Origin: Parcubacteria group bacterium M6-OD1-3
Lineage (GTDB): Bacteria; Patescibacteriota; Minisyncoccia; Moranbacterales; UBA9337
Length of the DNA: 64,000 nt
Assembly (NCBI GenBank): GCA_003056165.1
Contig: LSNR01000002.1
Span: 2,726-66,725 of the forward strand
Direction of reading: 5' to 3'
Of this stretch, positions 1 to 64,000 are shown piece after piece (positions within the stretch are counted from its first letter, which is position 1; each line of letters begins with the position of its first letter). Made by a program: the position numbers and the translations under genes. The notes beneath the pieces are model-generated. The model did not search any database. It was given only the letters and a program-made list of their open reading frames with translations, and had not been told where the DNA came from.

Positions 1-1529
1 ATTTTTCCATGATGTATTTTAACCATTTTCCTGCCAACATAAATTCCCAATCCCGTTCCCTCGGAACCCAAACGCTCCGTACTTGTTCCGCGCGAAAATT
101 TCTTGAACAAATTTGGCATATCTTTTTTTAAAATACCCACTCCAGTATCACTCACCGATATTCTAACTTTTTTATTATCGATGTTTTTTTCTTCTATTGT
201 TATTTTTCCTTTTCTTGTATATTTTATAGCATTATCAACAAGGTTTGAAAGCACTTCTCTAATTCGTTTGCTATCCATTTTTATTTTAGGCAAAGGTGTC
301 TCTGTTTTTTTTAAAATAAGTTTTAGACCTTTTTCCTTAGCTCTCATTTCAAAAGATTTATATACTTCGTCAACTATTTTCCTGCAATCCTGATTGTCCT
401 CAAAATTATATTGTATTCTACCTGATTCTATTCGAGAAATATCCAAAATATCTTCCACCAATTCAATTAACCTTTCATTTGAAACCAGCGTTCGCTTAAG
501 ATAATCCTTTATTTTTTCGTTTAAATTATCTCCACCCTCCTCTAATGCCATACTCACATAACCCTTTATAATCGTCGGTGGTGTTCTTAATTGATGTGCC
601 GCGATAGAAACGAATTCGTTCTTAGCATCATCCAATGCAATTAATTTCTCATTGGTTTTTTTTAATTTTTTAGCTAAGAATTTTAATTTTTCTTTTTGTG
701 CCACTTCTTGGTCAAAGCTTTTTTTCAATAAATAACTTGTAAAAGCAACTGCAACGAAAAATAACATTTTAACAATATATTCTTGTATTGTTTCTGAAAT
801 AAAGATATAGCTAAAAGCAACTACATTTAATAGTATTATCAGCGCATGCAAGGTTAACACTTTAATTTTTAAAAGCTTATATTGCGTTATTGCATACCCT
901 GTAATAATAGCAAAAAATAATCCAGATAAATAGAATATCGGAGGTACATTAACACCGTAAGCCGGCAAAAAGCCAACTGATCCAGTTGTTAATACTAGTA
1001 ATGCCAAAAATTCCGTTCGCGCTTTTTGTCTTAAAATACCCAAATTAGATCGACACAAAACAATTATCTCATTAAACATTAGCACTAGATATACAATAAA
1101 AAATATCAAAAAAAAGTGATGGAAAATCTGTGCTTTAGAATGAATCCCCCATGAATATTCATAAACATTATTAACAAATAGTTTTGTAAATAAATTCAAT
1201 AATAAAAAAATAAGCGAAAAAATATAACCAACAATAACAATCATTTTTCTTTTTTTAAATTTTTCAGCAAAAATAACAGCAAAATGATATACTGTTGAAG
1301 GAATAAAAATAACAGCAACATATATTAATTTATCCCAAAAAAACGCTTCTTCAGTTGTATGACTTTTAAGCATCATAAATGTTCCACTTAACCACGCAAA
1401 AATAATAAAAGAAAAAACCAAAAACAATATATTTAATTGATTTCTTTTTCCATTAACAAAAACAATTATTCCTAAAGCTAGTACAAATATAGAGCTTATT
1501 AATGGTAATAATTTTATAATATTATCCAT
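1..1529 (-). CDS. sensor histidine kinase, partial (C-terminus beyond window start); multi-TM N-terminal sensor + HisKA + HATPase_c
   Basis: Own translation of minus strand from ATG at 1529 stays open to position 1 (MDNIIKLLPL...). H-box 'SIAAHQLRTPPT', N-box 'LVDNAIKYT', G-boxes 'DTGVGI' and 'GTGLGI'. Absent from ORF track because no in-window stop. Confidence 0.75.
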   Translation of the reverse strand, partial: MDNIIKLLPLISSIFVLALGIIVFVNGKRNQLNILFLVFSFIIFAWLSGTFMMLKSHTTEEAFFWDKLIYVAVIFIPSTVYHFAVIFAEKFKKRKMIVIVGYIFSLIFLLLNLFTKLFVNNVYEYSWGIHSKAQIFHHFFLIFFIVYLVLMFNEIIVLCRSNLGILRQKARTEFLALLVLTTGSVGFLPAYGVNVPPIFYLSGLFFAIITGYAITQYKLLKIKVLTLHALIILLNVVAFSYIFISETIQEYIVKMLFFVAVAFTSYLLKKSFDQEVAQKEKLKFLAKKLKKTNEKLIALDDAKNEFVSIAAHQLRTPPTIIKGYVSMALEEGGDNLNEKIKDYLKRTLVSNERLIELVEDILDISRIESGRIQYNFEDNQDCRKIVDEVYKSFEMRAKEKGLKLILKKTETPLPKIKMDSKRIREVLSNLVDNAIKYTRKGKITIEEKNIDNKKVRISVSDTGVGILKKDMPNLFKKFSRGTSTERLGSEGTGLGIYVGRKMVKIHHGK

Positions 1530-1600
1530 TTATATTTAGATATTTTACTTTCTTATATTCAAAATATAACACAAAATTACCGTAAAACAAAATTAAAAAT

Positions 1601-1634
1601 ACCCGTGTCGCAACACAATAATTGCAACACGGGT
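1601..1634. terminator. 13-bp-stem hairpin (acccgtgtcgcaa / ttgcaacacgggt) downstream of the SDR gene
   Basis: Inverted repeat read directly, flanked by A/T runs. Confidence 0.5.
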
Positions 1635-1641
1635 AGGATTT

Positions 1642-2784
1642 CTAATTCAAAAGATGCATAATTTCATAAACACGAGACTTTTTGAACTCACACCTTAACG
1701 CAAAGTTCAAAAGCGTTTTTATAAGTTCTTGCGTGATCGGCGGATGCTCACAAAAAATATCGCCAAGAGCACAACGGCAGTTTTCTTGCGAAAAACGAGG
1801 AGTCCAAGATGTAAATGGTCTATAATCCCTTGTTCCTCGAGTAATTGCTGCCTGCAAAATACGCAGAACTCTTTTTGTAGTTTTTTTAGGATCTCTCCTG
1901 ACTGACGGCCCAGAAATTCCCAAGACATTTAAGCTCATTTGGAGCAATTCATCATACTCTGGAGCGTTGGCGTTCGTTATGTTAAACACGCCCGGAATAC
2001 CAACGGAAAATAAATTTGCTATCAACATCACAACATAATCAATTGTCACAACATTAATTGTTGCTCCAACAACTCCCGGTACTGCTACTGGAAGGTGTAA
2101 AGTTGAATCCGAAGAATGAAGGATTTTTTTGCGAACAAAACCTGTCCCATCACTCATCTTAGCAAAAGGTTTCATAAAACGGTACCAACCACCGTCCATA
2201 GAAGTAGTTAACCCATCTATACTACGCCCGATAACAATACTCGGAGCGTAGATAAAAACTTTCCGTTCCGACTTTTCTTTCCCCCATTTCATAACCTTAA
2301 CCTCTGCTAAAGCTTTTGGCATTGTATAGGAGTTTACAAAATCACTCAAACGAAGATCATCTTCTTTTACAATCCCGTTTTTCATAAAATCTCTGGCGAA
2401 TACCGTTGATACATAATGAAACTCGGGAATATTATGCCTGGACGCAAACGCCAACATTTTCTTCGTTCCTTCTAGATTGGTTGCCGAAATCTGCCCGGCA
2501 AACTTCTTTTCAAAACGAATATCGCCAGCACAGTGGAAAATCGCGTCAACATTTTTTCCTGCCCAATCAGGAATATTATCCAAATCGCCAGAAGCGACCA
2601 GGAAGTTTCCGTCAAGAGCGTTAGTATCAACAAGCGCAAGAGCATCTCGCACCCGAGTTTCAGCTAACAGCCCATGTTTTTCTCTGGCAAGAAAAACAAG
2701 TTGACAGTCTCTCTGAAGAAATTCAACAGCCAAAAACTGGCCGATAAATCCTGTACCACCGGTCAACAAAATTTTCTTGAACAT
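1642..2784 (-). CDS. NAD(P)-binding Rossmann protein, SDR/epimerase or thioester-reductase-like family
   Basis: N-terminal 'LLTGGTGFIGQFL' dinucleotide-binding motif; ORF track. Confidence 0.6.
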   Translation of the reverse strand: MFKKILLTGGTGFIGQFLAVEFLQRDCQLVFLAREKHGLLAETRVRDALALVDTNALDGNFLVASGDLDNIPDWAGKNVDAIFHCAGDIRFEKKFAGQISATNLEGTKKMLAFASRHNIPEFHYVSTVFARDFMKNGIVKEDDLRLSDFVNSYTMPKALAEVKVMKWGKEKSERKVFIYAPSIVIGRSIDGLTTSMDGGWYRFMKPFAKMSDGTGFVRKKILHSSDSTLHLPVAVPGVVGATINVVTIDYVVMLIANLFSVGIPGVFNITNANAPEYDELLQMSLNVLGISGPSVRRDPKKTTKRVLRILQAAITRGTRDYRPFTSWTPRFSQENCRCALGDIFCEHPPITQELIKTLLNFALRCEFKKSRVYEIMHLLN

Positions 2785-2902
2785 TGTTATCCTCCTTTTG
2801 TGATGACAAATACCAGTTTTTATTTTTTGCCGTTAAAAATTTTGCTAAATCAAAATACTACCATTTTTATACCACGCCGAAACAAATATGTCCAATAAAA
2901 AA

Positions 2903-2923
2903 CAGCGAGGTTGAACCTCGCTG
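2903..2923. terminator. hairpin cagcgagg-ttgaa-cctcgctg with flanking A/T runs (bidirectional)
   Basis: Read directly; lies just downstream of the ABC ATPase gene. Confidence 0.55.
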
Positions 2924-2955
2924 TTAAAATTATTACACTATACAAACACACCTCA

Positions 2956-3639
2956 TTATGTTGTTTGTAATTTTCCATCTTTCAACCACACTGATCTATC
3001 TACATATTTCTTATCATCTGGCTCGTGCGTGACCATAATAATTGTCTGATTATATTTGTCTGCTAATTCACGCATCACCTCCAAAACCGCTTCTGCCGCC
3101 TCAGAATCCAAATTCGCTGTCGGCTCATCAGCGAAAAGAATGTCAGGTTTATTCACAATTGCACGCGCGATTGAAACTCTTTGTTGTTCGCCACCGGACA
3201 ATTCCGAAGGTAAATTATTCTCACGACCATTTAATCCAACTCTCTCAAGGATTTCTTTAATATCTTTATTATACTGTCTTTTTGATTTTCCTAATGCCAT
3301 CATAGGCAAAGCAATATTCTCATATAGAGTTAATTCTGGAATTAAGGCATAATCTTGAAAGACATACCCCAACACTTCTAACCGAAACTTTGCCCGATCT
3401 TGTTCCGATAATTTCGAAACATCAATACCATTTATTTCTATATATCCAGATGTTGGTCGATCCAGTAAAGCAATCTGATGCAAAAAGGTAGATTTTCCAG
3501 AACCACTTCGCCCCATCAATGCCACGAATTCACCCTTTTTTAATTCTATATCAATCCCTTTCAATGCATAAACTGGACTAGCTGTATTCGCTTTATATGT
3601 CTTAACCAAATCTTTAGTTTTTAAAATATATTCTTTCAT
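2956..3639 (-). CDS. ABC transporter ATP-binding protein (MacB/LolD/FtsE-like)
   Basis: Walker A 'GRSGSGKST', signature 'LSGGEQQRVSIARA', Walker B 'ILFADEPT'. Confidence 0.9.
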   Translation of the reverse strand: MKEYILKTKDLVKTYKANTASPVYALKGIDIELKKGEFVALMGRSGSGKSTFLHQIALLDRPTSGYIEINGIDVSKLSEQDRAKFRLEVLGYVFQDYALIPELTLYENIALPMMALGKSKRQYNKDIKEILERVGLNGRENNLPSELSGGEQQRVSIARAIVNKPDILFADEPTANLDSEAAEAVLEVMRELADKYNQTIIMVTHEPDDKKYVDRSVWLKDGKLQTT

Positions 3640-3646
3640 ATAATAA

Positions 3647-4867
3647 TTAGCGCATTAAATCAAGAATTTTTTTACGGACTTCTTTTATTGCCGGCAAAAA
3701 TGATCCTATTAATCCAGCGATGATAAACAAGATTATGCTCATTTTCAAAGCCGACTTTTTTATTGATGGAACCATATCGCCCATCGGAAAATCAATTGGA
3801 TGTACTTTGAAAAAATTTATTACTCCAAATCTCATTAACAAATATCCTAATGCCATTCCTAATACAGTATAAAACATTCCCCGAATTACATAAGAATACA
3901 TTATAGCACCTTCTGGAATACCGATAGCTTTCAAAATTCCAATTTGTTTACGACGATTAACAATATCAACAAAAATAATAATAAATATTACCAATCCAGC
4001 TACAAATGATCCTATTACACGCAAAATTGAACCGATCATATCAAAGGATTTATTTATTGTTCTACCAAACTCCAATTTATTATTCCAGTCAGAGATATCA
4101 TATGCTCCAAGATTTAATTTTTCAAAATCAACAACAGCTACAGGCGATAAACTTCTATCAGTTAATCTTACAATAATTTCACTAGATTCATTTGTTGTTC
4201 CTAAAATTGACTTTAAATCATTTTGTGTCACTATCAACTTTGAATCGGTATCAAAATTTTTTGTTTTATATACACCGACAATTTCATAATCCCTACTTAT
4301 ATCATTATCATATTTTACAGTAATCGTATCACCAGGTCGAACACCTTCCAAATCATCTGGAAACACAGAGCTACCATAACCACCAGCAACATCCGCGCCA
4401 ATAATTGCTTTCCCATAGTCACCCTTTCTCAAATAACGACCACTGACTATTTTAGAAGAAACATCAATTGCTTTAGACTCTTTTTCTGGGTTAATACCAA
4501 TAACGCCCCCCGAAAAACGAACTACATCTCTGCCATCATTATTTTTATCATTTATTAGCGTAGCACCAGTTCGCAAATGCGAAGTAACCGCCTTTATATA
4601 ATAAAAATCTTTTATTTCATTGATGATGTCATTAGTATTTTTAATATATTTATCTCCATCTTGTGGCTCAAAAATAACCTCACCGTATTGATAATTTATT
4701 TTACCATTATCCATTGTTACAGAAATTCCAGTAAAAATTGAATCGATAAAAAGTAAATTTAAAAATACGACAAGCATGATTAATATTGTCAAAATGAATG
4801 AACCTTTATCTCCTCGTAAAATAGTTTTAATTGCTAAAAATATTGAAAGTTTTGCATTTTTAAACAT
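3647..4867 (-). CDS. ABC transporter permease, FtsX/MacB-type
   Basis: N- and C-terminal TM segments around a large extracytoplasmic domain; operon position next to the ATPase. Confidence 0.75.
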   Translation of the reverse strand: MFKNAKLSIFLAIKTILRGDKGSFILTILIMLVVFLNLLFIDSIFTGISVTMDNGKINYQYGEVIFEPQDGDKYIKNTNDIINEIKDFYYIKAVTSHLRTGATLINDKNNDGRDVVRFSGGVIGINPEKESKAIDVSSKIVSGRYLRKGDYGKAIIGADVAGGYGSSVFPDDLEGVRPGDTITVKYDNDISRDYEIVGVYKTKNFDTDSKLIVTQNDLKSILGTTNESSEIIVRLTDRSLSPVAVVDFEKLNLGAYDISDWNNKLEFGRTINKSFDMIGSILRVIGSFVAGLVIFIIIFVDIVNRRKQIGILKAIGIPEGAIMYSYVIRGMFYTVLGMALGYLLMRFGVINFFKVHPIDFPMGDMVPSIKKSALKMSIILFIIAGLIGSFLPAIKEVRKKILDLMR

Positions 4868-4881
4868 AATAATCTACTATT

Positions 4882-5877
4882 CTATTTATCTTGTGGCATC
4901 ACAATTTTATCATTAACATTCAGTCCAGATACAACCTCAACAAAATCATCCCCTACTAAGCCGACTTCAAAATGTTTTTTAACAAATTGACTATCATCAG
5001 AAGTCTTATCATCTAATACATAGACAAAATATCCATTTTCATCTTTTTTAGTAAAATCACGAGATACTGCTATAACATTTGTTTTTTTATTAATTTCAAT
5101 GTCAATTTCTGCATTCATTCCATCCAAGATAATCGCATCTTTTTTATCATCAAGAACTACAATCGCACGATAATATGTACTATTTTGGTCAACCGTACTT
5201 GAAGTATCAATTGATGTTAATTTTCCTTTCACAATTTTATTTGGATAAGCGTCTAAAGAGATAAACGCTTCATCACCTATAATAATTTTAGAAAAATCAA
5301 CCTCTGGGATTAAAGCCTCTAGCCTTAATGAAGTTGGATCAATAATTCTCATTATAATACCTTTAGCTACTTCTCCAACCTGAGCATCTTGCCTAATAAC
5401 GATGCCATTAATTGGCGATACAATCGTCGTCTTTTCAGCTTGTGCCAAAACTTCTCGCAAAGATTGTCGCGCTTGTTCTGTTGTTTTTTTAACATTTTCT
5501 CTTTCTTCTGGTTTTAGCATATCCCATTTTCGTCGTGCATTTATTTCTGCTAGTTCCGCTCGCTCTACTGCAAGTTTAGCATTTTCTGTCTGAGCCTTAA
5601 TAGAGTCTTTGTTTAAGGTAAACAAAACCTGCCCTTTTGTGACATGGTCATTAATTAATACATCTACAGTATCAATTAACGCTGGTAATTCCGAAGAAAT
5701 ATTGGCATAAATATCCGGCTTCACTTGTGCATCAACATTTATTGTTTTACGAATATCAGTCTTAACAACTTGATTCTCATTATATGGTTGTTCATTTTTT
5801 CGCGATCGTACAAAAAAAATAGCGGAAACTATTATAATAATTATAACAACAACGCTAATGATAGTATTTTTTTTCAT
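4882..5877 (-). CDS. HlyD/MacA-like periplasmic adaptor subunit
   Basis: N-terminal TM, coiled-coil region, beta-barrel-like C-terminus; adjacent to the ABC pair. Confidence 0.65.
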   Translation of the reverse strand: MKKNTIISVVVIIIIIVSAIFFVRSRKNEQPYNENQVVKTDIRKTINVDAQVKPDIYANISSELPALIDTVDVLINDHVTKGQVLFTLNKDSIKAQTENAKLAVERAELAEINARRKWDMLKPEERENVKKTTEQARQSLREVLAQAEKTTIVSPINGIVIRQDAQVGEVAKGIIMRIIDPTSLRLEALIPEVDFSKIIIGDEAFISLDAYPNKIVKGKLTSIDTSSTVDQNSTYYRAIVVLDDKKDAIILDGMNAEIDIEINKKTNVIAVSRDFTKKDENGYFVYVLDDKTSDDSQFVKKHFEVGLVGDDFVEVVSGLNVNDKIVMPQDK

Positions 5878-5970
5878 AGTATAATGTCTATATAAATAAT
5901 TTTATATTAAAAATAGATTAGAGTACTTCTTCATAGTATCACAATCCAATTAACTAAGCCAGGAAAGTCA

Positions 5971-6282
5971 CTAACTTTGTTTATTGTTTCCTGCAACTTT
6001 AATAACCATATCAAAATTGTCGTCATCAATAATTTTGTTTTTCTTTTTAAATCCGCACTTTATACATTTATGCAATACGCCGTACTTTCCGTTTTTTAAA
6101 TCAACACTAATTGGCTTCATCATTCCACCACATTTTTCCATTCTGTCGCCGGGATTTATATCAACATGCTTACTCCATAAACATTGCGGACAATGGTTGG
6201 TATATCCATTGCCATTGACCATTTGCCCACAATTCTCGCAAACAAAATTTTCTTTCTTTCTTTGAAATTTTTTACTTAACAT
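5971..6282 (-). CDS. RNHCP-domain zinc-ribbon protein
   Basis: Cys pairs 'CENCG', 'CPQC', 'CIKCG' and an 'NHCP' motif. Confidence 0.5.
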   Translation of the reverse strand: MLSKKFQRKKENFVCENCGQMVNGNGYTNHCPQCLWSKHVDINPGDRMEKCGGMMKPISVDLKNGKYGVLHKCIKCGFKKKNKIIDDDNFDMVIKVAGNNKQS

Positions 6283-6790
6283 TTGATTTTTTTAAATAAT
6301 CACCGATTTTAATCTTACACTTATTTATTTTTCCGGCATTTAATTCCAAAACTTGATTTATTGGTTTTGACGGGAAAACTGTTCGTCGAGATTTTTCCGA
6401 AAAATCTTTTTCAAAACCGACAACCTCTTCGTCTTTTAACCAAAGCAAATCAATTGGAAAACGCATATCTTTCATCCAAAAACCATACTTACCTTCTCGA
6501 GAAAATTTAAAAAACATTCCACAATCAACGCAAAGGCTATTTCTATCGGACAAACCCTTCCTCCTTACCTTCGGAGTTTCAGCAATTTCAATATTAAATC
6601 TGCAATCACCTACAACGATTGTCCGCCCAACAATTATTTTATCCCTGCTTAAAGTAGTACGCTCAGTATCAACTTTTTCTTTCAATTCAATAACCCCAAC
6701 GACAAAAAACAATCCGACAAAAACAATTATTCCCGCTAATAGTTTTTGTTTTTTATTCATAAGACTATAATATAATATTTTTTTCAACAA
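6272..6790 (-). CDS. DUF192-family protein with N-terminal TM anchor
   Basis: Pattern 'ETP..RRKGLSDR...GMFFKF...FWMKDMRFPIDLLWL' fits DUF192. Confidence 0.45.
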   Translation of the reverse strand: MLKKILYYSLMNKKQKLLAGIIVFVGLFFVVGVIELKEKVDTERTTLSRDKIIVGRTIVVGDCRFNIEIAETPKVRRKGLSDRNSLCVDCGMFFKFSREGKYGFWMKDMRFPIDLLWLKDEEVVGFEKDFSEKSRRTVFPSKPINQVLELNAGKINKCKIKIGDYLKKSNVK

Positions 6791-7830
6791 TGAGGATTAA
6801 CCTCACTATTGGAAACATCACTGTTAATATAAAATGTAACTAGCATAATTATTCCGACACAAAAAACAAATATTATTTTGCCAGCAGTGGAAACATTTAG
6901 TGCCAATATAGCAATTGCAAAAGTGATTGTGTAAAAAAATAATGATATTTTTCTTTGCGACCAACCTAATTTTAATAAACGATAATGTAGATGTTCCTGA
7001 TCCGGACTGAAAATTGATTTTCTATTCTTAATTCTTCTACCAATAACCCAAAAAAAATCAACAACGGGAACTGCCATAACCAACAATGTTGTAGCAATTT
7101 TTGTTCCGGCAAAAATTGATAATCCCACCAAAGCAAACCCCATAAAAAAAGCTCCGCTCGTTCCCGCCATAATTTTTGCCGGATAAAAATTAAAGCATAA
7201 AAACCCGACTAACCCGCCTGCTAAAATTATCGCAATTATGGCTACCGGCGGTTGATTCACTTCAGGCTTTAATGACAAAAAGAAAACTGTCATAATTGCA
7301 ATCAATGAAACTCCACCGCTCAAACCATCTATTCCATCCAGCCAATTTACCGCATTCATCAAAACCAACGCCCAGATTATCGTAATTAATGTTCCAATAA
7401 TTACCTTTACATTCGTATCAAAATAAAAAACTCCGCCAAATGGGTTAGTTATATAATTTATTTTTGCTCCGAAAATAAACAGTATTGAAATAACACAAAT
7501 TTGAAAAAATAATTGCCAACGCCAATCAATTTCCCCAAAATCATCCCATAATCCGACTATTAAAATAACGAAGCCTCCCAACATCATCCCCCATAAAATA
7601 TTACTGATTACTAAATTTCTGTCTAAAAAAACAGTAATCGCAAAAGATAGAATAAGCGCGATACCTCCCAATCTGGAAATATTTCTTTTATGAATATGTC
7701 GCTCCTCACCCCGCATCTTGGAAAAAATTTTTATTCCCTTTTTACCAACCTTATCGCTCCAAAATAAAACCAAAAAAATAACTCCTCCACTTATCACCAA
7801 CGCTATCAAAAATGGTTGTAAATATAACAT
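6784..7830 (-). CDS. glycosyltransferase family 4, MraY/WecA-like polyprenyl-phosphate hexosamine-1-phosphate transferase
   Basis: Polytopic membrane protein with 'NAVNWLDGIDGLSGG' motif. Confidence 0.8.
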   Translation of the reverse strand: MLYLQPFLIALVISGGVIFLVLFWSDKVGKKGIKIFSKMRGEERHIHKRNISRLGGIALILSFAITVFLDRNLVISNILWGMMLGGFVILIVGLWDDFGEIDWRWQLFFQICVISILFIFGAKINYITNPFGGVFYFDTNVKVIIGTLITIIWALVLMNAVNWLDGIDGLSGGVSLIAIMTVFFLSLKPEVNQPPVAIIAIILAGGLVGFLCFNFYPAKIMAGTSGAFFMGFALVGLSIFAGTKIATTLLVMAVPVVDFFWVIGRRIKNRKSIFSPDQEHLHYRLLKLGWSQRKISLFFYTITFAIAILALNVSTAGKIIFVFCVGIIMLVTFYINSDVSNSEVNPHC

Positions 7831-7833
7831 AAT

Positions 7834-8925
7834 CTAAATATTATTTTCCACAAACTCTTTTATTTTTTTCTTAAAAATTTCTCGGTCAAATTTTAAAGAT
7901 TTTGATCTGATATAATTTCCATCAAAGTCTTCACTGCGAAATTTTTTAACAGCGGTTACAACATCTCCAGCTCGCTGTTTTTCAAAAAAGATTCCAATTT
8001 TTCCTTCTTCCATATGTTCCGCAATATCTCCACCTCGATATGCAATAAGCGGTCGTCCCGATGCCATCGCTTCAATCGCCACAATTCCAAAATCTTCCTC
8101 TTGTGGGAAAATAAAAGCTTTGCAATTAGCATAATATTTCGGCAAGCTAGCATCATCAACTCTACCCAAAAATTCAATATTGCTTTTTGCCATTTTTTGC
8201 AAACGCTTCATCTCCGGACCACGTCCAATTATTTTTAACGACAATCCCAACCTATTAAAAGCTTCTATAACAATGTCGTGTCGCTTATAAGCAATCAATC
8301 TACCAACCATCAAGAAGTAACTTCCTCTTTTTTCTGAATTATTTTCAACATAAAAATTATCAACCGCTACCGGCGGATTTATGACTCTTGACTTTTTTCT
8401 ATAATATTTAGATATTCTCTTGGCGACAAAATTTGAGTTGGCAATAAATTTATCAACCCGTTCTGCACTAACCGAATCCCAAATACGAACGAAATTCATA
8501 AAAAACGGAATCGTTCTTTTAATAAATTTTGGAAAACCGAAATCATCCGTATATTTTTGACAATCATCCCACGCATAACGCATCGGCGTGTGCATATAAC
8601 AAATATGTGTAGTTTCCGGACCAGTAATAATTCCTTTGGCGTAACTTGAGGAATCCGAAAGAACAACATCATATTTTGAAAAATCAAATTGCTCTATTGC
8701 CGATGGCATTAACATTGGAAACAGACGATGCCTTTTTTTTGCCAAGGGAAATTTCTGTAAAAATGAAGTATGAATTTTTTTGTTTTCAAAAACACCATGC
8801 ATGACATCTTTGTCATACACAATAGTGTAAATATGAGCGTGTGGGAAAATTTCCGTAAAACATTCCAATACTCTCTCCGCCCCGCCATATTGAATAAGAT
8901 AATCGTGAACTAAAGCTATCTTCAT
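7834..8925 (-). CDS. glycosyltransferase, GT4 (GT-B) family
   Basis: C-terminal 'EDFGIVAIEAMASGRPLIA' motif. Confidence 0.8.
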   Translation of the reverse strand: MKIALVHDYLIQYGGAERVLECFTEIFPHAHIYTIVYDKDVMHGVFENKKIHTSFLQKFPLAKKRHRLFPMLMPSAIEQFDFSKYDVVLSDSSSYAKGIITGPETTHICYMHTPMRYAWDDCQKYTDDFGFPKFIKRTIPFFMNFVRIWDSVSAERVDKFIANSNFVAKRISKYYRKKSRVINPPVAVDNFYVENNSEKRGSYFLMVGRLIAYKRHDIVIEAFNRLGLSLKIIGRGPEMKRLQKMAKSNIEFLGRVDDASLPKYYANCKAFIFPQEEDFGIVAIEAMASGRPLIAYRGGDIAEHMEEGKIGIFFEKQRAGDVVTAVKKFRSEDFDGNYIRSKSLKFDREIFKKKIKEFVENNI

Positions 8926-9056
8926 ATATCTAAATAATAGCTTTTTTGTAAATTTTAATCAAATTGTTTGATTTACATTTAAATCTAAGTGCTCTATATT
9001 GAAAAAACGATTTTTAGTGAATTTTTATTTTCTCTATTCAATTATTTCCAATTGAA

Positions 9057-10061
9057 TTAATTTTTATTTGCAAGCTGTCCACAACCAGCATTGATGTCCG
9101 AACCAAAACTTTTTCGAACTGTTACATTAACACCCTCTTTTTTAAGAATTTTTTTAAACTTATTTACTCTATTTTCAGAAGAAGCCCTAAAATCACCAGT
9201 TGTATTATATTTAATCAAATTTACCATATATAATGGTTTTTTCATCAAACCAGCCAACTCTTTAGCGTGTCTTGCTGAATCATTTACATTTTCAATCAAC
9301 AAATATTCGAACATTACTTTTCGAGACTTTTTAACAATATATTCATCTACAACACCCAGCAACTCTTTTATTTTATTTTCTTTATTTGTTGGTATCAATT
9401 TTGACCGCAATTCATCATTCGGAGCATGCAATGAAATTGCTAAATTAATTTGCTCTTTTTCTTCGGTAAATTTTTTAATACCAACAATAATTCCAACGGT
9501 AGAAATTGAAATGTTTCGCGCCCCTAATCCAATAAACTCTTCTTTGTTTAAAATTTGCACTGCTGTCATCACTTGGTCATAATTTAAAAATGGCTCGCCC
9601 ATTCCCATAAATATCACATTGGTAATTTTTTCTTGGTCACCAAAATTCTTTTTTAAATAACGAGCGAAAAATAAAAACTGACTGATTATTTCCTCACTTG
9701 TTAAATTTCTATTAAACCCCATTTTTCCTGTTGCACAAAAAGCACAGCCTCCAGCGCAACCAACTTGTGAAGAAACACAAAGAGAATTTCGATTATCTTT
9801 ATTTCGCATTAGCACTGTTTCAATTTTAGCTCCATCACTAAAAGATAATAAAGCCTTAAAAGTTTTACCATCCGCTGAAGGAAAAATTTCTCCCTCTATC
9901 TCCAATAAACAATCTTTTTTTAATTCTTCTTTTAAATTATTTGGAATATTAGTCATTTCATCCCATTCGGAAATAAACTGCTTAAAAACAGCCTGCTGAA
10001 TTTGTTTTTGTCTATAACTAGGCTCCTTCTTTAATATTTTTTCCAAATTTTCTAAATTCAT
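9057..10061 (-). CDS. rlmN: 23S rRNA/tRNA adenine-C2 methyltransferase RlmN (radical SAM)
   Basis: 'CVSSQVGCAGGCAFCATG' radical-SAM cysteine cluster; RlmN-like length. Confidence 0.85.
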   Translation of the reverse strand: MNLENLEKILKKEPSYRQKQIQQAVFKQFISEWDEMTNIPNNLKEELKKDCLLEIEGEIFPSADGKTFKALLSFSDGAKIETVLMRNKDNRNSLCVSSQVGCAGGCAFCATGKMGFNRNLTSEEIISQFLFFARYLKKNFGDQEKITNVIFMGMGEPFLNYDQVMTAVQILNKEEFIGLGARNISISTVGIIVGIKKFTEEKEQINLAISLHAPNDELRSKLIPTNKENKIKELLGVVDEYIVKKSRKVMFEYLLIENVNDSARHAKELAGLMKKPLYMVNLIKYNTTGDFRASSENRVNKFKKILKKEGVNVTVRKSFGSDINAGCGQLANKN

Positions 10062-10070
10062 GATGATATT

Positions 10071-11522
10071 CTATTTCCCTAAATCTAATTCCTCATTAAT
10101 ACCTATCTGGTCAAGAAATGATTGAACATGACTAACGACAATCATTGCTCCCTCGTACGTCTTTAACGCTTCAGCAATTACCGGAATATGTCGAAAATTA
10201 ATATGATTTGTTGGCTCATCTAAAATCAAAAGTCCGGGTTGCAACAATACTAATTGAGCAAAAGCCACTAGTCCCTTCTGCCCCTCAGATAAATCACCAA
10301 TTTTAGCGTCCATAACATCACTACTTAATAAAAAACTGCTTGCCACTGAACGCATTTTTTCTTCCTCTTGTATTTTCATAACATTTAACAAAGCGTCAAA
10401 AACCGTATCATCAAAATTAAGAGTTGAAAAATCTTGTCGATAATAGCCTACTTGCACATCATCCAGAATTTTTGCACCAGCAGTGTTGCTTTTTGCTAAT
10501 TGTTCTAATAATGTTGTCTTACCAATTCCATTTGGTCCCTTTAATAACAAGTGTTCTTTTTTCTTTAATACAACATTGACTGCTCTCTTTGTCGGCTCGT
10601 TATTTTTCATTACAGTCACGGAAGTAATTGTAATTATATCGCCCACAAGATTTTCTTGAACAGGAATTGTGAAATCGCGAATTGTTTTATCTTCTTGACG
10701 CACATTTACTTTATCAGTTTCCATCTGTGTAATTTCATCACGCATTTTTTTAGCTACTAATCTCATCTTGCCACCCTTGTTTGCAAAATAATTCATCTTT
10801 TCCTTATTGTCGCGAATTTTCTTTTCAAACTGAGCGTTTTTCATATTCTCTTTTTCGATTTGTGCTTTGATATTCTCCACCACAACATAATAATCGCCGA
10901 CATACTGATTGATTTGATGGGTAAATATATCAAGATATAAAACACCATCAGTAAACATATTTAAAAAATCTGCATCATGAGAAATTATAACGCAAGTTTT
11001 TTCATACATCATCAAAAAAGTAAGCAAATGCCCTACTCCCTCATCATCAAGATTATTTGTTGGCTCATCTAAAAGTAAAATATCGGCATCTTGAATAAGA
11101 GCAGATGCTAACAATAATCTTGCTTGTTGTCCACCAGAAAAAGCTGAAATTGGCTTGTCCATTGGCAATGTTATATTCACCGCTGTCATCACTTCCTTGA
11201 TTTGCTTATCTAATTCGTAATCTTCGCCTTTAAAATATTTAGCAAGAAAATCTCGAATATTTAAAGTCAATTGTTCACGAGGAATTACTTGTTGCGCGCA
11301 AGCGACAGTTTGCCCATCAGCAATAAAAATATTACCAGCATCAGGATTAGTTACCCCCATAATCATATTAAAAAGCGAAGTTTTGCCAGCTCCATTTTGT
11401 CCCATTAAAGCAACCTTCATTCCACTACGCAAAGAAAAAGATGCTTCATCAAGAATCACCCTGCCATTTTCATATTTAAAATCTACATCGCTAAAGCGAA
11501 TTGCTATATCATTTTTTGCCAT
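10071..11522 (-). CDS. ABC-F family ATPase (two tandem ABC domains, no TM)
   Basis: Two Walker A motifs ('GQNGAGKTS', 'GPNGIGKTT'), two signature motifs ('LSGGQQARL', 'LSEGQKGLV'), charged linker between them. Confidence 0.8.
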   Translation of the reverse strand: MAKNDIAIRFSDVDFKYENGRVILDEASFSLRSGMKVALMGQNGAGKTSLFNMIMGVTNPDAGNIFIADGQTVACAQQVIPREQLTLNIRDFLAKYFKGEDYELDKQIKEVMTAVNITLPMDKPISAFSGGQQARLLLASALIQDADILLLDEPTNNLDDEGVGHLLTFLMMYEKTCVIISHDADFLNMFTDGVLYLDIFTHQINQYVGDYYVVVENIKAQIEKENMKNAQFEKKIRDNKEKMNYFANKGGKMRLVAKKMRDEITQMETDKVNVRQEDKTIRDFTIPVQENLVGDIITITSVTVMKNNEPTKRAVNVVLKKKEHLLLKGPNGIGKTTLLEQLAKSNTAGAKILDDVQVGYYRQDFSTLNFDDTVFDALLNVMKIQEEEKMRSVASSFLLSSDVMDAKIGDLSEGQKGLVAFAQLVLLQPGLLILDEPTNHINFRHIPVIAEALKTYEGAMIVVSHVQSFLDQIGINEELDLGK

Positions 11523-11828
11523 ATTATTATCGAAAAATCTATTAGACCTTTTGCAAAACTTCTTCGTTGCGAAATTTTTTAACTCTTAACGAAACGAGTA
11601 TACTAAGTAAATTATAATGTACTTAATGTACATTAAAAGATAATTTACGAAATTAGACGAAGTTGTAGTAAGAGTTAGGAAATTACAGTAGAAGAGGTTG
11701 TGTGAGAGGTCTATTACCTTATTACAAGTTTTAAGTATACGCCAAAAATAGTATTTATGCAATAAACATTTATTCTTCGAATTCAAACCTTCTTGAAGTT
11801 AATTTTTCTCTTTTTTTTAAAATTTATA

Positions 11829-11860
11829 AAAGGCTGTGGTAATTTTTACCAAAGCCTTTT
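11829..11860. terminator. long stem-loop (aaaggctgtggtaa...ttaccaaagccttt) downstream of the MFS gene
   Basis: Inverted repeat read directly. Confidence 0.45.
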
Positions 11861-11865
11861 CGCTT

Positions 11866-13047
11866 CTATACGGCTTTTTTCTTATAAACCATAAACAAAG
11901 TACTGCATCCCAAAAAAAGAAATATAATCCCTGAATAGAATATAGCTTCTTTAAGTGAAAAAACATCGCTTATCCACCCTACTATCGGACCAACTATTGA
12001 AAATAGAATTCTCGAAAATAGGTTTTTTATAGATAATATTGTAGCTCTTCTATTTGAAGATATCTGCCTATTGATATATGCTGAAACTATAGGATCATGA
12101 ATACCTCTTACCAAATAAAATAATCCCATAAAAATAATTGACCAGCTTGACCAAAAATACATTAAAGAAAAATAGCCTACACTAACCATAACCACCAAAG
12201 AAGTCAGTATTTTCTTTTCTCCAAAAAAATTTTTTATTTTTTCAGTATTCCAAGAAATAAAAGCAGATAGTAACATTAATCCAGCCCAGATTATTCCAAA
12301 AGCTCCTATAGATATACCAACTTCCTTAAGATAAGGTTGAATCATCCAAACCATAGTCAGCGTAGAAGCACTTATCACAGATGAATACAAAATTACCCAT
12401 TTAAGTCCATTGCCTTTGCGCAATAAATCCTTTATGATATCGAGAATTCCCTCCATTGCGTTTTTTTTATTTTCAACCGAACAAACAGCTGGCTCAACGA
12501 TTGAAAGCACTACCGGAAAAGAAGCTATTATCACAGTCGTTTCTAAATAAAGTGGCAACCTCAAACTAACAAGTGCAATAACTCCACCTAAAACGCTAGC
12601 TATAGCTTCTGACACTAACCCCGCAGAAAATCTCCTTCCTTCTAGTCTAGAATAATATTCTTCACCTCCTCCCTCTAATAAAGTATCATACAATAACGCT
12701 GTATCGGTTCCTGAAGAGAAACTAATACCAAAGCCCAAAAGAACTTCAGCTATTACAAATTGCCAAAATCCACTAGCTAAAGAATAACAGAAATATCCTC
12801 CGATAATAAACAAGTGTCCTGCAATTAAAGTTTTTCTTCGCCCTATCCTATCAGAAAAATATCCAGAAGGAATTTCCAAAAAAATAACAGCTACAGAAAA
12901 CAATGACTGCAAGACAAATATGTCATGCATAGAAAGTCCATTTTCCTTAAAAAATAGCGTAATTACCGGCATTATAAGCATAAAATTTCCCGCTATCTTA
13001 ACCACATAAAGCTTCCACACATTCGATGCTACATTTCTTTTTTTCAA
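11866..13047 (-). CDS. MFS transporter
   Basis: About 12 predicted TM segments; 'GYFSDRIGRRK' loop 2-3 motif. Confidence 0.75.
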   Translation of the reverse strand: MKKRNVASNVWKLYVVKIAGNFMLIMPVITLFFKENGLSMHDIFVLQSLFSVAVIFLEIPSGYFSDRIGRRKTLIAGHLFIIGGYFCYSLASGFWQFVIAEVLLGFGISFSSGTDTALLYDTLLEGGGEEYYSRLEGRRFSAGLVSEAIASVLGGVIALVSLRLPLYLETTVIIASFPVVLSIVEPAVCSVENKKNAMEGILDIIKDLLRKGNGLKWVILYSSVISASTLTMVWMIQPYLKEVGISIGAFGIIWAGLMLLSAFISWNTEKIKNFFGEKKILTSLVVMVSVGYFSLMYFWSSWSIIFMGLFYLVRGIHDPIVSAYINRQISSNRRATILSIKNLFSRILFSIVGPIVGWISDVFSLKEAIFYSGIIFLFLGCSTLFMVYKKKAV

Positions 13048-13374
13048 AATCTCCTCCCTATTATTAAGTTTTCAAAAAACTATACTAAACAAAAAACTCG
13101 ACTTTTGTTCAGCCGAGTTACCTAAAGTATAGTTTTTAGACTATTTTCATTGCCTATTTAAACTTAAATATTTTTTTAGATAATTACGGCTGAACAAAAT
13201 ATTCCGAAATGGAATAACAGAAAACGCACCACTCATAAGAGTGTTTGCTTTTTGTTTATTCAACTGATAATATCTATTATTCATAAATATTTAATAAATT
13301 ATTTTATACCTAATTTTTACCATTATTTACTAACTTTGTCAAATTTTATATTTTTACCTATTATTTTTTAACAC

Positions 13375-13406
13375 AAAAAAACAGAGCTAACTCCGTGTTT
13401 TTAATT
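13375..13406. terminator. hairpin element aaaaaaaCAGAGCTAACTCCGTGtttttaatt
   Basis: Read directly; a mirror-image copy lies at 13921-13954. Confidence 0.4.
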
Positions 13407-13513
13407 ATTGAGAAAAATAATTTTGAAATATCATTTCGTTGTTAGCCAAGGCGACACCGTTTTTTTCAACCCCCAGTCAATTCCCGAATAACTTTTCAAT
13501 TATTATTTAGAAA

Positions 13514-13550
13514 ACGAAGAGACCCTAAATGCTGGTCTCTTCGTTTTTAA
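13514..13550. terminator. 9-bp stem hairpin (gaagagacc...ggtctcttc) plus T-run, bidirectional
   Basis: Read directly; downstream of the small minus-strand ORF. Confidence 0.55.
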
Positions 13551-13639
13551 AAGCTATAACAGCTCAAGTTCAGCGAGAAGCATATTTCTGAGATGTACTA
13601 ATTTATCTTTTGCTCTCCTTAATGAAGATTTCTTCGTTG

Positions 13640-13792
13640 CTAACAATTTTTTTTATGTTGTTGAGGAATTTCAAACCTATCCATATCCTCATCAACAACT
13701 TCTTCCACAACCTTAAACTTAGCATCGATATCTTCAATAGCAACCTCGACACATTTTACCAGCCCAGCAACACCTCTCTTCCATTCTTTCAT
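13640..13792 (-). CDS. small hypothetical protein (50 aa, MKEWKRGVAGLVKCVEVAIEDIDAKFKVVEEVVDEDMDRFEIPQQHKKNC)
   Basis: Own translation; strong SD (aaggaggaagagtaATG) and a terminator hairpin downstream; under the ORF-track size cutoff. Confidence 0.35.
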   Translation of the reverse strand: MKEWKRGVAGLVKCVEVAIEDIDAKFKVVEEVVDEDMDRFEIPQQHKKNC

Positions 13793-13920
13793 TACTCTTC
13801 CTCCTTTTTATTTACGTTAACTCCCTTTCCGTCAGACTATCAACATTAATTATATGTGTCAAGTTGAATAAAAAATTTTATCTACATATATCTTACCACT
13901 TTTTTAAAACAAAAAAAACA

Positions 13921-13954
13921 AAAAAAATACGGAGTTAGCTCCGTATTTTTAATT
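13921..13954. terminator. hairpin element aaaaaaaTACGGAGTTAGCTCCGTatttttaatt (near reverse-complement of 13375-13406)
   Basis: Read directly. Confidence 0.4.
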
Positions 13955-13993
13955 CAAAACTTATATTTTACTGTTAGTAATCTACTTCTTTTT

Positions 13994-14143
13994 TTATTTT
14001 TTCCAATCTTCGATGATAATTTTGTTGCCACTTTTATGCACAGTTAATTTTTGTTTACCTCTCCATTTTAAATCTCGTACAATTTCAATGACATTTTTTA
14101 ATCTCAAATCTGTACAATCTCTTTTTGCTTGTTCTTCATTCAT
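13994..14143 (-). CDS. small AbrB/SpoVT (MazE-like swapped-hairpin) family protein, 49 aa (MNEEQAKRDCTDLRLKNVIEIVRDLKWRGKQKLTVHKSGNKIIIEDWKK)
   Basis: Own translation; ATG 8 nt downstream of the Fic stop (coupled); paralogous to the 58-aa ORF at 61211-61387. Confidence 0.45.
   Translation of the reverse strand: MNEEQAKRDCTDLRLKNVIEIVRDLKWRGKQKLTVHKSGNKIIIEDWKK
14001..14096. repeat. about 90-bp direct repeat, copy A (copy B at 15331-15423), flanking the Fic cassette
   Basis: Near-identical stretch 'ttcgatgataattttgtt...tatgcacagttaatttttgtttacctctccattttaaatctcgtacaatttcaa' read in both places. Confidence 0.8.
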
Positions 14144-14150
14144 ATTTACT

Positions 14151-15200
14151 TTAATTAAAATAATTTTTCACTGCATCTTCAAATTGTTCAATAAAAATTT
14201 GTTTAAAATACGAAATATTATTTATTTCATAAAAAAGCAAAGATGCTTTTTTATATTCTTCAACTTCCACAATCCTATAAGAAAGCGGCACAGAATTATG
14301 AGCCAGCAATATCGCATTTGAAAAGGTTCTCGCAGTCCTCTTATTTCCATCCTCAAAAGCTTGAATATAAGAAATCAAAATCAATCCCAAGAAAGCTTTC
14401 TCAAAAAATAATGCTTTTTTATTTATTAGCACAATCATTTTCTCCAAAGCTTCTTTAATCTGAAATGAATTATCTAGAGGTTTGTATTTCGTACCAGTAA
14501 TACCCACTCCACCATTTCTAATATTTTTTGTAATATCTAGTTTTTTAGTTAAAACAAAATGAAAATACTCTATATCAGAATAATTCAATTTTTTAAACTT
14601 CTCTTTATTTTGAATCGCCTCATTGAAAGCATCTTTATGATTCAAAATCATTTGAGTTTCTTTTTGAGTTTTTCCTTTTCCTGCGACATTTTCTTTGAGC
14701 AATGCCTCAGTGCCTAAAAGTGAATAAGTATTACCCTCAATAGCTGAGGACTTCCACGAAAACTCAATCATTATTCTTTCAAGTTCTTTATTAATTAAAG
14801 TTTGACTGTCATACTTTGAAAAATTTTTTATAAATTCAGTTTGTAATTTTTTAATCCTTTCTTGCTCCTCTGTTGTGAAAATATCATTTTCCAGAATTTC
14901 AAAAATTTCAAAATTAAAATTTTCTTTTATATCCCTTCTCATGTATGGTGTTTTGAAATATTCTTCAGCATCAATTGGTAAAAATATTTTATTTGCATCT
15001 GTAATACTATATTTTACTCCTCTTCCTGATCCAGTCTTTGAAATAAATCCTTGTTCTTGTAAATAATTTAAATCTCTTTGTAATGTTTTTCTTTCTATTT
15101 TAGCACCCAAAAAAGACAGTATATCTGACACTGCTACTTGTGTATCTCTATTTTCCAAAAAAGAAATAATCTTCTTTTGTCGTTCTTGTCTTTTATTCAT
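14151..15200 (-). CDS. Fic/Doc-family protein with N-terminal winged-HTH; Doc-type motif with catalytic His replaced by Gln (QAFEDGNKRTAR)
   Basis: ORF track plus own check of the DNA (caa gct ttt gag gat gga aat aag agg act gcg aga). Confidence 0.75.
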   Translation of the reverse strand: MNKRQERQKKIISFLENRDTQVAVSDILSFLGAKIERKTLQRDLNYLQEQGFISKTGSGRGVKYSITDANKIFLPIDAEEYFKTPYMRRDIKENFNFEIFEILENDIFTTEEQERIKKLQTEFIKNFSKYDSQTLINKELERIMIEFSWKSSAIEGNTYSLLGTEALLKENVAGKGKTQKETQMILNHKDAFNEAIQNKEKFKKLNYSDIEYFHFVLTKKLDITKNIRNGGVGITGTKYKPLDNSFQIKEALEKMIVLINKKALFFEKAFLGLILISYIQAFEDGNKRTARTFSNAILLAHNSVPLSYRIVEVEEYKKASLLFYEINNISYFKQIFIEQFEDAVKNYFN

Positions 15201-15216
15201 ATATACATTATATCAC

Positions 15217-15330
15217 TAATTGCGACATTTTTCAATACTAATTGCGACATTTTTTAAAGAATTTTCTTAAAAAGCCTTATTTTATAACAAATTAATTGCG
15301 ACATTTTCAACTGCTAATCACAACATTTTA
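15217..15330. promoter_or_regulatory. operator-like direct repeats TAATTGCGACATTTT x3 (15217, 15239, 15293) plus a degenerate 4th (15314), in two pairs 22 bp apart, immediately upstream of the Fic start
   Basis: Read directly. Confidence 0.45.
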
Positions 15331-15423
15331 TTTTTCCTAATCTTCGATGATAATTTTGTTGTTGCTTTTATGCACAGTTAATTTTTGTTTACCTCTCCAT
15401 TTTAAATCTCGTACAATTTCAAC
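15331..15423. repeat. about 90-bp direct repeat, copy B
   Basis: See copy A. Confidence 0.8.
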
Positions 15424-15478
15424 TGGCAAAGTGATGGCATAACTGCCATTACTTCGTTTTGATAACTTGCGGATGTTT
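15335..15478 (-). pseudogene. AbrB/SpoVT-like gene fragment without a start codon (…NIRKLSKRSNGSYAITLPVEIVRDLKWRGKQKLTVHKSNNKIIIED*), abutting the GIY-YIG remnant in another frame
   Basis: Own translation of minus strand; paralogue of 61211-61387. Confidence 0.35.
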
Positions 15479-15733
15479 TTACCCTGTTAAATAAGATTTG
15501 AGTCTCTTTTTTAGAAACATCTTTCCGTGATAAGTTTTTAGATATTTTTCTCTATGTGTAGCATCCTGTTGATTTAGACATGCTTCATAATAAATTAATT
15601 TTAAAGGTCTTCTGTTTTTAGTAGATTTAACTTACCCTTTATTGTGTTTCTCAAATCTTAATTTCAAATTTGCAGTATATCCTGTATAAAAATTGTTGTC
15701 CTTTAGTGAATATAAAACGTAAGTATAAAACAT
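15479..15733 (-). pseudogene. small GIY-YIG nuclease gene with an in-frame TAA (MFYTYVLYSLKDNNFYTGYTANLKLRFEKHNKG*VKSTKNRRPLKLIYYEACLNQQDATHREKYLKTYHGKMFLKKRLKSYLTG)
   Basis: Own translation; stop at 15632-15634 in the same frame as both halves. Confidence 0.55.
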
Positions 15734-15847
15734 TATTTTTTTGATTTGAAATTATTTAACAGGGCGAGCCCTTCCAATTTTCTTCTTGCCATATTTTTAT
15801 TTTTTATTATTTTATTAATTAATTTTTCACCCACCCTTAATTAAAAT

Positions 15848-15881
15848 TAATGACCACATTAATGACCACATTAATGTGGTC
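15848..15881. promoter_or_regulatory. tandem/palindromic element taATGACCACATTaATGACCACATTAATGTGGTC
   Basis: Read directly; sits in a non-coding stretch with an unusual GC-rich patch at 15960-16030. Confidence 0.3.
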
Positions 15882-16125
15882 GGTAAATATTTATTTTATT
15901 TTATATTTTTTGAATTTGCAACTATCATTTCATAACCTATCATTTATAATTTACCATTTTCCACCAATTCCTTCAACACCCAAAACACCCGCCCGCCCTC
16001 TGCTACTTACTCGCTCAAATCCCAATCCTATCTAACTGCTTCAATAAAATATTTTTCAATTGTTGCACTGTTTATATTGTCATATTATTTTTTTAAATTT
16101 TGAATTTTTTTCATTTTTACTTCTA

Positions 16126-16839
16126 TTATTTCTTTACAATTTTTAGTCCATCTCGTGTTAAAATTTCATATCTATCTGGTAAATTTACAAAATCTTCTCT
16201 ATGTTGTTTTTTGACTTTAAATGATAAACCTATAAGTTCATTATGCACCTCTGTCATGAAATCATCAAAAAAAGATGTCTCTCTGCCAAATATTTCATTC
16301 ATTTTTTTAGTTTCTTTTTCAATTTCTACAATATCCCATTTACTCCACTCATGTTGTTTAAATGATAAGTTTTGTATATATGCACTATATTCATTCAATT
16401 CCATGGTCAAAATTTTCATTCTATCAATAAATAATATTTCCTTCATTTCTTTTAATTTTGGCATAATACAGATCCACATATCAAAATAGTTCCATAACCG
16501 CAAATATGCTTTAATGAATCTTGACTTACTTTCATTGACCTTCATTACATAATCACTCCATATTTTCAATGCTTCAAAATTTTGTTGAATTGGATCATTT
16601 TTTAAAAGTGGCAATCTCATTTGTATAAATGGCAAATTATATTCACTGACTAAGACAGAGAATTCGATTGCGCATTCATCCATACTTCTTTTTAATTCAT
16701 AAATATTCTTATAAACTTCTAATTTCAATTTTTCTTTCATTATTTTTCTTTGTTGCCATATACCAAAGAAAAAGGCAGCACCCCAGCCAATTACAGTAAC
16801 TACAATAAATACAACTTGGATCCATTCTGTTTTATTCAT
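16126..16839 (-). CDS. hypothetical protein with single N-terminal TM helix
   Basis: ORF track; hydrophobic 'IQVVFIVVTVIGWGAAFFFGIW'. Confidence 0.5.
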   Translation of the reverse strand: MNKTEWIQVVFIVVTVIGWGAAFFFGIWQQRKIMKEKLKLEVYKNIYELKRSMDECAIEFSVLVSEYNLPFIQMRLPLLKNDPIQQNFEALKIWSDYVMKVNESKSRFIKAYLRLWNYFDMWICIMPKLKEMKEILFIDRMKILTMELNEYSAYIQNLSFKQHEWSKWDIVEIEKETKKMNEIFGRETSFFDDFMTEVHNELIGLSFKVKKQHREDFVNLPDRYEILTRDGLKIVKK

Positions 16840-16866
16840 ATTATTTTATTTAAAAAATATAATATA

Positions 16867-17754
16867 TTAATTATCTTTTTTATTATACTTCACTGCAACA
16901 AAACGTAAAAACGCTGCTGACATGCCTACTATCATCTCAACTTCATCACGATCAATTTGTCCTCCATTTCCATGCTTAATATCGTCCATTCTACTTTTAA
17001 TCTGTTTAAATATTTCTTTCTGCTTACCGTTTAAGCCAAGTTTTTTATGATCAACTTTGTCTGTTATGCTCTTAAAACTTTTGCATTTATTGTTTAATAC
17101 TACTTTTACAACTTCGTCACAAGATGCATGTAAATTGGCTATAACATTTTTCAAATCAGAATCATTTCTAGCCTTAGCAAAAAGCTTAACTGCTAACTCA
17201 AAATCATTTAATACGTTATGAAATTTTTCGACATCTAAAACGCCCAACGTATCCAAAATCTCTTGATTTAAATACTTTGCACTTAATGGTAATATTTGTG
17301 GTGCTTTTGTTTTATATTTTTTTATAATTATTCCAAGGATTGGAAAATCTTCTGCATATTTTTGCAATTCTTCAGATAAGTCTTCTAATTCATCAGAAAC
17401 AATTTTATATTTGTAGAATGAATTAAGTAAAATCTGCATATTAATTAAAATTTGTTCAAAAGCTCCATCTAAAATATCGTCTATAAATTCCGCTATCTCT
17501 TTATAATCCCACAAACTATCATACTTATATTCACTTCTATCTAAAAATATCTCTCTGCAACAATCATCCAAAATTCCTTCCCTAGCTTCATATAGTTGAT
17601 TTTGAATTTCCTCATGGCTATTCATTCTTCTAAATAGATATGTTGCCTCCCATATCTCATTTGCAACATACTTACGAAATCCATTTTCAACTTTTTTTCT
17701 ATCAATATCTAAGCCAAATCTTCTATATAAATTTTCATTTAAATTTTTGTTCAT
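16867..17754 (-). CDS. hypothetical protein; C-terminal 'RMDDIKH' resembles an Rx4-6H HEPN/Abi_C-type motif
   Basis: ORF track; motif read by eye only. Confidence 0.45.
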   Translation of the reverse strand: MNKNLNENLYRRFGLDIDRKKVENGFRKYVANEIWEATYLFRRMNSHEEIQNQLYEAREGILDDCCREIFLDRSEYKYDSLWDYKEIAEFIDDILDGAFEQILINMQILLNSFYKYKIVSDELEDLSEELQKYAEDFPILGIIIKKYKTKAPQILPLSAKYLNQEILDTLGVLDVEKFHNVLNDFELAVKLFAKARNDSDLKNVIANLHASCDEVVKVVLNNKCKSFKSITDKVDHKKLGLNGKQKEIFKQIKSRMDDIKHGNGGQIDRDEVEMIVGMSAAFLRFVAVKYNKKDN

Positions 17755-18154
17755 AAATTTATATATTAATATCTACACAAGTAACCCCTATATCAAACCT
17801 TTTCCATTTTTGTGCCTTGACTACTTGTGATTGTTTTAATTTTAATTATTATTTTAAACAAAATAAAAAAATGGAAAGTAAAATGGCGATATATTTTCAC
17901 CAGATAACTTTCCATCTTTTTAGAATTCTAAATTTTTTTAAATTTGTATTTTTTTATTTTTAAAATTTATCTTTTCCGAAAGTCAGATAAGCCGTCTGGC
18001 CATCATATTTTTCATTTCTTTTTATTTTTGAAGTCGTTTTTACTATCAACTTGCGTTAAGTATAACATATTTCAGCATAAAAGTCAAATTAGAAATCACA
18101 CGTTTAAATCATACAACTCATAAACCAACTTATCAATTTGTTTTTCTGATTATA

Positions 18155-18850
18155 TTATACAAAAATATTCCTCTCTTTAGCTCGCAAACTTGTATACCCA
18201 TTTTTTGATATAATAATATGATCAACTAAAGTGATACCGATTATTTTTCCCGCCTCTACAAGACGCTTAGTTATTATGATATCTTCTTCTGATGGACTGT
18301 GCTCACCCGACGGATGATTGTGTGCCACTACAACATGTGAGGCATTGCAACTAATGGCTTTATTAAAAACTTCTCGTGGATGCACTAAACTTGCATTTAA
18401 GATACCGACAGATACTCTATTAACAATTAATTTATTTTGCGTATCAAAAAATAAAATTATAAAATGCTCTTTTTCTTCTCTGCCAATCTTTTCCTTAAGA
18501 TAATTATAAATACTTTCTGAAGAATCTAATTTAAATGAGTTTTCCAATTTTCTTTCTTGATATATTTCTGATACTGCCTGTGATAATTTTAAACCAAATA
18601 CATTTGAAGGTCCGACTCCTTTAATTTGCATTAACTTTTCAATCGGAGCATCAAGCACAGCATCTATAGAATAAAAAGTTTTTAAAAGTTCTTTGGCAAT
18701 TTGCTTGCAATCCTTGCGAGGTGTACCAAGCGTTAAAAGTAATTCAATAATTTCATAGTCATGAAAACCACTCAATCCAGAATTAAGAAATTTTTCTCTC
18801 AATCTCTTGCGATGACCGTGTGATGAATTATTTGTAAATTTGTCATTCAT
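18155..18850 (-). CDS. radC: RadC-like JAB/MPN domain protein
   Basis: 'HNHPSGEHSPSEEDI' JAMM-like motif and 'KGVG' helix-hairpin-helix region. Confidence 0.85.
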   Translation of the reverse strand: MNDKFTNNSSHGHRKRLREKFLNSGLSGFHDYEIIELLLTLGTPRKDCKQIAKELLKTFYSIDAVLDAPIEKLMQIKGVGPSNVFGLKLSQAVSEIYQERKLENSFKLDSSESIYNYLKEKIGREEKEHFIILFFDTQNKLIVNRVSVGILNASLVHPREVFNKAISCNASHVVVAHNHPSGEHSPSEEDIIITKRLVEAGKIIGITLVDHIIISKNGYTSLRAKERNIFV

Positions 18851-18854
18851 AATT

Positions 18855-20768
18855 TTACATTATTGATGCACCATCAGAAATAACTCCGTAACTCTCCGGA
18901 TCTTTGGAAAATCTATTTCTAAAATATTCTCTTGTTTCCTCATCTTCTGAAAAAATATAGCACCCTTTCATCCCTCTAGTCATAAGTGTGCGATACGTAT
19001 TTTTTATAATAGGTTCAGCAAGTCTTTGCGCATATTCTTCACCTTTTTCTTTCGCTATTTTTTTAATACCTTTTAATGATTGATCTGAGGTAGCACGCTC
19101 TCTATAATCAGTAATAATTTTTTCATCACGCACAATTAAATCGCTACCAATGATAACGCCTACATAATCAAGCTCCAATCCTTGACAAGTATGAATACAA
19201 CCAACTTCATTCACTGAGTTTGGATGTATAATCCAAGCTTGTCCATGTTTCATTAAATTCCACCGCGCTTTATAATTCCCAATTTCAATATCAAATAATA
19301 TAGGTTCTTTTTTTGAAATCCATTTCCATGTATACCCCGCAATAACCCGTGATTTATTATTTATTTTATTTTTATTAATTATTTTACTATGCAAAACTTT
19401 TGGATTATCATATACGCCGAAATTATAATCAATATCATCAAGCGTATAATTTGCAGTTTTCCTAATTTGCAATACATCATCAAGCCATGCTAAATATCCA
19501 TCTGATCCATTACACCTAAACTGTGACTCAAGATTCATTTCCAATACATCAGCATCAGCTTTTTTAGCCCATTTTTTAATTTCTTCTTTTGAACCAATAT
19601 CCTTTAGCGTGACTCTTTGATCTTCGTCTATAAAAAATACTGCCAATTTTGCTGAGTCAATAATTTCCTTTATTTGATTCACTCCTAGATTGCCATACAA
19701 ACCAGATCTTTCATTTAATCTGTGTGCTTCATCAACTAATAGTACATCAAATAAATCAACTTCTGTTTTCGTATATGAGCCTGAACCTTTAAACATATTT
19801 TGAATACGAACGCGCGCATGCCCTCCTTCTGCTAATTTCCGACTAAAAACCTCCCTTGGCGCAGAATTCTTTGTTACATATTGCACAACTTTTTGTCTAT
19901 TAGTAAATTCAGATAATAAATTAATTGCGACAACAGACTTACCAGTTCCAGGACCACCTTCAATAATCAAAACTTGTTTACCTTTTGTTTCTGCTAATTT
20001 CGCTAAATACAACACTTTCTCATACACGACTTTTTGTTCATCTAAAAGTATAAATTCTTTATTGCCATTCAGCATTGATGCGAGTGAATCAGCCAAGGCT
20101 TTCGACGGACGAATTTTTCCATTTTCTATTTCATAAAGAATATTACCACCACCATATTTGACATGTGCCTTTATAAAATTTGTTAACTTCTCCTCATCAC
20201 CTTTAAAAAATAATGGGGCTTTTTTAATATATTTTTGATATTGCTTAGATTTAATATCTTCATCCTCCTTATAATTATGCAAATATGCACAAGGATCAAG
20301 ATTTATTTCTCCATCTTGAATTCCAGAATTATAATCCTCAAGAAATGTTACATACGACCAAACCTGATAAGAAGGATGACTAACCTCTCTTTGACCACCT
20401 CCTACATATGTTTCGACAACCACACCATCCATATCAGTCTCCTCTATAGCTTGCACTTTCTCCCATTGTTTTAGCTCAACTACAACAGCATTCTTTTGCT
20501 TTTCTTGATCCAATCCAGTAATTATAAAATCAATTCGTTTCGATGTCTGAGGTATCATATATTCGATTGCAATACCTGCCTCATTTGGAATCTCGTCATC
20601 GTCTATGACATTTCTCATGAATTGCATTGAGTTAATCCATGAAGTAACTTCTCTCGGTGATACACTATGTCCTGTTTCTCTAATCATAGCACCTTTAATG
20701 CGTGTATCAATACGATTAGCTACAACATCTTGTATAAAACCTTGCTTTGTTGCTGAATAAATTATCAT
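18855..20768 (-). CDS. DUF2075-family P-loop ATPase (Schlafen/helicase-like)
   Basis: N-terminal DUF2075-like region; Walker A 'GGPGTGKSV'; Walker B 'LLVDEAHRL'. Confidence 0.65.
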   Translation of the reverse strand: MIIYSATKQGFIQDVVANRIDTRIKGAMIRETGHSVSPREVTSWINSMQFMRNVIDDDEIPNEAGIAIEYMIPQTSKRIDFIITGLDQEKQKNAVVVELKQWEKVQAIEETDMDGVVVETYVGGGQREVSHPSYQVWSYVTFLEDYNSGIQDGEINLDPCAYLHNYKEDEDIKSKQYQKYIKKAPLFFKGDEEKLTNFIKAHVKYGGGNILYEIENGKIRPSKALADSLASMLNGNKEFILLDEQKVVYEKVLYLAKLAETKGKQVLIIEGGPGTGKSVVAINLLSEFTNRQKVVQYVTKNSAPREVFSRKLAEGGHARVRIQNMFKGSGSYTKTEVDLFDVLLVDEAHRLNERSGLYGNLGVNQIKEIIDSAKLAVFFIDEDQRVTLKDIGSKEEIKKWAKKADADVLEMNLESQFRCNGSDGYLAWLDDVLQIRKTANYTLDDIDYNFGVYDNPKVLHSKIINKNKINNKSRVIAGYTWKWISKKEPILFDIEIGNYKARWNLMKHGQAWIIHPNSVNEVGCIHTCQGLELDYVGVIIGSDLIVRDEKIITDYRERATSDQSLKGIKKIAKEKGEEYAQRLAEPIIKNTYRTLMTRGMKGCYIFSEDEETREYFRNRFSKDPESYGVISDGASIM

Positions 20769-20780
20769 AATTATTTAAAT

Positions 20781-21125
20781 TTACAAATCTGTATATTTTT
20801 TACTTATACCCTTAGCTTTTTTTATTGGATATTTCTTAGCATTTATTTTCATTTTGTCCTCAAGCGCTCCCAATAAATCTATATTATAATGATTAGAAAG
20901 CATAATAAGCCAATAAAGCACATCCGCTAATTCACTAGCAATTTCATTTTCTTTTTCTGGATTGATTTTATTATCTAATGTCCATTGAAAAAGCTCCAGC
21001 ACTTCCGAAGCCTCTAAATTAAGAGAAATGGCAAGATTTTTTGGATCATGAAACTGACTCCAATCACGCTCATCACAAAAATTTCTAATAGATTTAACTA
21101 TTTTTTTATATTTATCATCATTCAT
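20781..21125 (-). CDS. MazG-like nucleotide pyrophosphohydrolase
   Basis: 'EASEVLELF' and 'ELADVLYWL' EEXX(E/D) helices. Confidence 0.75.
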   Translation of the reverse strand: MNDDKYKKIVKSIRNFCDERDWSQFHDPKNLAISLNLEASEVLELFQWTLDNKINPEKENEIASELADVLYWLIMLSNHYNIDLLGALEDKMKINAKKYPIKKAKGISKKYTDL

Positions 21126-21513
21126 AATTTTTTAAAATAATACTCCTCTCAATGTTTTAAGTATACTCTTTTTGTGGTGGGAAATCAAAGGATGAGAAAA
21201 AAAGGAGGGGGATTATTTTGTTATTGTTACTGTTTTTATTGTTGCGTAATTAATAATTCCTTTGCTTTTTTGTGTTCTATGAAGTGCATAGTAATATCAG
21301 CGGTACTTTTTAAAAAAAGGAAGCTAAAGAGGGCAAGATTGTATAAAAAACGTCCCGATGAGCTGTCGATTAAAATGATGTCAAAAATAAAATTAGCTCC
21401 TGTTTAGAGAAATAGAAAAACCATTCTAATTGTCGAAAACATAAATAAATATTTAATGGGTTTCTTGGCTACCGACATATTCAGATTATACTTCGGCACT
21501 CTTATCACCAGCC

Positions 21514-22284
21514 CTAGCGAACCGATTTCCAAACCATTCTATTTTCATCTTTAAAGAATTCCTTTAATAAATAAACCAGACCAGAAGCAATAGCGACTAT
21601 TCCTAAAGCTGATCCAAATAATCCGCCAATAAATAATATGGAAAAATTATAAATGAAATGAATTATAATAGCAATTATCAATCCCTTAACAATAGAACTA
21701 TTACTATATCCAAACTTTTTTTTACCAATTGAAAGCCCCACTATTCCCGTTGTTACCATATGTGACATCAATGGCGCTACCGCTCTAATGAGTACAGAAA
21801 TAATTATTTGCCAATTGTCCATTGATTCTACTCTATTAAAATTAAAACTAATAAAATAAATAGTGTTTTCTACAAAAGCAAATCCCAATGCCACACTAAC
21901 ACCATAAATCACGCCATCTATAACTTGCGTAAAATACTTTGAATGAAAAGATCCCACCCACAATGTTATAAATTTTACCAATTCTTCAATAGATACATAA
22001 AGAAAAATAACAACATACGATATCGCTGAAAAGTTTATCGCATTGCTATCTCTCGTCAAAAAATCAAATTCTTTGTGGGAGCTTGGATCTATGACATTAT
22101 TCACAATACCTTCAATTCCAATAGATAATAACGCTGCCAACCCACCCCAAATCAAAACAAGTTTTAAAATCATTTTCTTCGGTTCAATATCACCAATATC
22201 ATTTTTTCGGAAAACCCAAAGCCAAAGTAGCACAGGGAATATAACTAATGTTATATATAACGCCACTATTAAAAATATATTCAT
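21514..22284 (-). CDS. PrsW-family intramembrane metalloprotease
   Basis: 'IEELVKF' (EExxK), 'GFAFVENTIYF' (FxxxEN) and 'HFIYNF' motifs in a polytopic membrane protein. Confidence 0.6.
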   Translation of the reverse strand: MNIFLIVALYITLVIFPVLLWLWVFRKNDIGDIEPKKMILKLVLIWGGLAALLSIGIEGIVNNVIDPSSHKEFDFLTRDSNAINFSAISYVVIFLYVSIEELVKFITLWVGSFHSKYFTQVIDGVIYGVSVALGFAFVENTIYFISFNFNRVESMDNWQIIISVLIRAVAPLMSHMVTTGIVGLSIGKKKFGYSNSSIVKGLIIAIIIHFIYNFSILFIGGLFGSALGIVAIASGLVYLLKEFFKDENRMVWKSVR

Positions 22285-22306
22285 CTATTTTTCTTTATCA
22301 AAAAAA

Positions 22307-22903
22307 TTATAAGGAAATTCCGCTAAAAGCATTTAAAATAAATCCGCCGGGAGGCGCCATGATACCGGTTTGTTGCATTTTCATAACATATACAATCACA
22401 AAAATTAATCCGGCAATCATACATACCACCGAAACAATAATAGCTGTTTTACCAAGAGATTTCGCTCCTTTATTTAAAGCGATATTGCCCATTATTATTC
22501 CTGCCGGACCGAGTATTATCGGAGCAAAGATTGCCGACATCGCACCAACAATAATCGCAATTATCCCCCAAATCATACCGACTCTTTGTTGTTTATCAGA
22601 CATCGTTTCAATCGGAACACCTTGTGCTTGGTAATGAGGTTGCTCTTCCGATTGATTTGGATTTGGAGTTGAATTTTGGTTTGGGTTTTGAGAATTATGC
22701 TGTTGTCGCATCGATGCATTATTCTGCACAGTGTTTTGTGCCAGATTTTCTCCCTGAATTTGATTATCGTCTTGATTGTTATCAATTTGAGTGCCATCAT
22801 CAAACTCAATACGACCCATATTTATCGATCGAACTTGATCATTTTGTGAAGCACTAACTTCATTATCAGAAATTTGTGTTTCGTTTTGTTTTTTATTTTC
22901 CAT
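22307..22903 (-). CDS. membrane protein with Q/N-rich low-complexity N-terminus and DUF4190-like glycine-zipper TM region
   Basis: ORF track. Confidence 0.45.
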   Translation of the reverse strand: MENKKQNETQISDNEVSASQNDQVRSINMGRIEFDDGTQIDNNQDDNQIQGENLAQNTVQNNASMRQQHNSQNPNQNSTPNPNQSEEQPHYQAQGVPIETMSDKQQRVGMIWGIIAIIVGAMSAIFAPIILGPAGIIMGNIALNKGAKSLGKTAIIVSVVCMIAGLIFVIVYVMKMQQTGIMAPPGGFILNAFSGISL

Positions 22904-23340
22904 TTTTCTTTAAATTCTTCTAAAATCGTCCTCTCTCGCAATTTCAAATTTCAACATTATTCTTGTTCATTTGAAAAATTTAAAAGTTTGTGACAAAAGG
23001 GATTCCTAAAGAAATCTATTAATTAATTAAATTAATTACTTTTATTAAAATAAACCATTTTCTCTTTGAGATATATCCTGCCCATATCGACAGGCAAAAA
23101 TTTAAATATAATTCTTAAATAACAAAAATTTTAGATAAACTCACTCTTTGATTATAATATCATATTGTTTTTATCTTCGCTAGTAAAAATTTCGACACAA
23201 GTTGTCCGTAAGTTATTGTATTTCGATAGACTGGATTGTAATAAACCAACAGGGAATTTTTTCATTAAAAAATAATCGCCTATTATATTAATACAATATA
23301 CTTTTCTAAATGATGCGAAGCATCTAAAAAGCCAATGAAA

Positions 23341-23361
23341 AAACACTCTTATTCAGAGTGT
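23341..23361 (-). terminator. hairpin aacactct-tattc-agagtgtt plus T-run, downstream of 16S
   Basis: Read directly. Confidence 0.5.
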
Positions 23362-23545
23362 TCTTTTGTATAAAGTAAATCCACAATCTTTTGTGGTTCC
23401 CCTCTTTAATTAAAAACCGAAGTTTTTAATATGAATGCTTGTATTCAGAGTCGTATTCGTTTGGTATTTCGCCGAGGCGAAATAACCGACCTTATAGATT
23501 CATCCCATTGCTATAAGCAATAGGAGTACACCTTAACTCCCTAGA

Positions 23546-25645
<2,100 letters not shown>

Positions 25646-26134
25646 AAATTGAGTAATTTTCCCATATTAGAAGTTTTCAGAACATCCTAGTAAGGATCCC
25701 TGTCCGCCTCTGGAGGAAAACTCTCAATAAAATGAGCAAAAAAAATAAATTTAATGCCACATTGAGATTTATTAAAATCTTAAAGATTTTAATTATCTAA
25801 AGAAAATAGAAAACTATTTTCAAAAATTTGAAACTATAACTCTGAAATAAACATTGATTAATATTTTAAAAAAATACTAATCTTCAGGGAACCACAAAAA
25901 ATAATGATTTTACTACTACCTAATCAATATCTGTTTTAGATATAAAAATATAACTAAAACTGATTTTTTATGATTCTGTCCAAATTTCTAACCGTCAAAA
26001 ATTAGAAAATTTGGAACTATTTATCCAGACACTAAATTTGGTGTCGGATTCTTGTCAAACTGCTGTCATTAACTGCAAATTGATATGGAGAAAAATATAT
26101 CGCTGTAAAAATTTCTCCAGATTATCTGAAGTTA

Positions 26135-26215
26135 AAAGGATGACAACCCGGGACAGGATAAAAATCCTGGCAGGAGGGGGGACCAGAAGGGAATTAGTCC
26201 CAGGTTGTCAAATCT
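26135..26215. ncRNA. GC-rich multi-stem candidate structured RNA (gacaacccgggac...gtcccaggttgtc enclosing cagga-taaaaa-tcctg)
   Basis: Nested inverted repeats read directly in a gene-free 1-kb AT-rich region upstream of 16S; class unknown. Confidence 0.2.
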
Positions 26216-26709
26216 CAAATAACTAAAAAAACACATTTCTATCCACTCTTAATATGGACAGGAATGTATTCTCAATTCACCCGAATTTCAAATATATTTT
26301 ATAAAACTAATTTTATGTTTTTTTGTTTAAAAATTATTGATTATATCTAAAACTTTTTCAATAAAATTTAACCGCTTAATAGAAATTAAAAAGAATTTTT
26401 TCCACCAGCGCATAAACATAATAGCACCCTCTCAAAATCTGTCAACCCCAAGTCTTAAAAAATATTAATTCTCACAAAAACAACTCTCACAAAATTAAAT
26501 TTCTTTTCATTCTTTCATTCCAATATTTTTTTCTGCACAAAACTTTTGATGAGATTTGGCTTTTAGAGTTTTGACTAACTTAATTTTTAGATGATATAAA
26601 TAAATAATGTGAATAAATATTAGTCATAAAATACAAGTGGTTTTTATGGACAACTAATATTTTATATGCTTTAATAGAGCAAAGCTAAAAATAGAAGGGG
26701 AGATATCTC

Positions 26710-27540
26710 ATGAATATAAAAACAACATTAATAGAATTTGGTAACGATGATATTTTGCGAGGAATTTTGGTTTTACCGAAAAATCCGCAAAAAGTAGTCG
26801 TAATGTCGGGTGGTTTTGAACGATCCGCCACAACGGAAAAGAAGTTTAAAAGCTTGGCAGATGAATTGACTAAACAAAATGTCGCTTCTTTTCGCTTTGA
26901 CTACACCGGTATCGGATTGTCTGATGGTGATTTTTCTCAATTGACTATCAAATCTTTGACAGAAGATTGGAAAAATGCTATTAAGATAGCAAAACAAGAA
27001 ACTAAATTATCAGAAGTTTCCGTGGTTGCTCATTCCTTATCGACTTGCACAGTTGCTGGGCTGAAAAAAGAAATGTCCTTTGACAAAATAGTTTTCATCG
27101 CTCCAGCATTAAACCAGCGCGAGTTGCTTCGTTATTGGTTTACAGTGTCAGAGATGAAAAAATCTCAATCGGAAATTGTTGTTGACTGGGATAATTTCCA
27201 AAAATATTTAGATGAAGAGAAATTTTTAGCTGATTGTCGAAAAGAAGACAAGATGACAAAAGTTAACTATATTTCTACCGAATATTTTTTGGAAAATCAG
27301 AACAAAAATTACGCAGAACTGTTGTCAAATGTGGAAAATATTCTCCATATTCATGGAGACTCTGATAACAAGGTTCCTCTAGAAAGTTTGTCAGTAAATT
27401 TTCCCAATCAAATCATCATCAAGGATGGTGATCATGATTTGGAAAATCCAAACACAATAAACCAATGGCTTGAAAAGGCCGTAATTTTTCTAACTTCTCA
27501 AGGAGGAAAGAATGGAAAAAAGAGTCTTAGCAATTCATAG
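26710..27540 (+). CDS. alpha/beta-fold hydrolase
   Basis: Nucleophile elbow 'VVAHSLSTC'; fold-typical length. Confidence 0.65.
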   Translation: MNIKTTLIEFGNDDILRGILVLPKNPQKVVVMSGGFERSATTEKKFKSLADELTKQNVASFRFDYTGIGLSDGDFSQLTIKSLTEDWKNAIKIAKQETKLSEVSVVAHSLSTCTVAGLKKEMSFDKIVFIAPALNQRELLRYWFTVSEMKKSQSEIVVDWDNFQKYLDEEKFLADCRKEDKMTKVNYISTEYFLENQNKNYAELLSNVENILHIHGDSDNKVPLESLSVNFPNQIIIKDGDHDLENPNTINQWLEKAVIFLTSQGGKNGKKSLSNS

Positions 27541-28183
27541 CAATGAACTTTTTTTCGGCAAAGATGCGCCGAATTTTTATCAATTTATCGCCAACAAGCG
27601 CGGTATTGGTGACGAGATGAACAAACTGCAAGAACAATATAAAGCCGAAAAAGAAAACAGCTCTCTGCTTTTGCAGAAAACCTATTCGCTAGCAATGAGT
27701 GGACTGACAAAATCTGAACTGGAAAGGTATATTGAAGAATTTTTTGTAAATCCTCAGGCGCTCACAACAATTAATTTTGTAAAAGTTATGGTAATGCTTG
27801 ATTTACTGCGACAGAAAGGCTATGAAATACTTGTCTTTACCTCATATCCTGTTGAAATTTACCAACACCCTGCTAATTTCAAGCAAAAAATATTTGGCCC
27901 AAACGCCAAATATGACGGGAGTAAAATTTGCGGATTTTATTTTACTAATTTTCGCTCTCCTAGTGCAGCATATACCGCTATGCTATATTTAGAATTGCTT
28001 CCGCCACGAGGAACTACTATAGGTGAACCTAACCGATATGGATTGGTTTACAAATTACTCGATATTATCATCACACAAAAAATTTCAACAGAAAACCTCT
28101 TTGTTCTCGGCTCCAGTGTCACCACTGAGCCGATGCACAAAATCGGCGGGAAAAGAATCAAGAAGTTGGAGGAGCTTTTATAA
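27512..28183 (+). CDS. hypothetical protein
   Basis: ORF track; overlaps the upstream gene by 29 nt. Confidence 0.45.
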   Translation: MEKRVLAIHSNELFFGKDAPNFYQFIANKRGIGDEMNKLQEQYKAEKENSSLLLQKTYSLAMSGLTKSELERYIEEFFVNPQALTTINFVKVMVMLDLLRQKGYEILVFTSYPVEIYQHPANFKQKIFGPNAKYDGSKICGFYFTNFRSPSAAYTAMLYLELLPPRGTTIGEPNRYGLVYKLLDIIITQKISTENLFVLGSSVTTEPMHKIGGKRIKKLEELL

Positions 28184-28214
28184 ATCTGAAAAACAAACCC
28201 CATTTAAATAATGA

Positions 28215-28254
28215 CGCGGGACAGGAGACATTTCTTCTGTTCCGTTTTTTTTAT
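28215..28254. terminator. hairpin cgggacagg...ctgttccg plus T8, between convergent genes
   Basis: Read directly. Confidence 0.55.
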
Positions 28255-28301
28255 TATCAATACAAAAAATTTTACTCAATTCCAAAAATTTGTAAATAAA
28301 T

Positions 28302-29418
28302 TTAACTGTTTTTTGTAGAGTTTATTTTCAAAAAACTCCAAATAAAATTATCTATATTTCCTTCCAAGACTTTTTCAACATTGTTTTCTTCATATTTGGT
28401 GCGATGATCTTTGACCATTTTATAAGGATGTAAAACATAAGAGCGAATTTGACTACCCCATTCAGCACTAGATCTTTCGCCACGCAACTCCGCCTCCTCT
28501 TTTTTAGCTTCTTCAATTTTCTGCTGTTGCAATTTGGCGCGTAAAATTTTTAAAGCGGTTTCTTTATTTTGCAACTGCGAGCGTTCATTTTGACAAGTAG
28601 CAACTAGGTTACTAGGCAAATGTGTTATTCGCACTGCACTATCGGTCGTGTTAACACTTTGCCCACCAGCACCCGAGGAACGAAAAGTATCAATTCGCAA
28701 ATCGCTTTCTTCAATTTCAATTTCAGTTTCATTTTTTACAATCGGCAAAATCTCTACTACTGCAAAAGATGTTTGTCGCAAATTATCTGAGTTAAATGGC
28801 GACAATCGTACCAAACGATGCGAACCAATTTCACTTCGCAAATAACCATAAGCCAATTCGCCAGAAATTTCCAATGTCACATTTTTAATTCCCGCTTCGC
28901 TACCAGCTGATTTATCCAAAATTTTAGTTTTAAATTTTTTATTTTCCGCCCAACGCAAATACATTCGCAACAACATTTCCGCCCAATCCTGCGCATCAGT
29001 TCCACCAGCTCCGGAACGAATAGTCATAATCACATCACTCGCATCGTATTTTCCGTCAAACAAAGTTTTTAATTCCAACTCCGCAAAACGCTTTTTTAAA
29101 TCAGCCAATTCAACAGTGAAACTCAGCTTCGCTGTTGGTGATTTCAAATTTTTTTCCTCCTCTGACAATTCTACTAGTTCATCCAAATCAGAAATTTCTT
29201 TTTCCAAATTAGCTACTGACTCAATGTCCTCTTTTGATTGTTCTAGCTTCTTCATTATTGATGAAGCGTTTCCTTGATTATTCCAAAAATCCGTTTGTTC
29301 ACTTTCCTTCTTCAACTTCGCAATTTCTTTTTTCTTTTTATCCAAGTCAAAGACGGTCCCGCAACCACGGGAGCTTATTTTTTAATTCCTCAATTTCAAC
29401 TTTGATTTCATTTGACAT
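28302..29418 (-). CDS. prfB: peptide chain release factor 2, with programmed +1 frameshift at CTT TGA C (29346-29352)
   Basis: GGQ motif 'SGAGGQSVNTTDSAVR'; own translation of N-terminal frame MSNEIKVEIEELKNKLPWLRDRL-[TGA] then +1 frame DLDKKKKEIAKL…. Confidence 0.85.
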
Positions 29419-29506
29419 AGTGTTAACAATATTCCATCTTACTTTAATCTAGCAAATTCACTAGATTATAGCAAATAATTACTAAACAAATTATTTGAAA
29501 AAAATA

Positions 29507-29542
29507 AAAAATCCGCTGGCATTAATCGCTGGCGGATTTTTT
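29507..29542. terminator. hairpin aaaaatccgc…gcggattttt
   Basis: Read directly. Confidence 0.5.
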
Positions 29543-29563
29543 AAGTTTTCAAATGCTATCCAC

Positions 29564-30445
29564 TTATTCAAAAGATTTTCTAAACTCTTTTTGAGCAGAT
29601 TTAACTTCTGCTTTGAATGTTTCAATTGCCTGTTTTATGGTTTCGTTTTTAGTCTTCGCCAATTCCCTAATTGTCTCGCCAATTTTTTTTGAGTTTTTAA
29701 ATCTCTCCTGATATTTATTTCCAGAGGATTTAATATTTGATCTTAAACTGCTTAGAGTAGTTTTTAATTCTTCATCATCAGTACTATCACTGCAAGCATT
29801 TTTTAATTTCTCGACTCTTTCCGTTTCATTTTTTTCAAATTCCTCCGCCAAACTATTAGCCAAAGATTTTCTCTCCTCAATAGCACTATCTACTCCGCTT
29901 CGCATTGTTTCAATCGCCTGATCGATTGTCGCTCTTCTGATTTTGACCGCCGTTTCAATGCTATTTTTAAATTTTTCTACCGCACTTTTTTGTTCAGTTG
30001 TCTGAGTTTTTGTTTCCAATTTACTATAAAGATTTTCACGCGCTTGGTCTCTTGCTTCTCGTCGCGTTTTCAGTGATTCATCTCTATTATTTCTTTTTTC
30101 ATTTAATTTTCCTTCACCATTATTAAATCGCTCTTTAACTCTTGATTTTTTATTGTTTAATCTTTTCTCTAATCTGCTCGCCATATTTTCCAACTTAGTG
30201 CATATTCTATTTTTTATTTTTTCCGCCTTTTTTTCAAGATTAGCTTCACGCTGAGCTTCTCTTTTTTCAACTCTTTCCTGAATTGCTTTATTTCTTTTTT
30301 GCAAATTAATTGACGCTCTTGATTCGGTCGCCGTAGTAGTGGTGCTTGTTTTCATTGTTGTTTCCACAGCATTTGTTCTTTCCTTTGCAAAAACAAAGGA
30401 AAACAATATTGCAATTAAACTTAAATATAGTATCCTGTTCTTCAT
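29564..30445 (-). CDS. secreted/anchored K/E-rich coiled-coil protein
   Basis: Signal-like N-terminus 'MKNRILYLSLIAILFSFVFA'. Confidence 0.5.
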   Translation of the reverse strand: MKNRILYLSLIAILFSFVFAKERTNAVETTMKTSTTTTATESRASINLQKRNKAIQERVEKREAQREANLEKKAEKIKNRICTKLENMASRLEKRLNNKKSRVKERFNNGEGKLNEKRNNRDESLKTRREARDQARENLYSKLETKTQTTEQKSAVEKFKNSIETAVKIRRATIDQAIETMRSGVDSAIEERKSLANSLAEEFEKNETERVEKLKNACSDSTDDEELKTTLSSLRSNIKSSGNKYQERFKNSKKIGETIRELAKTKNETIKQAIETFKAEVKSAQKEFRKSFE

Positions 30446-30468
30446 ATTTTTATTTTTAACAATTATGT

Positions 30469-30807
30469 TTAATATACTTCTGTATCCGCAGAGCTAAGGT
30501 CTAAGTTTTCGTCAAGATCTTTTACATCATCCAAGCTGTCATTGCTGAAATCTGCTTTATCAGCCTCAATATCAATATTTGTATCAGCTAAATTGGCTTC
30601 TTTTAATTGCTCAATATTATCTTTTTCAGTTACTGTTTTTTGATTATTGCTGTCGTTAGCTTTCTGTGAAGTTATATTTTTTTTAGCTATATTAAAACCA
30701 TTCATTTCACCATCTCTGTTGAAAATACCTCCCGCCATCAAAAAAGCCATTCCGACCAATATGGCAACGATTATAAATATTGCCCAATAATATTTATCAT
30801 TTTTCAT
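30469..30807 (-). CDS. small membrane-anchored acidic protein
   Basis: ORF track; single TM. Confidence 0.4.
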   Translation of the reverse strand: MKNDKYYWAIFIIVAILVGMAFLMAGGIFNRDGEMNGFNIAKKNITSQKANDSNNQKTVTEKDNIEQLKEANLADTNIDIEADKADFSNDSLDDVKDLDENLDLSSADTEVY

Positions 30808-30986
30808 ATTTTTATTTTTATTTTTAATTATATAAACAAATTTTAATATACTAATAATCTAATCTGGGTTTCTAGATAAAATTTCAAATCATATTTATTA
30901 TGCCACATTTTTAATTATTTTGCAAAATCCCAATTCTGCAAAACCCCACAGAGAGTTATGATGAAAAAATTAAGGAGAAATATCCA

Positions 30987-31946
30987 CTAATCCTTTATCT
31001 TCCGATAAATTTTCTTCACTGCCCAATAGATAATTGCTAAAAATATCACAAAAGGAATCAACGAAGGGACCCCCACTATCAAAAATCTAATTATGCCATC
31101 AATTAAGTTCTGGATATTATTAACTAAATCTTTAAAAGCTATTTTTACTGTTTGCCATGGTCGCCAATTATCGCCAACCGAAGCTATACCTGTATCTTCT
31201 TTTAAGTTTATCGTTATTGTTGACATTTCTGTTTGCGAATTCATATATTTAATCTGCCCTTGCAATCTTTCAATTTCTCCTCGCACTCTGGAAATTTGCT
31301 TTGTTACCGCCAACACATCATCAATTTTTCCAGCTCGATCTAAAATTTTCACAAAACTAATTTCTTCCGCTTGTTTATTTTTCAACCGTATTTGCAAGTC
31401 AGCATATTGTTCTGTTACATCTCTGCCAGTAGTTGATTCATTTACAACCTGAGTTGCTACATTTTTAATTTCAGAAATAGCTTCCGAAAATTTGGACACC
31501 GGAACTTTCACTGTCAAATTTCCTCTTCGCTGGCCTTTAACTCTTTCTTGAAAATTAGTGGAAAAAACTTCTCCCCCCAAATTTTTCACAATCTGACTAA
31601 TTTTCTCTGTCGCCATTTCTACTTTTTCAACTTTTAATGACAAATTTCCATTCTTGATTATTTTCTTATCTACTGCAAATTGCCCATCAGAAAGATTTGA
31701 AGGATCTGCAGTTTGTTTATTAATTCTGGATGCAAGACCGTCACTTTCCATTCTATTTGATGTTCCAGCATATTCAATATCCTCATGCATTTCACCCATC
31801 ATTGGCATTCCTTTCTGAACTACTGGCATTCTGTTTTTAAAAGATCTTCCTGAGAATAAATTGAACACTCCCCATAAAAATAACACACCAACTAGTATCC
31901 CAACCACTTTAAAATACTTTTTTATTTGTTCATTTAAATTAATCAT
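30987..31946 (-). CDS. membrane protein with N- and C-terminal TM helices around a coiled-coil domain (DUF4349-like)
   Basis: ORF track; topology read by eye. Confidence 0.45.
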   Translation of the reverse strand: MINLNEQIKKYFKVVGILVGVLFLWGVFNLFSGRSFKNRMPVVQKGMPMMGEMHEDIEYAGTSNRMESDGLASRINKQTADPSNLSDGQFAVDKKIIKNGNLSLKVEKVEMATEKISQIVKNLGGEVFSTNFQERVKGQRRGNLTVKVPVSKFSEAISEIKNVATQVVNESTTGRDVTEQYADLQIRLKNKQAEEISFVKILDRAGKIDDVLAVTKQISRVRGEIERLQGQIKYMNSQTEMSTITINLKEDTGIASVGDNWRPWQTVKIAFKDLVNNIQNLIDGIIRFLIVGVPSLIPFVIFLAIIYWAVKKIYRKIKD

Positions 31947-32058
31947 GAATATTTTTCAAATTATTTATTAATTAGTTTAATTGTACTCCATTTTTCTTCA
32001 TTTTTCAAATAAAAACTTAAAAAACTTCCTGCATTGTAATTACAATACAGGAAATAAA

Positions 32059-32214
32059 TTATTTTTTATTAGCAATAGCTTTTTTTGACAAGCTAATCAA
32101 TAAAGCTGTTGCTGACACTTTAGATATTTTAGAGGAATATACGCATATCTTACGAATGCCAATATATATCGGCCTAATTTCCCCAACCTTGTCTTTTTGC
32201 TTAATTAAAGTCAT
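32059..32214 (-). CDS. small hypothetical protein, 51 aa (MTLIKQKDKVGEIRPIYIGIRKICVYSSKISKVSATALLISLSKKAIANKK)
   Basis: Own translation; strong SD 'aaggaggattgtttATG'. Confidence 0.3.
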   Translation of the reverse strand: MTLIKQKDKVGEIRPIYIGIRKICVYSSKISKVSATALLISLSKKAIANKK

Positions 32215-32300
32215 AAACAATCCTCCTTCATATTATGAGTTTAACTACAAAAAATTATATTTCTATTTTTTGTAATCATATTGATAGCAATATAATGTAT

Positions 32301-32720
32301 CTACAATCCTTTTCTTTTCATATACCTTTTAGCCACTTTTATTCTATTCAGTTCTCGCTCCAAAGATGCCGCCACAAAGGCATAATCAGTATCATCAGCT
32401 GAAATTTTTTGCGATTTCAAATCTTCTGCTTTCTGTCGAGCTTTTTCAGCTTCTTTTAAATCAATTTCTTCCGCTCGCTCCGCTGTATCTGCCAAAACCG
32501 TTAACTCGTTATTGTGAAATTCAATAAAACCACCAGAAATTGCTAAGTCAACTTCTTCTTCACCTTTTTTTAAAATAGCCTCTCCCAATTTTAAAGCGGA
32601 AATATATGAGCGATGATTTGGCAAAATTGTTATTTCACCATCAATAGTCGGCAAAGTAATTTGCGATATCTCGTCTTCATAAACAACTTTTTCTGGAGTA
32701 ATAATTTTTAATTTAATCAT
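32301..32720 (-). CDS. atpC: F-ATPase epsilon subunit
   Basis: 'MIKLKIITPEKVVYEDEISQITLPTIDGEITILPNH'; ATG at 32720 preferred over the track's TTG at 32750. Confidence 0.85.
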   Translation of the reverse strand: MIKLKIITPEKVVYEDEISQITLPTIDGEITILPNHRSYISALKLGEAILKKGEEEVDLAISGGFIEFHNNELTVLADTAERAEEIDLKEAEKARQKAEDLKSQKISADDTDYAFVAASLERELNRIKVAKRYMKRKGL

Positions 32721-32728
32721 AGGTTTTA

Positions 32729-32829
32729 ATTTAGAATTTTTAATTTTCAATTTTGATTGAAATTCTAACTATCTAATTTATCATTCATTGTTGATAAAAT
32801 CTCTTTAGCTTCATTTTTTTAGTTTCATC
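32729..32829. repeat. decayed copy of the four-helix-bundle IVS-type element: one inverted terminal repeat (ttagaatttttaattttcaattttgattgaaattctaact) plus an internally deleted 3' remnant of the 4HB gene
   Basis: Compared by eye with 36495-36620. Confidence 0.55.
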
Positions 32830-32844
32830 TATTTATCATCAGTT

Positions 32845-33332
32845 GTCATCCTGGAAGTTAGAAATTCTTAAACGAACTTTGTCTGCCGATAGGCAGGCGA
32901 AGTGAGTTTGTAGAATTTCAACTATCTGGGATCTCAATAAAATTGCGCTAAACTTTACAAATTAATATATAAATCCTTCCATTCTGAATTTTCTTTTTCA
33001 ATTAATTCTATTTTCCATTTTCTCCTAAATCTTTTCAGCTTCTTTTCTCTTTCTATAGCACTAATTATATTCTCTGTTTGTTCATAGTATACTAGCTTAT
33101 CTAGGTTATATTTTTTCGTAAATCCATCTATATGTTTTTGCCTATGTTGCCAAATTCTCCGTTGCAAATTTCCAGTCACGCCAATATATAATACTCCTCT
33201 TTTTTTATTGGTGACAATGTAGATGCAATACTGTCGCATATTTTAGTTTTTTTATTTTTACTGAGATCCCGGACAAACTATTTTTCTATTACTCGCTTCG
33301 CTCATAATGAAAAATATGTTTTCCAGGATGAC
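32845..33332. mobile_element. about 490-bp GIY-YIG mini-element with about 90-bp imperfect inverted terminal repeats (ends gtcatcctggaa / ttccaggatgac; sub-terminal gcgaagtgagtttgtagaa…ctgggatc vs gatcccgg…ctattactcgcttcgc)
   Basis: Inverted repeats read directly; sits between atpD stop and atpC start. Confidence 0.65.
32955..33239 (-). CDS. GIY-YIG nuclease (small stand-alone family)
   Basis: 'CIYIVTNKKRGVLYIGVTGNLQRRIWQH' GIY…YIG signature. Confidence 0.8.
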   Translation of the reverse strand: MRQYCIYIVTNKKRGVLYIGVTGNLQRRIWQHRQKHIDGFTKKYNLDKLVYYEQTENIISAIEREKKLKRFRRKWKIELIEKENSEWKDLYINL

Positions 33333-33340
33333 ATAAAAAA

Positions 33341-34732
<1,392 letters not shown>

Positions 34733-34868
34733 TTAATTTATAATTTAAAGTTTTTTTACAATCTCCAATTTACAATCTATTTTCATAAATTGTAAATCTT
34801 GAATTATAAAATATTATTTTTTAACCCCGTTCTACAATTTGATTTATTCATATCCAAATCACCAATTC

Positions 34869-35267
34869 TTATCCCTCGTTAATAAATGGATTATTTCCCT
34901 CAAATAATATTTCCCTCACTTCATTGTTGATAAACCTTTCTGACACTCCATATTTTTGACTATATAATATACTAACTGGACCAAAAATTGCCTCATTATA
35001 GTTGAATCCCATTTTTTTACTAACTTTTTTTACAACTTTCTCCGACTTTCCTTCAATTTCTACAAACGGTTCTAAAAATGGCCATTCGTCAATCATAATT
35101 TCTACACCATCTACTTTCCAAATTTCTCGTCTAGTTTCCTGGTATGATTTTTTTTGACAGCCGATTGCTTTTAAAAATAATTCTGCTTGCTTGTAATTAT
35201 CAACTTCCAGTTCTATCTCTTTCTGACCTTTGATATCAGATTGATTATCAATGGATTTAAAAGTCAA
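34869..35267 (-). CDS. CYTH-like (CyaB/ThTPase-type) domain protein, possibly C-terminal half only
   Basis: 'VDGVEIMIDEWPFLEPFVEIEG' resembles the CYTH C-terminal strand; inserted between atpD and atpG. Confidence 0.35.
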   Translation of the reverse strand: MTFKSIDNQSDIKGQKEIELEVDNYKQAELFLKAIGCQKKSYQETRREIWKVDGVEIMIDEWPFLEPFVEIEGKSEKVVKKVSKKMGFNYNEAIFGPVSILYSQKYGVSERFINNEVREILFEGNNPFINEG

Positions 35268-35526
35268 AGTTATTTTTTCATTTTCATCTCTAACTCTCAG
35301 CCAACTTTTTTTAACTTTACAATCTTGTGGAGGTCGCCAAGTGCTTCTTTTTTGTAAAAATTCTTTTTTTATTAATTCCGCTCCAATTTCTTTTAATTTA
35401 ATCCCAATATCGTCTTTATTAATATTTTTAAATGTTGCCTCAATTCAATATTCATATTATTAACTTTCATATATTAGTTTCCAATTTCAGACAAATTTAT
35501 TAAATATTTATTTATAACTCATAATT

Positions 35527-36483
35527 TTATTCTAATGCGGCGCGACCAGCGGAAATTTCTGCTATTTCTTGAGTAATTTTTGTTTGCCTAATCTGATTAT
35601 ACGCCAATGTCAAACCCTCTGCCATATCATTAGCCGCATCAGTTGCACTCCGCATCGCCATCATTCGTGCTGATTCTTTAGAAGCATTTGACTCCAGAAT
35701 AGCGTGATAAATTTGCATTTCAATCAAACGAGGAATAATATGTGTTAAAACTTTTTTAGGACTTGGCTCCACCTTATATTCCATTTGCGGTTCATTTAAT
35801 CCATATTCTTTAGCTAGATTATCCATCTCCGCAATTTGCTTTTCTAAATCAATTTTGGAAACTGGTAGCAATTGTCTAATTTTCGGCTCTTGTGTCATTG
35901 TTGAAATATAATCAGTATAAGCGATAACAACTTTATCATATTTTTTTTCCAAATAGTCATCTATCACTATTTTTGATACAGGACGAACGCCTTCAATTTT
36001 TGGAAGATAAGTTAATTCGGGAAAAGTAGCAACAATTTCTTTGCCCAATTTTCGCACCAAATTTTCACCCTTCTTACCGACTGTGATAAAATCAATTTTC
36101 AAGTCTTTGTCAGCAATATCTGATTCTATTTTTTGCACACCAATTCTGTTTACTTTTAAACTAGCCGGTTTTGTAATTTCATTCTTAATTTTTTTAATAA
36201 TTTGGGCATTAAAAGAGCCACATAAACCACGATTGGAAGTAATGGCAATCACCAAAACTTTTTTAACCGGTCGCACTGCTAATAATCCATGTTCATATTT
36301 TTCAAAAGCTCTTGCCAAATTAGTTAAGACACTCCAAGCACTGTGTGCATATTCACGAATTTTCAAAACACTTTCTGTCGATTTACGCATTTTTGCAGCC
36401 GAAACCATCTCCATTGCTCGAGTTATTTTTGCCGTATTATTTATCGACTTTATCCGCCGATTTATATCTTTTAAATTAGTCAT
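35527..36483 (-). CDS. atpG: F-ATPase gamma subunit
   Basis: 'IKSINNTAKITRAMEMVSAAKMRK' N-terminus; conserved C-terminal helix. Confidence 0.9.
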   Translation of the reverse strand: MTNLKDINRRIKSINNTAKITRAMEMVSAAKMRKSTESVLKIREYAHSAWSVLTNLARAFEKYEHGLLAVRPVKKVLVIAITSNRGLCGSFNAQIIKKIKNEITKPASLKVNRIGVQKIESDIADKDLKIDFITVGKKGENLVRKLGKEIVATFPELTYLPKIEGVRPVSKIVIDDYLEKKYDKVVIAYTDYISTMTQEPKIRQLLPVSKIDLEKQIAEMDNLAKEYGLNEPQMEYKVEPSPKKVLTHIIPRLIEMQIYHAILESNASKESARMMAMRSATDAANDMAEGLTLAYNQIRQTKITQEIAEISAGRAALE

Positions 36484-36494
36484 TTTTAATTTAA

Positions 36495-36962
36495 TTTAGA
36501 ATTTCCAATTTCGAATTTTGATTGAAATTCCAATTATTTAATTCATTATTTCTTGTCCTTTTTCATTGTTGATAAAATTTTTCCAAATATCAATGTTAAT
36601 TCTTGTGCTTCATTCCAAATCTTTCTAGCTTCATCTTTTTTAGTTTCATCAGCGGTAGAAATCATTCTCAACCAATGTTTAGTTTCTTGAATTTCCTTCT
36701 TACAAATATGAATTTTATTTCTAAAATCTTTTTTTGAACTAGCTCCGTTAGCTTCCATGTAATTAGCTCCAACACTAGTAGCTGAACGAACTATTTGTGA
36801 TATTAATGGGTGCATTACAATATCCTTCTTAATTGTCCTACAAAAAATAATTACACTTTCTTCAAATTTAGCTGTCCGTTCTTCTAAATCAAAATTTTTA
36901 GACATCTATTTCAAAATTAATTCATTAAAGCATTCAATCAAAATTGGAAATTGGAAATTAAT
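36495..36962. mobile_element. IVS-type mini-element: four-helix-bundle protein gene flanked by about 45-bp inverted terminal repeats (core aatttccaatttcSaattttgattgaa)
   Basis: Left arm 36495-36545 and RC of right arm 36918-36962 align by eye. Confidence 0.65.
36546..36905 (-). CDS. four-helix-bundle protein (rRNA-intervening-sequence protein family)
   Basis: 'LISQIVRSATSVGANYMEA' signature. Confidence 0.8.
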   Translation of the reverse strand: MSKNFDLEERTAKFEESVIIFCRTIKKDIVMHPLISQIVRSATSVGANYMEANGASSKKDFRNKIHICKKEIQETKHWLRMISTADETKKDEARKIWNEAQELTLIFGKILSTMKKDKK

Positions 36963-36969
36963 CTACATC

Positions 36970-38460
36970 TTAAATCGTAAAATTGGTTATCGCTTTTTTC
37001 AATTTCGCCTCCATTCCCTCGCTCAACTCTCCACTCTCACGAATTTTATCCAAAACATCTTGGTGCATTGATTTCATATATTTGTGAAACTTCATTTCCC
37101 ACTCTGTAATTTTTTCTACATCTATTTCATCCATAAATCCATTTGTCAAAGCATACAAAATTGCTACTTGATTTTCTACTACTAATGGAGCATATTGTTT
37201 CTGTTTTAAAATTTCCACCGTTCGCTTTCCTCTTTCAATCTGTGCTCGAGTTTTTTCATCCAAGTCTGAACCAAATTGAGCGAAAGCTTCCAGCTCTCTA
37301 AACTGTGCCAAATCCAATCTGATTTTTCCAGCTACTTTTTTCATAGCTTTGATTTGTGCTGCTGACCCTACTCGCGAAACAGAAAGCCCCGCGTTAATTG
37401 CTGGCTTAATTCCTTTATTAAATAAATCTGTTTCCAAAAATATTTGTCCATCTGTAATAGAAATAACATTGGTCGGAATATAAGCGGAAACATCTCCAGC
37501 TTGCGTTTCAATAATTGGCAAAGCAGTAATTGAACCACCACCAAATTTTTCATCCAATTTTGCGCTTCGCTCTAATAAACGAGAATGCAAATAGAAAACA
37601 TCTCCAGGATAAGCCTCTCGTCCCGGTGGTCTTTTTAGAATTAAGGAAATTTGTCGATAAGCCCAAGCATGTTTACTTAAATCATCGTGAATTACTAAAA
37701 CATCTTTTCCTTGATCCATAAAATATTCAGCAATCGCTGTACCTGTGTATGGGGCAATATAAGAAAATGCTGCTGCCTCTGATGCTCCAGCAATCACTAC
37801 AATCGTGTGCTCCATTGCTCCAGCTTTTTCCAACTCCGCCACAATTCTAGCAACTTTTGATTCCTTCTGACCAATCGCCACATAAATACAAATCATATCT
37901 TGCCCTTTTTGATTGATAATTGTATCAACGGCAATGGCAGTTTTTCCAGTTTGACGGTCACCAATAATCAACTCTCTTTGTCCTCGTCCAACTGGAATCA
38001 TTGAGTCAATTGCTTTAATTCCCGTTTGCACCGGTTGATGAACTGATTTTCGTTCGATTACACCTGGCGCAATTTTTTCAATTGGATAAAATTTTTCTGA
38101 TTTTATTTCTCCTTTAGCATCAATCGCTTGCCCTAATGGATTTATAACTCTTCCAATCATTTTTTCTGAGACTGGCACTGAAAGAATTTTTCCAGTAGAT
38201 TTCACTTCATCACCCTCTTTAATTCCCTTATAATCTCCCAGAATCATCACACCAACTTGATCCTCTTCTAAATTCAAAGCTACACCCATTGTTCCATCTG
38301 AGAATTCTAACATTTCCGATGCCATAGCATCATCCAATCCTTCCACGCGTGCTACACCATCACCCACTTCTAAGACCTTTCCGACTTTTTCGGTTTTGGT
38401 TTCGGTTTCAAAACCGGCAATTTGCTTTTTTAATTGTTCTACAATGTAATCTTTTGACAT
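36970..38460 (-). CDS. atpA: F-ATPase alpha subunit
   Basis: P-loop 'GDRQTGKT'. Confidence 0.95.
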
Positions 38461-38477
38461 AAATTTTTCAATTATTA

Positions 38478-38570
38478 ATTTAGCATTTTGAATTTTGATT
38501 GAATGATTTAATGTTAAAATTTTTAATTAAAACATTAAATAACTAAGCTTTCAATCAAAATTCAAAATTT
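38478..38570. repeat. empty MITE-like copy of the 4HB element: two inverted terminal repeats facing each other with about 16 bp between
   Basis: ttagcattttgaattttgattgaatgatttaatgtt / aacattaaataactaagctttcaatcaaaattcaaaattt. Confidence 0.6.
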
Positions 38571-38586
38571 AATCCACAATTTATAA

Positions 38587-38988
38587 TTATTTTACCATCG
38601 CTTTTCTCAATTCCCGCAACTGTCTACTCACGCTTCCATCCAAAACCTCATCGCCAACCTTGATAATAACTCCACCTTTAATATTTTTATCTACTTTATT
38701 CTTTAAATGTACCTCCTTCGCTTGATATTTATTTTTTACAAATTCCTTAGTTTCATTTTGCAAACTTTCACTCAATTCTCGACGACTAATAACTTCCGCC
38801 TCCACAATCCCATTTTCTTTGTTCCAAATTTCCGAAAACTTTTTCACAATATCCGACAACAAATTTAACTGCCGATTTTTCTTCAATAGCTCCGCCAACT
38901 TTTTAATCACACCATCAACCTCACTCTCACTCTTTTTCTGAGTCAGCTCAAATAATGTCTGCGCATATTGTTTACTTGTTATTTTCAT
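38587..38988 (-). CDS. atpH: F-ATPase delta (OSCP) subunit, short form
   Basis: Operon position; conserved C-terminal 'GGVIIKVGDEVLDGSV'. Confidence 0.75.
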   Translation of the reverse strand: MKITSKQYAQTLFELTQKKSESEVDGVIKKLAELLKKNRQLNLLSDIVKKFSEIWNKENGIVEAEVISRRELSESLQNETKEFVKNKYQAKEVHLKNKVDKNIKGGVIIKVGDEVLDGSVSRQLRELRKAMVK

Positions 38989-39003
38989 AAATATAGTCAG
39001 TGT

Positions 39004-39156
39004 GTCATTCTGGAAAACATATTTTTCATCGTGAGCTTGCGAACGATAGAAAAATAGTTTATCCGGAATCTACCCTTTAATATATATCACAAATTATCAT
39101 ATAAATCCTTCTATTTTGGATTTTCTTTTTCAATTAATTCTATTTTTCAGGATGAC
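39004..39156. mobile_element. internally deleted (MITE-like) derivative of the GIY-YIG element: both termini (gtcattctggaa … ttcaggatgac), sub-terminal repeat and about 50 bp of the nuclease gene 3' end retained
   Basis: Compared by eye with 32845-33332. Confidence 0.6.
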
Positions 39157-39201
39157 AACTGGGATTACTTTATTTTATCCAAATTTTCAAATTAAATCCA
39201 A

Positions 39202-39693
39202 TCACTGTTTATTGACCATTGATTCTATTATCTCTTTGTCCTTTCCCTCATTAATTTTCTCGCCAACAATTTTATCCGTTGCCAAAGCCACTAAATCAAT
39301 TACTTCTGCTTTTACTTCTGTCAACATTTTCTGCTTTTCTTCTCTAATATTTTTTTTAGCATCACTAACTAATTTTTCCACTTTTTGTTTAGATTCAATA
39401 ATGATACCCTCACCACTCTTTTTTGCTTGCTCTTCAGCTTTTCCAATAATCCTTTGCGCCTCTTGCCTCGCTTTTTTTAAAACCTTCTTTTCTTTTTCCT
39501 CAATTTCTGTCAATTTTTTTTGTGATTTTTCCGCATCCTTTAATCCTTTTTCTATTTTATCTTTTCGTTCCTCAAGCACTTCTAAAACAGGCTTGTAAGC
39601 AAATTTTTTCAATACCCAAAGCAACACAAAAAAATTCACAATTTGCGCTAATAATAATTTTCCATTAATACCTAAATTTTGTAATAAATCCAT
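39202..39693 (-). CDS. atpF: F-ATPase b subunit
   Basis: ATG at 39693 (MDLLQNLGING… then TM helix) preferred over the track's longer 39753 start. Confidence 0.75.
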   Translation of the reverse strand: MDLLQNLGINGKLLLAQIVNFFVLLWVLKKFAYKPVLEVLEERKDKIEKGLKDAEKSQKKLTEIEEKEKKVLKKARQEAQRIIGKAEEQAKKSGEGIIIESKQKVEKLVSDAKKNIREEKQKMLTEVKAEVIDLVALATDKIVGEKINEGKDKEIIESMVNKQ

Positions 39694-39812
39694 ATTTTCA
39701 AATTTTAATTTGTTATTCTCAAACCGCAAACATTTATACAAACCTACAGACATAAATTCGTAGATTTGTATTTAATTTGTAGTTTCCCGCCATAGGCGGA
39801 TAGGCGTAGTGA

Positions 39813-40088
<276 letters not shown>

Positions 40089-40099
40089 TTATTAACTAT

Positions 40100-40151
40100 T
40101 AATTATAAATTATGAATTATTAAATATTTAATAATTCATAATTTATAATTA
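40100..40151. repeat. perfect 52-nt A/T palindrome in the atpB-atpE spacer
   Basis: taattataaattatgaattattaaata|tttaataattcataatttataatta. Confidence 0.8.
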
Positions 40152-40153
40152 AA

Positions 40154-40915
40154 CTAATGTGCTTCTGTTGCCATCTTGAAAAATACTAGCGTTAACATTG
40201 AAAAAACCATCGCTTGAATAAATCCTACAAAAATCTCTAACATCAAAAATGGTAATGGTATAAAATATGGGACTAACATCAACATCACCGTCAATAAAAC
40301 TTCTCCAGCAAAAATATTTCCAAACAAACGAAAGGAAAATGATACTACTTTGGCAAATTCTGAAATTATTTCCAATAATCCAACAAATGTTCCGATAAAA
40401 TAAGGTTTTTTAAACGGATTAACTAAAAATTTTCCAGAATATTTTTTAAATCCCAAAGCAGAAACACCCATTATTTGAGCAGTAATAACCGCAATCAACG
40501 CTATTGCCAAAGTCATATTAAGATCTGCACTATTGCTTCTAATAAAAGGAATTAATTCTGTCTCTCCATTGTGAATTTTATTTACACCGATTGTTCCCAA
40601 CCCTGGTATTAGTTCAATCCAATTTGACATTATAATGAAAATAAAAATTGTAGCTATATATGGAAAAAACTTTTTACTTTGTGTTCTGTCACCAGTAATA
40701 CTGTCAACTAATTCCAGCAATGCCTCTACTATATATTCTAGAATATTGTGCAGTCCCTTAGGCTTGTGTTTTGTTTTTGATTCTTTTGTTTTTTTATTCA
40801 AAAAAAATGAACTAGTTATAATTATACTACTTATAATTATAGTCATCAAAAAAGTATTAGTAATAGGAAATCCCCCAATCGTAGTTATTAATTCTGGAGT
40901 TAATGAAATTTGCAT
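40154..40915 (-). CDS. atpB: F-ATPase a subunit
   Basis: Polytopic; conserved Arg in penultimate helix ('FSFRLFGNIFAGE'). Confidence 0.9.
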   Translation of the reverse strand: MQISLTPELITTIGGFPITNTFLMTIIISSIIITSSFFLNKKTKESKTKHKPKGLHNILEYIVEALLELVDSITGDRTQSKKFFPYIATIFIFIIMSNWIELIPGLGTIGVNKIHNGETELIPFIRSNSADLNMTLAIALIAVITAQIMGVSALGFKKYSGKFLVNPFKKPYFIGTFVGLLEIISEFAKVVSFSFRLFGNIFAGEVLLTVMLMLVPYFIPLPFLMLEIFVGFIQAMVFSMLTLVFFKMATEAH

Positions 40916-40947
40916 ACTTTATTATAAACTTTATAATCAATATTAAT

Positions 40948-41211
40948 TTATATCTCGTTAATAATTTTTACCATCTTTTTATAAATCAACCAGCTGGTTA
41001 ACACTACTGAAATAAAGATACCTAGCAATAAAAACCACGGGGCACTATCTAACTTTTTATCTAACAATTTTCCACCTAACGCCAATAATACAATTGGAAT
41101 AGCAATAGTGTAACCCAACTCCATCGCCAAAGAAAAAACAGACCACTGTCCATCTATACTATTATTTTTCATTTTAATACAAAAACTAATTTTGTTTACT
41201 ACTAAACACAC
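40948..41211 (-). CDS. AtpI/AtpZ-like small membrane protein
   Basis: Position at head of atp operon; two TM segments. Confidence 0.45.
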   Translation of the reverse strand: MCLVVNKISFCIKMKNNSIDGQWSVFSLAMELGYTIAIPIVLLALGGKLLDKKLDSAPWFLLLGIFISVVLTSWLIYKKMVKIINEI

Positions 41212-41255
41212 CTATTATATCCAAAGCACTTATAAAAGTCAACTAAAATTTATTT

Positions 41256-42071
41256 TTATAAAGTAAACAATTTTCTAGCATTGTCAGTTGTTTGCTTCTC
41301 GACTTCTTTGATGTCAATTTTTAAAACATCTGCAATTTTTTTTGCCGTATATCTAACATTAATTGGTTCATTGCGACTATATCTCTCCAATGGTGATGGC
41401 GTTAAATATGGAGCATCTGTTTCTAGTATAATGTTTTTCAATCCAATTTCTTTTATTAATTTATCATAGCTTTCCGTATAAGTAACAATTCCATTTAAAC
41501 CAATTTTAAAACCCAGCTCAATAAACTTTTCCGCTGTTTTATAATTGCCAATAAAACTATGCACTACCCCTCTTCTTTTTACCAAGTTTTCTTTTAATAT
41601 TTCTAATAAATCATTGTACGCATCCCAACAATGTATAGCTATTGGTTTTTTTACTTCATTAGCAAGTCTGATGAATTCCTTAAAAACTTCTTTTTGTTTT
41701 TTCTTAATCTTCAATATTTCTTCTTCACCAAGCTTCTTATCGAAATGATGATAATCTAATCCCACTTCCCCAATTGCCACTACTTTTTTATTTTGTGCTA
41801 ATTGTAAATACTTTTTATAATTAAGTTTTTCAATATAATTTTCTTCGGGTAAAACATTTGGCGAATTAAAAAGATGGATTGGATGCAAACCTACTACCGC
41901 CCAAACTCCACTAGTATATTTTTCCGCATATTCAATTGCCCGCTGACTGGTTCGCCATTCTGCACCAACATTAATAAGCTGGACATCATTTTCTAGTGTC
42001 CGCTTAATCACCATATCTGCATCTTCTTTAAAATCCTTAAAATTTAAATGACAATGTGTGTCTATTAGCAT
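41256..42071 (-). CDS. tatD: TatD-family metal-dependent DNase
   Basis: 'MLIDTHCHLNF' N-terminus. Confidence 0.9.
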   Translation of the reverse strand: MLIDTHCHLNFKDFKEDADMVIKRTLENDVQLINVGAEWRTSQRAIEYAEKYTSGVWAVVGLHPIHLFNSPNVLPEENYIEKLNYKKYLQLAQNKKVVAIGEVGLDYHHFDKKLGEEEILKIKKKQKEVFKEFIRLANEVKKPIAIHCWDAYNDLLEILKENLVKRRGVVHSFIGNYKTAEKFIELGFKIGLNGIVTYTESYDKLIKEIGLKNIILETDAPYLTPSPLERYSRNEPINVRYTAKKIADVLKIDIKEVEKQTTDNARKLFTL

Positions 42072-42284
42072 AGCTTATTGTTTTATATACTTATTTTACT
42101 TATAATTAAAATACTTCTGACTTTAATACTAACTTATAATCTTATAACACACAAAAAATATGCAACACTATTTTCTTTCTAAAACAAAAATTCCAGAAAA
42201 CTTACCAGCAGAAATGCAAGATGCAATCAACAACTTAAAGCAATCTACTGACCAAAAAAATGTCTACACAAAGCCTACAAACTA

Positions 42285-42602
42285 ATGACTACTAAATACA
42301 GAGGCTATCGACTTAAAACATATCTTAATTTTTTTCAAATTTTTATATTTGATATTACAAAGCTATGGAATAGAACAGGATTTATTCATTGTCATAACGC
42401 CAACTATTTAATGAGAATATTATTGGTAAAAAGCGGTTTTTTTAAAAATAGCGATATTCAAAATAAATGGACACTGGTGTGGTATTTTTCTCCACATCAA
42501 TATCTACAAATAAAATTAAATAATGGCAGTACTATAAATATTGATATTTGGGGAAGTGCTTATGGAGTTAAATTTGGTAATTATGCGCATGGCATTCATT
42601 AA
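42285..42602 (+). CDS. small transglutaminase-like (Cys/His papain-fold) domain protein
   Basis: 'FIHCHNANYLMRILLVKSG…H…INIDIW' pattern; start overlaps (TAATG) a 41-aa upstream ORF at 42160-42285. Confidence 0.35.
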   Translation: MTTKYRGYRLKTYLNFFQIFIFDITKLWNRTGFIHCHNANYLMRILLVKSGFFKNSDIQNKWTLVWYFSPHQYLQIKLNNGSTINIDIWGSAYGVKFGNYAHGIH

Positions 42603-42640
42603 AGTTTTTTCAATTCCGTCTCCAAAACCTTTTTTCCATC
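42593..42640. repeat. 48-bp perfect direct repeat, left copy (right copy 52773-52820)
   Basis: cattcattaaagttttttcaattccgtctccaaaaccttttttccatc read identically at both sites. Confidence 0.9.
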
Positions 42641-42685
42641 TTCAGTGAATAGAAATTTAATAAAAAAAACCAATTTAGTAAAAAA

Positions 42686-43429
42686 CTAGCATTTCCTCCA
42701 AATAAATTTTAAAAAATTCATTTGCAATTTTGCCATTTCTCTATTTTCAATCACTACGCCAACAAAATTTGTTAAAGATATCATAGCAACTTTATCTCCA
42801 GAAACCAATAAATCTACATCAAACAAAAAATCTTTTGGCAATAATTTTGACTTACCTATATTATCAACAATGCCATTTTCAACATAACGCTTACCCTCCT
42901 TAGTATTCTCAACTAAGTCTCTTAACTCTCCGCCACTTTCATAAATATTTTTTAAAAATTCTCCACCATCTTTTTCACTAAATACAGTATAATATCTGTC
43001 GGCAGAAAAAATACTCCATAATCTTTTTGGTGTTTTAGTCATTTCCCGATAAATTGAGCGCATTCCTTCCTTACCTTCGTAAAATTTTACAGTTGGCTTC
43101 TTAGATGAAGTGTTATGCAAATCGACAAGCAATGGCAAAATCTCTTTCGCCTTTCTTTTTCTTTTTTCCAAAATGGTTAAAATCTTTTTAGGATTTTGTG
43201 GTATATAGTAAATGCGCTTTCCTTTAAAAGTTTTCTGCAGTAAGTCTTGTTTAAGCAATTTATCTACATAAATATACAATGCTGTTCTAATTATGTTAGA
43301 CTCGCGTGCAATTTCCGTGATATTAGCCACACCCAATCTCAACACGGCCAAATACACTTTGGCCTCATTTTTAGAAAAACCAAGTTCTCTCAGAATTTTC
43401 TCAATTTTTTGCTTATTTTCCATATACAT
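42686..43429 (-). CDS. TrmB-family transcriptional regulator
   Basis: N-terminal wHTH 'LGFSKNEAKVYLAVLRLGVANITEIARESNIIRTALYIYVDKLLKQDLL'. Confidence 0.7.
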   Translation of the reverse strand: MYMENKQKIEKILRELGFSKNEAKVYLAVLRLGVANITEIARESNIIRTALYIYVDKLLKQDLLQKTFKGKRIYYIPQNPKKILTILEKRKRKAKEILPLLVDLHNTSSKKPTVKFYEGKEGMRSIYREMTKTPKRLWSIFSADRYYTVFSEKDGGEFLKNIYESGGELRDLVENTKEGKRYVENGIVDNIGKSKLLPKDFLFDVDLLVSGDKVAMISLTNFVGVVIENREMAKLQMNFLKFIWRKC

Positions 43430-43707
43430 TTATTATGATTTTATGAAAATCTAACTATCATAAAAATTTATAAACTATTTTTATACTAATTAGGTTTTAC
43501 CTTATACTAAAAACTTAAAAGTGTCAACTTCTTTTGACACTTTTTTTAAAAAATAAACAGAATTGGGCTTAAAATAAGCGTTTTTACTAAAAATTTGACA
43601 ATAAAATTGTAAAAATTTGTATAAATTGTAGTATTCTAGTAGTTCATTGCATTCAAAAGCGCGAACGACGAATATCGTTTGAGCGCCAAAACCCGGGAGG
43701 TGGGAAA

Positions 43708-44310
43708 ATGAAGATAATCATTATCCGTCATGGTGTGGCGGAAAAAAGATTGAGCGGACAGGACGATTTGGATCGTCCTTTGATGAAAAATTGCGAGGAG
43801 TTTATCCCTCGACTCGGCGAATTTGATGCCGTTTTCTCTTCGCCGGCTCGCCGGTGTATTGAAACGGCAAAACTGGCGAGCGGACAAAACCCTATCGTTA
43901 TCAATTCTCTTTCCACTCATTTGTGGAATGTAAAAGTTGATAATGTTGAGGGTTGGGAACTAATTGAAAAATGTTACTATCTTCCGGATGGTAGCATGGC
44001 AGAAATTCCGCTCACTATGGCGTGGAAAAATATCTCTGCGCCGAAACAATCAGAAGCATGGAGACTTATTACCGGCGAGGCAATAAGTAAAATGTTTCAT
44101 GGCTACGGAATTGCGTGGAATCGCGTGCTTATTTGCATGCATCAATTCCACGCCCAAATGCTGGCGATTCGCCTGTTGGGCGAAAATCAGCCGGCAGTTG
44201 AAAAGTTTATTCGGGAAATGTATCTCCCTCCCGGAGGAACGATTCCATTAGAAGTTTTCCCCCTAGTGATTCGACCATCCAGAGGAAGAAATGGAGGAAT
44301 TTTTTTCTAG
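43708..44310 (+). CDS. histidine phosphatase superfamily (SixA / PGAM-like) protein
   Basis: 'IIIIRHGVAEK' RHG motif at N-terminus; locally GC-rich. Confidence 0.7.
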   Translation: MKIIIIRHGVAEKRLSGQDDLDRPLMKNCEEFIPRLGEFDAVFSSPARRCIETAKLASGQNPIVINSLSTHLWNVKVDNVEGWELIEKCYYLPDGSMAEIPLTMAWKNISAPKQSEAWRLITGEAISKMFHGYGIAWNRVLICMHQFHAQMLAIRLLGENQPAVEKFIREMYLPPGGTIPLEVFPLVIRPSRGRNGGIFF

Positions 44311-44318
44311 GTTTTTGG

Positions 44319-44358
44319 CCATTATCTCGTTATGGCTAAACGAGATAATGGTTTTCTT
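44319..44358 (+). terminator. 12-bp stem hairpin ccattatctcgt…acgagataatgg plus T-run
   Basis: Read directly. Confidence 0.55.
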
Positions 44359-44425
44359 ATAAAGTTTTCAAATTTAATTTGAAATTTTTTAAGGAAAGAC
44401 TATTTTAATAATTTAAAGCAAAAAT

Positions 44426-45817
44426 ATGGTTAAAAATAAAAATAAAAAAACCTCTTGGATTGACGACTATGCCAAAGCGGTAAAAGACTTTACTTATGAT
44501 CATGACCCGAATTCTCATCAACCTTTTGACGCCTTTTATTTCTATCCTTACTACTTTGATTTATGGTTGGATAAAATTTATCGCGCGATTGTTTTAATTA
44601 AAAGCAATGGAATTAACGATAAGGAAATTTTTTCCAAAATACCATCCCCTTCTTCTTTACGATTTGTATTTTACACAATCGTTAATATGACAGCTTATCT
44701 CAAATATCCAAAAACAAAATCTCGTGTTATTATTGATTTTTTCTTTAAATGTCTATCTAGTCAATCAAAAGATAATAATGTTTTTCATCAAGAAAGAATT
44801 TTGCTTAGAAGCAACGCAGAACTTAAAAAAATATTAACCGGCACCAAAAAAATAAAAACAAAATCCGAACAGCAATTAATTTCCAGATTGATCGGAACAT
44901 TATTGATGTATAATCACATTCTTTACAATGATTATTCAACTGACTATGGTTGCTGGATAGAGGGACCCTATAAAGTTGGTAATCGGATAATTTTAATTAG
45001 AAATTATCCGGATTTGTCGCCTAAAAATTTATGGCCGGAGTTGGAAAATCAATTCTTGAAAGACAAAAAGATTATAACCGTCTACAAAAATATTCCAATC
45101 AAAATGCAATATATGTCCAGCCACTTAGTTGCTAAAAATAATTATCAAAACAATCTTATCGCTTATCAAATATTCTCTAACGGCAAACCGCTCAATGATC
45201 TTTCCAGTTTGGACCAACTTATTAAAGACATTGCCAAGACAACCAGTCAACTGTACGAAAAAGTACGAAAAAAGAATATGACTGAAATTAAGGAACTTTT
45301 TTTACGACAGCAAGGATATGAACTAAAATGGCTATTTGATTTGGCTGGACTGGACTGGCGACCGGGCAACAAAAGACTTAAGCGAGCACAAAAAAGTAGA
45401 GTCCGCCGAAAAATTACTCCCGCCAGTAAACCGAAAACTCAAGAAGAATATGAATCACACATAGGAATTGATTTTTTGAGAAAATTATTTCAAAAAGATA
45501 TTACTCTTTATGGAAAAATAGCCAATAAAGGATTTGCTATCGGTAAAACGAAAATCGTTAAAACGCCAAAAGATTTTCGTTCATTTAAAATGGGTGATAT
45601 TTTGGTAACAACAATTACCAACCCCTCTTTTGTTGGCATCATTTCCAAAGCTGCCGCCATTATTACGGAACTAGGTGGCATCACTTCTCACCCGGCAATC
45701 ATTTCCCGAGAATTTAATTTGCCTTGTTTAGTTGGAGTCAAAAACGCCACCAAAAAATTAACTGATGGCGAATATATAGAAGTCAACGCTTACAAAGGGA
45801 AAGTCAAAGTTTTATAA
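44426..45817 (+). CDS. protein with unknown N-terminal domain (about 370 aa) and C-terminal PEP-utiliser mobile ('swivel') phosphohistidine domain
   Basis: 'GDILVTTITNPSFVGIISKAAAIITELGGITSHPAIISREFNLPCLVG'. Confidence 0.7.
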   Translation: MVKNKNKKTSWIDDYAKAVKDFTYDHDPNSHQPFDAFYFYPYYFDLWLDKIYRAIVLIKSNGINDKEIFSKIPSPSSLRFVFYTIVNMTAYLKYPKTKSRVIIDFFFKCLSSQSKDNNVFHQERILLRSNAELKKILTGTKKIKTKSEQQLISRLIGTLLMYNHILYNDYSTDYGCWIEGPYKVGNRIILIRNYPDLSPKNLWPELENQFLKDKKIITVYKNIPIKMQYMSSHLVAKNNYQNNLIAYQIFSNGKPLNDLSSLDQLIKDIAKTTSQLYEKVRKKNMTEIKELFLRQQGYELKWLFDLAGLDWRPGNKRLKRAQKSRVRRKITPASKPKTQEEYESHIGIDFLRKLFQKDITLYGKIANKGFAIGKTKIVKTPKDFRSFKMGDILVTTITNPSFVGIISKAAAIITELGGITSHPAIISREFNLPCLVGVKNATKKLTDGEYIEVNAYKGKVKVL

Positions 45818-45898
45818 TAATTACGAAATTTCAATAAAAAAAGCCTTGCCTCACATAAACTGTGTAAAGCAAGACTGAAATAATCTTAGACTTGGAAA

Positions 45899-46549
45899 CT
45901 ACAACGATAACTCAAAGCCGTCGTTGTAACCCTCGGAAACATTTTCCATTCCCATTTCTTTTCCGAAGTTATAAACACATTCACCATGGGTGATCACCCA
46001 GGCAATTGTGTCATCTTCTGCTCGTTTGAGCATTTCATAAATCTCAGTAATTACAAGACTCATTCTTTTGGCAATATGTTCGGGACCCTCCGCCCCAAAC
46101 CTCAATCGCTCCTCACGATATTGATCGGTCGAAAAAGCCTTCCAGAAATCCGCTCCCTGCCCCACACACTTTTTGCGGAGAAACTCAGCGAACGAAGTTT
46201 GGAACATAAGTGCCTCGCCCAGCCGGAAATCCAACCGAACATCAATAACGTTTCCGTTAGCATCCCGAATCTCCTCGGCAATTATTTTTGCCGTTTCATA
46301 AGCTCTTTGCCCCAATGTCGGGTCATCAAGCCAATAGGTTGGCGAGTACACGATTAGAAAATTCGTCGCTGGCACCATGTCAACCTCGGTAGATAGACGC
46401 AACAAGGTTTTAATCTTAACACCCTCAACACCCTTCGGAGTCAAACGACCCAATGTCGCCTGCTCCTCTGGAGTTGCGTTTCCTATGCCACCCTCCGGCC
46501 AACTGGAATCGTAGCGACCGTGTCGCTGGATAATAATTTTCTTCATCAC
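45899..46549 (-). CDS. histidine phosphatase superfamily protein (second copy)
   Basis: 'IIIQRHGRYD' RHG motif; locally GC-rich. Confidence 0.65.
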   Translation of the reverse strand: MMKKIIIQRHGRYDSSWPEGGIGNATPEEQATLGRLTPKGVEGVKIKTLLRLSTEVDMVPATNFLIVYSPTYWLDDPTLGQRAYETAKIIAEEIRDANGNVIDVRLDFRLGEALMFQTSFAEFLRKKCVGQGADFWKAFSTDQYREERLRFGAEGPEHIAKRMSLVITEIYEMLKRAEDDTIAWVITHGECVYNFGKEMGMENVSEGYNDGFELSL

Positions 46550-46659
46550 TATACCTCCTTTGTATCGTGATGTTTTTTCAAATTAAGCAAACTATATTAT
46601 TATATAGTTTACCTCCACTGACATTTCACTATCACATAAATGCAAAATAAAGTCAATAG

Positions 46660-47823
46660 CTATATAGTTTTTAAATCAAAATCAGTCAAATCAGGTGTCA
46701 TTACTTTTGCTTTTAATTCATCCGGCAAATACCAAACAAAGAAATAAAATGTTCCTGCATGTCCTGTTGGCTCGTCAATAAATTTAATCCCTTGCTTCTT
46801 TAATAATTTTTTCATTTTAACTTGAATTTCGCCGAGCCAGAGCGGAAGTAATACCGGGTCAATCATTCCCATCACATCTTTATACATTGCCAAGTTTTTT
46901 ACTTGCTCATAAGATAAAACGAATAATTCATATTCTTTTTTATTAAGTTTTTTCTTTGCTTCAAACTTTATTCTTCTTATTTTTTTCTTCATCAAAGCAT
47001 GTCTTTCTATCAACTTTTTGTTTCCCTTCCTAAACTCAACCGCATGAGTTAAAGCGTTATAAATAAGAGTTCTGTCACCACCTCGCATTTTAGTTTGCTC
47101 TATGGGAGTAAGAAGTAGCTTCTCTTTTAATACTTTAAAATCCTTTCGTTGAATAATATTATAAACTTTATCCCAAATCAAATTTATTTTCTTTTCATTT
47201 TTATCGACATTCTCATCTATCAAAATAATCGCTCTATTTAATAATTTTTTTATTTCAGGATCCTTAGATAAAATTTCTAAAATCTTTTGTCCGCCAAAAG
47301 AATCCAATAAATACAAGTCTGCATAATCTGTTTGTATTAAATCTCGTTGCAAAGAAGAAATCTTTTCCTCAAAATCTTCTGCGTCATTTCCAACATCAAC
47401 AATTTTGTATATAAGTCTTTTTAAATTGCTTATGAAAAACTCATGTAAAGGTCCATCAGAAAATAAATAATTAACTATCCAAAAACGATAGCAAATTAAT
47501 TTATTAAACCTTTGGTCTATACTAACTAAAAATTCCAGATCATTTTTATCACCGTTACCATAGTCTTTTTTGATTTTTGCAAAACCAACAAGTAATTCTT
47601 TTTGCGCCCAATCACCATATTTTCTAAATTTTTTTGGATTGTCAAAAACATTCTTAACAACACTTTCGTAATAAGAAATTATTGGAGGAAATTTATATGG
47701 ATAAAAACGCAAAAAACCTTCCAAATCGTTTGAAAGTGTTTGTGGAAATTTTAAGTATTTCTTATCAATCTTCATAAGTATAAATATTACCATTATCCCC
47801 ATCCAAAATAACTTTCTGTCCAT
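46660..47823 (-). CDS. hypothetical protein; possible paralogue of the N-terminal domain of 44426-45817 (shared F-x-F-YPY-x-F motif); start uncertain (overlaps upstream gene; alternative ATG at 47775)
   Basis: ORF track; similarity by eye only. Confidence 0.5.
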   Translation of the reverse strand: MDRKLFWMGIMVIFILMKIDKKYLKFPQTLSNDLEGFLRFYPYKFPPIISYYESVVKNVFDNPKKFRKYGDWAQKELLVGFAKIKKDYGNGDKNDLEFLVSIDQRFNKLICYRFWIVNYLFSDGPLHEFFISNLKRLIYKIVDVGNDAEDFEEKISSLQRDLIQTDYADLYLLDSFGGQKILEILSKDPEIKKLLNRAIILIDENVDKNEKKINLIWDKVYNIIQRKDFKVLKEKLLLTPIEQTKMRGGDRTLIYNALTHAVEFRKGNKKLIERHALMKKKIRRIKFEAKKKLNKKEYELFVLSYEQVKNLAMYKDVMGMIDPVLLPLWLGEIQVKMKKLLKKQGIKFIDEPTGHAGTFYFFVWYLPDELKAKVMTPDLTDFDLKTI

Positions 47824-49045
47824 CTTTTAAAACAATTGTTGCATTTTGAGTCCCAACTACGGCGGGAATATTAAATTCCCTTGACATAATGGCCGCATGG
47901 CACAAACTTCCTCCCAAGTCAGTGATAATTCCTTTAGATCTTTTTATTCCCAGTAAAAAAGGAGGTCTGGTCATCTTGGTAACAAGAATATCGCCTCTTT
48001 TTATTTTTGCCAATTCTTTACTCAAGCTTCCTGACATATTCATATCAATAATTCGAACAACACCGCTAACTTTTCCTCCTGAGGCTGAATACCCTGCCAA
48101 AACTCTTCTTGGCTTTCTTTCAAATTTCTTAAAATATATTCTCATTGCTTTTTCCAACGCCTGATATTCTATTGAAGATTGCAACCAACCTTTCTTATCG
48201 TGAGTAATTGGAATTCCTTCTATGTGCAGTTCTCCTATTATTTGCCGAATATCTTGATTTGGAGTAAGTCCAGTTTTATCATAGGTAGTCACAAGTCTTC
48301 CTCGTCTAAATGTGCTAAAACCATAATAACTTTTATTTAACCCAACCAATTGATACCCCCACCAACCAACGGCTTTACCTCCCTTAAATTTAATATTTAT
48401 TTTATTTTTCTTATCTTCAAGCAGCGTCGACTCGTAAGACTTACAATGACTTTTGTTAAAAATAATATCCACTTCCTTGTTGTTTATAAAAGGACCAAAC
48501 CTTGCTCCAAATTCAGTATTGATATTTTGCAATAATTTATCAGAAAATTTTACCTTTAGCTTTTTGATCACAACCACCGTGCCACTTGTTTTTTTATTTA
48601 CACCATTTTCAATATAAAATGGATATTCATTCCAATCTCCATTCTTCAACCAATCATCTTCACTGTATTTAATAATATATCTTTTATTAGAATTAATTTG
48701 AGTTGTATTTAATTCAAAAACCTTACCCAAAAATGATGTAGCTGTTTTTAATCCTAAGCCAAATTCTCCAAGTTTATTTTTCTTACTGGAAAATCCAAGT
48801 CTAATTGCTCTAGCGGACTCAATTTCACTCATTCCTCTTCCATTATCTATCACCTCAATTTTTTGAGGAGTTATGTTTATTTTTACTATCAATTTTTTAT
48901 TCGGTAAACGGGCGTCAATTGCATTATCAATAAGTTCAGATAAAGCTTCTTGAATAGAATATCCGGTCTGACTTATTTTTGTCAAAATACTCCTATGTGG
49001 AGTTATCTCAATAAACTTTTTCTCTATTTTTTTCGCCTTTTTCAT
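47765..49045 (-). CDS. GHKL (Bergerat-fold) ATPase fused to C-terminal PEP-utiliser swivel phosphohistidine domain
   Basis: N-box 'ELIDNAIDA', G1 'DNGRGM', G2 'GEFGLGLKTA'; C-terminus 'GDILVTKMTRPPFLLGIKRSKGIITDLGGSLCHAAIMSREFNIPAVVG'. Confidence 0.75.
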   Translation of the reverse strand: MKKAKKIEKKFIEITPHRSILTKISQTGYSIQEALSELIDNAIDARLPNKKLIVKINITPQKIEVIDNGRGMSEIESARAIRLGFSSKKNKLGEFGLGLKTATSFLGKVFELNTTQINSNKRYIIKYSEDDWLKNGDWNEYPFYIENGVNKKTSGTVVVIKKLKVKFSDKLLQNINTEFGARFGPFINNKEVDIIFNKSHCKSYESTLLEDKKNKINIKFKGGKAVGWWGYQLVGLNKSYYGFSTFRRGRLVTTYDKTGLTPNQDIRQIIGELHIEGIPITHDKKGWLQSSIEYQALEKAMRIYFKKFERKPRRVLAGYSASGGKVSGVVRIIDMNMSGSLSKELAKIKRGDILVTKMTRPPFLLGIKRSKGIITDLGGSLCHAAIMSREFNIPAVVGTQNATIVLKDGQKVILDGDNGNIYTYED

Positions 49046-49334
49046 TCCAAAATATTTTAAATTTTAAGTAATTTCAAAAATTCTACCATTAATTTCTATT
49101 ATTAACATATCTTTTTTATTATTCTCAGTCAAGTATCTGTACACGGTGTGTTTCATCTTATTTAGTATTATCATTGTCATGTTAATTACATTTAAAAATG
49201 TCATACCATTTATCAAATAGAAATGTCATGCTTTGAAAAATTTATTGATTTTTCAAATTTTAAAAAGTGGTCAAATTATGCACGTGCATAATTTGACCAC
49301 GGTCGAAAATTTATTTAATTTCTTTTGAAAAGTA

Positions 49335-51059
49335 TTATTTTGCTTTCTCCAAAATCCTCACAACGCCATTATCCGCATCAACTTCAACCAAATCACCGTC
49401 TTCCAAAACTTGTGTGGCAATTTTTGTTCCGATGATACACGGTTTTTTTAATTCACGAGCCACAATGGCAGCGTGACTTGTGATTCCTCCTTCATCTGTA
49501 ATAATTGCTTTAGCTTTTCTCATTAAGGGCATAAATTCTGGTCTTGTCATAGATGTAACTAAAATATCCCCTTTTTTGAATTTATTAAATTCTGAAAGTC
49601 TTAACACTGTTTTTACTTTACCTTCAATATCTCCTTTATATGCAACTTGCCCCATAAGCGATTCTTCGTCTCTTTTACAAGATTTAATATATTTTTCTTC
49701 CATTTTTTTCTTTATATCTTCAAAATTCTTATATTCAAATTCTGTAGAACCATCATAATTATGCAGAAATAAAACCCCTTCTTGTCTACTAATAATCTCC
49801 TCTTTTATTTTCTCTAAATAGTTTTTTCCTTTCAAAAACTCCTCAAAGGCACAATAATAAATTAATTCATTATTTAATCCAATTTCTCTAAAAAATCTTT
49901 CCCCAACTTTAAAGTTGATTACAATTCCCTTTCCCATAACATCTTTTTTCTTATCTCTTAAAACAAGAATTGTTTGTATATAATCGACTAATTGTTTTTC
50001 TTCTTTGTTTAATGAATCTCTCCAATTCTTAAAAGATTCTTTTGTTTCTTTGTATTCCAATTCTTCTTTTTTAAGTTCTTTAGATGCCATCTTATGATTC
50101 CTTAAGTATTCTGAGTAATCTTTCTTTATATTTTCTTCCATGTCTTTTATTGATTTTATTTCTATATATCCAGAGTAAGCATATTGCATCTCTTCAGCCA
50201 TATCCTTTACGTTTCTTAAATTTAATATTAAGTTTAGGATTTTTTTATGCCTTCTTTTATCAAAAGAATCCTCTGTTGGTATAATTGCTTTATCCCAGAC
50301 ATTTTCAACAACTTCAGGCTTTAAATCTAAATTGTGTTTATTAATAAATTCAAAGACAAGTTCCTTATCAAATTGTGTTGAGAACCATGCCGTGCAATTA
50401 TATTCCCTTACTAAACTAATTAGTCTTTCTAATTTTTTAATAATTTCTTCTTCTTTATAAGATTCTATATTTTTGTAAGACAAATCAAAATAAATTCCAT
50501 TTATCTCCTCCTCTAAAGTCTCTAAATATGAGATAGTTTTAGATAGTATTTTGTTATCTCTCATATACTTTACAAAAAAGTTTTCTGAAATCATATTATA
50601 CCTAGTTTCAGACATCAAAACAAAAGCTTTACCTTTTTTCATTGCTATAAGAAATTTTATATTTAAATCTTTAACTTTTCTGCCGAAATTAGGGGTAAAT
50701 CCTCCTGCTCCTGCAGCTAAAATTGAAACAGGAACTAAAGGATAAAAAACATCTCTTTCAAATCCTTTCATAAATTTACCTAAAAGTGTCTTGTGTTTTT
50801 GGATTATGCCACTAAGAGTCGTTATCGGTCTACTTTGCGTGATATAAAATTTTCCATTTTCTTGAGCCCATTCTATATCCTGCGGAAGTCCGTAATGGTC
50901 TTCTATTTTTTTAACAAGTTTCGCCAATTCTAAAATCTCTTTATCTGATAAAACTTGCTCTTGACCTTTTTCACCCAACTTCAACCACTCATTACCACCA
51001 CCATCTTTACGATAAAGTCCCCTGTCCTGCTCACTAATATTTTTTTCTAAAATTTTCAT
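49335..51059 (-). CDS. C-terminal fragment of a PEP-synthase / rifampin-phosphotransferase-like protein (end of ATP-grasp, central domain, swivel His domain)
   Basis: 'PQDIEWAQENGKFYITQSRPITTL' (end of PPDK_N) and 'GDILVTSMTRPEFMPLMRKAKAIITDEGGITSHAAIVARELKKPCIIG'. Confidence 0.75.
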   Translation of the reverse strand: MKILEKNISEQDRGLYRKDGGGNEWLKLGEKGQEQVLSDKEILELAKLVKKIEDHYGLPQDIEWAQENGKFYITQSRPITTLSGIIQKHKTLLGKFMKGFERDVFYPLVPVSILAAGAGGFTPNFGRKVKDLNIKFLIAMKKGKAFVLMSETRYNMISENFFVKYMRDNKILSKTISYLETLEEEINGIYFDLSYKNIESYKEEEIIKKLERLISLVREYNCTAWFSTQFDKELVFEFINKHNLDLKPEVVENVWDKAIIPTEDSFDKRRHKKILNLILNLRNVKDMAEEMQYAYSGYIEIKSIKDMEENIKKDYSEYLRNHKMASKELKKEELEYKETKESFKNWRDSLNKEEKQLVDYIQTILVLRDKKKDVMGKGIVINFKVGERFFREIGLNNELIYYCAFEEFLKGKNYLEKIKEEIISRQEGVLFLHNYDGSTEFEYKNFEDIKKKMEEKYIKSCKRDEESLMGQVAYKGDIEGKVKTVLRLSEFNKFKKGDILVTSMTRPEFMPLMRKAKAIITDEGGITSHAAIVARELKKPCIIGTKIATQVLEDGDLVEVDADNGVVRILEKAK

Positions 51060-51061
51060 AA

Positions 51062-52054
51062 TTATTTCTTTAACAACAACAAAAGCAAGCCGACAATTCG
51101 GTCTTTGTCTTTTGGTTTTGATTCTACTACCAAAAGAGTGATAGCAGTCAATGCTTCTGGAGTAATTTTATGTCTAAACTTTATGCCAACTTTTTGCAAA
51201 AACCAAATAAAAGCAAACGCTCCTGTTCGTTTGTTACCGTCGGTGAATGGATGATTTTTAACTACAAAATATAATAAGTGAATTGCTTTTTCTTCTACGG
51301 TTAAATAAACATCTTGACCAAAAACTGCCTGCAAAACATTTCCTAAAATTCCCTCTAAAGTTTTTTGTTTTTTCTCTTGGGCAAATAATTCTGTTGCTTG
51401 TTTTTTCTTAATTAGTTCTTTTTTGAATTTTGCCACTGCTTCATATAATTCATCAGCTTGAATTTTCACTTTCTTTTTAGTGCTTCCTTTAATCGGAAAT
51501 TTATCTTCATCATAAGATTCTAAAGATAACCACGCCCCGGAAAAAGATTTTATCAATTCTAAAATATCAGCAGTTTTTACTGCATTATTTTCGGGTAATA
51601 ATTTTTTGACATCATCAACTGCTTTGATGAATTTATCGTAATTTTTCCCGATGATTTCCGGATTCATATTATAACCTTGATAAATATATTGCCTTAATAT
51701 TCTATTTGACCATTTTCTAAATTTTACGGCTTGAGCTGAATTAGTACGATAACCAACTGCTAAAATAATATCCAAATTATAGAATTCAACTTGTCGTTTT
51801 ATTTCCCTTTTTCCCTCTTTTTGAACTTGTGCAAAAATTGCACTAGTTGAATTTTTATCAACCTCCTTATCTTTAAAAATATTTTTAATATGCTTAGTTG
51901 TCACAGAACGCTCTATTCCAAAAACCTCCGCAATTTGTTTTTGCGTCGCCCAAATAGTTTCATTACCAAAATCACCCCGTAATTCAATTCCGCCGTTTTT
52001 TGCTTGATAAATTACCAAGTTTTTATTTAATTTTACAATCTTTTTCTGAACCAT
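51062..52054 (-). CDS. Fic/Doc-family protein with N-terminal RhuM-like domain; intact Doc-type motif HPFTDGNKRTGAFA
   Basis: ORF track; motifs read directly. Confidence 0.8.
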   Translation of the reverse strand: MVQKKIVKLNKNLVIYQAKNGGIELRGDFGNETIWATQKQIAEVFGIERSVTTKHIKNIFKDKEVDKNSTSAIFAQVQKEGKREIKRQVEFYNLDIILAVGYRTNSAQAVKFRKWSNRILRQYIYQGYNMNPEIIGKNYDKFIKAVDDVKKLLPENNAVKTADILELIKSFSGAWLSLESYDEDKFPIKGSTKKKVKIQADELYEAVAKFKKELIKKKQATELFAQEKKQKTLEGILGNVLQAVFGQDVYLTVEEKAIHLLYFVVKNHPFTDGNKRTGAFAFIWFLQKVGIKFRHKITPEALTAITLLVVESKPKDKDRIVGLLLLLLKK

Positions 52055-52080
52055 ATTATTAACTCACTTTAATTAACTTT

Positions 52081-52779
52081 TTATTTTTTACCAACAACAT
52101 AACTATCCGGTGTGATTTGTCCAGAGACAATAGATTCTCCCAAACCAAATCCTGCTTCAATTATTATTTGATTTCTATCTTCTGTTACTGGATGAACAGA
52201 AAAAGCAATGCCTGATTTTTCAGAATTTATCATTTTTTGGATTACTACTGCGACGGAAATTTTATCTTTATTTAATTTTTTTTCAAAACGATAAAAGATT
52301 GCTCTCGACGTAAATAGTGAAGCCCAGCATTTTTTAACATTTTTCAATAAGTCTTTTTCGGTTGTATTTAAAAAAGAATCTAATTGTCCTGCCCAAGCAT
52401 TTTCTTGTCCGTCTTCCGCTGTAGCTGAGCTACGCACTGCAACAAACTTGGCATTTAACTTTTTAAATTCTTTTTCAATTTCTTTCTTGATTGCTTCTGG
52501 AATTTTTGCTTTTAAAATCAAAGACCGGATATTTTTTGACGCTTTTTCAACACTTTGAAGCTTTTTGACATTTACTTTTTTCAACTCTTTTTGTATTTTT
52601 GAAGTTAGATTATTTTTTTCTAAAAATTCTTCAAAAGTTTTTGTTAAAATCACAAAACCGTCTGGAACTGGAATTCCCGCTTGTGTCATCTCACCAAGTG
52701 AAGCCCCTTTACCTCCAGCAATATGAGTGTCTTTTTTTGATAGTTGTTCAAATGATTTGGTAAACATATCTTCATTCAT
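52081..52779 (-). CDS. N-terminal fragment of the same PEP-synthase-like ATP-grasp (PPDK_N) protein
   Basis: 'GGKGASLGEMTQAGIPVPDGFVIL'; ends …DSYVVGKK, where E. coli PpsA continues …DEFYVHKPT…. Confidence 0.75.
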   Translation of the reverse strand: MNEDMFTKSFEQLSKKDTHIAGGKGASLGEMTQAGIPVPDGFVILTKTFEEFLEKNNLTSKIQKELKKVNVKKLQSVEKASKNIRSLILKAKIPEAIKKEIEKEFKKLNAKFVAVRSSATAEDGQENAWAGQLDSFLNTTEKDLLKNVKKCWASLFTSRAIFYRFEKKLNKDKISVAVVIQKMINSEKSGIAFSVHPVTEDRNQIIIEAGFGLGESIVSGQITPDSYVVGKK

Positions 52780-52820
52780 TAAAGTTTTTTCAATTCCGTC
52801 TCCAAAACCTTTTTTCCATC
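52773..52820. repeat. 48-bp perfect direct repeat, right copy
   Basis: See 42593-42640; here it spans the NUDIX stop / PEP-synthase-fragment start. Confidence 0.9.
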
Positions 52821-53264
52821 CTTATTAAACAAAAAATTACCTTCAAAGTTTTTACCAGATAATAAAAGTGGCAACCAATACTGATCATCAACCCACATTT
52901 TTTTATAAGGAATTTCACTATGTTCAAACCATCTAGGCAACATTTCTTCCGTTTCTTCCGGCTCACCAATTATATTATCGCTGACAATAGAGAAAAAATT
53001 TACTTCCAAAATTTCTTTTAATTTATTTTCAAAACGAAAATCTATTATACCTCTTTTTATAAGACTCTCTTTGCTTTTTATTTTGAGACAACTTTCTTCA
53101 AATAATTCTCGCTCTGCTGCCTCAAAAATATTTTCATTTTTTTCTACTTTACCGCCAAAACCATTCCATTTCCCCATCCCAAACCCTCTCTTTTTCATTC
53201 CCAAAAGAATTTTTTCATTATCATAAACTAAAATCAGTGTCAGTTTTTGTTTTTTCATTATCAT
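52779..53264 (-). CDS. NUDIX hydrolase
   Basis: Nudix box 'GGKVEKNENIFEAAERELFEESCL'. Confidence 0.8.
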   Translation of the reverse strand: MIMKKQKLTLILVYDNEKILLGMKKRGFGMGKWNGFGGKVEKNENIFEAAERELFEESCLKIKSKESLIKRGIIDFRFENKLKEILEVNFFSIVSDNIIGEPEETEEMLPRWFEHSEIPYKKMWVDDQYWLPLLLSGKNFEGNFLFNKDGKKVLETELKKL

Positions 53265-53282
53265 AATAATATGGAGGCCTAA

Positions 53283-53305
53283 TATGGAGGCCTTGCCTCC
53301 ATATT
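53283..53305. repeat. REP-like GC-rich hairpin atatggaggc-ctt-gcctccatat (half-copy at 53269-53280; further copies at 53780-53798 and 53991-54013)
   Basis: Read directly. Confidence 0.7.
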
Positions 53306-53308
53306 CAT

Positions 53309-54010
53309 CTATTCAAAACTATTTTTTAATATTTCTTTATTTTTTAAAATACCCCGTAGCTGTCTATTGGCAAACTGCTCATACTCTTTCTTATCCCTAG
53401 TGAAAGAATCTAAAATATATCCAGTTGTACAAAGATTAGTTTTCATATTTTTTATATATTCAGGAAGGCTGGTTCTATATTTATTATTTCTGCCACTTTC
53501 ATCTCTTTTAATTTTGTGGACTTTAAAATTTAAATTGACATATACTGATAATCTATTCAAATATTCTTGTGTGCCAATATGCTTAGCTTTAAATTTCCCT
53601 TGAAACAAAGATCCATTTCTTTTGTTTTTCTTATTAAAATACATAGTATAACCTGTTCCAATCTTTTGCATAAATTTAGAAATACCACCTTCAATATTTT
53701 GTCTCAAGATAAAATGAAAATGATTTGGCAACAAACAAAATGCCACTACTTCTACTAACATGGAGGCCTTGCCTCCATTCTTAATCTTTTTAGAATACTT
53801 GTATTGTGGGACACCACCTAGAGAGTTTTCTTGATTAAATAAATCAATAATTTGTAAAAATTTAAAAAAATCTTGGCTATCTTCAAAAATAACTCTTCTA
53901 TCTATACCTCTATTGTAAATATGATAAAATTCGTCTGTGCTAAATCTTATTTTTCTTATACTCATACTCAATTTTATATCATTTTCCCCATATGGAGGCA
54001 AGGCCTCCAT
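53309..54010 (-). CDS. REP-associated tyrosine transposase (RAYT, IS200/IS605-like HuH Y1)
   Basis: 'FYHIYNRGIDRRVIFED', HuH 'LLPNHFHFIL', 'YTMYFNKKNKRNGSLFQGKFK'. Confidence 0.75.
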   Translation of the reverse strand: MEALPPYGENDIKLSMSIRKIRFSTDEFYHIYNRGIDRRVIFEDSQDFFKFLQIIDLFNQENSLGGVPQYKYSKKIKNGGKASMLVEVVAFCLLPNHFHFILRQNIEGGISKFMQKIGTGYTMYFNKKNKRNGSLFQGKFKAKHIGTQEYLNRLSVYVNLNFKVHKIKRDESGRNNKYRTSLPEYIKNMKTNLCTTGYILDSFTRDKKEYEQFANRQLRGILKNKEILKNSFE

Positions 54011-54027
54011 ATAGTTCTTGCAACTAT

Positions 54028-55446
54028 TTATTTTATTCTTTCAAACAAAATTTCTTTTTTACCTGTTTCTAGTTGTTGTTTTATTTTAATTGAAGTTTCT
54101 GGCATAAATGATTCTAGAAGCTGAGCTATAAAATACAAATCTTCAACTAATTTTTCCATTACTTTCTCAAATTCTTTCTTACTACTTTTTGCTAGTTCCC
54201 ACGGCTTTGTTTCTTCAATGTATTTATTACTCTTCTGAACAAGATGACTCCAAATTCTTTCTAGCGCCTTATCAAACCATAAGCTTTCGATAAACATTTT
54301 ATTCCACTGTATTGGATCATATATTTTTCTTTCAATATTACTAAAATCAATATTTTCACTTAATTTCACAACTCGCGAAACCAAATTTCCCAAACCATTT
54401 GCTAGATCAGCATTATATTTTTCAACCATTCTTTCTATTGTAATATCAATATCTTCTCCGAAAGTTCCAGCTGAAAGTAAAAGATAGCGTGTACCATCTG
54501 TACCAAATTTCTCCAACATCTCATCAATACTAATCACATTGCCGATTGTTTTACTCATCTTTTTTCCGTCCGATAAAATATGTCCGTGCACAAAAAGCTG
54601 TTTTGGCAACTCAATTCCTAAGTGCATTAACATTATTGGCCAAATTGTAGCGTGAACCCGTAAAATATCTTTACCCAACATTTGAATATTCGCTGGCCAA
54701 AAATCTGGAATTTTATTTACATCACCATTCCACCCTAGTCCTGTTAAATAATTTAACAAAGCATCAAACCAAACGTAAGCCGTGTGCGTTTCGTCAAATG
54801 GCAACGGAATTCCCCAATTAACATTTTTTCGTGAAATAGATAAATCTTCCAACTCATTATTTTTTAGAAATGACAAGATTTCCTTTTTATATTTTTCTGG
54901 TCTAATTTTAAAGTCATCACTTTCAATTTTTTGAATCAATTCAGTTTGTCTTTCATCCATTTTCATCATATAGCTTTCTTCCTTCATCACTTCCGGTTCT
55001 ACATTATGATCCGGACATTTTCCATCCACTAAATCACTTTCGTTTTTAAATTGCTCACAACCAACGCAATATAATCCTTCATATTCTCCCTTATAAATCA
55101 CTCCTTTATCATATAAAGTTTGCAAAGAAACCTGAATTGCTTTTTTGTGTTCAGGATTTGTCGTTCGAATAAAATTATCATATTCAATATCTAATTCTTG
55201 CCAAAGTTTTTTAAAGTCATCTGAAACTTCATTTACCAATTCCTGGGGTTTTTTGCTTTCCTCTTTTGCTTTTTGTGCAATTTTTGCTCCATGTTCATCC
55301 ATTCCCGTTAAAAAGAAGGTTTTTGTTTTTTGTAATTTATAGAATCGTGCTAATGCATCAGTCGCGACAGTTGTATATGCATGCCCAATATGCGGTTGTG
55401 CGTTAGCATAATAAATTGGAGTTGTTATATAAAATTTATTTTTCAT
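54028..55446 (-). CDS. metG: methionyl-tRNA synthetase (short form)
   Basis: 'HIGH' in 'AQPHIGHAYT', 'KMSKT', Zn knuckle 'CVGCEQF…CPDH'. Confidence 0.9.
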   Translation of the reverse strand: MKNKFYITTPIYYANAQPHIGHAYTTVATDALARFYKLQKTKTFFLTGMDEHGAKIAQKAKEESKKPQELVNEVSDDFKKLWQELDIEYDNFIRTTNPEHKKAIQVSLQTLYDKGVIYKGEYEGLYCVGCEQFKNESDLVDGKCPDHNVEPEVMKEESYMMKMDERQTELIQKIESDDFKIRPEKYKKEILSFLKNNELEDLSISRKNVNWGIPLPFDETHTAYVWFDALLNYLTGLGWNGDVNKIPDFWPANIQMLGKDILRVHATIWPIMLMHLGIELPKQLFVHGHILSDGKKMSKTIGNVISIDEMLEKFGTDGTRYLLLSAGTFGEDIDITIERMVEKYNADLANGLGNLVSRVVKLSENIDFSNIERKIYDPIQWNKMFIESLWFDKALERIWSHLVQKSNKYIEETKPWELAKSSKKEFEKVMEKLVEDLYFIAQLLESFMPETSIKIKQQLETGKKEILFERIK

Positions 55447-55500
55447 AAAAAATTGTATTTTAAAAAATATGACAAAACAACTATAGACTCACGAATTTTG

Positions 55501-55585
55501 CGGTGAGGACAGGATTCGAACCTGCGAAGAGTTGCCCCTTACACGCTTTCCAAGCGTGCTCCTTCAACCACTCGGACACCTCACC
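55501..55585 (-). tRNA. tRNA-Ser (anticodon GGA)
   Basis: Own fold: acceptor GGTGAGG/CCTCACC, discriminator G, anticodon stem-loop cacgc-TTGGAAA-gcgtg, long variable arm, T-arm caGGTTCGAATCCtg. Confidence 0.85.
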
Positions 55586-55588
55586 ATT

Positions 55589-57031
55589 TTAATTACTAAT
55601 TTTTTTAACGCCGATTAATCGCATCTTTTTGCCGGCAGGAGAACGTCCGATTATTATTATAATTTTATCATCCTTCTCCAACTTCTTATCATTCTTAGCT
55701 TTTTTTACCAATTTGTCAATAAATACACTCAGGTTTTTTTGCTTTTCAAATAAGTAACAATCTACACCCCACAGAAGAGAAAGTTGATTAAATGTTTTTT
55801 TATTGTTAGTCGCCACTAAAATTTGTTGCTCCGGACGAAAATGGGAAACCAATTTAGCTGTAAAACCACTAATGCTTATCATACAAATTGCCTCAGCATC
55901 AAAACTTTTAGCTAGTTCATACGCGCTTTTTACAACTACCGCGTATTCCGATTTAATTTTATAATCCAATGCCTCATAAATATCATCGTAAATGGATTCT
56001 TCGGTTTTTTCGATAATTTTACTCATAATAGAAACGCTTTCCGTTGGATATTTTCCAGTAGCGCTTTCGCCGGAAAGCATCACCGCATCAACATGATCAA
56101 TGATTGCATTAGTTACATCACCAACTTCGGCGCGTGTCGGTCGCGGATTATCTATCATACTATTCAACATTTGTGTCGCCACAATAACCGGCTTAACACA
56201 TTTTATACTCTTGGAAATAATTTCTTTTTGCAATATTATTACCCTACTTTGATCCATTTCTATTCCGAGATCTCCTCTAGCCACCATTATTGCGTCTGTC
56301 TCTTTAATAATTTCATCCAAATTGTCAATCGCTTCCTGTCGCTCAATCTTAGCGATAATTTGCGGATAATGACTCTTCTTTTTCTTTTGAATTATCTTCC
56401 GAAGCCTTTTAATATCTTTAGCATTTTTTACAAAAGAAAGTGCTACGAAATCAACATCGTTTTTTAAAGCAAAGTCCAAATCCTTTTTATCCTTAGTAGT
56501 AATAACATCAATATCCAAGTTTGCTCCAGGAATATTAACGCCCTTGTGATTTCTGATTATTCCCCCATCAATAACTTTCACCTGACAACTTTTTTTATTA
56601 TTTTTAATTATGCGTAATTTTATCAAGCCATCTTCGATTAAAATATCCTGTCCCTTTTTTAACCCTTCAAGAATATTTTTTTTATCTAAATAAACTATTT
56701 TTGCATCAATTGAATTATCTTTTTTAGATTTGCTATCAATCTCACAAATTTTAATCTTATCACCACTTTTTACAACAATTTCTTTTTCAACCGCAACTCT
56801 AATTCTTGGGCCTTGCAAATCTGCCAAAATTCCAACATTAACATTGAGTTTTTCAGAAACTTTTCGAACTCTAGTCATCACCTGTTTGTGCCAACTATGT
56901 TCTCCGTGTGAAAAATTAAAGCGTGCAACATTTAATCCGGATTGCATCATCTTCTTTAAAACCTCTTCACTTTCCGAAGCCGGTCCAATTGTCGCCACAA
57001 TTTTTGTTCTTTTTTGTTTGTATTTATTCAT
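55589..57031 (-). CDS. pyk: pyruvate kinase
   Basis: 'KIVATIGPAS', 'NFSHG'. Confidence 0.9.
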   Translation of the reverse strand: MNKYKQKRTKIVATIGPASESEEVLKKMMQSGLNVARFNFSHGEHSWHKQVMTRVRKVSEKLNVNVGILADLQGPRIRVAVEKEIVVKSGDKIKICEIDSKSKKDNSIDAKIVYLDKKNILEGLKKGQDILIEDGLIKLRIIKNNKKSCQVKVIDGGIIRNHKGVNIPGANLDIDVITTKDKKDLDFALKNDVDFVALSFVKNAKDIKRLRKIIQKKKKSHYPQIIAKIERQEAIDNLDEIIKETDAIMVARGDLGIEMDQSRVIILQKEIISKSIKCVKPVIVATQMLNSMIDNPRPTRAEVGDVTNAIIDHVDAVMLSGESATGKYPTESVSIMSKIIEKTEESIYDDIYEALDYKIKSEYAVVVKSAYELAKSFDAEAICMISISGFTAKLVSHFRPEQQILVATNNKKTFNQLSLLWGVDCYLFEKQKNLSVFIDKLVKKAKNDKKLEKDDKIIIIIGRSPAGKKMRLIGVKKISN

Positions 57032-57083
57032 AAAAATATCGTAATTAACAAATAATGTTAATTATAAACCAAAATTAGAAAAT

Positions 57084-57662
57084 TTAAAAATTAGAAAAAA
57101 TAAATTCAATTAGTCTATCCTTATTTAGAAATGTTTTGGCGGAATATGGTAGAAATTTAGCATTGTCACTTAACTGATCTTTAATTTTTTCAATAATTTT
57201 ATGCTCCACGCTTTTTTTAACTTTATCCATCTTATTTGCTACAACAATTGTTTTAATATTTTCTTCTTGTAGCAAACTGAGCATTTCTATATCAAACTCT
57301 TTAATTCCGACCCTAGCATCTATTATCAGAATAACTCTATGAGGTTTTACTCCCGAATAGGTCAAATACCAGATAATCATTTTTCTAATTTTCTCTCTTT
57401 TTCGCTTTGAAGTTTTGGCAAATCCATATCCAGGAAGATCAACAAAATAAGTTCTATTATTTATTAGAAAAAAATTTATCTCCTGCGTTCTTCCTGGTGT
57501 CGAGCTAGACCTCGCTAAGTCTTTAACTCCCACCAAAGAATTTATCAAACTAGATTTTCCAACGTTTGACCTTCCTACAAAAGCAACTTGTTTTTTTCCA
57601 TCTTCCAATATTTCATTTGTCCCCGTAATTCCCTTAATAAATTCTGCTGTTTTAATTTTCAT
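57084..57662 (-). CDS. engB: ribosome-biogenesis GTPase EngB/YsxC
   Basis: G1 'GRSNVGKSS'; G4 'NKMDK'. Confidence 0.85.
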   Translation of the reverse strand: MKIKTAEFIKGITGTNEILEDGKKQVAFVGRSNVGKSSLINSLVGVKDLARSSSTPGRTQEINFFLINNRTYFVDLPGYGFAKTSKRKREKIRKMIIWYLTYSGVKPHRVILIIDARVGIKEFDIEMLSLLQEENIKTIVVANKMDKVKKSVEHKIIEKIKDQLSDNAKFLPYSAKTFLNKDRLIEFIFSNF

Positions 57663-57744
57663 AAAATTATAAGTTATTAATTTTTTAGCTAAGCTATCCG
57701 CAAATAAAATATTTTAAAAAATTAGTTATTTAAAATTTAAAATT

Positions 57745-60477
57745 TTACAATTCTCCCCAATTTTTCCCAATTTTAATATCAGCAATTAAAGGAACTGCTA
57801 GTTTATAAACTCCCTCCATTATTTCTTTAGTTTTTTTAGCAACTTCCTCAGACTTATCTTCGCTCACTTCCAAAATAATTTCATCGTGAATTTGCAAAAT
57901 CATATCAACATATTTGTCTTTTCTGAAAAAATCATACACCGCAATCATCGCCAATTTCATAATATCGGCAGCTAATCCTTGAATCGGCATATTGATTGCC
58001 ATTCGCTCAGCCATCGCTTGAACTTGGAAATTCGGCGAATTTATTTCTGGCAAATATCGTCGTCGTCCCGTTTCTGTTTCTACAAAACCGTTTTTCTTCG
58101 CAGACTCTTTTGTTTCCCCTATGAACTTTGCCACATCAGAAAAATTTTTCATATACTGGGCGATAAATTCACCAGCATCTTCCCGTGAAATATCCGCTGA
58201 CTGTGAAAAACCGAAACTACTCATTCCGTAAATAACCCCAAAATTCAATGCTTTAGCTTGTCGTCGCATTTTTTTTGTGACAGCGGAATGCGGTACTTTA
58301 TTTACTTCCGCCGCGGTCTTAGTATGAATATCCTCTCCCGCCCAAAAAGCTTCTATCATTTTTTTATCTTTGCTCATATGTGCCATCACTCGCAAATCAA
58401 TTTGCGAGTAATCCGCTGAAACCAAAACTTTGCCATCATTCGCTTCAAAGGCTGTCCTAATTATCTTTCCTAAGTCCGTACGAATAGGAATATTTTGCAA
58501 ATTTGGATTTTCCGAAGAAAGCCTTCCTGTTGCCGTCACTGCCTGATTAAATGTGGTATGAATTCTTCCGTCGCTTTGTACTAATTTTGGAAAAGCATCC
58601 AAATAAGTTGTTTTTAATTTAAATAATTCGCGATATTTTTCAATTTTCTCGATAATTTCGTGTTTATTTTTTAATTTGTACAATTCTGGAGCAGCTGTTG
58701 AAAAGCCAGTTTTATTTTTTTTAATTCCCTGTGTGGAAATTTTTAATTTTTCAAAAAGAATTTTTCTAAGCTGTTGCGTAGAATTAACATTAAAATTTTC
58801 TCCAGCCAATTTTTGAATTTTTTCTTCCAAATTTTCAACCTGCTTATTTATTTTCTCAGCAATACCTTTAAAAATAATTTTGTTTAATTTTATTCCTTTA
58901 AGTTCCATTTCCGCCAAGACTGGGATTAGTGGGATTTCAATTTTAGTAAAAACATTTTTTAAATTTCTTTCTGTAGAAATATTTTTCTGCTCCTTACTTA
59001 TTTTATCTATTTTGTCCTCCAAAATATTTTTTAATTTAAAAAGATAATCAGCTTTTCGACATAATTTCTCAGCAACATCTTCTGTTGATGCTATTGAAAT
59101 TAAACTTATCTGTCCCATTTTTTCTTCCGAAAATTCTTCTCCCAACTCTTCGGCAATTGTCTCACTTAAATCTATTTTTAACCCGGAGTTCAAAAGATAA
59201 TCCATTAACATCACATCCTGACACAGAATCTTTTTTTTATTATCAATATAATCAATTAATTTTAAATTAATATTTCTATTTTTAAAATGTTTGTAAATAT
59301 TTTTTAATTTCCAGCCAATTTTTATAATATCTTTACTCTCTAAAATCTGTTTTAATTTTTTCAAATCTTTCTTAGCTGAAAATTCCAAGAAATATGTTTG
59401 TCCTATTTTCCAAGAAAACGCCATTTGCACATTTCCATTTTCCAAAAAATCACCGACGATAACAACCTCTTTTTGCTTTGATAATTTTTTGATAAATTTA
59501 TCAAAATCTGAATTTGCAATAATATCACACTTAAAGTTTTCTATACCAACTGGTTTTTTTTCCTCAGAATTACCAGCATCTTTCTCTCCATTGTTTTTTA
59601 AAAATCGTTTAATCAAGCTATGGAAACCAAGTTCGCGGAAAAGAATAATCAATTTATTTCGATCGAAATCATCGGTTTTGCATTTTTGCAAATTAAATTT
59701 AATCGGAACATTTGTTTTAATCGTTCCTAAATCTTTAGAAAGAAACGCTTGTGCTTTATCAGTCTCCAATTTATCTTTCACTGCTCCCTTAATTTCATCT
59801 ATATTTTTATAAACGCCTTCTAATGTTTTGTATTTTGTCAATAAATTTATAGCACCTTTTTCACCAATCCCTTTTACTCCTGGAATATTATCCGAAGTGT
59901 CTCCACACAAACCTTTATAATCTTTTAGTTGTTCTGGTTTCAAGGTATACCTTTTCCAAACCGCTTTTTTATCATACAAAACAGCTTTACTAATACCGCG
60001 ACTCATTGTATAAACTTTAACATTTGGTCGCACCAATTGTAGCGTATCTAAATCTCCAGTAACAATAATTGTTTCTAAATTGTGGTCATCGGAATTTTCC
60101 GCCATTTCAAAAGCAATAGTTCCAATAAGATCATCTGCTTCAAATCCTTCTTTTTCATAAATTGGGATTCCGAACGCTCGCACGATCTCTTTAACTCTTT
60201 CTATTTGCGCATAAAGCTCATCCGGACCCTTTACTCTGGTCGCCTTATATTCTTTAAATTTTTTGTGTCGAAAAGTCGGAGCTTTCAAGTCAAATGTAGC
60301 CACAATATATTCCGGCTGGAATTTATCAATTACAGTTAAAAGCGTTGATGCAAATCCATAAACTGCATTAACCAACTCACCTTTCTTTGTCGTAAATGGT
60401 GGTAAAGCATGAAAAGACCGATGGATAATCGCATTTCCATCAATAAGTACCAATTTTTTCTTTTGCTTTTTTGACAT
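57745..60477 (-). CDS. polA: DNA polymerase I
   Basis: 5'-3' exonuclease N-terminus, motif A 'DYSQIDLRV', motif B 'RRQAKALNFGVIYG', motif C 'HDE'. Confidence 0.9.
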   Translation of the reverse strand: MSKKQKKKLVLIDGNAIIHRSFHALPPFTTKKGELVNAVYGFASTLLTVIDKFQPEYIVATFDLKAPTFRHKKFKEYKATRVKGPDELYAQIERVKEIVRAFGIPIYEKEGFEADDLIGTIAFEMAENSDDHNLETIIVTGDLDTLQLVRPNVKVYTMSRGISKAVLYDKKAVWKRYTLKPEQLKDYKGLCGDTSDNIPGVKGIGEKGAINLLTKYKTLEGVYKNIDEIKGAVKDKLETDKAQAFLSKDLGTIKTNVPIKFNLQKCKTDDFDRNKLIILFRELGFHSLIKRFLKNNGEKDAGNSEEKKPVGIENFKCDIIANSDFDKFIKKLSKQKEVVIVGDFLENGNVQMAFSWKIGQTYFLEFSAKKDLKKLKQILESKDIIKIGWKLKNIYKHFKNRNINLKLIDYIDNKKKILCQDVMLMDYLLNSGLKIDLSETIAEELGEEFSEEKMGQISLISIASTEDVAEKLCRKADYLFKLKNILEDKIDKISKEQKNISTERNLKNVFTKIEIPLIPVLAEMELKGIKLNKIIFKGIAEKINKQVENLEEKIQKLAGENFNVNSTQQLRKILFEKLKISTQGIKKNKTGFSTAAPELYKLKNKHEIIEKIEKYRELFKLKTTYLDAFPKLVQSDGRIHTTFNQAVTATGRLSSENPNLQNIPIRTDLGKIIRTAFEANDGKVLVSADYSQIDLRVMAHMSKDKKMIEAFWAGEDIHTKTAAEVNKVPHSAVTKKMRRQAKALNFGVIYGMSSFGFSQSADISREDAGEFIAQYMKNFSDVAKFIGETKESAKKNGFVETETGRRRYLPEINSPNFQVQAMAERMAINMPIQGLAADIMKLAMIAVYDFFRKDKYVDMILQIHDEIILEVSEDKSEEVAKKTKEIMEGVYKLAVPLIADIKIGKNWGEL

Positions 60478-60539
60478 AATTAATTCAAATTAGTAAAACT
60501 TTCAATTTAAAATATATTATTATCTCTTACACTTCAAAT

Positions 60540-60764
60540 TTATTGTACTCCTGCGTCATTCAGTGTTTCTTTCAAATGATCGTTTTCCTTCTCCACAGCA
60601 GTATTTATTTTAACTTTAGACCGGTCATAGGTTTTTACCATACTAGTTGGGCTAAATGGATTTATCGTTTCAGTTTCGGGTTTTTTTGTCGCGTGATTTC
60701 CGCAACCACTTATAAAAACAGGCACCACTCCAATCAAAAACAAAATTATAATTTTCTTTCTCAT
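60540..60764 (-). CDS. small lipoprotein
   Basis: Signal peptide plus lipobox 'FISGC'. Confidence 0.45.
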   Translation of the reverse strand: MRKKIIILFLIGVVPVFISGCGNHATKKPETETINPFSPTSMVKTYDRSKVKINTAVEKENDHLKETLNDAGVQ

Positions 60765-60897
60765 AAACTAAAAAATACTAAACATATTACAAACGCTTAG
60801 CATTATTATACACTATTATTGATAAATTATAAAAAGTTTATTTTGTAAAACCTCAGCATCTAAACTGTAAAATTATCTATCAACTACAGTTATTTTT

Positions 60898-60935
60898 TAT
60901 TTTAAGCCTATTTTTTTGTCGGAGCACTGGGATTC
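60898..60935. repeat. 37-bp duplicate of the tRNA-Pro 3' end plus its 3' flank (identical to 61029-61064)
   Basis: ttttaagcctatttttttgtcggagcactgggattc read at both sites. Confidence 0.8.
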
Positions 60936-61046
60936 CTCTCCGAGCCTGAATGCTCACAAGTTCGCATCCTTCGAATCCCATCATCTAAATTGAAGATTAT
61001 TTATAAATCACAACCATTTCTCACTTTTTTAAGCCTATTTTTTTGT

Positions 61047-61119
61047 CGGAGCACTGGGATTCGAACCCAAACTACACGGTCCCAAACCGTGCGTGCTAGC
61101 CGTTGACACCATGCTCCGC
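61047..61119 (-). tRNA. tRNA-Pro (anticodon TGG), C1:G72, A73
   Basis: Own fold: acceptor CGGAGCA/TGCTCCG, anticodon stem-loop cacgg-TTTGGGA-ccgtg, T-arm tGGGTTCGAATCCCa. Confidence 0.85.
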
Positions 61120-61210
61120 ATTTCACTTTTGATATATTTTAAAACTATATGTTATCTTACACTCAAATAACAACTTAGTCAATGATACTAGTTTTTCCTA
61201 TTTTATAAGA

Positions 61211-61387
61211 TTATTTTTTCCAATCCTCAATAATTATTTTACTTCCTCTTTTTTTAACAACCACCTTTTGTTTCTCTCGCCATTTTAATTTTCTAACAAT
61301 CTCAATAGGAATTGTAACAGCAATTGATTGCTTACCAACCTTAGTCAATTTTCTTATGTTTCTATCTTCTAATTTTCTTGTAGACAT
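61211..61387 (-). CDS. AbrB/SpoVT (MazE-like) family small DNA-binding protein, 58 aa (MSTRKLEDRNIRKLTKVGKQSIAVTIPIEIVRKLKWREKQKVVVKKRGSKIIIEDWKK)
   Basis: Own translation; swapped-hairpin signature 'GKQSIAVTIPIEIVRKL'. Confidence 0.55.
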   Translation of the reverse strand: MSTRKLEDRNIRKLTKVGKQSIAVTIPIEIVRKLKWREKQKVVVKKRGSKIIIEDWKK

Positions 61388-61450
61388 TTGTTTTGTTCTA
61401 TTATTTTTTAAATTATTCTATTAAATTCTATTCAAACAAATCCAATTTCT

Positions 61451-61486
61451 ATGTAAGTAATGTATTACGTAATACATTACTTACAT
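61451..61486. promoter_or_regulatory. perfect 36-bp palindrome ATGTAAGTAATGTATTAC|GTAATACATTACTTACAT, 64 bp upstream of the AbrB-like gene
   Basis: Read directly. Confidence 0.5.
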
Positions 61487-61567
61487 CTATAGCACTACTC
61501 TCACCTAAAAACTTAATATCAGTTACTAACTAATTGCTAAACATAAAAAATATGCTCTCTTTTAAAA

Positions 61568-63469
61568 TTAAGCGCTATTTTTTTCATCATTAGTTTTAAG
61601 ATGATTTTTCTCATCTTTTATTTTGCTTTCATCAGTTATCTTTTCAGTTTCAAAGCCCATAATTTCATCAAATTCTTCTTTTTCAATAATTTCTTTTTTA
61701 AGTAAGGTCTTGGCGATTTTATCCAAAACATCTTTTTTATCTCTAATAATTTTTTGAGACGCCTCCTTAGCAGAATTAACAAAACTAGAAACTGCTTTAT
61801 CAATGCTTATCGCAGTTTGTTCAGAATAATCTTTTTCTTCACTAATTTCTTTTCCAAGAAAAACTAATTCTTCTTTTTTACCAAATGTTCTTGGACCTAG
61901 ACTACTCATCCCATATCGCATAACCATATCTCGTGCCATTCTTGTCACTCTTTCCAAGTCATTAGATGCTCCAGTCGTCACATCACCAAATGTTTCCGAT
62001 TCACTAACATATCCCCCCAATAAAACTGCCAGCTCATCTATAAAATGTGCTCGGGAATGTAATCGCTTATCCTCAGTCGGAACAGACATAGTATATCCAC
62101 CAGCACTACCTCTGGAAATAATGGAAATTTTTTGCACCGGATCAGCCTCTTTAGACAACGCAGCTACAAGAGCATGTCCAGCTTCATGATAAGCTATTAT
62201 TTTTTTTTCTTCCTTACTGATAGCCCGACTTTTTCTCTCTGCTCCCATCATTACTTTTTCAATGGACTCTCTTAATTCAAGCATTCCAATTTTTTTCTTA
62301 TTTTGTCGTGCCGATGAAATAGCCGCTTCATTAATAAGGTTCGCCAAGTCCGCCCCAGAAAATCCCGGCGTTCTTTGCGCAATATTTACTAAATTAACAT
62401 CCTCTTTAAACTTTTTATTTTTACTGTGAATTTTCAAAATCGCTTTTCTTTCATTAATATCCGGCAAGTCCATAGTCACTCGTCGGTCAAATCTACCTGG
62501 ACGCAAAAGTGCTGGGTCCAAAACATCAGGCCTATTTGTTGCTGCCATCACGATAATATTAACATTCGTTTCAAAGCCATCCATCTCAACCAATATTTGA
62601 TTAAGCGTCTGTTCTCGCTCATCATTGCCTCCGCCCAATCCAGCTCCACGATGCCTTCCAACAGCATCAATCTCATCAATAAAAACAATTGCTGGAGCAT
62701 TTTTCTTCGCTTGTTTGAAAAGGTCTCGAACTCTTGAAGCTCCAACTCCCACAAACATTTCTACAAATTCTGACCCACTAATATTAAAAAATGGAACACC
62801 AGCTTCGCCAGCGACAGCCTTGGCAATCAAAGTTTTTCCAGTTCCAGGAGGTCCTAATAGTAAAATTCCTTTTGGAATTTTCGCCCCCATATCCAAAAAT
62901 TTCTTGGGATTTTTTAGAAAATCAACTACTTCCATCAATTCTTCTTTTGCCTCCTTGGCTCCGGCAACATTTTTAAATGTCGTTCGTTTCTTTTTATCTT
63001 TCGGATCCGTCATTCTGGCCTTACTCATTCCAAAAGAAAGTGCTTGGGAATTGCCTCGCTGAGCTTGCTTCATCATAAACCAAAGAAACCCACCAATCAA
63101 AAGGATAGGCAATAAAAATGGCAAAATTATTCCCGCCCAAACGACCAAGCCAGAAGCACCTTTGATATCAATATTAACTTCTTGTAACTTCTTTTTATCA
63201 ACTCCGTAGTTACTTAAAGTTTCCACTAGAGAACTTTCCGCTTCCTTGGAAGATTTTTCTTTTACTCCATCAGCTAATTCAACTTCAAGTTTCTCTCCTC
63301 TAACAACAATTTTTTTAACATTGCCTTTATCAATTTGTGACACAATAGTAGAAAGTGCAACTTCTTTCACTTTTTCAGTAGAAGAATTATATATGGTCAT
63401 AAGCCCCGAAATTAATAAAAAAACTATTAGTGTCGGCGCAACAATGTTTTTAAATATTTTATCCATCAT
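61568..63469 (-). CDS. ftsH: ATP-dependent zinc metalloprotease FtsH
   Basis: Walker A 'GPPGTGKT', SRH region, 'HEAGHA' zinc motif. Confidence 0.95.
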
Positions 63470-63488
63470 AAATATATTAGTGTGTTAT

Positions 63489-64000
63489 TTAAAATATTAA
63501 CATATGAAGTTTACCACCTTTTCTTTCTATTTTCAAGCCAGTAAACACCTTAAATTGTCTCTTGTTTTTAGTACTTTTTATTATCTTTAAAATTTCTTCA
63601 ATATGGGTATTTTGAACATCTTTCAAATCTCCTTTAATTTTAAAAATTGATTGTCGTAAGATTTGTCGCTGAACAGCTGGATGTTTTTTCTTAAATTTTA
63701 AAATATCAATTTCAATTTCGTTCTCTTTTTCAGTCAGAATAACTTCATTCTGTATTTTTTTTGCTTCAACATCAATAAAATCATAATCATCGGCGATGCT
63801 TTCAACCGCATCTGACAAAGTTTTTTTAATTACCAAATTATATTTTTTTTCCAAATAAGGAATTAATTGCTGACGAATTTTATTTCTAAAAAATCGAATG
63901 TCTGCATTGCTTTTATCAATTCTATAATCCAATTTAGTTTCTTTTAAATAGCTCAGAATTTCTTCCCGGCTTGTCTTAAGCAATGGTCTAATAATTTTTC
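63489..64000 (-). CDS. tilS: tRNA(Ile)-lysidine synthetase, C-terminal part (N-terminus beyond window end)
   Basis: C-terminal domain similarity; canonical tilS-ftsH gene order. Confidence 0.65.
   Translation of the reverse strand, partial: KIIRPLLKTSREEILSYLKETKLDYRIDKSNADIRFFRNKIRQQLIPYLEKKYNLVIKKTLSDAVESIADDYDFIDVEAKKIQNEVILTEKENEIEIDILKFKKKHPAVQRQILRQSIFKIKGDLKDVQNTHIEEILKIIKSTKNKRQFKVFTGLKIERKGGKLHMLIF

Follow-up and report, generated by a model that had tools for sequence, protein, structure and literature searches.

A GHKL ATPase fused to a PEP-utilizer swivel domain heads a four-gene cassette in Patescibacteria and gut Clostridia

A gene encoding a GHKL ATPase of predicted MORC type, joined through an S5 transducer to a PEP-utilizer swivel domain, heads a cassette of four genes inherited as a unit. 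The 426-aa protein is encoded at 47765..49045 (minus strand) of the window, the stretch of 64,000 nucleotides analysed here, and its assignment draws on the open reading frame, Pfam, the homolog family, an AF2 model and Foldseek. The further cassette genes encode an orphan all-helical protein, a predicted histidine phosphatase and a PPDK_N-type ATP-grasp protein. Much is known about MORC/GHL ATPases and about swivel-domain dikinases, but no report of a connection between the two was found in the literature.

Domain architecture and family of the GHKL-S5-swivel protein

The fusion of a GHKL ATPase with a PEP-utiliser swivel had been proposed in a preliminary description made from the sequence alone, together with a domain scan as a check; the 426-aa frame bears it out, and the Pfam scan recovers both HATPase_c and PEP-utilizers. 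The Bergerat-fold ATPase domain covers residues 29-137 (48635..48961, minus strand; Pfam and alignment), which HATPase_c_3 matches with E 1.3e-17, and HATPase_c is matched at residues 31-104 with E 1.5e-9. All three Bergerat motifs originally read in the protein are found, ELIDNAIDA at residues 37-45 (48911..48937), DNGRGM at 67-72 and GEFGLGLKTA at 93-102, and the four motifs (I-IV) of the fold, i.e. ExxxNxxD, DxGxG, the glycine-rich lid and the Thr, are present. In an alignment of 28 sequences the invariant positions are E37, N41 and D44 in the N-box, D67 and G71 in G1, and G93-E-F-G96, G98, K100 and T101 in G2.

Between the ATPase and the swivel lies an S5-domain-2-like transducer (residues 230-303; 48137..48358, minus strand; Pfam Morc6_S5, alignment and Foldseek), which the original two-part description had missed, both of its halves being otherwise correct. 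The Morc6_S5 match (E 8.5e-6) is borderline in the window protein, with 26.3 bits for a cut-off of 26.2, and the RRGRL (247-251) and HDKK (282-285) stretches of the transducer are invariant among the 28 aligned sequences. A linker of about 7 residues joins the ATPase-S5 part to the swivel, identified by Pfam, alignment and PDB sequence matches. PEP-utilizers (PF00391) matches residues 349-419 (47789..48001, minus strand) with E 5e-25 and the whole domain spans residues ~315-424, so that the swivel is C-terminal, as first proposed, but with a real size of ~110 aa instead of 80. The predicted phospho-acceptor is His383, whose codon was located at 47897..47899 (minus strand), within GGSLCHAAI; this histidine and the entire GG.LCHAAI..REF..P.VVGT motif are invariant in the same alignment, and the swivel is the best-conserved portion of the protein, with a mean identity of 78.5%.

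Concerning the type of each domain, the AF2 model of the 426-aa protein (pLDDT 80.6) has as top Foldseek matches MORC3 (3e-15), MORC4, SMCHD1, MORC2, Hsp90 and MutL, and the alignments with MORC3, MORC4, MORC2, SMCHD1 and MutL-N40 cover both the ATPase and the S5 domains. The PDB sequence matches of the ATPase part are likewise MORC3, MORC4 and MORC2. By sequence and by model, the ATPase is thereby classified as MORC/MutL-type (GHL) and not as a histidine-kinase CA domain; Pfam reveals no HisKA/DHp domain in the 426-aa protein, and no GHL/MORC-clade member is known to phosphorylate a protein. The closest PDB sequences of the swivel are those of ATP-grasp-loaded enzymes (PEPS 8a8e, 2.8e-28; RPH 5fbs, 2e-21), which places it, as judged from these matches, in the PEPS/RPH type, whose swivels are loaded by ATP-grasp. 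Structures of pyruvate kinase (2e28, 3t05) also match, over residues 313-420 of the family profile. Pfam detects no PPDK_N ATP-grasp in the 426-aa polypeptide, and neither a CW zinc finger nor a coiled coil, PEP-utilizers being the only match beyond S5; no acceptor-binding domain (PEP-utilizers_C TIM barrel or RIF-binding domain) was found in the swivel-carrying chain.

At least 120 homologs, 53-98% identical to the window protein, share this architecture. Domain figures were taken for the 120 best-scoring of 598 matches, which come from independent assemblies: HATPase and swivel occur in all 120, S5 is also listed in 117, and the length is nearly always 415-430 aa (range 391-441). Because the best 120 of the 598 matches keep HATPase and swivel across independent assemblies, an assembly chimera, which had been raised as an alternative, is excluded. 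The homologs occur in Patescibacteria, in gut Clostridia and in a single DPANN archaeon; for the gut Clostridia, one cluster at 90% alone contains 613 member sequences (244 contigs). Mobile-element carriage was searched for in phage records, plasmid records and IMG/VR, yielding no full-length match and cross-matches of the swivel only; PHROGs gave no match for the helical partner or the phosphatase.

The cassette across loci and in the window

Gene linkage was counted by unbiased ORF clustering at 36 loci. The helical partner accompanies the GHKL-swivel gene at every one of them, a PPDK_N ATP-grasp at 29/36 and a His_Phos-like gene at 27/36, and this clustering found no further gene conserved across lineages. 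The four cassette families co-diverge (Spearman 0.83-0.92), a statistic that mainly reflects the CPR-Clostridia split. At most loci the GHKL protein is the sole swivel carrier nearby. Three loci (L031, L036 and the DPANN locus L035) have no nearby ATP-grasp despite enough downstream sequence, another (L033) has an ATP-grasp fragment only, and the phosphatase is absent at about a quarter of the loci, for example L008 and L029.

The partner is a 371-aa protein (46660..47775, minus strand; cassette linkage, AF2 and cluster search), whose true start is the ATG at 47775, inside the last codons of the GHKL gene. The stop of one gene and the start of the other overlap by 11 nt (tATGaagatTGA), an arrangement kept at nearly all loci, including those with distant partner homologs, the DPANN locus being different; the partner is translationally coupled to the GHKL-swivel gene. 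It is modelled by AF2 as all-helical with pLDDT 94.3, and its homologs form only 49 clusters among 1.84e9 representatives.

The third gene of the unit encodes a 216-aa His_Phos_1-superfamily protein with the RHG...R...H signature (45899..46549, minus strand; Pfam and alignment). R9, H10, R82 and H188, corresponding to the RHG, the second Arg and the C-terminal catalytic His, are invariant in an alignment of 14 His_Phos sequences, and PF00300 is matched by 9 of these 14 family members, at best with 1e-6, the window copy scoring below the cut-off (19.2 vs 21.7 bits). The conserved residues assign these proteins, 216-349 aa long in the cassettes, to branch 1 of the histidine phosphatase superfamily by sequence. 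Directly 3' of this gene, a terminator-like hairpin of 14 pairs followed by a T run (45842..45876, minus strand) closes the three-gene unit.

The PEPS/RPH-like ATP-grasp of the cassette is mostly a separate protein without a swivel, which retains all PPDK_N motifs and ends at the domain boundary QSRPITTL; since the chain ends there, the stand-alone form has no carrier of its own. The window deviates from this arrangement, its ATP-grasp being located upstream of the cassette, with a swivel of its own and in two pieces, both recognised by Pfam and comparison. The N-terminal fragment (232 aa; 52081..52779, minus strand) covers PPDK_N columns 3-224 and shares 67% identity with the stand-alone ATP-grasp in the cassette of locus L001. 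The C-terminal one (574 aa; 49335..51059, minus strand) comprises the final 89 aa of the ATP-grasp (50793..51059), a middle domain and the swivel (residues 494-565). Inserted within this gene, whose unsplit orthologs encode 804-807 aa, is a RhuM + Fic/DOC gene (51062..52054, minus strand; Pfam; PADLOC candidate PDC-S23), and a terminator-like hairpin of 15 pairs (49267..49300, minus strand) lies between the 574-aa gene and the cassette. Activity of the window's ATP-grasp is uncertain because of its own swivel, the RhuM/Fic split and the terminator before the cassette. A BLAST similarity of the S5 region to the pre-swivel region of the 574-aa protein was discarded, as it is not significant alone (E 0.12).

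The whole set of the window lies within a repeat-flanked island of 10.2 kb, in which, as downstream of the Clostridia cassette, Rfam gave no match. The window also encodes a second swivel protein of 463 aa (44426..45817, plus strand), with PEP-utilizers at residues 388-458 and an N-terminal region without Pfam match; a similarity of the helical partner to this N-terminus was dropped as not significant. Adjoining the 463-aa protein is a second His_Phos_1 protein, of 200 aa, with an N-terminal RHG motif (43708..44310, plus strand).

Possible mechanisms

The reading that we favour, and to which we give about an even chance, is a split relay of dikinase type, in which the ATP-grasp protein would load His383 in trans, the His_Phos_1 enzyme would reset it, and the mark would gate the MORC-partner complex or be relayed by it. 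The ATP-grasp protein would bind ATP and put a (di)phosphoryl group on His383, giving AMP, Pi and His~P as PEPS, PPDK and RPH do, and the division of this loading between subunits would be that of phenylphosphate synthase. The phosphorylated swivel would then re-dock on the MORC-partner complex, where the phospho-mark would either gate the clamp cycle of the ATPase or be handed on, and the His_Phos_1 enzyme would strip the phosphate to reset the system, as SixA does. If loading proceeds in trans as proposed, the GHKL site would therefore be a regulated ATP hydrolase and not the loader. Writer and eraser, when co-expressed, would give a futile cycle unless one of them was gated. The output of such a switch may be a DNA-directed conflict or defence function, or alternatively physiological control.

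The same trans-loaded His383 could serve a split dikinase enzyme, which we consider rather unlikely. The phosphate would be delivered to a ligand, either a small molecule or a macromolecule, of the partner or of the Bergerat pocket; the partner would correspond to the acceptor domain that follows the swivel in PEPS, PPDK and EI, and the Bergerat pocket to the one that precedes it in RPH, and the His_Phos_1 enzyme would work on the product rather than on His~P. Direct phosphorylation of the swivel histidine by the GHKL domain, comparable to that of the DHp histidine by the CA domain of histidine kinases, had been put forward in the preliminary description as a new way of loading a swivel and is probably wrong. 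The invariance of all ATP-binding motifs, the position of the GHKL domain N-terminal to the swivel, where PEPS and PPDK have their nucleotide-binding domain, the few loci without a nearby ATP-grasp and the split ATP-grasp of the window would all fit it, the ATP-grasp then serving other swivel proteins or running in reverse. However, the ATPase is by prediction a GHL/MORC hydrolase with a transducer rather than a kinase CA domain and comes without a detectable HisKA/DHp, the swivel is by sequence of PEPS/RPH type, and an ATP-grasp, the canonical loader, is conserved at 29/36 loci, mostly without a swivel of its own and without an alternative client, all of which makes direct loading by the GHKL domain quite improbable.

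There is also a solved precedent for a swivel on an enzyme that is not a dikinase, namely the additional PEP-utilizer domain at the C-terminus of Bacillus-type pyruvate kinase (2e28, 3t05), and the swivel could by analogy be a non-catalytic appendage with a regulatory or oligomerisation role. This we regard as very improbable, given that His383 and the full swivel motif are invariant and that no other part of the protein is as conserved as the swivel, and it would leave the conserved linkage to an ATP-grasp and a histidine phosphatase without explanation.

In a broader and more tentative version of the favoured relay, the cassette might represent an unrecognised kind of system, with a DNA-clamp-type MORC ATPase wired to a dikinase-style phosphohistidine relay (ATP-grasp as writer, swivel as carrier and His_Phos_1 as eraser) and a helical partner. 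Such a system may act in conflict or defence, through a conditional write/erase cycle that burns ATP to AMP, or may be a chromatin or DNA switch gated by energy charge; horizontal transfer could then have spread the cassette among Patescibacteria, gut Clostridia and DPANN archaea. In a sub-variant that would retain something of the loading first proposed, the swivel histidine would carry phosphate to and fro between the ATP-grasp and Bergerat sites. If true, the tethering of a phosphohistidine carrier to a MORC-type ATPase would add a new kind of regulation to this class of ATPases and give PEPS-like ATP-grasp domains a new type of client, and a defined, testable function would follow for four 'hypothetical' genes found repeatedly in ultra-small Patescibacteria and in the abundant Clostridia of the human gut. 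Since the cassette has only four genes in ~4 kb, in vitro reconstitution is feasible.

Comparison with known systems

Neither the GHKL-S5-swivel architecture nor the cassette was found described in the literature, and PADLOC 2.0 has no model for the whole system; its search gave a weak match of the N-terminal GHKL part to MzaB (7e-9) and none for the partner, the phosphatase or the ATP-grasp.

As in the cassette, the ATP-grasp-type and His subunits of phenylphosphate synthase (PpsABC of Thauera aromatica) are separate and co-encoded, and an accessory third protein is present; there, a diphosphoryl group passes from the beta subunit to a histidine of the alpha subunit (PMC6114531). The His subunit of that enzyme corresponds to the central and acceptor parts of PEPS and its product is phenylphosphate, whereas in the cassette the His domain is carried by a predicted MORC-type ATPase, an acceptor domain is not recognisable and loading in trans is what we infer. 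RPH and PEP synthase/PPDK share with the GHKL-swivel protein a swivel with the conserved His in a GGxxxHAAIxxRE motif, but their three modules lie in a single chain, in which the acceptor domain is a defined one (TIM barrel or RIF-binding domain), and the swivel chain of the cassette lacks both the ATP-grasp and such an acceptor.

On the phosphatase side, SixA, an enzyme of the histidine phosphatase superfamily, dephosphorylates the phosphocarrier NPr (PMC7948535). The third cassette gene is assigned to the same superfamily, and the substrate of SixA is a phosphocarrier histidine, but the cassette enzymes are larger (216-349 aa) and distantly related to it, and their role as erasers is putative.

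Prokaryotic MORC-like proteins or paraMORCs, as well as eukaryotic MORC2/3/4, resemble the GHKL-swivel protein in combining HATPase_c_3 and S5 with the set of GHL motifs. On a Haladaptatus plasmid, a relative without the swivel occurs together with MazF, an HsdR fragment and helicases; paraMORCs are reported from the same context (PMC8011034). In contrast, nuclease, helicase, methylase, CW and coiled-coil partners are all absent from the cassette, whose ATPase is associated instead with a phosphocarrier domain and with an ATP-grasp, a phosphatase and the orphan helical protein. Proteins with HATPase_c_3, HEF_HK and HATPase_c are predicted two-component-like relatives of paraMORCs (PMC8011034), and beyond these no published link between paraMORCs and phosphohistidine signalling was found in the literature. 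Like the GHKL-swivel protein, they join a MORC-type N-terminal GHKL domain to a histidine-phosphorylation module; theirs is of the histidine-kinase type, with an H-box and a second CA domain, whereas that of the GHKL-swivel protein is a PEP-utilizer swivel accompanied by an ATP-grasp.

Domain architecture and conservation of the GHKL-swivel protein

The GHKL-swivel ORF lies where the preliminary description had it, at 47765..49045 of the window; it is on the minus strand and encodes 426 aa, and all motifs quoted there were found, i.e. ELIDNAIDA (residues 37-45), DNGRGM (67-72) and GEFGLGLKTA (93-102). The Pfam check supports both domains proposed, HATPase_c_3 at the N-terminus (residues 29-137, E 1.3e-17) and PEP-utilizers at the C-terminus (residues 349-419, E 5e-25), and adds an overlooked third one, Morc6_S5 (residues 230-303), whose 26.3 bits are barely above the cut-off of 26.2. 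The swivel histidine is H383, within GGSLCHAAIMSREF.

A search of 5.8 billion proteins yielded 598 matches. The best 120 of these are nearly all 415-430 aa long, with identities of 53-98%, and span Buchanan-, Colwell-, Vogel-, Campbell-, Nomura- and Kuenenbacteria and Saccharimonadia (Patescibacteria) as well as Clostridia; HATPase and PEP-utilizers domains are present in 120/120, with S5 also listed in 117. Such a constant architecture throughout these 120 rules out an assembly chimera. A single Clostridia cluster comprises 613 member sequences on 244 contigs, and homologues turned up in ~33 species when GTDB species genomes were scanned, one of them a DPANN archaeon. Database names are 'ATP-binding protein' or 'PEP-utilizing enzyme'. 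Conservation was judged on alignment A1 (n=28 sequences), where the invariant residues are E37/N41/D44 of the N-box, D67/G71 of G1, G93-E-F-G96/G98/K100/T101 of the lid, RRGRL 247-251, HDKK 282-285 and H383. This invariance across the GHKL, S5 and swivel regions shows that the GHKL half and the swivel half are each under purifying selection.

Concerning the type of ATPase, the solved structures nearest in sequence to the N-terminal half belong to MORC3, MORC4 and MORC2, and the AlphaFold2 model (pLDDT 80.6, pTM 0.66), in which disorder is limited to the N-terminal strap and the ATP lid, has MORC3 (E 3e-15), MORC4, SMCHD1, MORC2, Hsp90 and MutL-N40 as top structural matches. With an S5 transducer after the ATPase and an ExxxNxxD motif, it belongs to the GHL clade; membership tests place it among GHL/MORC-type ATPases and not among histidine kinases, and the Pfam scan found no HisKA/DHp domain. 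In the GHL clade ATP is hydrolysed by closed dimers, and protein kinase activity is not known for any member. The nearest matches of the C-terminal ~110 residues are PEP synthase (8a8e, 2.8e-28), Listeria rifampin phosphotransferase (5fbs, 2e-21) and the C-terminal domain of pyruvate kinase (2e28); in the first two, a PPDK_N ATP-grasp loads the swivel. A Haladaptatus plasmid relative without swivel (26% identity across residues 16-318) is neighboured by MazF, an HsdR fragment and two large helicases, which matches the conflict-system setting reported for paraMORCs (PMC8011034). The same work is the only published connection between paraMORC GHKL proteins and phosphohistidine signalling that we found in the literature, and it employs a histidine-kinase-type module (PMC8011034).

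A four-gene cassette

Three further genes on the same strand follow the GHKL-swivel gene in gut Clostridia and in a Campbellbacteria genome; their products are a Pfam-less protein of ~370-390 aa, a protein of ~270 aa and one of 236-315 aa with PPDK_N as its sole domain. Window proteins were mapped onto 45 loci, and all ORFs of 36 non-redundant loci were then clustered without labels. The all-helical orphan partner is present in 36/36 loci, the GHKL-swivel protein in 33 (the remaining 3 being interrupted by contig ends), the ATP-grasp in 29 and the His_Phos-like protein in 27, with no further family conserved across lineages among these 36. Besides being linked, the four proteins, all with invariant catalytic motifs, diverge together: their pairwise identities co-vary (Spearman 0.83-0.92, 19 loci with all four genes), a statistic dominated by the CPR vs Clostridia split. 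Conservation in this comparison is highest for the swivel (mean identity 78.5%).

The 3' end of the GHKL gene, ...TAT GAA GAT TGA, encloses the ATG of the partner (tATGaagatTGA). This 11-nt overlap is kept in CPR and Clostridia, differs slightly at the DPANN locus, and recurs at the distant partner homologues P0250 and P0252, whose upstream gene likewise ends in a swivel. Its conservation therefore sets the partner start in the window at 47775 (46660..47775, minus strand, 371 aa), and implies that the two genes are translationally coupled. Terminator-like hairpins at 49300..49267 and 45876..45842 flank GHKL-swivel, partner and His_Phos (45899..46549, minus strand, 216 aa) as one unit.

It should be noted that two cassettes are degenerate: in L042:3422-4361 only ~21 N-terminal GHKL codons are left, followed directly by the ATP-grasp, and in L034:9995-11047 (Clostridium sp. 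CAG:354) the GHKL-swivel gene is internally deleted at about residues 181-247. The contig stops ~150-250 nt past the cassette ATP-grasp in 10/11 Clostridia loci (L018-L025, L027, L034), pointing to a repeat or some variable element beyond it; in L026, the Clostridia locus that continues, no Rfam family was found downstream of the cassette.

The cassette phosphatase retains R9, H10, R82 and H188, the RHG...R...H signature, in all 14 members, 9 of which reach PF00300. SixA, of the same superfamily, removes phosphohistidine from the carrier NPr (PMC7948535). Convergent with the cassette lies a second pair, a His_Phos_1 gene with an N-terminal RHG motif (43708..44310, plus strand) adjoining a swivel gene with a Pfam-less domain (44426..45817, plus strand), with a terminator-like hairpin between them (44317..44353); its presence makes the association of such phosphatases with swivel proteins firmer.

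ATP-grasp copies and genomic setting

The window homologue of the ATP-grasp, 67% identical to the stand-alone protein of locus L001, is located upstream of the cassette as part of a ~805-aa gene (ATP-grasp, middle domain and swivel), whose unsplit orthologues have 804-807 aa and 60-78% identity. A RhuM + Fic/DOC gene (51062..52054, minus strand), matching PADLOC candidate PDC-S23 (E 3e-105), is inserted between 52081..52779 and 49335..51059. The insertion is a clean cut in a variable loop, with zero residues missing relative to the unsplit orthologues; the N-fragment closes with a stop codon, and the C-fragment ATG lies 2 nt past the RhuM/Fic stop. The gene may have been split by a mobile defence-type gene, and both halves could still be functional.

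Many Patescibacteria PPDK_N + swivel proteins are longer, 1100-1400 aa (P0267, P0268, P0274-P0287 and others); P0267, 75% identical across 99% of the 806-aa query, exceeds it in length by 354 aa and hence contains a large uncharacterised insertion. Chloroflexota loci L039:5354-9355 and L040:2939-6829 encode ~1300-aa chains with one PPDK_N and two swivel domains. Next to a cassette with just one ATP-grasp, six loci (L008, L009, L010, L029, L030, L032) carry 1-3 extra swivel genes, with N-terminal domains of 250-420 aa from at least three unrelated Pfam-less families, which looks like a single loader serving several carriers.

Housekeeping genes border the segment with the swivel genes: ATP synthase and TatD at one end, and MetRS, pyruvate kinase and Pol I at the opposite end. 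An exact 48-nt direct repeat (42593-42640 and 52773-52820, copies 10,180 nt apart), extending to 63 nt at 90% identity (42593-42655 and 52773-52835), encloses TrmB, both His_Phos genes, all three swivel genes, RhuM/Fic and the ATP-grasp. The left copy is an orphan remnant; the right one spans the NUDIX gene 3' end and the initial 7 nt of the ATP-grasp gene. This arrangement points to insertion or rearrangement of a 10-kb island. The island has no integrase inside, and collections of phages, plasmids and viral contigs yielded no full-length copy; just beyond its edge, an IS200-like Y1 transposase gene (53309..54010, minus strand; PF01797, E 7.6e-9) adjoins the NUDIX gene. The whole window is strongly strand-asymmetric, with nearly all genes on the minus strand, a GC skew of ~-0.2 to -0.39 in 29/32 2-kb blocks and a GC content of ~31%.

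Proposed loading of the swivel and relation to known systems

The stand-alone ATP-grasps retain every PPDK_N motif (GGK, VAVRSSA..ED, Q.M, E..GLGE..V.G, P.DIEW, QSRPITT) and end immediately past QSRPITTL, so they are without a phosphocarrier of their own; in most loci the swivel of the GHKL protein is the sole one nearby. To our knowledge, the PPDK_N domain has no role besides loading a swivel histidine. There is precedent in phenylphosphate synthase, where a diphosphoryl group passes from the beta subunit to a His of the alpha subunit (PMC6114531). Taken together, loading of His383 in trans by the ATP-grasp is the most economical reading. The preliminary description had instead made the GHKL domain the loader, which is improbable given a GHL-clade ATPase lacking HisKA/DHp and a PPDK_N ATP-grasp in the cassette in 29/36 loci, in most of them carrier-less.

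Once loaded in trans, the phosphorylated swivel would act on the MORC-partner complex in one of two ways, by switching the clamp cycle or by handing the phosphate on, and the phosphatase would reset the system. Trans loading and a write/erase switch, taken jointly, have in our estimate an even chance of being right. That the phosphate continues to a substrate which the partner or the GHKL pocket binds seems unlikely, and a purely structural swivel highly improbable.

The cassette matched no system in PADLOC, and no description of it or of the GHKL-swivel fusion was found in the literature. It is built from known parts, and that it represents a distinct new kind of system is possible if rather doubtful. 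The GHKL-swivel protein falls outside PEPS, PPDK and RPH because its chain has no ATP-grasp and no recognisable acceptor domain. The known system that the cassette works most like is the split dikinase of the phenylphosphate synthase type, with which it would share loading in trans.

Follow-up and report, generated by a model that had tools for sequence, protein, structure and literature searches.

A RhuM-Doc gene in the gap of a putative two-piece RPH-like dikinase from a Parcubacteria group bacterium

In the window, that is, the whole stretch of 64,000 nucleotides that was analysed, a complete RhuM-Doc gene lies inside the coding region of a dikinase resembling rifampin phosphotransferase (RPH). 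We think it rather probable that this RPH-like dikinase is made as two polypeptides, divided at a recurrent break, and that RhuM-Doc is a passenger in the gap. In that case RhuM-Doc would probably have neither caused the split nor inactivated the gene, and the dikinase most likely still works in two pieces, because dN/dS is 0.05-0.09 and the invariant residues have been retained.

Organization of the locus

The ORF list, a Pfam scan and the sequence itself agree on three minus-strand ORFs, each in its own frame: the N-terminal half of the dikinase (N-half), RhuM-Doc and the C-terminal half (C-half). The N-half (52081..52779, 232 aa) carries the first part of the ATP-grasp domain. It matches positions 3-224 of the 328 in Pfam PPDK_N at E=2e-77, which confirms the assignment made in the first-pass annotation, and its C-terminus reads ..ITPDSYVVGKK*. 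The ORF does reach 52779, as had been stated, but translation probably begins at the second ATG (52767), because the consensus start of the homologues is MFTK and gene callers also give the resulting length of 228 aa. When NCBIfam models are used, the N-half ends at model positions of about 229-243 and the C-half begins at 232-234.

The N-half TAA is followed by a 26-nt spacer (52055..52080, minus strand), in which the terminator scan found no terminator-like hairpin, and then by the ATG of RhuM-Doc (51062..52054, minus strand). The latter encodes 330 aa with matches to Virulence_RhuM (E=8e-22) and Fic (E=2e-12). ORF list, Pfam and sequence thus bear out the earlier reading of a complete gene with its own start and stop between the halves. 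Its stop and the next start form the string TAA-TT-ATG, and the C-half does begin 2 nt past the Doc stop, as had been noted. The C-half itself (49335..51059, minus strand, 574 aa) matches PPDK_N positions 228-319 (E=1e-17) and PEP-utilizers (E=5e-27). From its N-terminus it consists of the last quarter of the ATP-grasp domain (51059-50775, the part matching PPDK_N), a middle, putatively substrate-binding domain of about 365 aa (50774-49680) that shares 89% identity with the intact 804-aa homologue P0003, and a His-swivel domain with the motif GGITSHAAI (49679-49335, Pfam PEP-utilizers).

Thirty-five nucleotides past the C-half stop there is an intrinsic-terminator-like hairpin (49267..49300, minus strand), a 15-bp stem followed by a T-run, which the repeat search also returned as inverted repeat I2. 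It likely ends the transcription unit. At the other end, the stop of a NUDIX hydrolase gene (52779..53264, minus strand; ORF list and Pfam) shares 1 nt with the first ATG available to the N-half. The order NUDIX then N-half is repeated on contigs L001 and L002, and the NUDIX gene is probably the first member of the operon. The full order is then NUDIX, N-half, RhuM-Doc, C-half and terminator, with spacers of -1, 26 and 2 nt. The terminator scan found a strong terminator only after the C-half and none between the N-half, RhuM-Doc and the C-half; within the RhuM-Doc ORF it gave three weak terminator-like matches of 5-6 bp.

The two halves as one enzyme

At the junction, unsplit homologues read SYVVEKEPRKIIDKNI, while the window has ..SYVVGKK* and then MKILEKNI... 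A single residue is replaced at the break, Pro giving way to the start Met of the C-half; otherwise the halves are complementary and jointly span PF01326 (PPDK_N) positions 3-319. The first-pass annotation supposed that a few residues are missing between the fragments, and the alignment to unsplit homologues shows that essentially none are.

An AlphaFold2 model of the joined halves (N+C; pLDDT 86.7) has one strand at 225-230 and the next at 234-239, the break falling at 232|233, so the model places the break in a beta-hairpin turn inside the ATP-grasp domain. According to Foldseek, the N+C model superposes on the ATP-binding domain of RPH (5hv6_A) with TM 0.92 and an rmsd of 2.0 A. The alignment to rifampin phosphotransferase 5hv1 is full-length (E=5.5e-38), with a global TM of 0.39 that is due to domain orientation; this comparison used the whole N+C model. 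The swivel (PF00391, E=5e-27) contains His761 of the N+C concatenation, residue 529 of the C-half, in an invariant alignment column.

The same gene had been called PEP-synthase-like. We read its architecture differently. The Pfam scan found no PEP-utilizers_C domain (the PEP/pyruvate-binding TIM-barrel) in the dikinase, the swivel being its last domain, and scores against the PEP-synthase models TIGR01418 and NF005057 are far under the cutoffs. Judged by its domains, the enzyme is RPH-like (ATP-grasp, middle domain, C-terminal swivel) and not a PEP synthase, because PEP-utilizers_C is absent. Nor is it, by model score, an RPH orthologue, since the halves reach 212.8 and 133.5 bits with NF041857 (the rifamycin phosphotransferase equivalog), below its cutoff of 999. 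Uninterrupted homologues, for which the first-pass annotation had advised looking, do exist, with 804-807 aa. Inteins at the break were considered for homologues of 1100-1400 aa and rejected; these sequences show tandem modules of middle domain plus swivel after a single ATP-grasp domain.

How might such an enzyme operate? The NUDIX gene, N-half, RhuM-Doc and C-half would be co-transcribed, and the C-half would be translated by termination-reinitiation at TAA-TT-ATG. The two halves may come together non-covalently, through beta-sheet complementation, to form an active ATP-grasp domain. This would phosphorylate the swivel His, which in turn would hand the phosphate to a substrate held by the middle domain. 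RhuM-Doc, for its part, would be a hitch-hiking toxin or defence gene using the expression signals of the operon.

Recurrence of the break and the question of inactivation

The first-pass annotation proposed that a Fic cassette had split the host gene, with two outcomes, reassembly of the polypeptides or inactivation. The first step, as worded, lacks support: in relatives the same break is occupied by other genes or by none. The nearest relative (L168, about 80% aa identity) has the identical break with an AAA_14-DUF4143 gene (PADLOC PDC-S01) as cargo, and its single N-half is accompanied by two alternative C-halves, both beginning at the break. Locus L169 has the same break with a 150-nt spacer and no gene; this spacer is structured (z=-3.2), and Rfam at E<=1 gave nothing relevant in it. 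Downstream of the N-half on L172 there are a membrane ORF, a distant RhuM-Doc (PDC-S23) and an NYN gene, with no C-half before the contig ends. On L173 the N-half is followed by an ORF without recognised family, and no C-half is present within 5 kb on that contig; in view of L173, some N-halves may be relics. As far as these loci show, the gap between the halves is a slot for different passenger genes in different genomes. In addition, the nearest relative genome carries its RhuM-Doc copy at alaS (L012), away from the break. Since alaS is not present in the window, the window offers no empty site for comparison with L012.

The break also recurs on a larger scale. Among the 120 nearest homologues, at least seven N-halves terminate after SYVVxK(E); split N-halves fall in at least five lineages, and the nearest neighbours of each are unsplit. 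Exactly at the break, where unsplit proteins have Pro, 10 of the 150 best 50%-cluster representatives (about 7%) begin with M(K/R)I(I/L)D, and long multi-module proteins are included. Many homologues from the candidate phyla radiation are stand-alone ATP-grasp proteins of 313-320 aa. A search of viral contigs yielded no close relative of the N-half, and all 28 distant homologues there that cover the break site are unsplit. These comparisons indicate that, in part of this Patescibacteria (candidate phyla radiation) protein family, the break is a settled architecture that has recurred. The case considered in the first-pass annotation, two ORFs that are ordinarily separate genes, applies to the nearest relative, although not to the whole family.

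We have to consider that RhuM-Doc, or an earlier cargo, recently inactivated an intact gene and that the halves are young pseudogenes not yet decayed. The existence of intact 804-807-aa proteins would fit this, as would the apparent lack of a C-half on L173 and the setting in a variable 10-kb segment with direct-repeat flanks and an adjoining IS200-like gene. In sister strains L001 and L003 (99.8% nt identity), moreover, the middle and swivel parts of the C-half are already gone, together with most of the HATPase-swivel gene next to it. From this loss it would follow that part of the population can do without the split-dikinase locus or is letting it decay. Nevertheless, we regard a recent disruption as unlikely. 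A break that recurs with its start Met intact in about 7% of cluster representatives is hard to reconcile with it. So is the divergence from L168, the nearest split relative, where dN/dS is 0.09 in the N-half and 0.05-0.08 in the ATP-grasp part of the C-side at a dS of about 1.6, which is near saturation. There are no frameshifts or stops in either half and no excess of change at conserved columns. In the alignment of homologues every invariant residue is retained, and deviations at conserved columns amount to 3/111, 2/29, 1/17 and 1/38, in the same range as in intact homologues. Within the species, SNPs in the split gene comprise seven synonymous and one nonsynonymous. Finally, the duplicated C-halves of L168 only make sense if paired with the single N-half.

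By these measures both halves are under strong purifying selection. Between the two outcomes that had been envisaged, low dN/dS, the conserved columns and the L168 C-halves favour reassembly and speak against inactivation. We add that the break shared by the window and L168 could be independent, given that it recurs; low dN/dS would then partly reflect a period in which the gene was intact.

The gene in the gap

The Fic active-site motif of RhuM-Doc, HPFTDGNKR, conforms to HxFx(D/E)GN(G/K)R with the Doc-type Lys (Pfam Fic E=1.9e-12). Residues 10-329 match PADLOC PDC-S23 (PDLC04965) over profile positions 4-324 of 327 at E=3.3e-105. We found no paper mentioning PDC-S23 and nothing in the literature on embedded DUF4143 and Fic genes together. 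A classical phd-doc module was considered and rejected: no Phd-type antitoxin gene stands directly upstream, where the dikinase N-half lies across the 26-nt spacer, and the score with TIGR01550 DOC_P1 (38.3 bits) is just under the cutoff of 38.65. Pfam recognises RhuM and Fic domains only, with no endonuclease domain.

Relatives of RhuM-Doc in the candidate phyla radiation are wedged between def and fmt, between an acetyltransferase gene and alaS, and between leuS and yvcK, with 2-6 nt from stop to next ATG. Many relatives share 4 and 8 nt with the genes beside them; in the one such case inspected (L089) an HsdM-like gene lies downstream. The Fic protein was used to fetch about 150 loci, and among these no other RhuM-Doc linked to PPDK was found beyond contigs of the same strain, and the independent case on L172 surfaced through the N-half search only. 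Inspection of the unaligned flanks by eye showed no conserved non-coding element around the Doc genes of relatives. As for target-site duplications or terminal repeats, the sole match was an imperfect one (21/23, score 29) between the N-half end, TTATGTTGTTGGTAAAAAATAA, and the Doc end, TTTTGTTGTTGTTAAAGAAATAA. It is not significant, since control loci score 15-26 and the LLLKK* at the Doc C-terminus belongs natively to the family.

Could the split dikinase and the gap gene form one system, for instance an anti-phage one, with a toxin that is controlled by the dikinase or guards it? PrrC, or the RhuM-Doc genes lodged within type I restriction-modification operons (PMC3710099), would be the models for this. 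PADLOC candidates do occur as cargo, PDC-S23 twice (in the window gap and on L172, counted as cargo there because it lies downstream of the N-half, with no C-half seen) and PDC-S01 once; NYN occurs once, on L172. The locus differs among strains. Nearby, moreover, one gene (47765..49045, minus strand; Pfam HATPase_c_3, Morc6_S5 and PEP-utilizers, and tblastn with the swivel segment) fuses a His-swivel to a GHKL ATPase of MORC-like type (HATPase_c_3), a kind of domain that occurs in defence contexts. All the same, we hold such a partnership to be distinctly unlikely. The cargo is inconstant and is absent in L169, and its tally covers about five loci. No part of the dikinase matches a PADLOC model, the only hit being a weak MzaB-like match of the GHKL domain. 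In other genomes of the candidate phyla radiation the same RhuM-Doc family adjoins unrelated housekeeping genes, which points to a promiscuous passenger.

The GHKL-swivel protein is a possible extra phospho-acceptor partner of the ATP-grasp domain. A third swivel carrier in the island is a 463-aa protein on the plus strand (44426..45817), with an uncharacterised N-terminal region and a C-terminal His-swivel (PEP-utilizers at residues 388-458; tblastn). A 10.2-kb segment that contains all the dikinase parts is bracketed by a 67-nt direct repeat (family D1), whose two copies have 90% identity and agree exactly over the first 48 nt. The left copy (52773..52839) comprises the 3' end of the NUDIX gene and the first 7 nt of the N-half, and the right copy lies at 42593..42659.

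A bolder suggestion, and in our opinion quite an improbable one, is that the hairpin-turn codon is a specific, reused integration site for defence or toxin genes, and that the split dikinase and its swivel partners form a modular phospho-relay defence system of bacteria from the candidate phyla radiation. As part of that same suggestion, spread would occur through recombination on the highly conserved flanks and one N-half would serve interchangeable C-halves.

Comparison with known systems

We place the locus with known genes-in-pieces and two-component dikinases, as a variant of these. In the two-component dikinases HpeHI, CreHI and PpsAB the ATP-grasp domain is on a separate subunit and the enzymes are active (PMC12167813), while RPH is single-chain (PMC4844700). 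With all of them the window enzyme shares the ATP-grasp domain, a putative substrate-binding domain and the phosphate-carrying His-swivel. In HpeHI the ATP-grasp subunit acts in trans, and the stand-alone homologues from the candidate phyla radiation fit this type. The window enzyme itself was not assigned to it: the two-component enzymes are cut at a domain boundary, with the whole ATP-grasp on one subunit, whereas here the cut falls at residue 232 or so of an ATP-grasp domain of about 315 residues. The unrelated gene lodged in the cut is a further difference.

In phage Aeh1, nrdA is split by the homing endonuclease gene mobE, and the halves reassemble into an active enzyme with no splicing (PMC3045599). 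Here, too, a free-standing gene divides an enzyme gene into two ORFs. Unlike in Aeh1, the host is a bacterium, the cargo is toxin-like, there are no insertion-derived tails, and the break recurs with varied cargo. A homing-endonuclease gene-in-pieces was rejected on the nature of the cargo, which is RhuM plus Fic in the window and AAA_14-DUF4143, NYN or unassigned in relatives. Other 'fractured genes' combine split inteins with a free-standing endonuclease between the halves (PMC2677866), an arrangement that, like the present one, is seen repeatedly across metagenomic loci. The window junction, in contrast, has no split-intein sequence and no endonuclease as cargo. We rejected this type because the N-half stops 2-3 residues past strand 225-230 and the C-half is Met plus the homologous residues KILEKNI, with nothing extra. 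The RhuM-Doc and Doc genes found inside type I restriction-modification operons (PMC3710099) offer the same family and architecture and the same tight placement inside the operon of another system. They differ in lying between complete genes, while the window gene lies inside a coding-region break and its host operon encodes a dikinase.

Removal of the intervening gene, and authenticity of the arrangement

Removal of the intervening gene from the RNA or protein product (by an intron, an intein or ribosomal bypass), giving a single-chain enzyme, has the clean junction in its favour and nothing further, and is very improbable: the three ORFs lie in three frames with stops, there are no intein blocks or extra junction residues, the 993 nt in between code for a conserved full-length protein, and Rfam at E<=1 over 48800-54200 gives one chance miRNA match only. 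This agrees with the earlier statement that the gene is not an intein, and the same search led us to reject an intron or other RNA element.

The window source is probably a metagenome-assembled genome, which might suggest a chimera or misassembly, but this is hardly conceivable given the same junctions on eight contigs of different runs in the NCBI and Logan assemblies. The identical Fic protein is on all eight (99.8-100% nt identity, at least six samples), with the N-half directly upstream in seven, those that reach that far. Because separate contigs from at least six samples carry the identical arrangement, it is real and not an assembly artefact.

Implications

If the halves do assemble, this would be a natural and evolutionarily stable split within an ATP-grasp domain, and it would mean that a dikinase can combine a common N-half with exchangeable C-halves. 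It would provide a ready-made design for split enzymes, as well as a view of modular enzyme diversification in very small genomes. For annotation, pseudogene status should not be assigned by default to fragments of PPDK_N of about 230 aa or to ORFs that start with M(K/R)I(I/L)D. In the candidate phyla radiation the RhuM-Doc defence candidate lives wedged in the operons of other genes, even inside a break in a coding region, and this bears on how such genes persist and move without a mobility gene of their own.

Results

The split gene

Three consecutive minus-strand ORFs, each in its own frame (three frames in all), make up the locus. The N-half of a dikinase gene (52779..52081; 232 aa) matches positions 3-224 of the 328-position PPDK_N profile (E=2e-77). 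It is followed by a complete RhuM-Doc gene (52054..51062; 330 aa; Virulence_RhuM and Fic domains, Doc-type motif HPFTDGNKR) and then by the C-half (51059..49335; 574 aa), which takes up the PPDK_N profile at 228-319 and carries a C-terminal PEP-utilizers His-swivel domain. The N-half stop lies 26 nt before the Fic ATG, and the second junction reads TAA-TT-ATG. The first-pass annotation had described both this order and this junction, and the ORF list, Pfam and the sequence agree with it exactly. The arrangement is real: an identical Fic protein is encoded on eight contigs from NCBI and Logan assemblies (99.8-100% nucleotide identity), and the N-half is directly upstream on seven of them, all that reach that far. 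Since homologues begin MFTK, the true start of the N-half is probably the ATG at 52767.

The C-half had been thought to resume a few residues further along the domain. Alignment to unsplit homologues leaves no such gap: they read SYVVEKEPRKIIDKNI where the window has SYVVGKK* and MKILEKNI, and a single residue is replaced, Pro by the start Met. In NCBIfam model positions, the N-half ends at 229-231 and the C-half starts at 232-234. In an AlphaFold2 model, the break falls in a hairpin turn between strands 225-230 and 234-239.

Identity of the enzyme

Uninterrupted homologues, which the annotation had proposed to look for, were found by searching with the concatenated halves: proteins of 804-807 aa, 60-78% identical, one of them labelled Candidatus Andersenbacteria. 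The same search matched many homologues of 1100-1400 aa. These are not intein carriers; their extra length consists of two or three tandem modules (middle domain plus swivel) following one ATP-grasp.

The enzyme had been called PEP-synthase-like, a name that does not hold. Pfam finds no PEP-utilizers_C domain in either half, and the NCBIfam equivalog scores for PEP synthase and for rifampin phosphotransferase (RPH) are both far under their cutoffs. The AlphaFold2 model of the joined halves (pLDDT 86.7) aligns over its full length with RPH 5hv1 (E=5.5e-38), and its ATP-grasp matches the RPH ATP-binding domain with a TM of 0.92. Because of this structural match, the absent domain and the low scores, sequence and model indicate an RPH-like dikinase that is neither a PEP synthase nor an RPH orthologue. 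The gene is a mosaic: its middle domain is 89% identical to that of P0003, an intact homologue, and both ATP-grasp parts are 65-67% identical. At a contig end (L009 6273-7761), the gene of the 804-aa P0003 has a tyrosine recombinase (Phage_integrase) gene and an HTH_17 gene as neighbours, a hint that in that genome it is carried by an integrative element.

Recurrence of the break

The nearest homologues of the N-half are mostly stand-alone ATP-grasp proteins of 313-320 aa, a type familiar from the two-component dikinases HpeHI, CreHI and PpsAB (PMC12167813). No fewer than seven other proteins end at the same site, after SYVVxK(E) (P0242, P0249, P0254, P0286, P0299, P0318 and P0322). Judged by distance, N-halves that stop at the break belong to at least five lineages, with unsplit nearest neighbours in each. 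For the other side, the 95-aa ATP-grasp part of the C-half was the query of an exhaustive search of 1.8 billion cluster representatives. Among the best 150 proteins, 10, from 99 to 1245 aa long, start with M(K/R)I(I/L)D exactly at the break, and two more start within two residues of it. Unsplit proteins carry Pro there, so the M(K/R)I(I/L)D starts are genuine and do not come from truncated gene calls. Distant homologues spanning the site on viral contigs, which served as a control, showed no split at the break (0/28). Nine cluster representatives start at the invariant Met183 of the ATP-grasp (M[VI]xSE.SGIAFSVHP), about 50 residues upstream of the break (P0376, P0380, P0403, P0408, P0431, P0454, P0457, P0468 and P0476); this may be a second recurrent break or a gene-calling artefact on truncated contigs.

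What lies in the gap differs among relatives. In the nearest one, L168 (79-82% identical in the N-half, 83-85% in the C-side part), the N-half ends VVEKE* and the gap holds an AAA_14-DUF4143 gene (PADLOC defence candidate PDC-S01), which has a promoter-like region to itself. Downstream come two alternative C-halves, one beginning MKITEKNISEQ and the other MKIIEKNISEQ; both carry a middle and a swivel domain of their own. The same assembly has a RhuM-Doc gene, 72% identical to that of the window, between an acetyltransferase gene and alaS (contig L012) and not at the break. In L169, and likewise in L170 and L171, the gap is a 150-nt structured spacer without a gene, followed by a 585-aa C-half. 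The L169 spacer (6712-6860) forms two strong hairpins, folds better than shuffled controls (z=-3.2) and has no Rfam match. Possible explanations are a vacant cargo site, a terminator paired with a promoter, or what is left of an element. Past the N-half of L172 come an opposite-strand membrane ORF, a RhuM-Doc gene (37% identical, PDC-S23), an NYN gene and the contig end, with no C-half seen before it. In L173 an unclassified 274-aa ORF follows the N-half, and no C-half was found within 5 kb. Since gap contents differ and the L168 assembly keeps its RhuM-Doc elsewhere, the cargo turns over while the break persists.

Condition of the halves

All invariant residues are retained, the swivel His (C-half His529) included. 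Deviations at columns at least 90% conserved (3/111, 2/29, 1/17 and 1/38) fall within what 37 intact homologues show. A comparison with L168, which is split too, gives a dN/dS of 0.09 in the N-half and of 0.05-0.08 in the ATP-grasp part on the C side (dS about 1.6), and SNPs in the split gene across same-species contigs are seven synonymous to one nonsynonymous. Read from sequence, the single N-half and two C-halves of L168 would make sense only if they pair in trans.

The next gene encodes a MORC-like GHKL ATPase (HATPase_c_3 and Morc6_S5) with a C-terminal PEP-utilizers His-swivel (47765-49045, minus), an unusual architecture. A second swivel protein (44426-45817, plus) joins the same C-terminal domain to an uncharacterised 380-aa region. 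This suggests that the ATP-grasp serves several phospho-acceptor proteins. In the sister strains L001 and L003 the C-half has only 97 aa, comprising the ATP-grasp part and ending just past QSRPITTL. Compared with window 50813-49075 (L001 7242-7440; 99.8% identity), its middle and swivel part is absent; of the GHKL-swivel gene the first 26 codons remain, and a radical-SAM gene and an IS1595 transposase gene come next. Because these strains lost the middle and swivel part and most of the next gene, the locus is variable and, at least in part, dispensable.

Four synonymous differences cluster immediately ahead of the L001/L003 breakpoint at the conserved QSRPITTL codons, which suggests that recombination took place at this module boundary. 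In one L168 C-half (8126-8188) and in the 99-aa P0382, QSRPITTL is followed directly by remnants of the very C-terminal end of a swivel domain (DLVEVDADSGVVRILEK). They resemble scars left when recombination between repeated swivel-coding ends deleted or replaced a module.

The probable passenger

The RhuM-Doc protein is a full-length member of PADLOC PDC-S23 (E=3e-105), and its family is very large and well conserved. RhuM-Doc fusions are known inside restriction-modification operons (PMC3710099). Many of the relatives fetched overlap both neighbouring genes, by 4 nt upstream and 8 nt downstream. The closest ones from candidate phyla radiation bacteria are wedged between housekeeping genes, 2-6 nt from their own stop to the next ATG: def and fmt (L090), acetyltransferase and alaS (L010, L012), RidA and alaS (L088), leuS and a yvcK-like gene (L011). 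The L012 cassette is flanked by a 46-nt direct repeat (41/46 identical; 684-760 and 1770-1830) that covers the ribosome-binding region of alaS together with its first 13 codons, the left copy being a 13-codon alaS stub that ends in TAG. This repeat shows that the insertion cut into alaS and that the duplicated copy restored the gene start; it is direct evidence that a RhuM-Doc cassette can land in a coding region. The cassette comes with neither a mobility gene nor a conserved terminal element, and no significant flanking repeats surround it in the window. On contig L013, an integrase, a RhuM-Doc gene and an ORF6N gene precede a 40-aa ORF for a LepA/EF4 N-terminus (GTP_EFTU; 3793-3915), which may be a housekeeping gene truncated at another insertion site of this cassette family.

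Other features of the window

A 67-nt direct repeat (42593-42659 and 52773-52839; 90% identical, the first 48 nt exact) is built from the 3' end of NUDIX and the first 7 nt of the N-half. The 10.2 kb between its copies hold all dikinase parts, two histidine-phosphatase genes and a TrmB-like regulator. The pair could mark an island boundary or be a substrate for deletion of the whole segment. An IS200/RAYT-like Y1 transposase gene (54010..53309, in region 53282-54012) has perfect 23-nt inverted repeats, ATATGGAGGCCTTGCCTCCATAT, on both sides, and a third copy of this hairpin lies within its ORF (53755-53778). A 387-aa ORF (46660-47823, minus) matches nothing in Pfam, NCBIfam or PADLOC. It shares 59 nt with the end of the GHKL-swivel gene, and its start as called is probably too far upstream. 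The 16S rRNA gene (23545-25647, minus) measures 2103 nt against a 1533-nt model, so inserts account for about 570 nt, a feature known from candidate phyla radiation bacteria. On the plus strand, a 135-aa ORF (25062-25469) lies within the span of the rRNA gene.

Discussion

The closest parallels are the Aeh1 nrdA/mobE genes-in-pieces (PMC3045599), fractured genes with split inteins (PMC2677866) and two-component dikinases (PMC12167813). Unlike in these, the break here cuts the ATP-grasp domain itself, intein sequences are absent, and a toxin-like or defence-candidate gene takes the place of an endonuclease as cargo. A literature search of incomplete coverage found no paper describing a RhuM-Doc gene in the break of a two-piece RPH-like dikinase.

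How might such a gene be expressed? A terminator scan found no strong terminator between the three ORFs; its only signals there, three weak ones of 5-6 bp, are all within the RhuM-Doc ORF. A 15-bp terminator-like hairpin with a T-run follows the C-half stop (49300-49267, minus), and the NUDIX stop overlaps the first possible ATG of the N-half. We suggest that a single transcript would carry NUDIX, N-half, RhuM-Doc and C-half, that the C-half would be translated by reinitiation after the Doc stop, and that the two halves might assemble into an active enzyme.

The first-pass annotation offered two possibilities, that a Fic cassette had split the gene into two polypeptides that may reassemble or that it had inactivated it. 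The division into two ORFs stands; the cassette is probably neither its cause nor an inactivator, as the break recurs with other cargo or none and the halves are constrained. The best-supported reading of the sequences is that RhuM-Doc neither created nor killed the dikinase gene: the two-piece RPH-like dikinase remains under selection, and RhuM-Doc sits in a recurrent break that was there before it.

Follow-up and report, generated by a model that had tools for sequence, protein, structure and literature searches.

A probable compact REPtron of a CPR bacterium with a copy of its hairpin inside the reading frame of its Y1 transposase gene

In E. coli TnpA_REP and IS608 TnpA, a folded single-stranded DNA hairpin is recognised, cut and rejoined at its foot (PMC8266576). 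The TnpA_Y1 proteins of complete genomes were classified by Quentin, Siguier, Chandler and Fichant (2018; BMC Genomics 19:475; PMC6006769); in that survey such genes were found mainly in large genomes, and in-frame REPs inside tnpA_REP genes were reported for subclass 2.4 (Bertels group 4). REPs have been listed inside other genes by Di Nocera et al., and REPs at predicted N-termini are often extragenic, with translation starting further downstream (PMC3733652). The presence of REP copies inside RAYT genes is known already, having been noted once, for one subclass and in complete genomes. CPR lineages are not mentioned in the text or two supplementary files of the TnpA_Y1 survey (PMC6006769), and a literature search gave no relevant work combining RAYT or REPIN with Patescibacteria. 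What is new in the present study is that the arrangement pervades a large unclassified clade of Y1 genes in CPR bacteria, at two other fixed sites, and that the internal copies change in step with the flanking ones, with a hairpin that varies from genome to genome.

We analysed a 64-kb stretch of DNA, in its whole length referred to as the window, which contains one Y1 gene of this kind, accompanied by three copies of a 23-bp palindrome. The unit formed by the gene and its hairpins is probably a compact REPtron of a CPR bacterium. The MetRS of this bacterium has its highest similarity to proteins with the label Candidatus Moranbacteria, and its best named matches come from Candidatus Moranbacteria and the Parcubacteria group. 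Judged by its motifs, the REPtron reads as a member of a 2.1-like clade, other than subclass 2.4, with other insertion sites. The features of the unit are as follows.

53259-54027, no strand assigned: whole inserted unit of 769 bp (U, Y1 gene, D and half hairpin), absent from sister loci
53309-53965, minus strand: Y1 HuH/Tyr nuclease-transposase gene (TnpA_REP/RAYT-like), 218 aa from M16, start inferred from the homologue alignment
53714-53722, minus strand: HuH motif H97-F98-H99 (within NHFHF), with N96, H97 and H99 invariant in the homologue alignment
53540-53542, minus strand: candidate catalytic tyrosine Y157 (motif YVNLN), with Y157, N159 and N161 invariant, in a helix after the core sheet in the model
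53990-54012, no strand assigned: upstream cognate hairpin (U), perfect 10-bp stem and 3-nt loop (CTT on the gene strand)
53758-53780, no strand assigned: internal cognate hairpin (site I1), 20/23 identical, a perfect 19-nt palindrome at 53760-53778, in frame as N78-G-G-K-A-S-M84
53282-53304, no strand assigned: downstream cognate hairpin (D), loop AAG on the gene strand, starting 4 nt past the stop codon
53269-53280, no strand assigned: half hairpin ATATGGAGGCCT, a 12-nt duplicate of one D arm and two D loop bases, adjoining D

The palindrome has the form ATATGGAGGC-CTT-GCCTCCATAT, and the repeat sequence at the Y1 gene is ATGGAGGCNNNGCCTCCAT. The exact 23-mer ATATGGAGGCCTTGCCTCCATAT was found at 53282-53304 on the plus strand and its exact reverse complement at 53990-54012. 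The two outer copies have identical stems with the 3-nt loop inverted, and represent the inverted flanking copies of one palindromic repeat that are expected of a REPtron. The stem of hairpin D is extended to 11 bp if positions 53281 and 53305 are counted in. In the initial annotation, the outer copies were correctly recognised but placed one position off (53283-53305 and 53991-54013), and the internal copy was correctly read in frame as NGGKASM but placed about 20 nt off (53780-53798); the half copy beside the downstream hairpin was as described. Extra or double copies adjoining D were also observed in four homologous loci (L052, L057, L076 and L088).

All three copies in the window are located at the Y1 gene, and so are all three matches to the core GGAGGC-NNN-GCCTCC, for which dinucleotide shuffling gave a mean of 0.01 and no shuffle reached 3. 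The window has a G+C content of 32%, and such a GC-rich palindrome had been remarked on as striking in an AT-rich genome. The 23-mer had no further match in the 64-kb window when up to three mismatches were allowed, and none of 100 shuffles gave any. Folded as single-stranded DNA, each copy forms a stem of 8-11 bp with a dG of -8 to -11 kcal/mol and a z-score of -2.8 to -4.4. The internal hairpin codons GGA GGC AAG GCC TCC (53776-53762, minus strand) encode G79, G80, K81, A82 and S83, which are located 14 residues ahead of H97-F98-H99. The foot of the hairpin reads ATATGG in the window; the closest relatives have AGCACGG, and the majority of the family has (C)ACTTGG. Two observations count against the REPtron reading: the 5' GT[AG]G foot of canonical REPs is absent from the hairpins, and the remaining 63 kb of the window contain 0 copies of the palindrome.

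The protein is an intact Y1 HuH/Tyr enzyme. It matched the Pfam family Y1_Tnp (PF01797) with an E-value of 7.6e-9 and a score of 36.2 bits, as compared to a cut-off of 23. The match covers residues 76-159 on profile positions 31-119, an extent that fits an excess of about 17-20 residues over the generic Y1 core. An AlphaFold model based on an alignment of 117 sequences (pLDDT 88, pTM 0.86) had its best Foldseek match to 4ER8_A (E 2.4e-6), a structure of E. coli TnpA_REP in complex with a REP hairpin. IS608 and ISDra2 TnpA came next, and the probability was 1.0 for each of 4ER8, 2VJV and 2XMA. Domain and fold are in agreement with the original assignment to the RAYT-type transposases. The NCBIfam equivalog REP_Tyr_transpos (NF047646, E. 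coli-type RayT) scored only 31.7 bits against a cut-off of 80 bits, which is a further point against the REPtron reading. A search of PDB sequences with the family profiles gave no match at E<=1, and only a spurious match to RNase A at E<=10.

The longest open reading frame of the Y1 gene spans 53309-54010 (minus strand) and begins with MEALPPYG, and its ATG overlaps hairpin U. This had been taken to mean that the hairpin forms the start-codon region, which is probably an artefact of choosing the longest reading frame, since the start of 22 of the 25 aligned homologues coincides with M16 (MSIRK) or follows it by two residues. The gene calls of the closest relatives likewise start at the M16 position, and their upstream hairpin ends 28-44 nt before the ATG. 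Taken together, these starts indicate that the real Y1 gene start is most likely 53965, and that the upstream hairpin is most likely extragenic, ending 24 nt before it. For genome annotation, this means that an upstream hairpin of this kind may cause start codons to be called too far upstream.

The internal hairpin is located in a segment that had been described as an apparent insertion of about 20 aa before the HuH motif. A loop of about 27 residues that typical Y1 cores lack is indeed present, but an alignment with homologous proteins, as had been proposed, showed that it is not private to the window gene: all 25 aligned homologues have the loop, with the consensus SLGSLxxYKYPxNxKxRGKTSxLV. 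At the position of GGKAS, the homologues have RGKTS, RGSTS, GGLAS, RSKAS or GNRVT, each of which can be encoded by a palindrome (e.g., AGA GGT AAG ACC TCT). The median length of the I1 loop is 26 residues in genes without a detectable hairpin and 27 in genes with one, and the linker at the second internal site, I2, is likewise of equal length. The loop is thus family-wide and of equal length with or without a hairpin, and an insertion private to the window gene was rejected. The equal length also means that the loops are old, and that a hairpin within them is either replenished or erodes where it is. The model shows a coil for the 27 residues from helix A to the following strand, with a confidence below 50 for nine of them, and the hairpin-encoded residues are found at the end of the coil, directly ahead of the two strands leading to the HuH motif. 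A fixed register of the I1 hairpin relative to the invariant Leu85 was considered and rejected; the hairpin abuts K-L-V in some genes and is located at least three codons upstream in others.

We surveyed 86 homologous genes from 80 metagenome loci and the window for hairpins within the gene and 200-250 nt on either side. There are four canonical sites: U lies a few tens of nucleotides ahead of the start, I1 corresponds to window residues ~70-85, I2 falls between residues 170 and 171 in window numbering, where the window itself has no copy, and D is located 14-30 nt past the stop codon. A GC-rich hairpin specific to the locus was identified at one or more of these sites in 75 of the 86 genes, with 47 arm/loop types in total, and the U position has a cognate hairpin in most homologous loci. 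The most common combinations were U+I1+D (25 genes), as in the window, U+I2+D (14 genes) and U+I1+I2+D (11 genes). On average, the core of the internal copy is 96% identical to the flank copy of its own locus, as compared to 50% to the flanks of other loci. One reading frame (GGN GGN xxx NCC NCC) is used by 38 of the 41 single internal copies at I1 and by 32 of 32 at I2, while all three phases are represented among the flank copies. The internal copy is not a recent accident of the window gene.

The hairpin sequence changes along with the protein. Hairpin arms are in common in 36% of the comparisons at 70-80% protein identity versus 1% at 40-50%. The closest relatives of the window gene (L100 and L101; ~60% identical protein) have the common core GGAGGC-AAG-GCCTCC with the foot ACGG/CCGT, as compared to ATGG/CCAT in the window, and in each case the internal copy has the foot of its own flanks, with the encoded residues changed from D/V in the relatives to N/M in the window. 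That the foot follows the own flanks in both relatives and the window shows that internal and flanking copies evolve in concert. Two paralogues on one contig (L091) have different hairpins, and another contig (L061) contains three paralogues, two of which have one hairpin type in common while the third differs. A recent transposition on the latter contig was rejected, since the two similar paralogues have an internal 597-bp segment in common at 94% identity, but not the ends. Inverted hairpin doublets were observed at I1 in three loci (L061, L088 and L090).

The stems are ~95% Watson-Crick over 10 pairs, including pairs outside the detection criteria. Relative to U, the loop is in the same orientation in about half of the cases and flipped in the other half at I1, I2 and D, and the orientation differs even among close relatives (L017 versus L021, L020 versus L022). 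Loop flips and perfect stems can arise through template switching within palindromes.

By analogy with E. coli TnpA_REP and IS608 TnpA, the enzyme would bind the folded hairpin on single-stranded DNA and cut and rejoin it at the foot. Such a reaction would move hairpin copies, and the whole 769-bp unit would have moved at least once. The outer copies would represent the cognate sites, and the third copy is accommodated in a permissive, disordered surface loop ahead of the HuH strands. Two permissive loops, one before the HuH motif and one after the Tyr helix, contain hairpin copies in many genomes. Candidate processes for the concerted evolution of the copies are enzyme-mediated replacement, short-tract conversion, or the insertion of a fresh copy next to an existing one with a later deletion, as the inverted doublets at I1 might indicate, and the stems may be kept perfect through repair templated within the palindrome. 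There is a small chance that the internal copies are kept identical to the flanks by the enzyme's own cut-and-rejoin reaction, or as self-targets that tune expression. If this were true, the DNA target of the enzyme would form part of the enzyme's own reading frame and the two would co-evolve, and more than 60 natural gene-hairpin pairs would make up a covariation data set for RAYT hairpin recognition and REP renewal.

A different explanation, which we regard as unlikely, is that the internal hairpins are selected cis elements, for example for self-limiting binding or nicking of the gene or its mRNA, or for blocking antisense transcription. In agreement with such a role, more than 50 loci have internal copies that match their flanks although the loci diverge rapidly from one another, the positions and reading frame of the internal copies are fixed, and one internal copy (L016) differs from its flanks by a compensatory pair and keeps a perfect 14-bp stem. 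Also, a T-rich run follows the window's internal hairpin on the antisense strand. On the other hand, no hairpin was detected at I1 in 40 of 85 intact-looking genes, I2 was absent from 52 of 84, and several genes have flanking copies only. With so many intact-looking genes lacking one or both internal copies, these cannot be essential, and their frequent loss weakens the case for a regulatory role of the inner copy. The ~50:50 loop orientation is likewise not what would be expected of such an element. The ratio of G.T to A.C wobble pairs is 23:9 in the flanks and 7:9 inside, so that the internal stems show no sense-strand excess of G.T pairs, in numbers that are too few to decide on an RNA-level signal. 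Finally, no Rfam family matched positions 52700-54400 at E<=1.

The 769-bp unit is located between metG and a probable NUDIX gene, with the metG stop codon at 54028-54030 and the NUDIX start codon ATG at 53258-53256. In three sister loci (L095, with an 86% identical MetRS, and L096 and L097, with 80%), the metG stop codon directly abuts or overlaps the NUDIX start, and the gene order PolA-GTPase-PK-MetRS-NUDIX is kept. Since metG directly adjoins NUDIX in these sister genomes, the unit is an insertion, with a junction that is ambiguous by ~2 nt and no recognisable target-site duplication. Family genes elsewhere are not located beside metG or NUDIX. The empty site and the lack of synteny indicate that the unit has been moved or acquired at least once, a behaviour that resembles that of IS200. 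That a whole unit was inserted at an empty site fits an insertion sequence better than a domesticated, immobile RAYT, and counts against the REPtron reading. An identical protein was found on nine contigs, and the six of these that were examined have the metG-NUDIX context and identical DNA. The nearest other homologue of the protein is only 61% identical.

We also examined to what extent the hairpins are dispersed. A 19-mer scan of a genome collection that does not include the source genome gave 8 single matches in unrelated genomes (Vibrio, Nitrospira and others), which is approximately the level expected by chance. In 38 related loci, each with 5 kb or more of sequence beyond the gene, 23 cognate hairpins were identified outside the genes in 437 kb, in 12 of the 38 loci. 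The dispersed copies are mostly intergenic, just past gene ends, and some form inverted doublets (e.g., in L069, with 8-9 copies of the cognate hairpin in 12 kb); a few are in frame in other genes (e.g., the YchF GTPase of L084). Hairpins are more than 100-fold denser at the gene than elsewhere. The cognate hairpins away from the gene suggest that the family behaves like a low-copy REP/RAYT system, and with no dispersal in the window, the "REP" status for the window genome rests on the related loci.

These data bear on a second alternative, which we consider quite improbable, namely that the unit is an autonomous IS200-like insertion sequence that transposes whole, with the outer hairpins as its ends and the internal hairpin as an incidental feature. 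Like IS200, which is a minimal IS200/IS605 element, the unit measures ~0.7 kb, contains one Y1 gene with hairpins near its ends and was inserted without target duplication at a site that is empty in sister genomes. The lack of conserved synteny of the family genes and the three paralogues of L061, two of which have the 597-bp segment of 94% identity in common, point in the same direction. The left-end and right-end structures of IS200/IS605 elements are located on the same strand. Here, the outer hairpins are inverted and perfect palindromes that occur in either orientation. Also unlike IS200, for which multiple identical copies are expected, there is a single copy in the 64-kb window, a single context with identical DNA in the six contigs, and a nearest other homologue of as little as 61% identity. 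The fold resembles that of TnpA_REP more than that of IS608 TnpA, and related genomes have solo hairpins at a distance from the gene. The Tyr motif, YVNLN, is of the class 2 type, Y-x-x-x-N, rather than the Y-x-x-x-Q of IS200 (Table 1, PMC6006769).

It is highly improbable that the hairpins are ordinary terminators or mRNA-stabilising stem-loops of the neighbouring genes, unrelated to the enzyme: the outer copies are located right past the metG and Y1 stop codons, and the dispersed copies in related loci are mostly just downstream of genes, but no intrinsic terminator was identified on the gene strand, where no T-run follows the outer hairpins, the same sequence is found inside a coding region, hairpin and Y1 protein co-vary from locus to locus, and the sister genomes have neither the hairpins nor the gene.

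The compact REPtron remains our preferred reading, and the family to which it belongs is large. Clustering at 90% identity gives more than 3,159 clusters, and clustering at 50% identity gives 1,394 with E<=1e-30 and 13,690 with E<=1e-10. The organism names given for the family clusters are nearly all those of CPR lineages, contrary to the earlier remark that RAYT/REP systems are not commonly associated with CPR genomes. CPR genomes are very small, as compared to the mainly large genomes of the published survey. The family provides many natural enzyme-hairpin pairs for studies of RAYT/REP co-evolution and of the spread of REPs, and with a protein of 218 aa, a hairpin of 23 nt and a unit of 769 bp, the system is small enough for experiments to be easy.

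Of the systems described previously, subclass 2.4 is similar in that a Y1 gene is flanked by cognate REPs and contains in-frame intragenic REPs in a peripheral variable region (PMC6006769). [quoted passage not shown] The motifs are NH[IFV]H, WQ and YIxNNP in subclass 2.4, as compared to NH[YF]H (NHFH in the window), FQG and YVNLN in the CPR family. Both motifs and insertion sites thus place the family outside subclass 2.4. In addition, subclass 2.4 has long or "double foot" REPs with GT[AG]G, whereas the CPR family has short perfect palindromes without it, and the hosts are Cyanobacteria and Bacteroidetes in the one case and CPR bacteria in the other.

The best fit to the motifs listed in Table 1 is subclass 2.1/TIRYT, with NH[YF]H, FQ, a Y[IV]HLNP-like motif, an SS tail and a length of ~238 aa (PMC6006769; PMC3733652). 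The CPR family has NH[YF]H, FQG, YVNLN, SSWxEY and 212-233 aa, and is likened to subclass 2.1 by motifs and length only. Subclass 2.1 has been reported without REPs, in some cases with long terminal inverted repeats, whereas the CPR family has cognate hairpins.

The E. coli TnpA_REP/RAYT with its REP-BIME (4ER8; PMC3333891, PMC3479197, PMC8266576) is the best fold match and also has inverted cognate flanks, a single-copy gene (here within the 64-kb window) and co-evolution of protein and hairpin. It differs in that the sequence identity is as low as ~14% and the NCBIfam equivalog cut-off is missed. The E. coli REPs are imperfect and bulged, have a GTAG foot and number in the hundreds, whereas the hairpins described here are perfect, without GTAG and of low copy number. 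Lastly, intragenic REPs and the Rickettsia palindromic elements (PMC3733652) are similar in being in-frame translated palindromes that are presumably tolerated in loops. Unlike both of these, the hairpins described here are located in a gene for what is presumed to be the acting enzyme itself, at sites that are fixed across a large family.

The gene for a PEP-utilising enzyme is interrupted in the window, and a RhuM/Fic ORF lies between its two parts:

49335-52779, minus strand: PEP-utilising enzyme gene in two ORFs, split at about position 224/228 of the PPDK_N profile
52081-52779, minus strand: first part of the split gene, covering PPDK_N 3-224
51062-52054, minus strand: RhuM/Fic ORF between both parts
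49335-51059, minus strand: second part of the split gene, with PPDK_N 228-319 and the PEP-utilizers domain

The RhuM/Fic ORF, which is separated from the flanking PPDK_N ORFs by just 26 and 2 nt, looks like a cassette inserted into this metabolic gene. The same order of PPDK_N, RhuM/Fic and PPDK_N was found in L009, an NCBI contig with an identical Y1 gene, and in L010. Downstream of the Fic gene, L009 (12952-15120) diverges from the window (49335-51059): L009 has a PPDK_N fragment of 97 aa together with genes for a radical SAM protein and an IS1595-type DDE transposase, as compared to a 574-aa PEP-utiliser ORF at the corresponding place in the window. The comparison indicates a strain-level rearrangement close to the Y1 locus. 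In the relative L099, which encodes a MetRS with 77% identity to that of the window, metG is divided from the NUDIX gene by a 460-bp AT-rich spacer (1681-2141), in which neither a called gene nor a hairpin copy was found. The metG-NUDIX junction seems prone to taking up DNA.

Two terminator-like sites were scored in the Y1 region, as compared to 0.3 expected. Among them is the internal hairpin of the Y1 gene read on the antisense strand (plus, 53760-53790), which scores as terminator-like because TCTTAATCTTTTT comes after it. This combination might halt antisense transcription. A perfect GC-rich hairpin with an 11-bp stem, AACAGCGAGGT-TGA-ACCTCGCTGTT, is also located at 2901-2925, between the ORFs at 1642-2784 and 2956-3639; it is the only copy within the window, and its sequence shows no kinship to the 53.3-54.0 kb repeat.

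In three related loci that encode Y1 homologs, cognate hairpins were found within ORFs other than the Y1 gene:

L084, 2525-2539: hairpin in a YchF-type GTPase, where it is in frame and lies between the G and C-terminal domains
L082, 6885-6920: 1853-aa protein that has a Peptidase_S74 domain, with an inverted doublet of the hairpin close to its C-terminus
L028, 1470-1484: hairpin inside a 193-aa ORF, for which no Pfam match was obtained

The 17-kb contig L061 carries three genes of the Y1 family (2116-2904, 9959-10672 and 11423-12136), two of which have the same type of hairpin and, at 94% identity, an internal segment of 597 bp in common. The ends of this pair are not in common. At site I1, an in-frame hairpin position inside the Y1 gene, L061 has an inverted hairpin doublet, also in frame, that forms a 32-nt palindrome.

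Follow-up and report, generated by a model that had tools for sequence, protein, structure and literature searches.

The 64-kb stretch of DNA analyzed in the current work (hereafter the window) carries, on its minus strand, an intact gene for a 58-aa protein which is most probably a stand-alone transcription factor of the AbrB/MazE/SpoVT fold, the perfect 36-bp palindrome located upstream of that gene being its own operator. This interpretation retains the autoregulatory operator suggested by the initial annotation of this DNA, which is strongly supported by comparison with related loci, and abandons the accompanying suggestions of a single bound dimer and of an antitoxin. The features on which the analysis is based are the following:

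61211..61387, minus strand: intact stand-alone AbrB/MazE-fold protein of 58 aa, identified from its open reading frame, PF04014, AlphaFold2 and Foldseek
61451..61486, without strand: proposed operator of the adjacent AbrB-like gene, a perfect 36-bp palindrome, with homologous elements upstream of related genes
61454..61459, without strand: box 1 (TAAGTA), promoter-distal on the minus strand, with a box spacing of 12 bp
61466..61471, without strand: box 2 (TACGTA), central and located on the dyad axis
61478..61483, without strand: box 3 (TACTTA), the reverse complement of box 1

The palindrome, ATGTAAGTAATGTATTAC|GTAATACATTACTTACAT (61451-61486), consists of two arms of 18 nt which are 100% complementary and follow each other without a spacer, and none of 100 dinucleotide shuffles yielded a 36-bp palindrome match with three or fewer mismatches. 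Coordinates, arm complementarity and shuffle test thus agree with the perfect 36-bp palindrome that had been noted upstream of the intact copy. One other perfect 18+18 palindrome is present in the window, at 40108-40143. The palindrome at 61451-61486 precedes the ATG (61387) of the 58-aa open reading frame, which is on the minus strand, by 63 nt and follows the stop codon of ftsH (61568) after 81 nt. Its sequence can be written as TAAGTA-N6-TACGTA-N6-TACTTA, that is, three boxes 12 bp apart which are dyad-symmetric as a whole, or in an alternative register as two abutting 12-bp inverted repeats (GTAAT-GT-ATTAC and GTAAT-AC-ATTAC), which adds one extra half-site per side; the box-centred and the GTAAT-N2-ATTAC-centred registers fit the data equally well. 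A cruciform or hairpin was considered as the cause of the symmetric spacers and is not needed, because both spacers are equivalent to a complex whose two-fold axis passes through the central box. The search for the palindrome elsewhere, which had been recommended, covered the 64-kb window, where no further GTAAT-N2-ATTAC or triple-box sites were found beyond chance. For a transcription factor it would be odd to have itself as sole target, and no second site occurs in these 64 kb.

The 58-aa protein (6.9 kDa, pI 10.9, with 19 K+R versus 6 D+E residues) matches Pfam PF04014 (MazE_antitoxin/AbrB) across residues 17-54 with 27.9 bits, above the curated gathering threshold of 24.7. Its structure, predicted as a single chain by AlphaFold2 using 37 homologues, attained a pLDDT of 82.7 and displays a beta-beta-alpha-beta-beta arrangement (E15-17, E21-23, H28-34, E42-47 and E50-55), the fold running to approximately residue 55 without any C-terminal tail. 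The best Foldseek match of this model is MazE (1ub4_C, TM 0.71), and other matches include the AbrB N-domain, SpoVT and an AbrB-type VapB (TM range 0.57-0.71, probability up to 1.0), with E-values that are weak (0.03 or higher) because the domain is so small. The model superposes on solved members of the AbrB/MazE/SpoVT swapped-hairpin superfamily, to which the protein belongs. Residue R12 is invariant and R32 nearly so, and our alignment places both at the DNA-binding arginines of AbrB, while the dyad symmetry of the putative operator is consistent with recognition by a dimer. No NCBIfam model exists for the family, and a PDB sequence search with it returned at best AbrB (E ~0.4).

The window has a G+C content of 32%, and the neighbourhood of the 58-aa open reading frame, all on the minus strand, comprises tilS (partial), ftsH (61568-63469), tRNA-Pro (61045-61118), a small lipoprotein-like open reading frame and polA, so that the gene stands alone, flanked by ftsH and tRNA-Pro. 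An Rfam search of 60400-61700 recovered tRNA-Pro only, without any match to the palindrome. The tRNA-Pro gene has a duplicated 3' end. The 58-aa protein and its surroundings were also located on contig LSNT01000006.1 of NCBI assembly GCA_003056105.1.

A total of 388 relatives of the 58-aa protein were detectable, mostly of 56-60 aa and from Parcubacteria/Patescibacteria metagenome-assembled genomes, with identities of 66-100% among the best 120 of the 388. An exhaustive profile search, with clustering at 50% identity, produced 190 clusters at E<=1e-10 and 500 at E<=1e-3, nearly all of 56-63 aa. The source annotations of relatives read ‘antitoxin component’. No relatives were found in IMG/VR viral contigs, and a viral origin of the family was rejected on that account.

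A species-representative scan (one genome per species) identified at least 365 loci, 80 of which were retrieved, and the upstream test set was composed of 81 non-redundant loci with 150 nt of upstream sequence, control segments being taken from the same loci. An element was scored by either of two criteria, with the following outcome:

Palindrome of at least 14/18: 62% of family loci, 3% of controls
Period-12 self-match of at least 16/24: 60% of family loci, 2% of controls
Either criterion: 75% of family loci (n=81), 4% of controls

Absence of the palindrome from orthologous loci, which the initial annotation had named as grounds for discarding its proposal, was therefore not observed. In one quarter of the 81 loci no element was scored by these criteria. 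The difference between family loci and controls is significant for both palindromes (Mann-Whitney p = 4e-35) and periodicity (p = 4e-31), and among periods 6-18 enrichment was seen at period 12 only (36% of loci versus 0.2% of controls). The anatomy common to these loci consists of three boxes of 6-8 bp spaced by 12 bp, with A/T-rich and often TTAA-like spacers, symmetric about the central box; direct-repeat variants occur at L038, L078 and one of the decayed copies in the window (copy C, see below). At the syntenic locus L005, where the protein is 88% identical and its gene also follows ftsH, a 36-bp near-palindrome (ATGCAAGTAATACATTACATAATATATTACTTACAT) occupies the same place. At L006, which is non-syntenic and GC-richer and encodes a protein of 84% identity, the element ATGTAAGTAATAGATTACGTAATACATTACGTACAT lies 17-18 nt from the ATG, and the upstream gene is of the ribose-phosphate pyrophosphokinase type (Pfam Pribosyltran) and has its own GC-rich terminator hairpin.

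A reverse scan of metagenome contigs with TACGTA-N6-TACGTA-N6-TACGTA retrieved mostly (TACG)n-type microsatellites and other repeats and hence has little bearing on the exclusivity of the element; 6 of 120 matches adjoin a family gene, and 33 more are located at contig ends. Several operator-like sequences ahead of other genes represent candidate additional targets. At L014 a second such site (positions 109-138), equipped with its own extended -10, precedes a non-family gene. Triplets of TTACGTAA are found upstream of a Pfam-confirmed LytB/ispH-type gene (L183), and likewise, on metagenome contigs, upstream of RNase J-like (L146) and ComEC-like (L117) genes, the identities of which were read from translations only.

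The distribution of distances between element and ATG has a median of 14 nt, with 82% of loci at 30 nt or less; the window copy, at 63 nt, belongs to its 16% tail. An extended -10 (TGnTAnAAT) comes immediately after the element in 12 or more loci and is separated from the ATG by 6-9 nt (e.g. TGTGATATAAT at L014, TATGATATAAT at L043); to judge by its location, the element in these loci would occupy the -35/spacer position, upstream of the transcription start, and a leaderless mRNA is probable. Shine-Dalgarno-like motifs occur in hardly any of the family loci (2%). A -10 hexamer positioned 4-10 nt from the ATG was found at 17% of family loci versus 23% of neighbouring genes, and because this represents no enrichment, the -10 pattern is treated as illustrative and confined to the clear extended -10 subset. 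Some of the relatives clearly have a palindromic element that overlaps a promoter, while at the window locus a consensus scan called no sigma-70-type promoter between the palindrome and the 58-aa gene.

Between the window and L006, identity amounts to 92% for the operator, 45% for third codon positions, and 28% and 22% for the flanking 36 and 18 nt, respectively. Identity of 45% at third positions points to saturation and 22-28% in the flanks to randomness, and at these divergences unconstrained non-coding DNA would be expected to be randomised. The operator is thus under purifying selection, because it is 92% identical while synonymous sites are saturated and flanks are random. Furthermore, the box sequences co-vary with the DNA-contact loop that joins strands 1 and 2 of the protein, by which loop classes were defined:

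10-residue loop (KVGKQSIAV type): TACGTA-like boxes, 25/59 versus 0/16, p = 7e-4
11-residue loop (TGGGKSISV type): TTAAYTC/GAGTTAA boxes, 13/16 versus 2/59, p = 4e-10
NGSY loop (smaller class): GTGGTC/TGGGTC boxes, in copy C and L088
GNGS loop (smaller class): TTATATAA

Two paralogue lineages with different operators co-exist in the window, one of the TACGTA type at 61451 and one of the GTGGTC type at 15846, and genome CAYNHB01 contains four paralogues with differing elements. Shared descent contributes to the loop-box correlation: because a gene is passed on along with its upstream region, shared ancestry rather than co-adaptation could account for some of the co-variation. The reading as an autoregulatory operator is strongly supported in that the element accompanies the gene into unrelated genomic contexts, is much more conserved than synonymous sites and changes its boxes with the loop.

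The initial annotation had described three family loci in the window. All three are real, and tblastn of the window found no members beyond them; only 61211-61387 is intact, copies B and C being decayed:

13994..14143, minus strand: copy B, a 49-aa open reading frame of which only the C-terminal ~33 residues are family-like
15328..15480, minus strand: body of copy C, a pseudogene (KNIRKLSKRSNGSYAITLPVEIVRDLKWRGKQKLTVHKSNNKIIIED*EK*) with a TGG to TAG change (tblastn E=4e-17)
15482..15764, minus strand: GIY-YIG mini-element inserted in copy C, 283 bp with perfect 13-bp terminal inverted repeats
15772..15792, minus strand: first 7 codons of copy C (MARRKLE), a tblastn match to residues 1-7 with 100% identity
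15846..15881, minus strand: operator-like, 12-bp-periodic element of copy C (GACCAC ATTAAT GTGGTC ATTAAT GTGGTC ATTAAT)

Copy B, which is devoid of strand 1 and of the DNA-contact loop and has no match in Pfam, is probably non-functional. A 97-nt direct repeat of 95% identity links the two decayed copies, its arms (13992-14088 in copy B and 15326-15422 in the 3' part of copy C) bracketing an HTH-Fic gene. In copy C, codons 1-7 (ATG GCA AGA AGA AAA TTG GAA) are separated from the gene body by the insertion at 15482-15764, the open reading frame of which matches PF01541 with 56.8 bits and itself contains an in-frame TAA; when repaired in silico, copy C scores 26.6 bits on PF04014. The operator-like element, of which no second example was found in the 64-kb window, lies 53 nt from the copy C ATG, and the region upstream of L088, whose protein also has an NGSY loop, exhibits the same architecture and box type. 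These are the remnants of what was once, in copy C, a complete cassette of gene and operator-like element.

Regarding the way of working, we infer that two or three dimers of the 58-aa protein would bind side by side on the boxes and thereby control transcription of its own gene, most likely by repression, which is assumed by analogy over activation. The ‘dimeric-repressor operator’ of the initial annotation, taken as the site of a single dimer, does not agree with an element of three boxes: 36 bp is too long for one AbrB/MazE dimer, because a single site of E. coli MazE measures ~15 bp and the 47-bp operator holds three dimers (PMC4333400). By this analogy, two or three dimers on the element are more likely. 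In most of the relatives the element, being no more than 30 nt from the start codon, would abut or overlap the core promoter. The gene-plus-operator unit acts as a portable cassette in Patescibacteria genomes, ~40% of copies being placed directly ahead of varied downstream genes which may be co-regulated. A co-oriented open reading frame begins within 60 nt downstream at ~35 of 80 loci (starts of open reading frames being approximate), and at those ~40% of loci the regulator may also govern the downstream cargo gene. The 53 downstream co-oriented open reading frames are heterogeneous, without a conserved partner gene, and include RadC (3-4), MazG-like (2) and SoFic-like Fic (1) genes, DNA methyltransferase or restriction-modification components (~6-8 of 53) and housekeeping genes, among them those for enolase, ComEC and ABC transporters.

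These neighbours bear on the proposal that the palindrome is the toxin-antitoxin operator of an orphan or decayed type II antitoxin (MazE/VapB/doc-partner type) whose toxin gene has been lost. Such a reading can draw on the Pfam family name (MazE_antitoxin), on the ‘antitoxin component’ annotation of relatives, on a weak match of one subclass member to TIGR02609 ‘doc_partner’ (E=0.006, far below the cut-off), on the Fic-family gene flanked by copies B and C, and on the existence of composite mazE-doc modules (PMC1626090). It is nevertheless very unlikely. MazF/PemK, PIN and Doc are absent from the recurrent families among the 53 downstream and the 34 closest open reading frames (top 25 families per scan), and the window neighbours are ftsH and tRNA-Pro in place of a cognate toxin. 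The protein extends no further than the last strand of the fold (residues 17-54 of 58 match the Pfam family), and its clusters (190-500 at 50% identity) are nearly all of 56-63 aa, which leaves no toxin-neutralising C-terminal extension. Moreover, a partnerless family maintained at 60-88% identity is under selection of its own. The ‘orphan antitoxin-like’ designation was consequently dropped, and the 58-aa protein is in all likelihood a stand-alone autoregulator rather than an antitoxin, because it lacks both a conserved toxin partner and a C-terminal tail.

That the element might instead be the site of another factor hitch-hiking with the gene (a regulator such as LexA, a recombinase att site or a mobile-element end) is highly unlikely, since a foreign factor leaves unexplained why its boxes differ according to the loop class of the neighbouring AbrB-like protein. 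There is one copy of the element per cassette, so that the cassette is not flanked, and neither a conserved recombinase nearby nor any occurrence in IMG/VR viral contigs was found, against which stand the variable, island-like contexts of the cassette near RadC, DNA methyltransferase, restriction-modification and MazG-like genes, the tRNA-Pro with duplicated 3' end adjoining the window copy, and a lexA gene near the family gene in L006. Most unlikely is a function at the RNA level, in which the palindrome would serve as ftsH terminator or 5'-UTR stem-loop without binding a protein. Once transcribed it would form a hairpin of 16 bp closed by a 4-nt loop, the intergenic RNA scores z = -3.0 versus shuffles, and ftsH ends 81 nt upstream; yet the G+C-rich stem and direct U-run of an intrinsic terminator are both missing, only 4 of 18 pairs being G-C and no U-tract following the stem (3' flank AGAAAUUGG), and a terminator scan made no call. 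The element also accompanies the AbrB-like gene and not ftsH, that of L006 following another gene which has a terminator hairpin of its own. In many loci a clear -10 downstream of the element places it outside the transcript, its 12-bp periodicity is unlike the outcome of selection for a hairpin, as are the direct-repeat forms at L038, L078 and copy C, and no Rfam family matches it.

An autoregulator of the AbrB/MazE type acting on a palindromic operator belongs to a known class of circuit, and what is new here is an uncharacterised family with an unusually clean, conserved operator; the surprise to specialists is modest, because such autoregulation is textbook knowledge. Reduced Patescibacteria genomes encode few regulators, and gene regulation in these organisms is, to our knowledge, almost unexplored; our literature search found no paper joining AbrB-type proteins with Patescibacteria or candidate phyla radiation. 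The architecture of the operator may carry a readable recognition code, and the family, being compact, with a cis-element legible from sequence and a specificity that co-varies with a short loop, provides a tractable system for DNA recognition by swapped hairpins and a possible source of very small orthogonal repressor/operator pairs. Genome annotations of this family should avoid the label ‘antitoxins’. A wider and doubtful possibility is that minimal (58-aa) factors of this kind, with a loop-to-box recognition code and orthogonal paralogues, act throughout Patescibacteria as portable self-limiting switches before varied cargo (restriction-modification/methyltransferase, RadC, MazG-like and SoFic-like Fic genes), in the manner of an AbrB-fold analogue of controller proteins, some of them perhaps also controlling housekeeping genes through extra triple-box sites.

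The controller (C) proteins of restriction-modification systems are small autoregulators which bind a ~35-bp symmetric multi-site operator directly upstream of their own gene, before cargo genes. The same way of working is proposed for the 58-aa family, and ~6-8 of its 53 downstream genes are of the methyltransferase/restriction-modification type. C proteins, however, possess a helix-turn-helix (Xre-type) fold, and most relatives of the 58-aa protein are not beside restriction-modification genes; the window copy, with its AbrB-like fold and no adjoining restriction-modification gene, is not a controller protein. Sso7c4 of Sulfolobus is a stand-alone basic AbrB-fold dimer of ~55-60 aa (PMC3159460), which is regarded as a chromatin-type, DNA-bending protein (PMC5222340). 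It shares the minimal AbrB fold, 2l66 being among the structural matches of the 58-aa model, and differs from the 58-aa family in that the latter has a specific, conserved cognate site (predicted).

MraZ recognizes a short series of boxes just before its own operon, in Mycoplasma genitalium four GTG[G/T] boxes with 6-nt spacers; it forms octamer rings and has Arg86 among its DNA-contact residues, the boxes being direct repeats of 10-bp period (PMC12957436). The likeness consists in an AbrB-like fold reading equally spaced boxes upstream of its own operon, whereas MraZ is a larger protein that heads the dcw cluster and the 58-aa family has a single domain, a 12-bp period, a dyad-symmetric element and no dcw link. 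The window protein, a single domain next to ftsH and tRNA-Pro instead of dcw genes, is therefore not a MraZ.

AbrB of B. subtilis is a stand-alone autoregulated regulator and not an antitoxin, and represents the closest stand-alone analogue. With AbrB, Abh and SpoVT the family shares the swapped-hairpin DNA-binding domain of ~50 residues; its profile aligns to AbrB residues 12-49, and the fold matches include 1yfb, 2k1n and 2w1t, although sequence similarity to AbrB is weak (E ~0.4). AbrB additionally has a C-terminal multimerisation domain (~94 aa in total) and acts as a tetramer on loosely defined sites genome-wide (PMC3025583), in contrast to the bare domain and sharply defined conserved element of the 58-aa family.

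In its way of working the family most resembles MazE on the mazEF operator, minus the toxin half. The autoregulatory E. coli mazEF operator is 47 bp long with three adjacent MazE-dimer sites, one of them a perfect palindrome, and MazE comprises a DNA-binding domain (residues 1-50) beyond which a disordered C-terminus binds MazF (PMC4333400). Both proteins belong to PF04014, MazE is the best structural match to the 58-aa protein, and each has a multi-site operator, putative in the 58-aa family, before its own gene. They differ in that MazE has a MazF-binding tail and a co-transcribed toxin, the 58-aa protein having neither tail nor conserved toxin neighbour, and in that the sites of the 58-aa family are strictly 12 bp apart within an element that is dyad-symmetric as a whole.

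In one comparison locus and three metagenome contigs, operator-like triple-box sites (three short boxes at 12-bp spacing, being the operator type proposed for the 58-aa AbrB/MazE-fold family genes) are also located ahead of genes that do not belong to this family:

L014:109-138, operator-like triple-box site ahead of a non-family gene
L183:6836-6865 (metagenome contig), operator-like triple-box site with the TTACGTAA triplet, upstream of a LytB/ispH-type gene (Pfam-confirmed)
L146:14-43 (metagenome contig), operator-like triple-box site with the TTACGTAA triplet, upstream of an RNase J-like gene (translation read by eye)
L117:8407-8436 (metagenome contig), operator-like triple-box site with the TTACGTAA triplet, upstream of a ComEC-like gene (translation read by eye)

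These sites are taken as a lead towards a wider regulon. At L014, the site at 109-138 is the second at that locus; together with TGTGATATAAT it precedes a gene specifying a 136-aa protein, for which no Pfam match was obtained. The cassette of family gene and operator is duplicated in tandem as a whole at L025 (3001-3177 and 4558-4734), each copy having its own operator. The single genome CAYNHB01 (L017, L030, L074 and L086) carries four paralogues with distinct operator sequences. In the start regions of L009-L088, few genes have a Shine-Dalgarno-like motif (2% in the family versus 11% of neighbouring ORFs), whereas family genes and neighbouring ORFs alike commonly show a -10-like hexamer at 4-10 nt from the start codon. 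This is a hint that the corresponding genomes may often use leaderless mRNAs.

Further palindromes and an exact repeat were retrieved from the window:

40108-40143, second perfect 36-bp palindrome, consisting of A and T only, AATTATGAATTATTAAATATTTAATAATTCATAATT
49266-49301, 17/18 palindrome AGTGGTCAAATTATGCAC|GTGCATAATTTGACCACG, 34 nt past the stop codon of a 574-aa gene
60900-60935 and 61027-61062, exact 36-nt direct repeat, copies 127 bp apart

The A/T palindrome is located in a 74-nt gap separating two membrane-protein ORFs whose translations, inspected by eye, resemble subunits a and c of ATP synthase. The palindrome at 49266-49301, preceded by what looks by eye like a gene for a PEP-utilising enzyme, is terminator-like since it is followed on the minus strand by TTTTAAAATTT. 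Its outer arms (GTGGTC/GACCAC) are hexamers identical to the operator boxes of copy C, a decayed AbrB-like gene, and this correspondence may be a coincidence. The 36-nt repeat comprises the final 18 nt of tRNA-Pro and the next 18 nt downstream, and only ~90 bp separate its two copies. It has the look of an att-type scar left when an element integrated at the tRNA gene.

Copy C and its surroundings contain the following features:

15482-15764, minus strand, mini-element (283 bp) bounded by perfect terminal inverted repeats of 13 bp, CCCTGTTAAATAA / TTATTTAACAGGG
13992-14088 and 15326-15422, 97-nt direct repeat (95% identical), both arms representing the 3' part of an AbrB-like gene
14151-15200, minus strand, HTH-Fic gene (349 aa), bracketed by the 97-nt repeat
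15213-15305, three direct repeats (A/T)TAATTGCGACATT, just upstream of the HTH-Fic gene

The mini-element, inserted after codon 7 of copy C with no target-site duplication seen at the insertion, encompasses a GIY-YIG ORF (PF01541, 56.8 bits) broken by an in-frame TAA. The starts of successive (A/T)TAATTGCGACATT repeats are 22 and 54 nt apart, and these repeats may be binding sites for the HTH domain of the adjoining HTH-Fic protein, whose Fic motif is degenerate (QAFEDGNKRTAR, Gln replacing the catalytic His). PADLOC matches this protein moderately to SoFic, a defence protein (E=2e-14), and, because a strong SoFic match (E=3e-108) is located immediately 3' of a family member in a second genome, the association of AbrB-like and Fic genes may represent a recurring pairing.
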